A stretch of DNA of 64,000 nt from Chara braunii. Taxonomy: Eukaryota; Plantae; Charophyceae. Positions 1 to 64,000 of the stretch are shown piece by piece. The DNA lies in NCBI GenBank assembly GCA_003427395.1, contig BFEA01000026.1, forward strand, positions 2,180,011 through 2,244,010, written 5' to 3'. Made by a program: the position numbers and the translations under genes. The stretch's first letter is position 1, and the number at the start of each line of letters is the position of its first letter. The notes below the pieces were generated by a model. It made no database searches. It was not told where the DNA came from and saw only the letters and a program-made list of their open reading frames with translations.

Positions 1-12330: not shown

Positions 12331-13219
12331 TGTTCTGAGCGGTCTGCAAGTTACATTCTTCCATGGGGGGACTTTGATGCTCTCGAGGAGATATAGTCGG
12401 GGACGGCGAAGGGTGGTTGGACAAGGCCTGTTGCCGAGGAGCTTGAGCCCGAGGTATGGGGAGCACGACCCCGAGTGTAAGTGACGGATAAAGCAGTGGC
12501 GGAGCAAACACGTTGCTTACACCGCAAGGGTAATCGTTGTCTTCGTCCTTTGGTGGTTGTGTTCGGTGCGTGAGCCGTAGTGCTCCTTCCCTATGAGGAA
12601 GCGCTGCTGGCGAAGGAGACTGTATGAGGCAGTTCAGGCAGTGCGCGATGAGGCTCTAGACTGCGACGAGGATTGGACCGACCCCGAGGAGATTACATGC
12701 CATGCAGATAAGAGTCTAGAGAGACTGTACTACGCAAAAGGCAAAGATGAGTTGGGGCACAGCCCCGCACTACGCTCGTAAGAGCAAATGATGACTCTGC
12801 ACAGGAGTCGAGTGGGGAGGGCGGTGGCACGAGCCACGACACGAGACGTGGCGCCTCCACGAGCCGTGTCGACCGTGCCACCCATTCGAGGAGGGTCTTT
12901 TGTGTTGACAACAATGACTCAGAGCAGGGCAACAAGAAGGACGACTCTTTAATGCGTGCAGATGGTTTGTCGGTGCCTGATGTCGACGCACGATCTCAAC
13001 CTCTCAGACGGTCGGACAGGCTGGTGAGCCGCAGCAGTACAGGTGCATTGTCTCAGACTGATTGTTTGTAGCATATAGAGGACATACAGGCTGATCTGCC
13101 AGAGGGCCCTCATCCTGAGCAGCTCACTCCCGATGGTAGAGTCGCATCACATGATATTCCTTCAGACTTGCGGACGAGGGGCTTCATGGTAGGTGGAGAG
13201 GGTGCGTCCGCCAGTGACA

Positions 13220-14070
13220 TAAACGGAGAAGGAGGAAGGAAGGGAAAAGGGGAGGGAGGGGGGAAGCGAACGTAAGAAGAGGAGGAAGGAAGAAAGGAAG
13301 AAGAGCGGGAACAAAAAATGGGGGAAGGGGGAAGAAGGGCAGAGAGAAGATGGATGGAGAGGGAAAAACTCTAGGGAAGGATGCATAAACGAAGAGCAGA
13401 AACTACAAGGAGGCGGAAAGATATTGGAACGACACGAAGAGCAGAAAGGAGATGGAGCAAGAGGGGAAAGAGGGAGGGCACGCTGAAGAAGGCAAGGAGC
13501 AGGAAGGGCAGGGAGTTTGTTTGATTGCATCTTCAGTTACAATGACCGAGTTGGGGGGGCATGAAAATCAAGGAGTTGTGGGGAGGGGAAAAAGCAGGAG
13601 AGACAGAAGGAAAGGGTTGACGTTTGAGCAATATGGGCACGTTTGCTTTGATCTCATTTCAATAGTTCACCTCCCCAATCATTTTGACCTCATCTGGTAG
13701 AAGGAGGAGATACGGAAGCTAGAATACGAAGATGAGGAGGAAGGGAAAGGAGGAGAGGGAGGGGAAAAGCGGAAGGATTTTGCAAGAGCAAAAAGAGCAG
13801 GGAGGAGATGGGGAGAGGGGGAGAAGTGCAAAGGCACCGTGTGTAGACAAAGAGCATAAAGAGCAGAAAGGGTAGATGGAAAAAGAGACAAAAAGAAAAC
13901 AACAAGGAAATACAGATGACATGGTACAAACAGGAGGAGATGGAAGAGAGAGAAGCAGAAGGATTTTTGAAGAGCATGACGAAGAGAAAAACATGAAAGA
14001 AGTGAGGCAGCACTATGCGTAGATGAAGGGCAGGAAGAGCAGAGAGCAAATGGAAAGAAGAGGTTGTAAT
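13220..14070 (+). repeat. Purine-rich (GA) low-complexity tract
   Basis: Almost pure A/G composition on the + strand. The antisense ORFs here are compositional artefacts. Confidence 0.8.
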
Positions 14071-14759
14071 TTGAATGACCAATATTACATCTTGCGTTCG
14101 AACTCATGTCAAGGCGTCGTAATTTGAACGACCACTACAGGCAATGGGCAACCTTTTTTTTTCTTTTTTTTGTTAACAATTATTATGTTATGTTCATCCG
14201 ATTGCATTTGACAGTGACCTTTTTTTTTCTTTTTTTTTTTTTTTGCATTACTGCTTAAATAGCAGGTGAGAAAAAATCAGCAGAACACAAGGGTTGCACT
14301 CGGTTGACAACTGTCGACGCATTTTTTTTTTTTTTTTTTTTTTTCCCCTCTGCTTTCCACTACGCATACTGCAACCGACTAGGGGGATTCCGGGATTACT
14401 TGCAATCCTTTCATTTCTCAACATAATTCCTACTTGATTTGTGCAATTTTTATTTGTGGATTATTTGCTTTGTGAGACTTGTATCCGTGATTGTGTTTCT
14501 CGCCCCTCCCTCCGCCACGGTGGGTCCACTTTATTATTGAATGACTTTATTTCAGGATTTAATATGAAACAGGGAAAAGATTCAAATTACTTGCATGAAA
14601 GCAGAGAAAATAAATGGGGGAAGAATGACAAAAAATAACCAAGGGTTGATTTGTTTGTGTTTGACTGGGTCAACCAAAGGTTGAGCACATTCTGAGTGTG
14701 TGAGCTCCATGTTATGTTTCATTTTTTTCATTGCGCTATTTTCTTGGTTTTCATAGGTT

Positions 14760-15011
14760 GGATGTATCCATAAGTTGGCGGTCCTGTTGCTTGTTTTTTC
14801 TGGGGTTTCTAAATGGAGGATGGGTCCCATGAGTTGGATACCAAAATTCCTTGATTTTCTTTTTTTATGAACAAAATTAGGTCATTCTAAGTGCGTGTGT
14901 TCAGTTCTCTGTTTAATTCTGAGGGAGATACAAGCAAAAGCTAGTTGCATCATAAGTTGGTGCGACCAAGTCATGAGTCATGAACATTAAAAGAAACCGA
15001 GATATAAGAAT

Positions 15012-15053
<42 letters not shown>

Positions 15054-16625
15054 TACTTGGCAGACTAGGCCCCATAAGTTGGGAGATCTAGTTGTAGAAG
15101 AAAGACAGAAAAATGTGAAATACATAATATAATATTGAAAGATACATGTGAGCAGACTCGACTTATCCATAAGTTGGGAGGTTCAGTCCTATGCCTGTAA
15201 TAACAGAATTGGCAGAGAAATAATATAACTTTGACTATTAAACACAATTGAGGTAGGGTTGAACATCTTTATGAGTTTACATAGTCTAATCATTTGTCTG
15301 GAAGAAAGAAGGAAGTCATGAGATTACTTGTTGAATGTTGTTGTGTTGTTGAGGTTGAACGTACCCATAAGTCGGTCCCATAAGCTAGGAAAATTCGGTC
15401 ATACGCCATATATTGTTGTCGAAGCAGGCTAGTCTACCCATAAGTTGGGTAGTCTGATTTAATGTCATGTGTAATTGTTTGGGTTGGGTAGACACACCAT
15501 ACGTTGGGGCAGTTTAGTCATATGCCTCATGTCATTGCTGAAACAGAGACTGGACATCCCCATAAGTTAGGGCGATCGAGTTATCTGTCATATGTCAATT
15601 GTTTAGGTTGACTAAGCGTATCTCAAAAGTAGGAGCAATCTAACCACATGCCTTATGTTATTCGTTTAGGCGGAGACTAAGCGCACTCTATACGTTGAAA
15701 AGGCTTAGTCATATGCCTTATGTTTATCGTTTAAGCAGGTTTTGCGTACTCATGAGTTGGGATGGTGTTCTCTTCTATTCTACTCCACAAGTGGTTAACA
15801 GGGATCCCCATTTTCAAGTTCTAGGTAACGAGTCCAAACCTGAAATTAGGGTACGGGGGTCAATTTTTTTTTTTTCCGGNGGGGGGGGGGGGGGGGGGGG
15901 GGGTTNTAGTTTTGGTTCAAGGTTGCTGTATGCTAAATTTAGTGTTATTTGGAGCATTGAAATTTTCTCTTTTAAGATTATTGAAATTTTTCAAGATTTT
16001 TAAAATTAAAATATTTGCGAAATTTCATGAAAGTGCATTTTAGTATAATCTGTACTCTCTGAATTGGTGGCAAGTTTAATAACAATTGTCCTTTGTTTTT
16101 TTTATAAATGGCATGGCAAGTGGTCTGAAAATTAGGGTCCCCGTTAACAAGTGGTTAACAGGGATGCCCACTTTCAGGCCCTAGGTAACGGATCCAAAAC
16201 CAAAATTATGGTTTGGGGGTCAAATTTTATGTTTTTTTATGTTTTTTTTTGTTTCGGTTCAAGGTTGTTGTATGCTAATATTTGTATCATTTGAAGCATT
16301 GGAATTTCCTCTGTTAATATTTCTGGAATTTTTTAAGATTTATGAAATTGAAATGTTGGTGAAATTTCATGAAAGTGCATTTTTGCTTTGCTGTTTTATA
16401 TAGGGCTTTTTTTTTTTTTTTTTTTTTTCTACACTTGGTTAGTATCATGGTCTCCACTATGAATTGGTGGGAAGGATGATTGCAATGACCCTTTGGTTTT
16501 CTTATAAATGGCATGGCAAGTTATCTGAAAATTAGGGTTTTCATTAACTTTTTTTCCCTTCTCATTTATTTTAGGCAGACCAGACAAACCCATAAGTTGG
16601 GGGCAATCTTATCATATGCCTTATG
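14760..16625. repeat. Degenerate ~61-bp minisatellite (core CCATAAGTTGGG) interrupted by a ~360-bp tandem duplication
   Basis: Core at ~14768, 14828, 14951, 15072, 15167, 15378, 15438, 15498, 15560, 15750 and again 16591. 15788-16147 resembles 16148-16550 (both start CAAGTGGTTAACAGGGAT). Confidence 0.75.
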
Positions 16626-16629
16626 TAAG

Positions 16630-17960
16630 AAAGGGTACAAGGGATTTAATTATCTCAAAGTCAAATGAGCTAAGTATTCTGGTAAGTAAATCGAGGGTTG
16701 GTGAAAGATCATATTGTGCTTACTTGTGTATATTATGTGACTTTGTCTTTGGGGGCGTCTTTTGATAGCCTAGTGACCTAGTCGCTTAGATGTTGCCCAA
16801 GTACTGAAACGATAAGTTGAGTGGTAATGGATGGAGGGGGAAGCTTGGGATAAGGTAAACTTGGCTTTACTGAGAGTCAAAGCTAAATTTAGTTCCTCCT
16901 CCCAGAAAATATCTCATGCAAGTTATATCTGATAATCAAGTTGAGTGTCAAGACCTATGTTACATTTTGTTTTTGTATTCGACTTAGTAAAATATTTGGA
17001 AGTCTACTTTCTTAAAAGAAGTGTTACCAATTTTTTTACTAATTAAAAGGGTTCAGTGAAATTTTGCTTTGCATAGTCAAATTGCACTCTTACTCTACTT
17101 TCGACTTAGTATAAATCTTGGGAGCTTAGGGGGTTACCTATCCGAGAGTCAAATGAACTAAGTATTCTAGTAAATAAATTGCGGGTTTGTGAAAGATCAT
17201 ATTATGTATGTTTTGTGATCAAATTTTACTTTTGCAAAGTCAGATTGCACTCTTACTCTACTTTTGACTTAGAAGAAATTTTGGGAGTTTAGAGAGTTAA
17301 TCATCCAAAAGTCAAATGAACGAAATATTCGAGTAAATAAATTGAGGGTTCACGAAATATCATATTGTGTATGTTTTCTAAGTTTATCTTTGGGAACGTC
17401 TTTTGATAGCCTTGTCGCTTAGATTTTCGTAAAGTGTTGAAGCAATAGGTGGAGTAGTGATGGATGGAGGGAGAAGTTTGAGATAAGGTAGGATTGACCT
17501 TACTAAGAATCAAAGTTAAAGTTAACTCATTGTATCCTCCAAAAATAGGTATCATGCAAGTTAACTCTTGGTCTGACGATCGAGCTAAATGTGAGGACTT
17601 ATCACACGTATAATTACATTTTATTTTTTATATTTAACTTAGTAAAAATTTTAAAAATTCAATTTCCTAAAGAAAGTGTTCCCAAAATTTTCACTGATTC
17701 AAAGGAATTAGTGAAGTTTTACTTTTTCAAAGGTCGATTGCACTCTTACTCTAATTTTGACTTAGTAGAAGTCTTGGAAGCTTATTTTCCTTTAGGAAAT
17801 GCTGCTAAAATTTCTACTAATTTAAAAAGTTAGACAAAATTTGTCTTTGCGAAGGTTTGGTTGCACTTCAGATTTAAGATTTGACTTAATAAAAATCTTG
17901 GTAATCTACTTTTCTAAGCGACGTGCTGCCAAAATTTATGTAAATTAATGGAGTTAGTTA
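16630..17960. repeat. AT-rich degenerate satellite / local duplications
   Basis: GACTTAGTA(A/G)AA-like motifs at ~16981, 17103, 17267, 17637, 17759 and 17883, often ~122 bp apart. 16650-17100 resembles 17300-17760. Confidence 0.7.
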
Positions 17961-18822
17961 AAAATATTGATTATGAAAATTTTGATAATCTACCTCAGCT
18001 ATAATAGATGATGCCAAAATTATCAGCAATCTCTGATGTCGATTAGAAGGGGGTTGATGGAAGAATTAGGCTACAATATGAAGTGCATTCTCCATCATAT
18101 TAACTGTATAGATAGGTTTGTGGTTTGTATTGTGATGTAAATTCACTTTTAACTGACGGTTCGACTAATTCACCCTGATCCATCAAGGATCATTTATCTT
18201 CTATTATCATTTGATAACGAGTTAGTTTACGATATAACTTTGTTTGCTTTTGCACCTCAACCTAAAGCCTTAACTCTCGTGGGTTTGATATCTTTATTTG
18301 GATTTCACTAGATTTTTTTTAATTATCATTTTGAAGGACTGAAAATGACCACGTTGGCGTATGGCAATGTGGCGTTTAGAATATGCGTATGTTTTGTGCA
18401 AGTTAGTTCTTTAAGTTTAACGTACCGTCAATGTTTTAGTTGAATGCTTGTGGCGTTTGATGTACAAACCAAACCTCAGGGACAGTGAGAAGGACAACCG
18501 AATGTCACACAATTCGTACACTCGATCGGTTATCTTTCTATGTGTTCTATTATACCTCAAATTTCAACGGATATGTTTGTGTTGACGCATTTCTTTGTTC
18601 ATTTATTGATTAGACGAATGTGTCAATTCGCATGAGAGGTATGTTATGTTTTTGAGGAGCTAAGAAGGGACTCGGCATCAACTTACGTTTTTAGTTAATA
18701 TTCAAATATGGTTATATCGCGTTTTTAGAATTAGTATCTTAATCGACTAGAGCAAATCAAGGAAATCGTTCCAATTGAGGAACTAAACTCGAAATTTAGA
18801 TTATATCATAATTAGATTTAGA

Positions 18823-19285
18823 CTATGTATCACCCGCAGCCGCGGCCGCAGGGTCAAACTCGACGTGCGGTCGGGATCCCAATCGCTGCCTCCTGGCTGC
18901 GGGTGGGGTGCGACCTCGACTCTTAAGAATTTTTTTACAGTTCAAAAAGTAAAAAAAAAAAAAAAAGATATTGTAGATATTTTCAAGATCTGCATTGTGC
19001 ATTTTTTTTTTTTTTTTTACTTCGTCTTTGAATTTTAAAAATTGAAAAACTAATTTTCCAAAGGCAAAAGCTTTTTTTTTTTTTTTTAAGAAAAATAATG
19101 GGAGTCATTTTTTTTATTTCAAAACATGTAAAGTTTTTGGATATGACCACAAGGCAAAAGTTGTTGAGTTTATTTTTGTGCCTAACATATTTTTTTTCCA
19201 AAAAAAAAAAAAATTTGATTTTTTTTGTTGTGTTTTTTTTTTTTATGGTCGCCCACGCCTGACTGCCGCCACGGGGTATTCATAG
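18823..19285. mobile_element. hAT-like MITE with CTATG...CATAG termini
   Basis: TIRs CTATGTATCACCCGCAGCCGC / GCCGCCACGGGGTATTCATAG and an 8-bp TSD (GATTTAGA / GATTTAGG). Same terminal type as 6158-8594. Confidence 0.8.
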
Positions 19286-20268
19286 GATTTAGGATCACGA
19301 TGACATAATCAAAATTAAGGGTGCGTGATTATAAGATTTATAACTATGGTGATGAAACTTAAAAAAAATTATACGACCAATCTCCGTGAAGAAAATAAAT
19401 GTTTATTGGATATATTCAAAATTTTGGATTCAGAATTCCAAGAATCTCGAGTTTAAGCAGTCGAAGTAACTACAATAACTCAGAATAAACTCTTAGACAA
19501 AAATATATATGCAGCACTCAGATAAAAATCCAAATGGTCTATTTTGACTATGAACCTAAATTAACGAATTTATCGGGGGCCTCCCGGTGCAATGGGGCTA
19601 ATTGCAGCCCCTGAGTTCATGGGTGTCATAAGCATTCAACCTGCGGCCAGAAAGCGTCGTTCCTGGTCGATACCTTCCCAAATTCCAAGGTACGTGAGAA
19701 CGAGTGTCTACCTTCGAGAGTCTATTCTGGGGGAGTGTGGGGAAGGATGGAGCATTTGATACCGTTTAGAGCAGGACCTTCAACAATTGGTCTCTCTTGG
19801 CGAGTGTCGTAACTGCTTCGATAGCAAAGGAAGGCTCGGCAGACCGGTCCTCCAGCGGGGCTGCTCTCGATGACCGTGCGATATAGGAGCCCCCTCAACT
19901 GTCTCCAACTTGCAAAAAAAAATAAATAAATTACAATCAAAAGAAGAAAATTGTAAGCCCGTGTGTCACCATCACTTGAACCATTATCACAACTTCACCA
20001 ACTTACCTCTAAATATGACTTACGATGTTGACGATGTCCATGACGTTACAACTTTGTAGCTTCGGTGAGTTCTTCAAGAAGTCTCCCGCCACTCCCATAA
20101 TCTTCACGTGCATCACCCCAGGTACTACTTAGTGTAACTCTTCTCCCTCTGCCTAACCAACCTTCCACCACCTCTAAGCGCTTTTATTAGCGTTGCGCCC
20201 TAACAGGGCTCCGGTGATTTCTTCAAGAAGTCTCCCGCCACTGCCATAATCTTCACGTGCATCACCCC

Positions 20269-20306
20269 CTGTCTCTTATACACATCTAGATGTGTATAAG
20301 AGACAG
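20269..20306. other. Nextera mate-pair junction adapter (two Tn5 mosaic ends); assembly contaminant
   Basis: Exact CTGTCTCTTATACACATCT followed by AGATGTGTATAAGAGACAG. Confidence 0.98.
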
Positions 20307-20671
20307 GTATCACCCCAGGTACTACTTAGTGTAACTTTTCTCCCTTTGCCAAACCAACCTTCCACCACCTCTAAGCGTTTTTATTAGCGTTGCGCCCCAA
20401 CAGGGCATAACTGGAATCGATTCTAGAGGAAGAACAGACAAACGAGCAAATCACAATAAAACACAATTTTGAGGGTATAACCTAATCATTCACACTCATA
20501 AGTACTTATTACATTTTATTCATTCATGGCTGAATCGGTCGGAAATGCCCAAATGAAACCAATCAGACATCCAGATCCAGACCATGCATATGACTCAATT
20601 CACAAAAATCAACTTGACAAATGATAAATAGTGATGGAAAAAAATGTAGAGACTCTGAATATTATTCTTAA

Positions 20672-20821
20672 ACCACCAGTACTTTTTAAAGTCGTGCCCG
20701 TTAACGAGCCACGATTTCAGAAAACGTATGGGTCACTACAAGAGCGTCCAAATTCATCCAACTAGAAACGTTTCTACTCTATTTTTTTCCGCAGTCGACA
20801 GCTGGGCCAAGTAGTGGTGGT
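20672..20821. mobile_element. 150-bp MITE flanked by TTAA
   Basis: TTAA|ACCACCAGTACTT...AAGTAGTGGTGGT|TTAA. A homologous copy is at 52987-53138. Confidence 0.85.
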
Positions 20822-23229
20822 TTAAGAAATATCACTCACTCCCCCCATGAAACATCATCATCGTCATCATGATCATGTATTCGCCAGATTAGCTACTCCA
20901 ACTCATGGCTGCACGTAAACACGTCACACGCACCCACCTCCACCACTACTTGGCCCCTCTGACTACAACCCTCTACACCTAGCACAAGAACTCACGCTAC
21001 ACTGTCACTTTGCCCAATTTGTTGGGCATGACGAGCCTATTCAGCATTGTGGCCTTCCCACATATCATTCACAACATTACAACCAAGATCACAAAGGAGA
21101 ACATGAATAAGTTGAGCAAATGTATGGCATGGAAGGCAGATGGGTGTCGGCGGGAATAGCGGGGAGATAAGTAGTCGACCTAAGGTGAGAAAAAGGAAAA
21201 AAACAAGAAGGAAATGGAATGATGATTGGAAATTTTCACAAAGTGTGGCTGATCAACCAAGCTATGTGCAGTTTGACTGTCCTTGGATTTTTATACGATC
21301 GACTAAAGTACGACCAATCATTCACCACGGAGTCGAGGAAGGAAGAGATAAGGGGTTGCAAGAAGGAGGGAAGGAAGAAGTTATTGGGAGTCGGGCAGGC
21401 GTAAAGCTAGCTCTTGTACATGCAGTTCCATACTGATGCCATCGCATATGCATAACTACCCTTCAAAAATAAATAAGAAAGGAAAAAGAAGAACACTAAC
21501 TGTGTTGTTTCTTCACATGACTCTTTCCTAACGGTTTCGTGGATTGAAAATTTAAATTTACAGGGACAATTTTCAATTTGCACCTCATCTATCCAACAAT
21601 TTATAGAACGAAATTAAACGTGACTGGATTGAATTTTAAAATTTACAGAGACATTTTCAAATTGCACCCCATGTGTCCAACAATTTACGGAAAGTAATCA
21701 AACTTCACACTCAGACCCTGAAAGGAGGTTTACGTACCAAGGCTGGGTTTTCCTGTGAGGTACTCAGGTACAGGCCACAGATCACCTCAAGTGTTTAATG
21801 ACGATGATCACGGTATAACCTATGAGAGCCCTAGCCCTAAGTACTACCCCTGCCACCTAGCACAACCATATTCTATATTGTATTCAACATTCTGTACGTG
21901 GTCAAATGATTGGTCAGCAACACACCTTTTGTTCAGATTTTGTATCAATATCCGTCCTGGTCTGTAGGTTGTTGAATTCCGCTTAATCCTTATGTAGTGA
22001 CAAATATACTTTTTGCTTGGGGTTATCCCCCTTCTCTCTATTCCAAGATCCTAGACTTGTGTGTGAGTACATATCTGGCCAACGTACATGTTCAAACATC
22101 AATGGTTTCATCATCCAAGCTGCCTTTGACAGTTGTAGAACTGTCTTGCCACCTGCATCACAGGGGCTCTTACCTGTTGGACCCCGCAAAATTTACACAC
22201 CTCCCGCAATTCAAGGTAGTCTACAACCCTACGCCGCACTCACCGCCTTCAAGGAGTCTCCATGATGATGCCTCCACAGAACGATGCCCCCCCTGGTGAC
22301 ACAACCCCTCAAAATGTTCCCCCCCCCAAGGGTTCCTCCTTGCATACTGTCCTCCCCCTGTCAAGCTCCCAAAGACCCCGTTGATCACTCCACTACTCTT
22401 GACTCTTGAAAATTTGTGAGTTGGGCATCACTCCACTCCTCTCGAACTGGACTCAGTAAAATTCCCATTCTAGAGTCGTCAAAAGGGACTCACGAAGGGA
22501 ACTTTCAGACTGTCAATAGTCTGCAGCTTGGAATTTCTTATTTTTCTAGTGACAAGGGCCGACCCTACTCCAGGTACGACCTCATTTTTCACGAGTAGAC
22601 TTGGAATAGAGGCTGACAAACGATGTCGTGTAGTACATTCCAACTCCGTGAGTCCCGCTTTCTAGAGTAAGTGGAGCGAAGGCGAGAATTTGAAGTTTTT
22701 AACCTCTGGCAGCTCTAGACAGACTCTCGAAGATTAGAGTACTGGAGCGAGACTTCATGTGTACTGTGCTACCATCTTTCCCCTGAACATAATGCATATG
22801 CATTATATTCGAGTTCTCCTAAAACATATATTTAAAATAAGTTAGTCATTTTTTTTTCAAATAGAACGACACTTCGAATAGAGCAGATATCCGTTGTATT
22901 CGAATAGAAGACATATGCGTTATATTCGGATTCTGACCTATAAAACCGCTCTATTCAAATTGAACATTACTCAGTTATTTTTTCGTAAAATTTATTGATG
23001 TCTATCACAAAGGAGCTCACTTGCCAAAAGGTCCAATTTGTATGTATGCATTTTTCCACCACCGTCTTCTCCCTCACACAAGGTGTCATTGTCAAGAATC
23101 TATGCAAGGCATATTTTCGTCTAGATACGGTCACGATGAGCGAAGATTGTGTCCAATTACGGTCATGATGAGTGTGAATTGTGTGCAAAAGTGCTCTCTT
23201 GACAGCTGCACAACAACAAAAACAAAAAA

Positions 23230-23329
23230 GTCCTTCAGGACATCCTTTAAAATTGGAACGATACAAAGAAGATTAGAATGACCCCTGCGCAAGGATGACA
23301 CACATATATTAAGAAATGATCCAAATTTT
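23230..23329 (+). pseudogene. U6: U6 snRNA processed pseudogene (full length, A-tailed)
   Basis: Matches plant U6 (GTCC..GGACATCC..AAAATTGGAACGATACA(A)AGAAGATTAG(A)ATG(A)CCCCTGCGCAAGGATGACAC...CCAAATTTT). The ACAGAGA box and AGC triad are mutated. An A-rich tail follows, with a possible TSD AAAAACAAAAAA (23218-29 / 23363-74). Confidence 0.9.
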
Positions 23330-24923
23330 AAAAAAAAAAGAAAGAAAAATAAAAAAAGAAGGAAAAACAAAAAATAAGGAAAAACAGGAAACTTACATAA
23401 AGCTCTATCCCCCTCCCCCCCACCCGCAAACGAATGTCATCCCACTTTGCTCTGCTCCAGACAAGACAAATGCAGTGTAGTGCAACATTGATGCACTGTG
23501 CTCTAGTGTACCTTAGTACAACAGGACAATTATGACCCGACTCCACCACTCAACATTCAACTGAACCCATCCATTCAGACTGATGCAACATTTTAAACCG
23601 CAAGTATATGGCCTCATCCTTGCAGAAAGTTTTTGTCTCCACAAGCAAAACTCGGAGGGGCCGCGTGGTGTGGGGTGCCGTTGAAAAAAACAATTGGCGG
23701 CCTCTGAAGTGGTGCGGGTTTCGTCCTGACACCCGTGGGCCGGTGTGTGTAGTACTGGTGCTTTAAACCACCAATACCTTTCTCAGCTATCGAGCGTAAA
23801 ATCGACCTGCGCGCCAAAAAAAACTAACCAGCGCGGGCCTCATTTTGCCTGGCGCCACCACCCATTTCGTGTCGGTAGTCCCGAACCCGCCCACCTCCCG
23901 TGTTAACCGGCGGACATTTGTTTTTCAAGGAGGGAAAGACATTGTTGGTTTTAAATATAGAAAGTCCATTAGGGTCTCCAGATACACTAAGAATGTTTTG
24001 CAGCGTAGTGAGACCCATAATAAATGTGTACAAGCGATCTTTCCCGTTTGGTATAAGCACAGTGAGGATGAGGGTGGAATAAGCACCAATTACTCGTAGG
24101 CCCCAAACACACGGTGCAGACCCAGTGGCCGGGAATTGATCCTACTCAACTTGAATACTCCTTACCTCTTCCAAAGAAAGTTGTCAAATTGAACTAAAAT
24201 ATAACGTGTAGGTGTTATTCGTTTATAAACTACCAGTATACGAACCCAGCCTTACAAAAAAGAAAACTCACCGCCTACAAAATTTTTGGAGACCCAACCA
24301 TCTATAAATTGAATCGGCGGCGGGCAGACCTGCGACCGATAGCTGGATGTATTGGTTGTATAACACATATGCCATATGTTTCCTGAACTCAAATGTAACA
24401 TATATGTGTTATTCGTTTATAACACATATGCCATATGTTCGGGGAAGACTGGGCGAGGGCCAAGTAGGTGGGGTGAACTTTGTGTGGAGAGTCTCGACTC
24501 TCATCATCTGCTTTGGGGCGTCCTCGGGGCAGAAGGAAGTTTCCTTAGGGGGTTTGAAGAAAATTTCGGCCGTCGTTCCACCTATCCTTCAGATGGCCTC
24601 CCAATGATGATTCCTTTTGGTCGTCGGTGACCATTTTCATAACATTATAGTCAGCCGTGGGGGGGCCAATGTGGTCCAGCTGCCGAAGGCAGGAAACTTT
24701 GAAAGGCGCTGGCGACCGGAACCCCTCCCCCCTTTAAAAGCAATGGACCTCTCCATTCGAAAATCGAATTTCAAATCAAGTGCTGAACGTCACGATGGGG
24801 ACGCGGGGTACGTGGCGTCCATATCTGCGATGGTGGAAATGGGCATTTGCAGCGGTGCAGTGGAGTCCTCGCACGTCACAATTTTTTTAGCGCCCCGCGA
24901 AGGTCCATCGCCATCGCCTCTGC

Positions 24924-25337
24924 ATGCCGCCACGCCTATGCATTGAGTCGAGCATACATGGGGAACATTGCAGCGACGACGGACATGCGAAGTTGACGAC
25001 AATAAAGAAGACAGCCGTGGCGGCAGCCGTGACAACCGTGCTCTTTCGTTGTCAGCAGGAGAGGTCATTGGGCAGAATGAAAGTGCAGATCAGCGCACGG
25101 AGGAGGAAGACGCTTCATCAAGTCCCAATCGAAGGGATGGATACCGTGGCCATAACCAAGGCTGCAGTTCAGGTTTGTTGCATCATGGATTGCAGTGTTC
25201 TCCCACAACCGACACCGAGGTGGTGGATGAAAAGGAGGACGGGGGGGGCATGGGAGGATCTCAAGCAATGCAATGATGCGATGGAGGAGTACTTATGGGA
25301 GAAGCTGCGTATGTTGCCACGTGTCTTTCGGGGGTGA
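24924..25337 (+). pseudogene. Fragment resembling a PIF/Harbinger transposase N-terminus
   Basis: RWWMKRRTGGAWEDL...YLWEKLRMLPRVF resembles the W...F-RM-xx-F motif preceding Harbinger DDE domains. No intact DDE core is seen. Confidence 0.5.
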
Positions 25338-36319: not shown

Positions 36320-39300
36320 GGGGGAGAGGACGCAGGTAGGACACATGTCGAATGATCGGATGAGCCGACCGGCTTCCCGACACCTCTGGCGCAAGCCGTA
36401 TCATGTTCACCCCACTAGGACCGAGCTCGACCACGCGGAATCGCTCGAAGAATCGTGGTGCTAACTTGCCTTGGCGAGCACATTTTCTCACCTGTACGAT
36501 GTCCTTTAATTTATATTGGGGCCGAGGCCCAGCGTTCCCATTCCGGGCCTCGTAGCTCCAGACCTGTCTCCCATGGGCTATTTCTGTCATTCGTTGTCTT
36601 TTTCGGGCCAATCGGGTGCAGGCTATTTGTCCGTAGTTGTTGGAAGGGGGTCAGACCCGTGGACTCGTGGGGGGTCCCCCGGTGGATAGCCAAAATATGG
36701 TCCACGATATCGGGTCAGGGGCTCGTGTCATTCGCCGCGATATTGCGTCGCATAGCGGTCTTAATCACTTGATTCGCGTTCTCTACCAGTCCGTTGGATT
36801 GCGACATGTGGGGAGCAGTGCTGCGGATGGAGACACCATGTAGGACTAGGCTCCTCAAAACTTCCCCTCTAAATTCTGCCCAATTGTCTGTCAGGATCTC
36901 CTCGGTGTCCTGGTGCATCCCGAGAAAACGGTTGACGTATCGCGCGATTTTGGCCGCCTGTTGCGTCTTACGTGGATATGCCTCGATCCATTTCGAAAAG
37001 GGGGCACGAAACCAAAAGGATTGAATACTCGCAGCTATTCGGTCAAGGGGGCACGAAAATCATATCGGTGGTATCTATGCTGACTCTTTGAAATGGTCGT
37101 TCAACCACGGTAGGGACTATCAATCTAGGCGGCTGGATCGGCGCCTTGTCAGCGGCGCAGACGAAGCAGTTTCGGACGATGAATTTAACGTCGTCCCGAA
37201 TATTGGACCAATACCATTCATTTTTATCAATCTCCGCCTCCATGATCCGGACGGCAAAATGAGCCGCAGTCTCCCCGTGGGCTGACTTAACCCAATCATA
37301 CCTTATGAACGGATGAGGGACAAACATCCAAATCCCGCTTCCGTCCGTTTTCCATTTTTCTAATTGTCCCTCATTCCATCGGTAATCCCAAGCCCTCTCA
37401 TTGGCCCGTCTTCGGTCTTCTTCGTGAAGTCTTGGAGGGAGTTCCCAACCACCGTAACTATCAGGACGACATCTGTCCAGACCTCAACTCCTTTAAACCG
37501 TCGGGTTTTTTCTAGCCCTTCAGATGTGGCTTCGAGAAATCGAGCTTCCGTCGGGATTTTATCGGTGCGACACAGGGGACAAAACCAGGGCTTGTCCGTA
37601 TTTCGGTACTGGATACGAGAACCATGGGCTCGGGAAACACATCGTTGACAATCTATCCACTCGACATAACCTTCCCCACTCGGCCGCATAGGGACCAAGT
37701 AGACTTTCAAAATTGCTTCACAAAAATAGCAAAATTTGTCAGGAAGGGAGGAGAAGGAGGACGACGAGAGAGGGGAAAGGGGACCTTCGAGATTACCTTT
37801 GCGCCCCATCGCCATCGTGCCGATCACCCCTTAGGAGCTCGAGGAAGGATGGCCACTTGTCCGTATCGTGGCCCGCTGACTAGTTTCAATTCTTTTCCAC
37901 GGAGTGATCTCTTCGCCTTTAGCCACTTTTGTCGGGCGGTGAAGTCGTGTCAGTCCGTCCGCGTTCCCGTGCCTCTCCGTTTTTCGATGGACGACGTCGA
38001 AATCGTATTCTTGCAGCCGTACCGCCCAGCGCCCAATCATGCCTGTGTAATTAGTGAGCCTCTTGAGAGCCAACAGGGGCTCGTGGTCCGTGACGAGGAG
38101 AAACTTTTGTCTGTACAAATACAGATGGAAGTGCTAAATTCCCCAAACCACTGCGTAGCATTCTCCTTGTGGAGCCGAATCTTTCTTCCTCTCGTCCGAC
38201 ACGGTACGAGACGCGTACTCGATGACGTGTTCGAGGCCGTCGTTCCCCTTCTGCGCTAGGATGGCAGAGATTGCCTTAGGCTGCCAATCTGTGATGAGTA
38301 GGAATTGCTTGGCTGGGTCCGGTCGAATCAAAATAGTTGCCGTAGCTAAGAGCGTTGAAGGCCCGTTCACACTCCGCGTCCCAGCTGAGGGGCTGGTCCT
38401 TCCGCAGTAAGTTCGTCAGGGGCCGTGCGATAATGGCAAAGCCCTTGATAAATCGACGATAGTACGAAGTCAGTCCCAGGAAGGGTCGAACTTGCGTTAA
38501 CGACGTGGGATTCGGGGCGTCCCGAACGGCCGCGACTTTTCTCGAATCGGGCCTCAAGCCTCCCCGAGTTACCATGTAGCCTAGGAATGAGATCTCAGAA
38601 AGTAAGAACTCACTTTTTTCCCGCCCAATCTTGAATCCAGTGTCCCGTAGGGCTCCCAGTGTCCACTGGATATGTTGCGCGTGCCCGTGGAACGATTCTG
38701 AGTAGACCAAGATATCGTCCATATACACAATGACGCAGAAATTGATCATCCCTTGAGTCAATCGGGTCTTGTTGACGAAATTTTGGAATGTTACATTCAT
38801 CGCTTTCTGAAACGTAGCCGACGCATTGCAGATCCCCATCGGGCATCGAACCCACTGCCAGGTGCCTTGAAACAGGACAAAAGTCGTCGTGGGCCGATCC
38901 TCCTCTTTAACTAGGATGTGATGGAACCCATGACGAATACCAAACTTACTAAAGTAATTAGCACACCCAATCGCATCAAGCAAATTGTCAATCCGGGGAA
39001 GGGGATACACATCCTTGATCGTGATATCATTCCATTTGCGATAATCGATGCAAATGCGAATCGACCCGTTTTTTTTCGGTACCAGAACTACGGGGAATGA
39101 CCACGGTCCCGTGGCTGGTTCAATCCATCCGTTAGTTTCGAATTCCCTAATCCTTTGTAAGGCTGTCTTTCGTTCCACGAGGGAATACCTGTACGGTTTG
39201 CAGTGGATCGGAGGATGATTTCCGGTCCGAATCTCATGCTGAAAGACAAATGATAGCCTGATTTGTGTCCGTCACACTGATCGCTCCTTGATATTGCCTT
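36320..39300 (-). pseudogene. pol of gypsy 2: RT, RNase H, PHD finger and integrase (disrupted)
   Basis: RT PWSFPVVLVPKKNGSIRICIDYR, YPLPRID, YMDDILVYS. RNase H ITDWQP, VTDHEPL, NADGLTR. Integrase AH..AHF...CFVC, VSIDT, LTDN, PHMSQSNGLVENAN, GKLAPRF. Confidence 0.93.
37570..37731 (-). other. PHD finger-like domain within pol
   Basis: CYFC-x20-WIDCQRC-x4-H-x2-R-x9-WFCPLC matches C4HC3 with one ligand changed (codon CGT, one transition from TGT). Confidence 0.8.
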
Positions 39301-39339
39301 AGAATTTCTGCGATTAGACGGTGAATCTCGTCAGCCAGT

Positions 39340-39718
39340 GTGTCCGAACCTCGATTCAACGGGGGTTTCCTGTTGAAAGGTTCAACGACCGTTGAACCCC
39401 CGTTACAACGCCGCGCTACACCGCGTCAGAACGGGGTATAACGCGGCCCGCAAACATTTTTTTCGCTGGCAAAAAATAAAAAAACAAAAAAATAAAAAAA
39501 TGGGGGTGTATATTTTTTTGCGCTCTACATCCTCATATTTTTATTTTTATTTTTTGAGCATTTAAATTATTTAAAATAAAAATAAAAAACCTAACCAGAC
39601 TCAAAGCACATCGATTTTTTTTTTTTTTTTGATTGATTGATTGGTTGATTGGTGGGGGATGGGTCCCCCCCCCCATCCCCACCCAATCACACACAACTCG
39701 CACACGCACACACACACA

Positions 39719-39761
<43 letters not shown>

Positions 39762-41870
39762 TTACTTGCGTGGTGCAAGGAACCTTACTGTTCTTCACTT
39801 GCTGGAGTGCATCGAATCACATGCATATACACTGGCTTCACAGATTGCGAAGTCTCACACAAAAACCCCAATAGAAGATGAATGAGAACCAGGAGGACCA
39901 TCTCAATTAACAAGGAACCAGGAGGACCATCTCAATTAACAAGATCAGAATTAGAGAGGAAACATCGTGAGTTCAAAGTATATAGCGCTGAACAGCGTTA
40001 CAAGTCTTCTTCTATTATCATTAGTTTCAAGCCTGGCGAATGTCAACAACAACGCTCAACAGGTAAGTGTCACCATAGCTCACACTTCCCCCTCTCTCAT
40101 CTGCTTTCTTCTCTCTCTCCCTCTATGTCTATAGTCCTGGTCTACCCTCACTCATCATGCATCCACACTCCCTATCACACGAGGATCTACTATGAATACT
40201 ACTCACTGGTATCTTGTATTGACTAGCCCTACTAACATACTAGCTAGTGCTGGCGCAGCTATGGCTGCCTTCCCTCTAGCCAACACTCTCTTCCTCCTTC
40301 CCGCATAGCGCTACTCTTCAGCCTAATGCAGCTCACACACATCTAGCGCACAAGTGCCACGACACTTCCACACTCTCATGCGAAGTGAGCATCTGTCCGC
40401 ATGGAAGGCTGCCCAGTCCTTTATAGTGCTGGACTAGTCTGGCGAGGCCTGCATTCAGCCTCAAGTGGGCCTGGGACTCCTGCCCAGTACCGATTGTTGC
40501 AAAGTGTGTGTCCCATTATCTTTTCCCATGGTCTGCTGCTATTTTGGGCCATCGGGCCTGTCTCTTGGAGTCCCGGTATGAATCAGGACTGACTCGTGGA
40601 ATTATGACTGGACTGGGATTGTAGCCTTTGACTTATTGACGAACAGACATGACTTTTCATCGAGGAGACATGACCCTAACTCAGTTTTGAAAATTGTGTC
40701 CAATACCTGTTCATTCAGGTCCTGTTTGTGACCTTTCAAAATGACTTTTCACTTCAATGTGGATGCCACATTTACCTAAGGAGCTTTGTCTTTTGAGTTG
40801 TTGTTCGTGAATTAAAGTTCTGGCCCACAGGGCCCCTTGCTGTTGGGGCATCCATTTGGGGTCTAATTCGTAAAGACCCTTTTAGCGGGGGTTTAAAACT
40901 GTTTTTTTTGTTGTTTTGTTTTTNNNNNNNNNNNNNNNNNNNNNNNNNNNNNNNNNNNNNNNNNNNNNNNNNNNNNNNNNNNNNNNNNNNNNNNNNNNNN
41001 NNNNNNNNNNNNNNNNNNNNNNNNNNNNNNNNNNNNNNNNNNNNNNNNNNNNNNNNNNNNNNNNNNNNNNNNNNNNNNNNNNNNNNNNNNNNNNNNNNNN
41101 NNNNNNNNNNNNNNNNNNNNNNNNNNNNNNNNNNNNNNNNNNNNNNNNNNNNNNNNNNNNNNNNNNNNNNNNNNNNNNNNNNNNNNNNNNNNNNNNNNNN
41201 NNNNNNNNNNNNNNNNNNNNNNNNNNNNNNNNNGTCGGCCATAGGCCCACTGGATAGAAGATTTTCAGTACTTTGCTTGCTGTTGTGCAATTATCTCATT
41301 GGGCGGAGCCCTCCTTCAATCACAGAGTGTATGGAGGGCGCCAGGATCACTGCTGAGAGAAGTTGATTTTATTCTAGAAAATGTGGCAGTTACTTTGTTC
41401 ATTGTTGTTGCAACCACCAGCATCAGATCATTTGGCTGGGGAAACAGTCAGCCGTAATTTCAGGTGGGAGTTTTTTTTTTTTTTTTTTTTTTTTTGCTAT
41501 CCTCCTGTTTTCTCAGGCCAAAAATTCGTAATGAATCGATAAGCCCGCTGCCACCCAGTGTTACATTGGATCGGCCATATTCCTATCCGACTGCTAATGG
41601 GACCATGTTCCTGGACTTTGTGGTTAGAGGTTAAAAAAAAAATAAAAAAAATAAAAAATCAACGGGATTTAACGGGATTTAACGGGATGATTTTTTTTTT
41701 TGCTCCACGCGTGTCCAACGATGTGTCCGAGGCCCAATGCGCCCTCCTCGTTGAACAGTATTCAACGGGGAGGGCCCGTTGTACTATTCAACAGGGAGTC
41801 AACGGGGCCCCGAGGGCTATTCAACGGGTACAACGACGTTGAAACTTTTCCGTTGCACGTTGAATAGACA
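39340..41870. mobile_element. Non-coding DNA-transposon-like insertion splitting gypsy 2 pol
   Basis: Both ends carry clustered TTCAACG/CGTTGAA repeats, with inverted termini CGATTCAACG / CGTTGAATAG. It contains the GACCC-CCCACCAATCAA motif (reverse strand, ~39630-39675) shared with the hAT-like elements. No clean TSD was found. Confidence 0.6.
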
Positions 41871-41879
41871 CATTGTCGT

Positions 41880-44460
41880 CGGGCACGTAATGTGGTACAT
41901 GCAACCCATAGAGTTGGCCTAGTATTTGAATGGTAATCTGTTTCGTGTTTCGTCAGTGTTTTCGAGACGGGGCGCGGAGATGAATGAATTGTCCGACCGT
42001 CAAGAAAACACCGTGGCCATCATTTGGGCCTCGTCCTCTCGGATTGCCACGTGTTCCTCCGGGGTTACGCCGTCGTCGACATCCTGGCATCGTACGTGTT
42101 TTTTCGCGATCCTGATCCCGAGATTGTGGTATCCTATGTCGAGACGCGTAGGGGGTTCCAAAGCCTCGGCCTCAACCTCTAGTCTCAACAGTCTTATTTC
42201 TTTCCCAGGAGGCAACAGGAAATGGGGTAGCTCTGTAATATCACAGAAAGCTCTCTTATCCCTATATCTCGCAAGCACTGGAGTGGTGCCGTCGTATAAG
42301 GTCCGAGAGGGTTCCAAAGAATCGACCATGCGGGAAATCTGCACAAGTGGTTCGCCCAAAATTAATGCGCGTGTTCTCTGGATGTGTCCTCCCGTGAGAT
42401 TGAACGTTTTCGTAGTTGCTTGTCGAATCGGATAGCGGATACGTTGCTGCACTAACTCCCGAATCGCTAAATCGTCTTCATCGCTAGCATCAGTGTCACT
42501 CGAGAGGTTTGGCTCCTCTATCCGGCGATCACCGCGTTCCGCAAATTCCTTCCAAGTGATCATTCGGAGAGTTCCTTCGGGCATCGGGGAAGTCTTATGG
42601 GTTATCTCCGCCACCGTTCTTAGAGTCAATCTCATAGGGATGGCGGATGGTTTCCCTCCCGTATTCCGGAGGACAATCGATCGTCTTTCAAAATCTCGGT
42701 TGGCCCGCAGCGCCGTGAGAGTGGGCAGCCCCAACAGAACGTCGTACGTACTTACATCTAATACCACGACATCCCCCAGTGCATGTAACTTTCCCAATCG
42801 AAAAGCAATGTTGGTCATTCATCCCACTGTCTTGATTTTCTCTTCATCCGTGGAGACGAGATGATCCTTTTCTGTTAGCATGATCATATATTTTCTTCTT
42901 CCCGCTCTTTCTACTTCCTTAGCGAGGTAGCCAAGACGCGACTCCTGAGTCGATAATGGCATTGTATGGGATTCCCCAGACCTCGATGTCATATTCGGCG
43001 GATTTCCACGGGATCGCTTTGATCCACAGAAAGTGATAATCTTTCTGTATTAGTCCCAATCGTATAGGGTCCGACGTACTGGCGAGGTTCGGGTTGTCCT
43101 CTTGGACATGGGCTTTTCCTTTCGTGTTCGCCGTTCTCGCAATGGGGAATCATTTTCTGTTCGCCTTGCAGTGTTGCAACATGCGCTCGTTAGCTTGTTC
43201 CGAGATGGATAACAGGTGTCCGATTGGGAGGGGAATGCGATGGTCCAGGGCGTGGACGACATTTAGGACGTCTATTTCCCCAGTGACAAAGGTGGGTCCT
43301 CCAGACTTCATCTCCCCTGGGGAGGGTCTCCATTCCGCCCCCTGTCGCTCCTCATTTGCGGGTCTGATAGTCTCGATCATTCCTAACCCCGGATATCCTA
43401 ATGCCACGTACTAGTCCAGAGGAATAAGTTATGTTGCTCCCTCAGTAGTAGCTAGCATACTCCCGCCTCCTTCCATTTCTTCCAACATCGCTCCTACTCT
43501 TCCTGGCCCATTAGCGATGGGTGCCGTGGCCACCGGTGCACCCTCCACTCGGGCTTGCGCAGGTCGATGGGCACAGTCTTGGGCTATGTGTCCTGTTGGT
43601 GACACGTATAGGAAACACTCGGGTTGCCTGCTGCTCCTCCTGTCGCCGGGATTGGAGCCAATCCGAGCTGTATCGGCGTGGCTCTTACGGCAATGGGACG
43701 CATCGATCTCATTAACGACTCTATCCTAGCGTTATGCTCGCGCTGCTCCTTTTTGCTTTCCTGTATCAAAGTAACTAACGTTTTAGTTAGTTCCAGTATC
43801 ACAGCAGATTCGTTCTATCATGTATGGCTTTCGGACGGGACTGGGGGAGCAGCCATCACAGGAATCGGTGGCCCTGTGATTGCGCCGAGAGCCGACCGTT
43901 TAGGTACAATTTGCTCCAAATAGGTGACAGGACCCGACACAAATCCCATGTTTTCGAATTTGTTTTGTAGCGCGGCAAGTTCCGCCTTAGCTCTGGTTAA
44001 TTCAGATAAATCTCCCTCCCTAGGATAGTCTTCTCCTTCCAGAAAGCTCGCGATGAATTTTTGTTCCATCTCTTCTGCGCCTGCCATGATTTGTTGCAGC
44101 ATGTGGTTAATGGGGGAGAACTGTTTTCGCAGTTTCACCCTCATTGTCTTATTGCGGAGCCCGTCAATAAACAAATCTCTCCCTACCTGCTCTCCCTGCT
44201 CAGTTTTGACAAACATTCAGTAAAACCAATTGCGATACCCAGTGACGGATTCAAGTGGTTTTTGCTTGGTCATAAAAAAAGCTTGTTCGGGATGAATATA
44301 ATCGAAAAGAGTTAAGGAGTCATGTTCGAACGTTGGAAGATTAGTCCAAACATAGGTGTTGAACCAATAATGCGCATCCCCTCTCAATCTGGCGTGGATA
44401 TTGATCCGCGCTTCGTCATTGTCGTATTGCTGCGCGTGGGGCGTGGCTAGCCATGCCCCA
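41880..44460 (-). pseudogene. gag and protease region of gypsy 2 (disrupted)
   Basis: Gag-like RLRGDAHYWF and LFIDGLRN, a zinc-knuckle remnant YTCHQQ.H.AQDC near 43570-43610, protease AIIDSG near 42945-42960, and YDVLLGLP. Confidence 0.8.
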
Positions 44461-44717
44461 CGAGGTGATGCGCAGGATCAAAGAGGTAGAGATTGGGCGG
44501 GGCCACAGGTGTCCGTGCCCGTGGTGGTGGTGCCTGATTGGGTTGGTTGGGATTTTGCTGATTGGCGTTTATATTGATTGCTTGTCGAGCGACCGACCTA
44601 CTTATGGTTACTACAGGGTCGTGTCGTGGCGCGTTCCACCGCCTAGGTCGTCCTTTGTTAGACAGATCGTTCTACGCTAACTCCCTTCTTGCTAATCCCG
44701 TGGGCTTGCCACGTATC

Positions 44718-44729
44718 GCTCTGATACCA
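44718..44729 (-). promoter_or_regulatory. Primer binding site (tRNA-iMet) of gypsy 2
   Basis: GCTCTGATACCA is the reverse complement of TGGTATCAGAGC and abuts LTR B. Confidence 0.92.
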
Positions 44730-46596
44730 ACCTCACGCCTAGCACGACTTTCTGTTCGGAGTAGGATGGGGGCCCGAAAATGCGAAAAGGGGTGTGCCAA
44801 GGATTTTAGGAAAGTGGGGGTGGAGTTCCAGGTCGGAACTGAGATTTCCTGTGACAAGTTTCGGGGGTAAAAGCACAAGAGGGTATGTTCAGGTCGTACT
44901 TGGCGCTTTAATTTTTATAAGAAGGAAGGTAGGCCTCCTCTCGTGGTTTGGGCACAGAAGGAAAACCGCGGATGTCATGTAGCATAAGACAAATGGCATG
45001 TGCGGTGCATCCCGGACTAAAGATCCTGGGGTACTCTTCCACAATCACAGCACCGACAGATCTAAACATTCTTGCATTCTCGAACAAAATCCTAACAACA
45101 TTGCCCTTGCCAACGAACTCAATTTTCGTCAACTTCCAAACCCAAAAAAGGAAATCACCATCTCCTCTGGTTTCGCCTTCGCAGTTGGTCACGTGGTTCG
45201 ACCGGTTGTCTGTGCCGCTCGGCTTCGGTTCGGGCTTGCCGAGCGATTTTCGAGGATCGATATGCCTGGTTCCGCCGACACTTCTTGCAAGGTTTGCGGG
45301 GCCAATAGCGGGCTATGGAATTCCATGACACCACCATGAGCTTGTGATATGGAAGGAGGAGGTGAAAGGGAGGGAAACATGTCTTAATAACGACGAAGCC
45401 GGGGGATATAAATATTGTGTGTTATAAGTATCCAGGTAATCGGGGCCTTTGGGATCGTTAGTTATGGCACAGTGAAAGTCCCTTGCGCACAATCGGTCGT
45501 TCTCTGTCGGACAGGGGAATTCTAGATTTATGAAGTTCCCCCGCCGTCTGAGTAGTTCATTTTTCCAGTATTCGCGATATTCCGGGTCCCTCAGGCTCTC
45601 ACGATCGGACATCCAAAAGGGAAACCCCGCAGCCATATCCGTTTAGTAAGCTCGGTCCCCTGCATCCTTATACAGGGTTAAGGCTGACTCGCATACAGGA
45701 GCGCGTACGTGGTGACTCGACTTTCTCGAGATTGCGGTCGTACGCGAGCTCACACGTGAGAAACAACGGATTCGTTCAGCGTACCGATCGCGTTCGACAT
45801 ACATGCAAATTTCCTACTCATGCTATGTTGGGTGAGATCCGGTCATTACATGCCATACATGTGACGAACAGGAGGAAAAAGGGGAAAGGACAATCAACTT
45901 CTTGGTGATCGAAAGTTAACGATTAAACTCAAACATCCATAAATTCCATAATTAAACCACCACTACCCCCGCCGTTGGAAAATAGGGCCTACCGGTAGCA
46001 GGTGAAGAAAGAAAAATCGTCGGCCTACCGGTAGCACAACCAACTACCGGGGAAACTTGAGAGGGCGAACTCCCGGGTACTGAGACTCGTTGTTTGTTTT
46101 GCAGACCACAACCCTACTCCTGGCGGCCGCCGCTGGGGGGTCACATGAGTTGTCTGCATCGCGCCAGAGTCGGGGGCGCTGGGGGTCGTATGAAATGCAA
46201 TGGCGTTTCAAACTTTTTTTTTTGTTTTTCTTATTCGTTCTGAAAAGCGGAGTTCGCCTAGGAAGCCGGGCGAGATCCCACTGGCAATGAGGACTCAAAT
46301 GAGTGTAAGAATCTGGATGTGTTTGAGGCGAGGTGCAGAAAACTGTGATTGATCTGCTTTTCTGCATCTCTGCGTGGAACACGTCCAGATTCTGACACTT
46401 GTTCCAATTGTCCTTCCCAGTGGGATCTGGGCCGGACTGGGCCTCGCCACAACACTCTCGACATGTGAGAGAGGCAAAAAAAAGAGCGGGTGCATGTGGA
46501 CATGGTCTTGGGAGAGGTTCTTTCTCCCGTTTTTTTTGCATACGATGAGTGGTGTGGCGTTGCCTGACGTGGCGNGTGCATCTGGANCTTTTACNG

Positions 46597-46677
<81 letters not shown>

Positions 46678-46818
46678 AGCANGTAANNGGNTGTTCGAAG
46701 GTGTGATGCACCCTTCTCNTATCGTTGTCAGAACGGGTGAATGACATGGCGTGTACATCGACGTCCGCAGGGATAGGCGGAGGGTGCCGGGGTTCACCGT
46801 GCGAGTTAGGTGCTGCAC

Positions 46819-46854
<36 letters not shown>

Positions 46855-48068
46855 GTATCTATCTACCTGTCTNNNNNNNNNNNNNNNNNNNNNNNNNNNN
46901 NNNNNNNNNNNNNNNNNNNNNNNNNNNNNNNNNNNNNNNNNNNNNNNNNNNNNNNNNNNNNNNNNNNNNNNNNNNNNNNNNNNNNNNNNNNNNNNNNNNN
47001 NNNNNNNNNNNNNNNNNNNNNNNNNNNNNNNNNNNNNNNNNNNNNNNNNNNNNNNNNNNNNNNNNNNNNNNNNNNNNNNNNNNNNNNNNNNNNNNNNNNN
47101 NNNNNNNNNNNNNNNNNNNNNNNNNNNNNNNNNNNNNNNNNNNNNNNNNNNNNNNNNNNNNNNNNNNNNNNNNNNNNNNNNNNNNNNNNNNNNNNNNNNN
47201 NNNNNNNNNNNNNNNNNNNNNNNNNNNNNNNNNNNNNNNNNNNNNNNNNNNNNNNNNNNNNNNNNNNNNNNNNNNNNNNNNNNNNNNNNNNNNNNNNNNN
47301 NNNNNNNNNNNNNNNNNNNNNNNNNNNNNNNNNNNNNNNNNNNNNNNNNNNNNNNNNNNNNNNNNNNNNNNNNNNNNNNNNNNNNNNNNNNNNNNNNNNN
47401 NNNNNNNNNNNNNNNNNNNNNNNNNNNNNNNNNNNNNNNNNNNNNNNNNNNNNNNNNNNNNNNNNNNNNNNNNNNNNNNNNNNNNNNNNNNNNNNNNNNN
47501 NNNNNNNNNNNNNNNNNNNNNNNNNNNNNNNNNNNNNNNNNNNNNNNNNNNNNNNNNNNNNNNNNNNNNNNNNNNNNNNNNNNNNNNNNNNNNNNNNNNN
47601 NNNNNNNNNNNNNNNNNNNNNNNNNNNNNNNNNNNNNNNNNNNNNNNNNNNNNNNNNNNNNNNNNNNNNNNNNNNNNNNNNNNNNNNNNNNNNNNNNNNN
47701 NNNNNNNNNNNNNNNNNNNNNNNNNNNNNNNNNNNNNNNNNNNNNNNNNNNNNNNNNNNNNNNNNNNNNNNNNNNNNNNNNNNNNNNNNNNNNNNNNNNN
47801 NNNNNNNNNNNNNNNNNNNNNNNNNNNNNNNNNNNAAAACTAAACTGAACAAAGTTTGCGTCAGGGTCACATCTAAATTCTTCACCAGATTTAAATTAAA
47901 AAATATAATTCTTATTTTTATTTTTTTCGCCTGCCCGGGGAAGTGACCCCGGGCCACTCTGGTATATTTCCATGTTCTTCCTGTAGATTCATTCGATTTT
48001 GCTCATCATATCGATGGAAGCACCATGAGACCAGCCGTGAGGTTGAGGACTCTCTCTCTCTCTCTCTT

Positions 48069-48121
<53 letters not shown>

Positions 48122-48287
48122 AAAAATACAAAAACTACAAAATACAAGTGTGGCAGTGTATATATCCATGTTCCAGCGGTAGATTCTTTCCATTTTGGTA
48201 ATCCTATCGGATGAACTACCATGAGGCCAACCGCGAGGCTGAACACTGACCTACTCTCTCTCTCTCTCACACACTCACACATACACA

Positions 48288-48321
<34 letters not shown>

Positions 48322-48511
48322 TAGGCACACACACACACAGAAGCACACACACTTACCTGCAAAGCGAAATTCGATGCCGTCAAAATGAGGGGCAAAGACA
48401 GGCGAGTATGCTGTTTTTCTCACGACGCGCCAAAGAGAGAACTTTGCAGACGTACTGCCTCCCGGCGTCAGATGTGCGTAGCCTCCCTGCCTCACATGTG
48501 TGCGGCGTGCA

Positions 48512-48590
<79 letters not shown>

Positions 48591-48635
48591 CGAAGCGGAC
48601 GTGTGTGCGCGGCAGAGAGACAGAGAGCTAGAGAC

Positions 48636-48697
<62 letters not shown>

Positions 48698-49478
48698 CGC
48701 TGAGTAGGGTGGCAACCCCAAGCAACACCTTTCGCCGCCGAAGGGCATTGCCACAACACTCGAAATGTGCAAAATGGGACTTAACTTCCCGCTAGAACAT
48801 GGCCAGATGCACCCGCCGTACTGGGCCTCATATTTCGAGAGTGTTGTGGCGAGGACCGGAATCCGGAGAACTGCACGCACTTCATGGTGCACGGTGAGAA
48901 ACACCGACAGTGGCCACCGCGATTTCACTGCTGACGGTTTCTCAGGTAAGACCTTTTTATTTTTTCATCTTCTTTTTTTTTTTCGAAATGGATCACTTGC
49001 TTCCCATGCGCGGGAGCCGACTTCTGTACCCGCCGACTTCTGTACATCGTCTCGTTCCCCCGCGGCGGCGGCCGACCCCACCTGTGATTTCTGTGATGGA
49101 CTCACCCATATACTAGCTAGGCCGCTAGCCCGGTACCCCGCCCGCCGAATGCCAGTCCCACCTTCTGGAAAAGGGAAAAAAGGCGCCTGTTGCCTGCCGG
49201 TCGCCGACCTTCGCGAAAAATTCTCCTCAAGGCCAGGAAAAGTGAATTTCTGTCGGCGGGGGTAGTGGTGGTTTAAACTCAAACATCCATAACGAGCGCT
49301 CTCAATCAGATCTGAGCGCAAGTAAATAGTAGCCAGAGATGAAGCAGGCATCTCAAAACAAGATTGGGAATCCGAAAAAATCACTAATTGAAAGGGAATT
49401 CACATTCATTTCATGCATATCAGGATCCAAAATTATACAGATGAACAAAGGAAAAAACCTCATCCCACGCCCACAACT

Positions 49479-49567
<89 letters not shown>

Positions 49568-50579
49568 ACTCCCGATACCGGCAGTCCGTCGCTGAGTATC
49601 AACGCAGAGTTGTCACCCTGCTTGGTTCGAGCATGCAAGCCAGGTTCGCTCGTGCGCTACAGTCCGTCGCGGCCCCGCACGTCAACCCCTCATACCCGAC
49701 ACCAGCTCGTCAGATCGCTCAACTCTCGCACTCACTTACCTTCCAAACTTGCTCGTTAGCTGACCCTCACTGATCACGCTAACCTCGAAATTCTTAGAGC
49801 GTAAACTAATTGCGCTTGCAAAATTTATAGCATGCATGCCTGTGCGAAAGGTACGGGATTAAGCCTAGGTGGACAACAGGAGAAGAGAGGAAGTGCCTAC
49901 GTCTGCATGGGCAGGCCGCGACGTGGGGGTCGTAGCCGCACTCCACGCACCGATCCAGTTATCCAGGCACTCAGACCAATTAGAATGGAGCATCAAACAT
50001 GCAAGACGAAGAAGAAGAAGGTGGACAAATATGAGGAAATCAAGAAAGAAGAAAGATACAGTTACAATCGCGCCTGCCAAAAGCGACAGTTGCACATGAT
50101 TAAGGGCACGATCCAGTCAGAGCCCAGTTCCCAACGCAGCAAGATGCGCACAAGCGTGGCGCAACAAAATTCAAAGTACCTAAATTCCTAGTCTAAGTCC
50201 TAATTGCAAAAGAAAATTTCGAATAGGCAAAAGAAAAACGATTCCGCTAGCCCGTAAGGGCCCGACATTAGTTGAAAATTCAAAAACGATATTCGCGCGC
50301 GATGATCGCGCCAAAATTCCCAGTGTTCACAGCAAAACAAGAAAAAAGTTATGGTACAACTATTTCTTGCGCTTGCGAAGGCGCGACTACCCAACCGTTG
50401 GCACGGGATTTTCCCGACACCGATCCGACAACTTTCAGCAGAAAACAAAAAGAAACGAGGGCATCCATGCAACTAGCCCGCCCGACCCATCTTCCCACAA
50501 CTCATCCATTCGACCCGTCGTATTTCCCCAAACAGCTTCGCGCATAAAGTCGCGCGATTACAGAAAATAGTTCGTCACA
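44730..50579 (-). repeat. LTR B of gypsy 2 (interrupted by 45956-49272; PBS-proximal terminus missing)
   Basis: Homologous to LTR A along its length and ends CGTCACA at 50579. Confidence 0.9.
45956..49272. mobile_element. 3.3-kb non-autonomous TTAA-flanked TIR element nested in LTR B
   Basis: Perfect 19-bp TIRs (ACCACCACTACCCCCGCCG) with TTAA on both sides. LTR A shows the empty site at ~33684. Confidence 0.9.
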
Positions 50580-51707
50580 AGCCAAGCAATGACCCTGGTA
50601 TTCCAAAAAAAGGAGGGAAAGGGGGGGAGCTAGAACTGGAGGATGGAAGGTAGTAAGGGGGCTCTCAACAGAGGAAGGGTTGTCTGTTAAGGTAAGTAGG
50701 TTAGAAGGACGATGCTGGGACGACACAGGCCGACGCTGGAGCTTTTGCTCTGTGACCTAGGGGGAGCTTGAGGCGTGTGGAGTTATGCCAAGGGTGAAAG
50801 GCATGACCAGACCGTCCGACGTAGTCGGCGCCGAGGTATTAACCCTGTAACCTGTGCCAGGGGCTTGCCGCTAAAGGAAATGTCGAGGGAGGAAGGCACT
50901 TCCTGTCCATCAGAACTCGGTTGGTCAGTACTGGGGAAGGTTGTGGTGCCCTGTTACCCTAGCAGAAGGGGGTATGAGATCAAGTGAGTTATGGTACGAG
51001 GACTGAAAGCCTGGACCTGACGTTCCGTCTGTTGAAGGGGGGGGGGGGTGGATAGTAGGTGGTTTCAGTTTTGACCCCCTGCTCTCATTTTTTTTCCAAG
51101 CCATTTCGGATTTTTTCTGAATTATAGCCTATTTCATGAGGTAAGTCTTGAGAATGCCTTAGGACTCTGGGTACTTCTTGCAACCCATTTTAGGCTTCTT
51201 TAATGCTGTTATATTCATGGATCCGTGGTTTTTCGATGCCAGAACGAGGCCGGCCGGAGCTGGGGGGTTGCCCTGTAACCTGTTGATAGCAGGAGCGTGA
51301 GGCCTGGTAGAGAGATCTGGGGATGCCTTGGTCCGGGCATCCCAAGGGAAAACCAAGGGTCGCTGTTGATACGACGCTGGCCAGAGCTGGGGTGAGTTGT
51401 GTTGCCCTGTAACCTAGCAAGATGGGGGCATGAGGCCTGGGAAAGCTCGGGAGGGAATAAGACAGTGTTAGAGTTTTTCAGAATGTTTTGTTGGGGATTC
51501 CAGGGGTTCTGAGCATTCAAAGGGCTTCTGTGGCTTTCCGTGGCTTTCCGTTTTGTCTTAGCAAGTGCTGCTTGAGTAGCCTAGCAATAGGTTAGCAGTT
51601 ATCCATGTTTTCCTAAATTTTCCTGATCCTTTTCGTAGTTCTCAGATTGTTCTTAGCCAAAGCCAGGTAATGGCCCTGGTATTTCAAATCATTTGTATAA
51701 TTCTATA

Positions 51708-52147
51708 CAGGACGCTGGGCCCGGTTCCCAGCACGTGTTGCTCCCCACGAATAGACTGGGGCATTTGTCCCCAAAGAAAAAGACCTTTCTACAAAGCCGA
51801 GTTTCAAATGGATTTTGAACTTAGGGCCTGACTGGACTGCAGAAACCCTGTTGCAAAGGCATTGTCAAACTGTTTTTGTGACCCCCACGTAGTTACCCCA
51901 AATAGAATGTATCTTACGCTGAAATGTACTCCCACCATCATGATGGCCTTTCTCCTTTTTTTAGGGCCTTGTTGCACTACTTGCCATCCGCCAAGTTTGG
52001 CAAGTGGGTGCATGGTTGCACTTACTCGCCAAACTTGAGCCTGGAGAGTTTTTCTTTCCATCCGCCACAGCCATGAAACTGTTTTTTTTTTTTTTTTTTT
52101 CTCCCCGTGGGGAACAGCACGTGTTGGGAACCGGGCCCAGCGTCCCA
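51708..52147. mobile_element. Tc1/mariner-like MITE (~42-bp TIRs, TA flanks)
   Basis: TA|CAGGACGCTGGGCCCGGTTCCCAGCACGTGTTGCTCCCCACG ... CGTGGGGAACAGCACGTGTTGGGAACCGGGCCCAGCGTCCCA|TA. Confidence 0.75.
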
Positions 52148-52986
52148 TATAGAAATTTACATAGAATTTTGAAGGAATTTTTAAAGCTTGCGGTACCGGG
52201 GCCACTACCCGGCTTAGGCTAAGAGCTAAATTAAGAAATACAAACAAGCTACCCAAAATAGGCAAAAATTTCAGGAAAAGACTCAGACCCCCCTCCATCC
52301 TCTTTATCTCACTCCGGCAGGTCTTACTGCAGCAAAGCCACCATCTCTGCTGCTGCTGTACCCTATTACCATCCTAAAACTGAACACTCTCCAGAAAGCC
52401 ATTTTGTGGAGGCTACTACTACAGTAGTGGCCCCTCCACAAAATAGCTTTCTGGAGAGTATTCAGCTTCGCCGGTGTAGATCTCACAGAAAACCCTTTTT
52501 GACTTTTCTGTTGAACCTAGACAGGTGGTGAGGAAGGGCCTTGCCACACCTATCTCCAAAAGACAAGTTTTTTTTCAAGATTCGCTCTCTCGAGAGTGGC
52601 ACTCTCTAATGTGTCAGAGGAGACCCGGGATTTTTGCAGTTTTTGTGAGCACAGTGTGGCGATACCAAGTTGCCCTGAACGCAGCCACATGGCCCAAAAC
52701 CACCTCCACGGTTCAGAAGTGCTCTCCAACCGTACACAACAAGTGCGAGGCTGCAGGAGGTGGTCGGTCGCGGCACACTCTTGACTTTCGGGTCGAAATC
52801 GGGTGCTCCTCGGACCTCTCTCGAAAAGGGCTGCTTTGCAGGCGGGCACTCCTGAAAAGTTATAGGGTCACGGGAGTTCTAGAGGCCTCCCGCGACCCAC
52901 ATTCTGACCGCTTTCCAATTTCTTTCTGACACTGGTTTTCGAGAGTAGGTGTGGCGATGCTTCTCCTCTCAAAAACCCGTTTTTAA

Positions 52987-53138
52987 ACTACCAGTACTTC
53001 CTACAGTCGCGTAGCGTTAATGCTACGCAATTTTAGGAAACGTACGGGCTACTACAGGAGCGCCCAAATTCATCCAACAAGAAACGTTTCGACTCTATTT
53101 TTTTTCCGCGGCCGATAGCTGGGCCAAGTACTGGTGGT
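52987..53138. mobile_element. Second copy of the ~150-bp TTAA MITE
   Basis: TTAA|ACTACCAGTACTT...AAGTACTGGTGGT|TTAA, colinear with 20672-20821. Confidence 0.85.
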
Positions 53139-53673
53139 TTAAGATAGGTGTGGCGAGGCCCTAAGTGCAACCATGATGCTACTCACCACCAGTTTTCGTT
53201 ATTCTTTTTTTTTTTTTCCAAATTAAGCTATACTTTTCTATCACATATCTCATCTTCTTGGCAGTATGCATCTATCTCATCCTCTGGCTAGTCTATGCAT
53301 AGTACCGGGGAACACCAACCACCCCGGATCTCTCCCTAGCCCACGGGGTAGGTTGGCACCACAGCAGTGGTGCAAGAGCAAGGCTGTACCAGTCCCTCAT
53401 CACGGTGATGAGGGGTGGGGAGGCATTGCCGATGGGGGAAATCGGCGGTGCTAGTGCCGGGTATGGCCAGTCACTGCACCTCCCCCTACCCCCGCCCAAC
53501 CCACATGGTGGTGTCTAATGGCCAATATTGTGGCTGCATAGCAACCAACAACATCAGCCAAGGTCCTGCCAATGCTGACTTCGGGGGCCAATGGGTTATC
53601 TCTAGCTGGTAGAACACCAAGCTTGCCCAGACACGTACTCTCCACGCCCATAGCTTATATCTTTTGCATAGTT

Positions 53674-56065
53674 TTTTTTTTTTTTTTTTTCTTTTGGAAA
53701 GTTCTCACAGATTTATTACCAACCATTGCAACGAGGCCGGGGACCTCACAATTCGACCTGGAGTTATCCTGGCAGCATCAGCCAGTTTCGCTTACGAGCC
53801 CAGGCTCGACTAAGTCTCCAGCTACTAAAGATCTATCAGTATTAGTGCTGGAAACCGGGTCCAGCGTCCCTTGCTGCTAAAACTTTCCAAAGTGCATCTT
53901 GAAGCTCATGTAAGAAAAGGGAGGGCTGAACCCGTATATCCCGAGTCCAGCAGCCCATTCTGGCAAATTCAAATTTTAAACCCAAGCTTAACTAAGCGGC
54001 CAATGGAGCAACCCCAGGACCAGCTTTTAAGGAAACTGCTCTGTTTGGCCTATCTAGAGAATCTAGCCCAGTGCAAACTGCACATATTAGACAAAAGCCA
54101 TGTTGGGCCTACAACGGCCCCAGAGTTAACCAAGTAGTGACCGACGGGTTGCCCTTCGCATCCGGTGACACCAGCTTTCCTTTGTAGCCCCAAGTTTTCC
54201 AGAACCAGATCGTTCCTGCCTTAGAGGAGCCTGACTTTGCCTTTCTGTGCCAATCCGCCCATATGCATTGCCTGAAGCGGGCTTTGATCTGGGTCTTCAA
54301 AACTGTGCCCGGAATCCGTTCCTGACGAAAGACATGGTTATTTCTTTCTTCCCAGATTAGCAGGAGCAGGACTGCTCTAAACACTTGAGCCAGGTAGATG
54401 ACCGCCGTGTCCGCTGCTGCCGACTTTTCTGGAATACCATAAAAAATGTAGTCATCCGACTATTCCATGTTAGAAAAATTAAGGTTCTTCCAATGCTTCC
54501 GCCACCAACTCCAGATGCGTTTGGAGAAGGGACAATCCAACCACAAGTGGTGGGTGGTTTCCCATGCCCACTTGCACCGAGCGCAGCTGAGTGGGACATC
54601 CATCCCCCTGCCTGCTAGAAATGCTGCAGAGGGGATCGCCAATAACGATTGAGTCCATAGGATACTGGCCTGACGCTGAGACGGGAGCTTCTGCATCAAT
54701 TTCCATAATGCCACGTGTTCTTCTTCAGTATAGCTCCTCAGCGCCTGGTCAGTCCTGGCTGTCCTGACTGCATGAAGAGGTTTGCGGACTCGATTTTGTC
54801 TGAGTATACAAACTTCCCACTTTGGCGTGTAATGCTGTAACCGCAGATTAACTGTGGTCTGAGCAGACTTTACCGTCCAACTCCAGCGGAGGGGGTGTAG
54901 CTTGACCTCCGATGCTGGTCGCCCTGCCATGCACAATCTCGGGTGGGACACATTATAACAGTCCGTGTTCTCATCTACCACGCATTGAACAAGCTCTGGT
55001 ATTGAGGAGAAGGTGCCCTCATTATCAAATCTCAGTGGAATTGCATCCTCCCACGAGGGCTCGTGGGTCCACAGTTGAAGGATCGCCCTGCCCGCAACAT
55101 CTTTTCCCAGAAATTTGCAGACCTTGGACTCCAATGAGTGCTCCTTGGAGATATACCAGCTTCCTTCTTGCAACAAATCATTCTGGTCGAGCAGGATTTC
55201 CAATGTTGCGGGATGGCCTCGATTAGAGATTGCAATTTCTCGTGTCTCCCCCGTAGATAGGGGAATCTCCTTCTCAACTCATCCTCAGTTATCCAGTCCG
55301 AATTATCTGATTTCCTAATATCCCGCACTCTGAAGATTCCCCTCTCCATCCAACGCCTTCCGAACAGACCTTGGCCTTCTGCTGCAGAGAAAGGTAGGCC
55401 ATTCATGTCCACAATGTAAGGGTTGTCGAAAAGACTCTCATTCAAGACTTCCGTGAGTGTCTGGGGTTCTAAGTAATAAGGCGGTCTAATCTGTTTCCAA
55501 GCCAGTAAAACTGATCTCCAAAAAACAGACTTTGGCCGTCTGTTCACAAAGGACTCGCAGAGAAAACAGGACCAGACATCTGCGTGATTGGACAGATTCC
55601 ACTCGTTTCCCAGGAGGTATTCCCCAAACTGGACCCAGAACCTATCTTGTGGCACTAAAGCAGCCTTGATTGGCCATTTTGCCAGGGATGCAATGTTCTG
55701 CAATTTGGGGTCTAGCAATGCCAAACCCCCTTCATTTCTTGGCGGAGCAATGATATCCCAGGCCACCTTGCTCAGGCAGCCTTCATCTTCGCCTGCTTCT
55801 GGTTTCCAAATAAGTTTCCTTGCTCTTGCTCTGATGCGGTTGTGTGCCGCATCGCTCATAAGGTGGACTGCCAGAACATACCAAAGAACAGAGAATGCTG
55901 AGGCTGAGATCAATAATGCACGGCCAAAAAGGCAATGGTAATAAGGCCTATTCCAGCTGGCAATACGAAACAATACCTTCTGCTCCAGCAATTGATCTTG
56001 TAGGTCTCCGCAGTCGGACGTTGACACTTGCACTCCCAGAAAACTCTCCGATGAGTCGCCTGGTA
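53674..56065 (-). mobile_element. 5'-truncated L1/Tx1-type LINE (ORF2 C-terminal part with zf-RVT, 3' UTR, poly(A))
   Basis: FLGV...RIASW...LFGRALLI, VAWDIIAPPRNEGGLALLD, CARCKWAWETTHHLWLDCPFSKRIW, IWEERNNHVF. Poly(T) on the + strand at 53672-53690 with AATAAA on the minus strand. 12-bp TSD TTTTGCATAGTT at 53662-73 and 56066-77. Confidence 0.92.
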
Positions 56066-56093
56066 TTTTGCATAGTTGTGAGTTGCGCCGCAA

Positions 56094-56215
56094 GGCTGTA
56101 TATCTGAACGGCTGACAATCGGTCAGTTCTGCATGCGGCCTTGGGCCTCGCTCCGGCTGTATATCTGAACGGCTGACAATCGGTCAGTTCTGCATGCGGC
56201 CTTGGGCCTCGCTCC
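56094..56215. repeat. Perfect 61-bp tandem duplication
   Basis: GGCTGTATATCTGAACGG...GGGCCTCGCTCC occurs twice. Confidence 0.9.
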
Positions 56216-56352
56216 ACGACTCCCGTCATACAACGTCATGTCCTCCCCCGAAAAAAACAAAAACAAAAAAAAAACAACTTCATGTCCCGGACGCGGTCTG
56301 TTGCAACCGTCACCTCTGTGCTCAGCGGTGACGGAATTCTCACGCAGACGAA

Positions 56353-56474
56353 GGGCCTCGCTCCACTACTCTCGAAATGTGCAAAACGAGAGTGAATCTT
56401 CCCCTAGAATATGGAAAGATGCACGGCCATGATTTTTGTTCTTTGTGCATGTCGAGAGTAGTGCAGCGAGGCCG
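56353..56474. repeat. ~120-bp fold-back (MITE-like) repeat, multicopy in the window
   Basis: GGCCTCGCTCCACTACTCTCGA...TCGAGAGTAGTGCAGCGAGGCC. Relatives at ~26660-26780, 46439-46563, 48744-48855, 52537-52670 and 56810-56972. Confidence 0.7.
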
Positions 56475-57166
56475 CGGGTCTGATGAATTACCTTCGTTTG
56501 GCGCCCGAGAACGGGCATCCCCAGGCAAGGGCGGTTGGGGGAGGTGGCGGCTTAGGTCTTTCTGGTTCGGGGCTCGAACCATGCCGCCCTATTTTCTGCA
56601 CCCAAATGGTTTTGGGGGTGTCTCATGTGGAATTGAGGTCCATGAATCGTTGGATTCACGAGGACCGTCCCTTGACGCGCCTCCTGCGGACTGCCCCCGA
56701 ATAGAACCCCCGGTCATTAGAGCTGTGTTTATTTGGGGAACAGCACTTACACTTCCGCTATAGGGCCTGGCTCCAATACTCACCACATATACAAAGGACA
56801 AATATTATTTATGGCGGCGTATCTTTCATTGTTCTACCGGAAGATACATGCTCATTTTGCACATTTCGTGAGTGGAGGAGAGTGGTGGAGACGTATCTTT
56901 CCATGTTCTAGCGGAAGATACATGCTCATTTTGCACATTTCGTGAGTGGTGGAGAGTGGTGGAGCGAGGCCCATAGCCTTCGTTCTATTGGGGTGGGGGG
57001 AAGGCGGTCGTCTATACAGTTTACGCAAGGTAGCGTGCAGAATAAATAAGCTCGGTGTCCGCCTCAGCAACTGTCGCAGTGCGACATCGGGGACTCCAGT
57101 CGTACGTGACGTGCTGAATGCGTCAGGACAACATCGCTGACTCGATCTCGATAGCCTGCGCAATTA

Positions 57167-57281
57167 GTCCTTCGGGTGGAACGATAAAAAAAAAAGAAAA
57201 AAGAAGAAGTTGGAACGATACAGAGAGAGAAGATTAGCATGGCCCCTGCGCAAGGATGATGACACGCATAAATCGAGAAAT
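57167..57281 (+). pseudogene. U6: U6 snRNA retrocopy (3'-truncated) upstream of paralog 2
   Basis: GTCCTTCGGG...TTGGAACGATACAGAGAGAGAAGATTAGCATGGCCCCTGCGCAAGGATGATGACACGCATAAATCGAGAAAT, flanked by ATAGCCTGCGCAATTA / ATAGCGTGCGCAATTA. Confidence 0.92.
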
Positions 57282-57963
57282 AGCGTGCGCAATTACACAG
57301 GCGGCGGAAAACGGACAATCTACCGTGCAGCGAGAAGCGATTCTAGCCGAAGAAGAGAGTATTACCACCACACTCGCCTTTGCGCTGCTGTCAGTCTTTC
57401 GCCGTCATCGCCGCTGCCTGCGGAGCCATGCCGGCCGCTGCTTGCCGTGACGTCGTGCCTCAGCGGTCACACCTCCCGCGCTCACCTCCAGTGCTGGAGG
57501 AGGCGCGCTGCATTTTCCTTAAAGTCTGAAAAGTATAACAGGTGCTGTCGAGCGTGAGCGGCCATGGTTCGAACTCTGTCCGCGTCTTCTTGCTGGTCGC
57601 CGCCCTGCTCCCATAACCCCCCTCGGCCACCCTTGCTGGCCTCCAATTAAGTGCTCAAGGTTCAGATCGGCGGTCTGACCCTTGCTGGTCCTATGGTCGC
57701 TGTTTTTTTCCTTCGTCACGGTCGGTGAGGAGATCGAAACTTTTTCCCGCCATAGGGTCAAGGAAATCGTCCTGCTTTCCCCCCGAAAAAAAAAAGAAGA
57801 AATCGTCCTGTTTTGCCCTTCACTTTTTCCTTAACTTTTTCCCGCGCATAGGGTCAAGAAAATCGTCCTGAACTTTTTCCCGCGCATAGGGTCAAGGAAA
57901 TCGTCCTGGTTTTCCCCGGAAAAAGAAAAAAAGAAATCGTCCTGTTTTGTCCTTGCTGAAACC

Positions 57964-58923
57964 ATGGAGCGGGGAGTTGGTGGATTGAGCAAACCGGAGT
58001 ACCTCGAGAAAGGTGTGGATTACGACGAGGGTGTTTTCAAGAACACCCGGGGAATGTCCCTGTTCACATCGACATGGCTTCCTTCGGGAAAAGAGCTGAA
58101 GGCGCTTCTCTTCTTCTGCCATGGCTATGGTGGAGAGTGCTCCGTATCCATGGGCGAAACTGCGTTGCGGTTTGCGACTGCCGGATATGGGGTTTTCGGG
58201 GTGGATGTTGAAGGCCATGGCCGCTCGGAGGGCCTCCGAGGTTTCATACCAGATGCAGAGAAGATGGTAGGGGATTGCGTGGACTATTTCAAGACAGTGA
58301 GGGAGAAAGCGGAGTTCAAGAAGAAGGCAAGGTTCCTGTACGGGGAGTCGATGGGGGGCGCAACTTGTCTGCTGATACATCGGAAGGAGCCTGGAGTGTG
58401 GAACGGAGCCATTCTCGTGGCGCCGATGTGTAAGATATCGGAGAAGATGAAGCCTCCCGCGATCGTGACACGTGTCTTAACGATGGTGGCGGCTTTCGCT
58501 CCCAGGTGGCAGATTGTGCCGATCAAAGACCTCGTCGATAGTTCTATCAAGGAGCCAGCCAGACGAGAGTTGGTGCGATCGAATGCGTACAATTATAAGG
58601 ACAGACCGCGTTTGGGAACAGCACTGCAGATGTTGAAAGTGAGCACGGATCTGGAAGCTCGCCTGGAGGAGGTGACCATCCCCTTCCTCCTGCTCCACGG
58701 AGAGGCGGATGCCGTAACGGATCCCGCGGTGTCGCAGGCGCTGTACGAGGTGGCCAAGAGTGTCGACAAGACGTTCAAGGTGTACCCAGGAATGTGGCAT
58801 GCACTGACAACAGGAGAGCCAGAGGACAACGTGGCGATGGTCTTCCGGGACATTTTCGAGTGGCTGGAGTCTAGGTGCATGGTGGGGAGTTTGACCTCTC
58901 AGCGAAAGCAACAGCAGCAGTAG
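57964..58923 (+). CDS. Monoacylglycerol lipase / caffeoyl shikimate esterase-like alpha/beta-hydrolase, paralog 2, 319 aa, intronless
   Basis: Same intact motifs (HGYG, GESMGG, HGEAD, MWHAL) and gap-free colinearity with paralog 1. Confidence 0.95.
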   Translation: MERGVGGLSKPEYLEKGVDYDEGVFKNTRGMSLFTSTWLPSGKELKALLFFCHGYGGECSVSMGETALRFATAGYGVFGVDVEGHGRSEGLRGFIPDAEKMVGDCVDYFKTVREKAEFKKKARFLYGESMGGATCLLIHRKEPGVWNGAILVAPMCKISEKMKPPAIVTRVLTMVAAFAPRWQIVPIKDLVDSSIKEPARRELVRSNAYNYKDRPRLGTALQMLKVSTDLEARLEEVTIPFLLLHGEADAVTDPAVSQALYEVAKSVDKTFKVYPGMWHALTTGEPEDNVAMVFRDIFEWLESRCMVGSLTSQRKQQQQ

Positions 58924-58988
58924 ATGGTAGGACGCAGTAGTTGCTGCCAGAACAGTAGTCAGATTGGACCCAGAGCGAGAACCACTGT

Positions 58989-59078
<90 letters not shown>

Positions 59079-59187
59079 GGTGCGTGACAGCGCTGCGTGT
59101 GGCGCTGCCGTGTGTCGCGACCAGATTCGTGGCAGGTGGGCACAGTGAGGAAAAATCTGGCCGCGCCACACGGCAGGGCGTCATTCC

Positions 59188-59249
<62 letters not shown>

Positions 59250-59392
59250 CTGTGCTCGGGCCATGTTGGGACGGGCGGGGGGACGTGTTTGCGGCACATT
59301 GGTTTGACTGACTGTGACCAATAAATGTGGCCAGATCCGTTCTAAAACGAACGTAGCAGTCAGAAATGCAGAAGTTCGTAGCATGGCCCTTG

Positions 59393-59440
<48 letters not shown>

Positions 59441-59656
59441 GCACGGTCACCCCGCCGCCACATGTGGCACTTCTTCACTTGTGGACTCTCGATTTTCCCA
59501 CGCGTATACCAAGAAAGCCATGCACGTGCGCCCGTCGAAAAAAAAGTAAAACGGAAAAAAGTGCAAAAAAGAAGGCCGCGAGGCTGGTACCCATACCGGA
59601 GGGTGTTTGGCATCTGCCTGAGTGCCTCAGGCTAGGCACTCAATGGCAGAAGAGTG

Positions 59657-59689
<33 letters not shown>

Positions 59690-61324
59690 CCAGAAGAGTC
59701 CAAGAAAAATGAAAAAAGAAAACGGTTTGTTCGTTACGTACGAAAGTTGAAGGAACTGGTATATTTGTTACTTCAGTAGAGGAAACAGTTGTGATTTGCC
59801 CTACACTGAGCTGATCAGACTTTCTGGGGATGGGTTATGAACCTTATCAATTCACAGTGCAAGACTGAACTCTGAGACAATGCAATATTTGGCAAGTCAA
59901 GAAGAAGGCCAACTAGACTAGGAAAGAAAAAGAATGGAGAGGGAAAGAGGAAGAAGAAGAACTACACAAAATTGAACCAATGTCATCTCCTCCTCTGGCC
60001 AGAAAATCTCCCTCACATAAACTAATCTTATGTCTAATTGAATACAATCATAAATGAACGAATGAGCAAGTGTCAATATGCGAATAGATTTCTCCTTTAT
60101 GCCTCACTCTCACTCCCCTCTTCACCGTTGCATATTTAGCTATGGTGGCTCATACATGTCCAGCAAGGATGTTCAACGGAATATCAGGGCCCTCCCTTCT
60201 CATTCTGCCGTAGCCACACTCTGGGATGAAGTACATGTTGAACTGGTACCCCAACAGGGGCCTTCCCGACGCAGTGACAACCAAGGAAGTGGAGATGACA
60301 TAGCCAAAGATAAGTCTCTTTGTCCGTACCCCTCTTCTTCCGCACTCTCGACCTCTACTCACCTGTTCCGCATACCTTCGTAGCCCAGCTTGAGGTTCTT
60401 CTCCCTTCACATCCATAGCCTAGGCCTACTTCCTTCCTCTATTACTACTGTGATGATCCATGGCCCATAACCGCCCGAAAAACATATCCAGGCCCAAAGT
60501 TCTCGACAAATTTCTATCCGCAGATGATTGGGAGGGGCAGATGGTTCATCTCTGCGTTTGCATCCATGGGTAATAATTCAATGCTTGTCCTTGACATTTG
60601 AGCAATTGAATACCTGTGGGGGATCGGCAAAGCCCTGCGTGAAGAAGCAGGTTGGTAGTTCCTTTTCTTTCTCTCTTTGTAAGCTTCAAAATGCAGTCGG
60701 TTATGCTGGAGAGGGTAGGCAGTTTGAATTTGCATGCACATGAGCTAGCTTCCGCTCCGCTCGCCTCATGCTAACTTCTCCTTTTCCGTCCTGGCCTTCT
60801 TTTTGCAACCCCTTTGTCTTCCACTTGATATGCTCGCGGGTGATTGATTGCATTTGAGTCGGCCGGATTGAGCTACAGGGATGGTGACCGAGCCCATAGG
60901 CTGATAGAGTCAGCCTTTGCTAAAATTTGAATTTTCCTGCCATCCCCTCTTCTCTTGATTTCTCTTTCCTTGCCTTTTCCTCTACATAGGATACCTGTTT
61001 CCCCACTCTCTGCGCTGACACCCCACTGCCTTACACTATAAACTTGCGCAGCCTGTTCCTCTCCTCCCCTTTGATCTTGGCTTCAATGCTGCACGGACTA
61101 TGGGCGTGTGTCGCAGCGCTGAACAGGCTTATCATGCCCGATGGACTGGGAGGAGTGCCAACGGGGGCTAAACTAGTCGCGGTAGGATCGGTCGGTTGCC
61201 GTTCGGGGACTTAGCGGCAGTGGAGGAAGGAGTGTGTGTCTGCACTTGCAGCCGTGCATCGGTTGTGAGACCGGCTCGACAGATTATTGGAAGCTGATGA
61301 TGTGCACATGCTTTCGTTATAATT

Positions 61325-61425
61325 GTTGGCATCTCATCTTTTATCAATCACTGGTTTGTTTCAGTTGTCAGAGTTGGCATCTCATCTTTTATCAATCACT
61401 GTTTTGTTTCAGTTGTCAGAGTTGG
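61325..61425. repeat. 48-bp tandem duplication
   Basis: GTTGGCATCTCATCTTTTATCAATCACTG(G/T)TTTGTTTCAGTTGTCAGA occurs twice. Confidence 0.85.
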
Positions 61426-63901
61426 TGCATCTAAGTTCATACGTGGTCCATGGCCTTGGTTGCGAGTGTCGAGTGACGCGCGTGCATGACCGTGGTGATG
61501 CATGATTGAATGATCACTTCCATGTTTGCAAGCCGTATTCGTGTATATGATCATTGTTTGTTGTGTTTTCTTCCTCTCCCGCTCCTTTTGATAAAGTATG
61601 ATTCATATTTCTTTTTCAGGACCTGCTTGATGCAGGTGGTCATTGGGCATGTGACACGTGTATGATGTTGTCTTTCTCGTCGCTCAGTCTTCGCCTGGGC
61701 GCCTGCCTCTGCTCGAACTGCGCCAGAGTAGCCTCCCTGAGTACCCTAATGTAAACAAGAATGCGGTCTACTGCTATGTGAACGTAAGGAGTTCTTGGTT
61801 ACAAACCGATGAAATTCACTATAGAACCCTCCCAAAGTCTGTTACTTGGTGGGTGAAGGTTTTGTATTCATCGATTGTTTTGATCCTTCACTGATCATCC
61901 TCGCCTACTGGGATTTTACAGTAGTTCCTTGGTTGGTGAAACCCCCACTGGAACTGCTGCTGTTCAGGACTGGGAGCTTGCGCTCGTGGAGGCAATTGGT
62001 GCCCGGGTATCAAGATGTGGTAAATCTTCTAAAAAGCAGTCCTGTGGTGTGTGTGTGCTGCCAGAAAGCTTCCACTGCCGATCCTCTGAAGGTCTGACCC
62101 TCTTCGCTGTGTGAGCAAGAGTCATCAGATTGATTGAAGGTTGCAGGTGGCCTAGGGAGAGTCCTGCCCTTGTTGCTTTTCTTTTTCAAACCCACACACA
62201 CACGGGCGCCCCATCTATTCTGGGGGCCTGCAGTCCTGTTACTCGTCACCGGCAAGCTTCACAACAATCAATGAGTGAAAAAGCCATCCCCTTTTCCGTT
62301 TGTAGTCGGGAGACTCTCACTGGTGCCCAGTCACTACAAGCTTCTTCAATGCAGTCTGATAGCAACCTTTCCCGAAACCGTTTCCTGAATGAAGCAATTG
62401 TTCCATGATCATGGTTACCTTCGCTTCCAAATCCATTTCCCCCTCCTCTTACCGGTCAAGTACAAGTATATAACCATTTCCCCCTCCTGCTATTAGGATT
62501 TTCTCCCTCTTCTCCTCCAAGATCAAGCACCAATCAGGTAATGTTAGCAGCCTGTCAGGGTTATGTTTTATACTCCTGAGCCAAATTTTCACCGTTTGAT
62601 CATACTGGTCGTCCATTTGGTTCCAAATGGTAGTTGGAACTTGGAAGTGTGGTGAATTTGCTGGGGGGGGCGGGGAATGGGCAGTTTCTTGCTTGCGGAG
62701 GACCGGTAGCTGCCCGTGGAGGCAGCGGTCCTCGAGTTGAACATCTCAAAATCGAAAGGGCATGGGTCCACTTTTCTCGAATAGAAGCGCACTTCGAATA
62801 GACCACGTACATGCTGTATTCGAATACAACTCGTATCTTTTCTATTCAAATTTCGAAAGAAAAAACTCTTGTATTCAAATAGAACATTACCTTTTCTTTT
62901 CTTTTTTCGAGGTTAGCGCCTGCCCTTGTGCTCCCCGCCACTGACATGCTGCAGCTGCAGGGCTCTCTCTCTGTCTCATACACACACACTCACTCACTTA
63001 CTCTCACATATGTGACGTACCAGCTTCCATACCTGAACGATCTTCTGAACCCATGAGTTTTTGTTGATCTGACTCTTTGGATTTCTCCTGGGCTCTTTTT
63101 GGGTATCCATTCTTTTTGCTATCTCCTCAGTGCATGAAATCACGGCCAACCAGGCCCTCTCATGACTAAGACGACGTTTTGGATTTCTTTGCAATTTCCT
63201 TTCGGTAATCCATGCATCTATGTAGGAATTACGTGCGCCTTAGCGAGCGCGCTAGGAAGTCTGTTCGGCAGTTGGAAATTCCGGGACTTATGGGCGCTCT
63301 CTTTGCTGACGTGTTTTTTCTTGCAAATGGATGCTCCCTGCACTCACCCTTGAAAAATGGATGTTCCCGCACTCACCCTTGAAAGATTTGTGAATTTCAG
63401 TAGTAAGCAGGGTGGACGTAGGATTTTCACACGCTCAATTTGGCATGCTGATATCGCATTTGAATTTGTTTTCGATCTTAAAGTAGATTTAGAACCAGAA
63501 TGGATGGAAAGTAACTATTTCAGTGCCTTTTTCTTTTCTGCACCAGCACCATGCATGCAAGCTTTCCCCGCTCCCCGCTAGGCCCCATGCCATCTTCATC
63601 CTCCTCTTCCGGCCTACTCTCCGTCATCCGTAACCATTTTCCATCCCCTCTTTCCTCGCGCTTCGCCCCTACTCCTTGTTTGAATCTTGGTCCCGCTTCG
63701 CGCTGCCTTTTGCACTTTCGTCCTTCTCGCCTTCATCCCCATGCCGGAACTCTCTACGGACCCCCCCTCTCAAAGCATTCGAAGCCGAAAGGCGACAGCG
63801 TGTAAGGAGGATATTCCCCTCACGGGGGTCCCCCCGGGGGTTAAATGGCTGGGGCGGGGGTGGGCGCGGGAGTGCGGGCGGGGGCCGGGGTCGGCGCGGG
63901 G

Positions 63902-63936
<35 letters not shown>

Positions 63937-63938
63937 AA

Positions 63939-64000
<62 letters not shown>
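63902..64000. other. Poly-A followed by poly-G run, probably a sequencing/assembly artefact
   Basis: About 37 nt of nearly pure A followed by about 60 G at the window end. Confidence 0.65.

Follow-up and report, generated by a model that had tools for sequence, protein, structure and literature searches.

The question raised by this locus is whether a cysteine-rich stretch between the RNase H and the integrase of a Ty3/gypsy element is a PHD finger, and what such a finger would do on an integrase. The window, i.e., the whole stretch of DNA analysed, comprises 64,000 nt of Chara braunii contig BFEA01000026.1, and all element coordinates refer to its minus strand. As expected for Ty3/gypsy, two LTRs flank RVP_2, RVT_1, RT_RNaseH(_2), and Integrase_H2C2/rve in minus-strand order, and the following parts were assigned.

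44727–50579, minus strand: 5' LTR (blastn to the 3' LTR in the blocks 44727–45942, 49273–49416, and 49416–50579)
44718–44729, minus strand: primer-binding-site-like 12-mer TGGTATCAGAGC, adjoining the 5' LTR, read from the sequence
42003–42818, minus strand: protease region (Pfam RVP_2, E 0.0026, below cut-off; homologous region in relatives)
38279–39271, minus strand: reverse transcriptase (Pfam RVT_1, E 2.7e-29)
37834–38415, minus strand: RNase H in two pieces with a stop at 38134–38136 between them (RT_RNaseH_2, E 8.4e-15; RT_RNaseH, E 3.2e-05)
37046–37483, minus strand: N-terminal part of the integrase with the HHCC region at about 37142–37303 (Pfam Integrase_H2C2, E 2.9e-08)
36514–37059, minus strand: integrase catalytic core in two pieces with a stop between them (weak rve_3 match)
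36207–36650, minus strand: C-terminal SH3/GPY-F-like region of the integrase, without chromodomain (SH3_Tf2-1 only, E 0.032)
32481–35071, minus strand: 3' LTR of about 2.6 kb (blastn against the other LTR, 89–92% identity)

The 3' LTR terminus reads ...GTCACA on the plus strand, and no target-site duplication was recognisable at either LTR end of the element. About 3.3 kb inside the 5' LTR (45943–49272) contain an N run and microsatellites. By analogy with plant LTR elements, the 12-mer would correspond to initiator tRNA-Met. The description of the LTRs as transposase-bearing was supported in part, with one LTR ORF (32643–33014, minus strand) showing a match to DUF659 (E 3e-07) that is below the Pfam cut-off. 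With LTRs about 90% alike, several stops and frameshifts, interrupting insertions, and one ligand of the finger lost, this copy of the element is dead. RNA reads from three oligo-dT runs, placed at a likeness of at least 85% on positions 35100–39300, reached a depth of about 1–10 along Pol in one run (X6), where nearly all were less than 95% alike and thus derive from relatives, not from the window copy; no joints were seen among these sparse reads. The genome of Chara braunii is very large and repeat-rich, and the finger-bearing lineage belongs to its abundant gypsy groups. A second gypsy element in the window (about 2000–9000, plus strand) has its integrase directly after RNase H without any finger, so that the finger is lineage-specific.

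The region from the end of RNase H into the integrase revealed the following organization.

37824–37949, minus strand: tail of the RNase H frame, ending in ...YGQVAILPRAPKG followed by TGA 37826–37824 (aligned with five relatives)
37807–37833, minus strand: ORF junction with TAA 37833–37831 in the finger frame and ATGs at 37815–37813 and 37809–37807
37570–37731, minus strand: core of the PHD-like C4HC3 finger, with seven of eight ligands, the sixth being Arg
37417–37569, minus strand: conserved linker and N-terminal extension of the integrase (66–76% identical to relatives)

The finger is encoded by a 155-aa ORF (37360–37827; stop-free piece 37830–37363, minus strand) and sits after RNase H and ahead of the HHCC region of the integrase. 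It reads C33-x2-C36-x23-C60-x2-C63-x4-H68-x2-R71-x11-C83-x2-C86, with one Trp three residues N-terminal of C60 (W57) and another two residues N-terminal of C83 (W81). Thus, the preliminary description was right in placing it between RNase H and HHCC, in the frame of the RNase H piece 38133–37834 and separated from it by a single TAA (37833–37831), and also in counting seven of the eight ligands together with both Trp residues, the missing Cys being replaced by a CGT codon (R71, 37615–37617). The HHCC region lies in another frame than the finger, with a frameshift at about 37405–37417, while in three relatives (L001, L002, and L007) linker and N-terminal extension run unbroken into the integrase, forming finger-into-integrase ORFs of 619, 503, and 240 aa, respectively. 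The integrase catalytic core is 56–82% identical to that of the relatives, whose intact ORFs match rve. The reported lack of a chromodomain was also confirmed, since Chromo gave no Pfam match at E ≤ 1, either in the window's C-terminal integrase piece or in the complete 619-aa ORF of L001; on these two sequences, the lineage lacks the C-terminal integrase chromodomain by which chromoviruses are recognised.

Searches with tblastn identified the finger between RNase H and integrase in eight further copies (L001–L008) on eight Chara braunii contigs, so that it is not a one-off of this element; including the window, nine copies from four subfamilies carry it at the same place. All eight C4HC3 ligands are kept in four of the nine (L001, L006, L007, and L008), with L006 bearing a frameshift inside the finger. 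The common pattern is C-x2-C-x22/23-C-x2-C-x4/5-H-x2-C-x10/11-C-x2-C, and every ligand column is Cys or His in most of the nine copies. In the column of the sixth ligand, seven of nine copies have Cys (TGT or TGC), L002 has Phe, and the window has Arg, which, judging from this alignment, is a copy-specific change. Where the corresponding part is still present, namely in seven copies, each has the motif W-x-C-x2-C. When 614,166 six-frame codons (the window and eight related loci) were scanned with a strict C4HC3 regular expression, it hit four times, at homologous finger sites only, and never in 20 shuffles; the pattern is thus not a product of chance.

Codons for the Cys and His ligands vary synonymously among the copies (TGT/TGC, CAT/CAC), and the eight ligands and two Trp residues were retained while synonymous sites became saturated. 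For the finger core, dN/dS was about 0.06–0.19 at a dS of 0.8 to saturated, and reverse transcriptase, RNase H, and integrase revealed values of 0.03–0.2 in diverged pairs. The finger core therefore evolved under purifying selection, like reverse transcriptase and integrase. It is a real, lineage-conserved C4HC3 module between RNase H and HHCC in a gypsy lineage without chromodomain.

That the finger is part of a continuous RH-PHD-IN frame, as had been proposed, is doubtful because in the relatives an ORF boundary separates it from RNase H. Each of the four subfamilies has a conserved ATG as the opening of its finger-integrase frame, with the stop of the RNase H frame no more than about 10 nt away from it, and the junction takes the forms TGA-N7-ATG, ATGGGTGA, ATGA, and TGA-N8-ATG. 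Relative to RNase H, the finger-integrase frame is +1 in L001/L003/L004 and in L006/L008, and -1 in L002/L005 and in window/L007. The two ATGs of the window (37815–37813 and 37809–37807) align with this conserved start, and the tail of RNase H, which in five relatives remains part of the RNase H frame, has been moved to another frame in the window by a 1-nt insertion near 37900. This arrangement suggests that the integrase with its finger is an ORF of its own and is not cut from one continuous Pol; the ancestral finger-integrase may have been made by reinitiation, frameshifting, or splicing. Since all nine copies are defective somewhere and none is intact, this reading rests on the agreement at the level of subfamilies.

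Alternatively, the junction could reflect decay only, the ancestral Pol having been a single RT-RH-finger-IN frame. A continuous Pol is the rule for Ty3/gypsy, the nine copies are damaged elsewhere as well, and in the window RNase H and finger do share a frame with a single stop between them. This common frame, however, results from the copy-specific 1-nt insertion, the offset is common to the members within each subfamily, the RNase H stop falls very close to the conserved ATG, and the flanks on both sides are under purifying selection. We therefore regard decay of a continuous frame as somewhat unlikely.

Regarding the identity of the finger, its assignment to the PHD fold is probable, based on motif and profile comparisons. 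The ligands follow the C4HC3 order with PHD-like spacing, and a Trp stands two residues before the seventh ligand; compared to usual PHD fingers, the first loop (22–23 residues) is slightly longer and the last (10–11) slightly shorter. The Pfam scan suggested in the preliminary description gave a mixed outcome. For the window copy, PHD (PF00628) gave no hit at E ≤ 1, but it was the model matched by most of the nine copies (five, best E 0.0022), followed by PHD_4 (four) and PHD_2 (two). None of these models reached its Pfam cut-off (18.4 bits against 24 for PF00628, 18.1 against 30.6 for PHD_4, and 15.4 against 28 for PHD_2). In sequence searches against solved structures, the top four, five, and six hits were all PHD fingers with aligned ligands (E 0.046–0.6), among them those of SHPRH, PHF7, PHF13, ING1-like, ZMYND11, and Jade-1. 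The neighbours found with a language model were likewise PHD clusters, the best being Alfin-like (0.92, 177 shared features). AlphaFold2 runs on alignments of six and nine sequences reached pLDDT values of 46.2 and 53.5, so that the models were too poor for a call on the interleaved cross-brace fold with two zinc ions; a Foldseek search of PDB with the better of these low-pLDDT models gave nothing at E ≤ 0.001, and its hits, at E > 1 only, were ribosomal or TFIIS zinc ribbons.

A PHD-like sequence does not by itself make a histone reader, and the finger could be a selected zinc module that binds nucleic acid or a host protein, or that aids integrase assembly beside HHCC. Conservation and selection are silent on its ligand, models for C1, FYVE_2, and zinc ribbons also matched weakly, and a canonical aromatic cage is not evident in the sequence. 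In many readers of H3K4me3, the cage Trp follows the fourth Cys, and at this position of the finger there is no aromatic residue. ZMYND11 and some others of the top-hit PHD fingers are not known as stand-alone histone binders. On the other hand, three independent types of search consistently placed PHD-family matches at the top, and the published precedents of PHD fingers and chromodomains in retrotransposons point to chromatin. Altogether, a role unrelated to histones seems rather unlikely to us.

Very improbable is an assignment to the CDCA7-type zf-4CXXC_R1, which recognises the DNA-methylation state and would replace PHD as the identity of the finger. It did give the best single Pfam E-value (3.8e-04, 21 bits, in L007), matched four of nine copies, and matched the window copy at E 0.0029. 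Yet its score stays below the cut-off of 22.7, and only positions 9–64 of the 99 in the model are matched, so that the C-terminal third is missing. Both families have His as the fifth ligand, the hallmark of C4HC3, and no zf-4CXXC_R1 protein appeared in the searches against solved structures. That the window copy has a Cys-rich stretch by chance, or captured a host exon as a single event, has a negligible probability; nothing beyond the weak Pfam scores speaks for it, and it is refuted by the homologous site being filled in the eight other copies of four subfamilies, by ligands held through synonymous changes at dN/dS far below 1, and by the absence of shuffle hits.

Taken as a whole, we lean towards the view that the window carries a decayed PHD-type C4HC3 finger, which is an N-terminal integrase module of an abundant Chara gypsy group without chromodomain, encoded with the integrase in its own ORF and serving in histone tethering. 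In such an element, the finger would tether the complex of integrase and cDNA to nucleosomes through a histone tail. By analogy with the C-terminal chromodomain of chromoviruses, this would bias the insertion sites, and a bias of this kind would parallel what the PHD of the Chlamydomonas element Gypsy-7a_cRei has been suggested to do. A more specific version, in which a Chara-specific amplified gypsy lineage replaced its chromodomain by a diverged PHD-type reader of a non-canonical mark, with finger and integrase expressed from their own stop/start ORF, appears unlikely as a complete package; if it were true, neither the dosage of integrase nor chromatin targeting would remain coupled to RT-RNase H. 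Should the finger indeed recognise a histone mark, the lineage would provide, among streptophytes, an equivalent of chromodomain targeting and of the PHD-gypsy of Chlamydomonas, and a handle on why these gypsy elements accumulated. If the finger-integrase does have a separate ORF, this mode of integrase expression would be unusual for Ty3/gypsy.

In protein databases, the finger is hardly visible. HMMER phmmer with the window piece against 1.84 billion representative proteins resulted in four matches, all of them to Chara braunii gene models and with the matched parts beginning at residues 63–83, and in no relative outside Chara. A word-indexed search with the finger region only returned three proteins, again all from Chara. 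Chara gene models made up 119 of the 120 best listed Pol matches, and outside Chara the closest Pol in the protein database was only 30% identical. The finger is absent from 135 retrieved proteins, and in the annotated gene models of this set splicing skips the first half of the finger, so that it is hidden from protein databases. Surveys of chromatin readers in transposable elements will thus have missed it if they were based on proteomes and Pfam thresholds.

The preliminary description regarded the locus as a candidate for an undescribed system, which was not borne out. A PHD on a gypsy integrase for targeting is not a new idea, and the design has been published for a green-algal gypsy: the domain list given for the active Chlamydomonas reinhardtii element Gypsy-7a_cRei reads GAG, PROT, RT, RH, PHD, INT, its PHD has been proposed to help avoid harmful insertions, and its intergenic insertions are given as 2.6 times more frequent than expected (PMC9940879). 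Fusions of PHD with retrotransposons and transposons have also been surveyed already (bioRxiv 10.1101/2021.11.30.470311). Compared by published domain order only, the Chara finger occupies the same place between RNase H and integrase. Differences were found in the host, a chlorophyte in the case of Gypsy-7a_cRei and a streptophyte alga in the case of Chara, in detection, as the PHD of Gypsy-7a_cRei was named as such in its publication while the Chara finger does not reach the Pfam thresholds, and in the frame, as PHD and INT are drawn within one polyprotein for Gypsy-7a_cRei while the Chara relatives have an ORF boundary before the finger. Chromoviruses such as MAGGY carry a chromodomain at the integrase C-terminus (Gao et al. 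2008, via 10.1101/2021.11.30.470311). The Chara lineage may resemble them in having a chromatin-reader module on the integrase, with presumed tethering to a histone mark, but its reader is a PHD-like zinc finger at the opposite end of the integrase, and no chromodomain is present. PHD fingers are also known from CR1 non-LTR elements, Rehavkus, REM1, and Chlamys PLEs, and Pygo-like ones from cnidarian retrotransposons (PMC8557442, PMC6673714, 10.1101/2021.11.30.470311). With these, the Chara element shares an accessory PHD of the kind recruited repeatedly by mobile elements, although they belong to other element classes with the PHD elsewhere in the element. The PHDs of other transposable elements were found as Pfam-positive in gene models, a way of detection that would miss the Chara finger. 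The metagenome-derived protein P0018 (749 aa) combines PHD, Integrase_H2C2, and rve; its PHD is Pfam-positive (25.3 bits) and lies about 150 residues N-terminal of HHCC, and its gypsy-type integrase is 29% identical to that of Chara. Homology between the two fingers was not detectable, with hhalign giving a probability of 29% over 26 columns only for the Chara finger profile against the P0018 PHD. In the Ogre/Tat group of plant Ty3/gypsy elements, Pol has a gap between protease and RT, and splicing connects the two parts. The Chara gypsy Pol likewise appears to lie in two separate frames, with the break between RNase H and integrase instead of between protease and RT. It is this stop/start junction with its split frame that is new compared to the published designs.

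The finger belongs to a long Ty3/gypsy LTR retrotransposon, which is degraded and encoded on the minus strand of the window. Its two LTRs are about 2.6 kb each (identity 89–92%), and its Pol is interrupted by several stops and frameshifts. The 12-mer adjoining its 5' LTR is presumably a primer-binding site for initiator tRNA-Met, as is usual in plant LTR elements. In element order, we assigned the following features:

44727-45942 and 49273-50579, minus: 5' LTR, split by ~3.3 kb including an N run
44718-44729, minus: 12-mer TGGTATCAGAGC, adjoining the 5' LTR
42818-42003, minus: protease
between protease and RT, minus: disrupted stretch of ~2.7 kb with microsatellites and an N gap
39271-38279, minus: RT (RVT_1, E 2.7e-29)
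38415-37834, minus: RNase H
37830-37363, minus: finger-bearing piece, between RNase H and integrase HHCC
within 37483-37046, minus: integrase HHCC zinc-binding domain (Integrase_H2C2, E 2.9e-08)
37059-36514, minus: integrase core
36650-36207, minus: SH3/GPY-F-like integrase C-terminus
32481-35071, minus: 3' LTR

The element is disrupted between protease and RT (39300-42000) and within the 5' LTR (45943-49272), either by insertions or by gaps in the assembly; both places contain N runs (40924-41233, 46873-47835) as well as (CA)n/(CT)n microsatellites. An ORF in the 3' LTR (32643-33014, minus), with a homologous stretch at ~44890-45260 in the 5' LTR, matched DUF659 (hAT-transposase associated; E 3e-07), but at 30.7 bits stayed below the cut-off of 34.7, so that the transposase-bearing LTRs proposed in the preliminary description hold in part; the ORF appears to be a captured transposase fragment. 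A second, unrelated gypsy element (~2000-9000, plus; RT 39% identical) has its integrase directly after RNase H, with no zinc finger between them.

In the ORF at 37360-37827 (minus), the finger reads C33-x2-C36-x23-C60-x2-C63-x4-H68-x2-R71-x11-C83-x2-C86, plus W57 and W81. A strict C4HC3 pattern, run across the window plus related loci (614,166 six-frame codons), matched homologous finger sites only and had no match in 20 shuffles. The finger piece shares its frame with the RNase H piece, a single TAA (37833-37831) standing between the two, and is cut off from the HHCC region by a frameshift near 37405-37417. Since ligands, Trp residues, the CGT codon of R71 (37615-37617) and the TAA were re-read as stated, the preliminary description was accurate in reporting a PHD-like C4HC3 motif with seven of eight ligands, two Trp and CGT for the missing Cys, placed after one in-frame stop between RNase H and HHCC.

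A phmmer search of the finger piece against 1.84 billion representative proteins resulted in four matches only, all to Chara braunii gene models (GCA_003427395.1) and all beginning inside or downstream of the finger. We then ran tblastn on the genomic DNA from which these and additional Chara models derive. It revealed a complete finger in eight more copies, each on its own contig (L001-L008), and in every case the finger sits after RNase H and ahead of the N-terminal extension of the integrase. Sequence comparison divides the nine copies into four subfamilies (window/L007, L006/L008, L002/L005 and L001/L003/L004); in the finger, the last shares only ~38% identity with the window. All eight ligands are retained in L001, L006, L007 and L008, in L006 despite a frameshift within the finger; these sister copies thus keep finger and ligands. 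Ligand replacements differ among the other copies, namely Tyr (L004, L005), Ser (L003), Phe (L002) and Arg (window), the last being a private change because seven of the nine copies have Cys (TGT or TGC) as their sixth ligand. As also described before, Pfam detected no chromodomain; this holds for the integrase C-terminus of the window as well as for the finger-integrase ORF of L001, which is complete (619 aa). Downstream of the integrase, on the same strand, both families carry a conserved coding-like region (L001:13168-13707, L006:7928-8269, L008:7556-7897, L007:7681-7976, L005:10176-10523), followed in family A by an acidic Glu-rich tail; it matched no Pfam family, and we found no counterpart in the window copy.

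Ligand codons show synonymous differences between copies (TGT/TGC, CAT/CAC). Nei-Gojobori estimates for the finger core gave dN 0.086 and dS 0.82 for L007 against the window (dN/dS 0.10), 0.13 and 2.3 for L007 against L008 (0.06), and 0.06–0.07 and 0.14–0.43 for family B pairs (0.16–0.49), dS being saturated in most remaining pairs. For RT, RNase H and integrase, dN/dS was 0.03–0.2 in diverged pairs and up to ~0.4 against the closest copy, L007. In sequence, the finger is less conserved than the catalytic domains and on par with the integrase C-terminus. Synonymous ligand codons and low dN/dS therefore indicate that the finger was functional in these elements during the divergence of the subfamilies.

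Regarding its type, the finger has the C4HC3 ligand order with W-x-C-x2-C ahead of the last pair. In a Pfam scan of the nine copies, PHD matched most members (five of nine, best E 0.0022), followed by PHD_4 (four) and PHD_2 (two), but no PHD model reached its curated cut-off. The lowest single E-value belonged to zf-4CXXC_R1, matched over positions 9–64 of 99 and below its own cut-off. When two profiles and the L007 finger were searched against sequences of solved structures, all top matches were PHD fingers (E 0.046–0.6: SHPRH, PHF7, PHF13, ING1-like, ZMYND11, Jade-1 and an Arabidopsis PHD), with ligands aligning one to one, and its language-model neighbours were PHD clusters (best Alfin-like, 0.92, 177 shared features). 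Two AlphaFold2 models were of low confidence (pLDDT 46 and 53), and a fold search with the better one found no match. Thus, a PHD-type fold is quite probable, although we refrain from listing the finger as an established member of Pfam PHD.

We aligned the DNA linking RNase H to the finger in the window copy and the relatives. In relatives, the frame of RNase H runs on through a conserved tail (family A, ...EEITPWKEP..YGQVAVLPR...; family B, ...ERLIPWK..PRYGGLHVLRK...), and the stop that ends it lies no more than about 10 nt from a conserved ATG, the start of the finger-integrase frame:

window 37807-37949, minus: TGA-N8-ATG
L001:11120-11440, and L003: TGA-N7-ATG
L002:10220-10320: ATGG
L005:7560-7860: ATGA
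L008:4975-5275: ATGGGTGA; L006 alike, plus an earlier TAA

Relative to RNase H, the finger frame is shifted by +1 in L001/L003/L004 and L006/L008 and by -1 in L002/L005 and window/L007. As this offset is common within and different between subfamilies, and purifying selection acted on both flanks, the elements apparently did not require a fixed link between the two reading frames. The 'same frame, one stop' layout of the window is due to a private 1-nt insertion near 37900, which puts the RNase H tail (37949-37827) into another frame. Of the continuous RNase H-PHD-integrase ORF under purifying selection envisaged earlier, selection was borne out (finger dN/dS 0.06–0.49) but continuity is doubtful, the frame breaking before the finger in relatives. 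The simplest reading would be a separate finger-integrase ORF expressed via reinitiation, frameshifting or splicing, which we hold to be moderately likely because no intact element occurs among the copies seen.

This RNase H-finger junction also accounts for the fact that all Chara gene models skip the finger's first half, their predicted introns jumping from RNase H to mid-finger, so that the finger is absent from protein databases: none of 135 fetched proteins, almost all Chara gene models of the lineage, contained the whole motif. For the Pol of a lineage member, 119 of the 120 best matches were Chara gene models, and the nearest non-Chara Pol among them was 30% identical. Of three RNA runs, one (X6) gave poly(A) reads at low depth across the whole Pol (35100-39300) on both strands, five of them at ≥95% likeness to the window copy; as likeness was mostly 85–95%, they come from relatives. 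Thus, relatives are transcribed at a low level, and the window copy is almost silent.

Altogether, the earlier interpretation is partly supported: to judge from the nine copies, the integrase of this gypsy lineage without chromodomain begins with a PHD-like zinc finger that is under selection and shared across the lineage, a putative chromatin reader. Two points are new: the finger occurs in a streptophyte alga, in a form that annotation misses, and integrase and finger are likely to have an ORF of their own; our literature search found no paper describing this Chara lineage. The suggestion of an undescribed system did not stand, and the green lineage was already known to have the RNase H-PHD-integrase architecture, since PMC9940879 lists GAG, PROT, RT, RH, PHD and INT for the active Chlamydomonas element Gypsy-7a_cRei (Chlamydomonas Genome Project v6). 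That paper calls PHD fingers a common accessory domain of Chlamydomonas transposons and suggests that the one of Gypsy-7a_cRei may help minimise harmful insertions. CR1, Rehavkus, REM1 and Chlamys elements with PHD fingers are cited in PMC8557442 and PMC6673714. In a survey of 172 eukaryotes, PHD and Chromo were the readers found most frequently in fusions with transposon domains, with Chromo-bearing but no PHD-bearing gypsy expansions reported for Chara braunii (10.1101/2021.11.30.470311). Finally, a metagenome-derived protein (P0018, 749 aa, 2893-bp contig, GCA_041447075.1 / JGI) harbors a Pfam-positive PHD (25.3 bits) ~150 residues before HHCC, thus N-terminal of a gypsy-type integrase as in the Chara lineage; this unrelated integrase is another, independent instance of a PHD-integrase layout.
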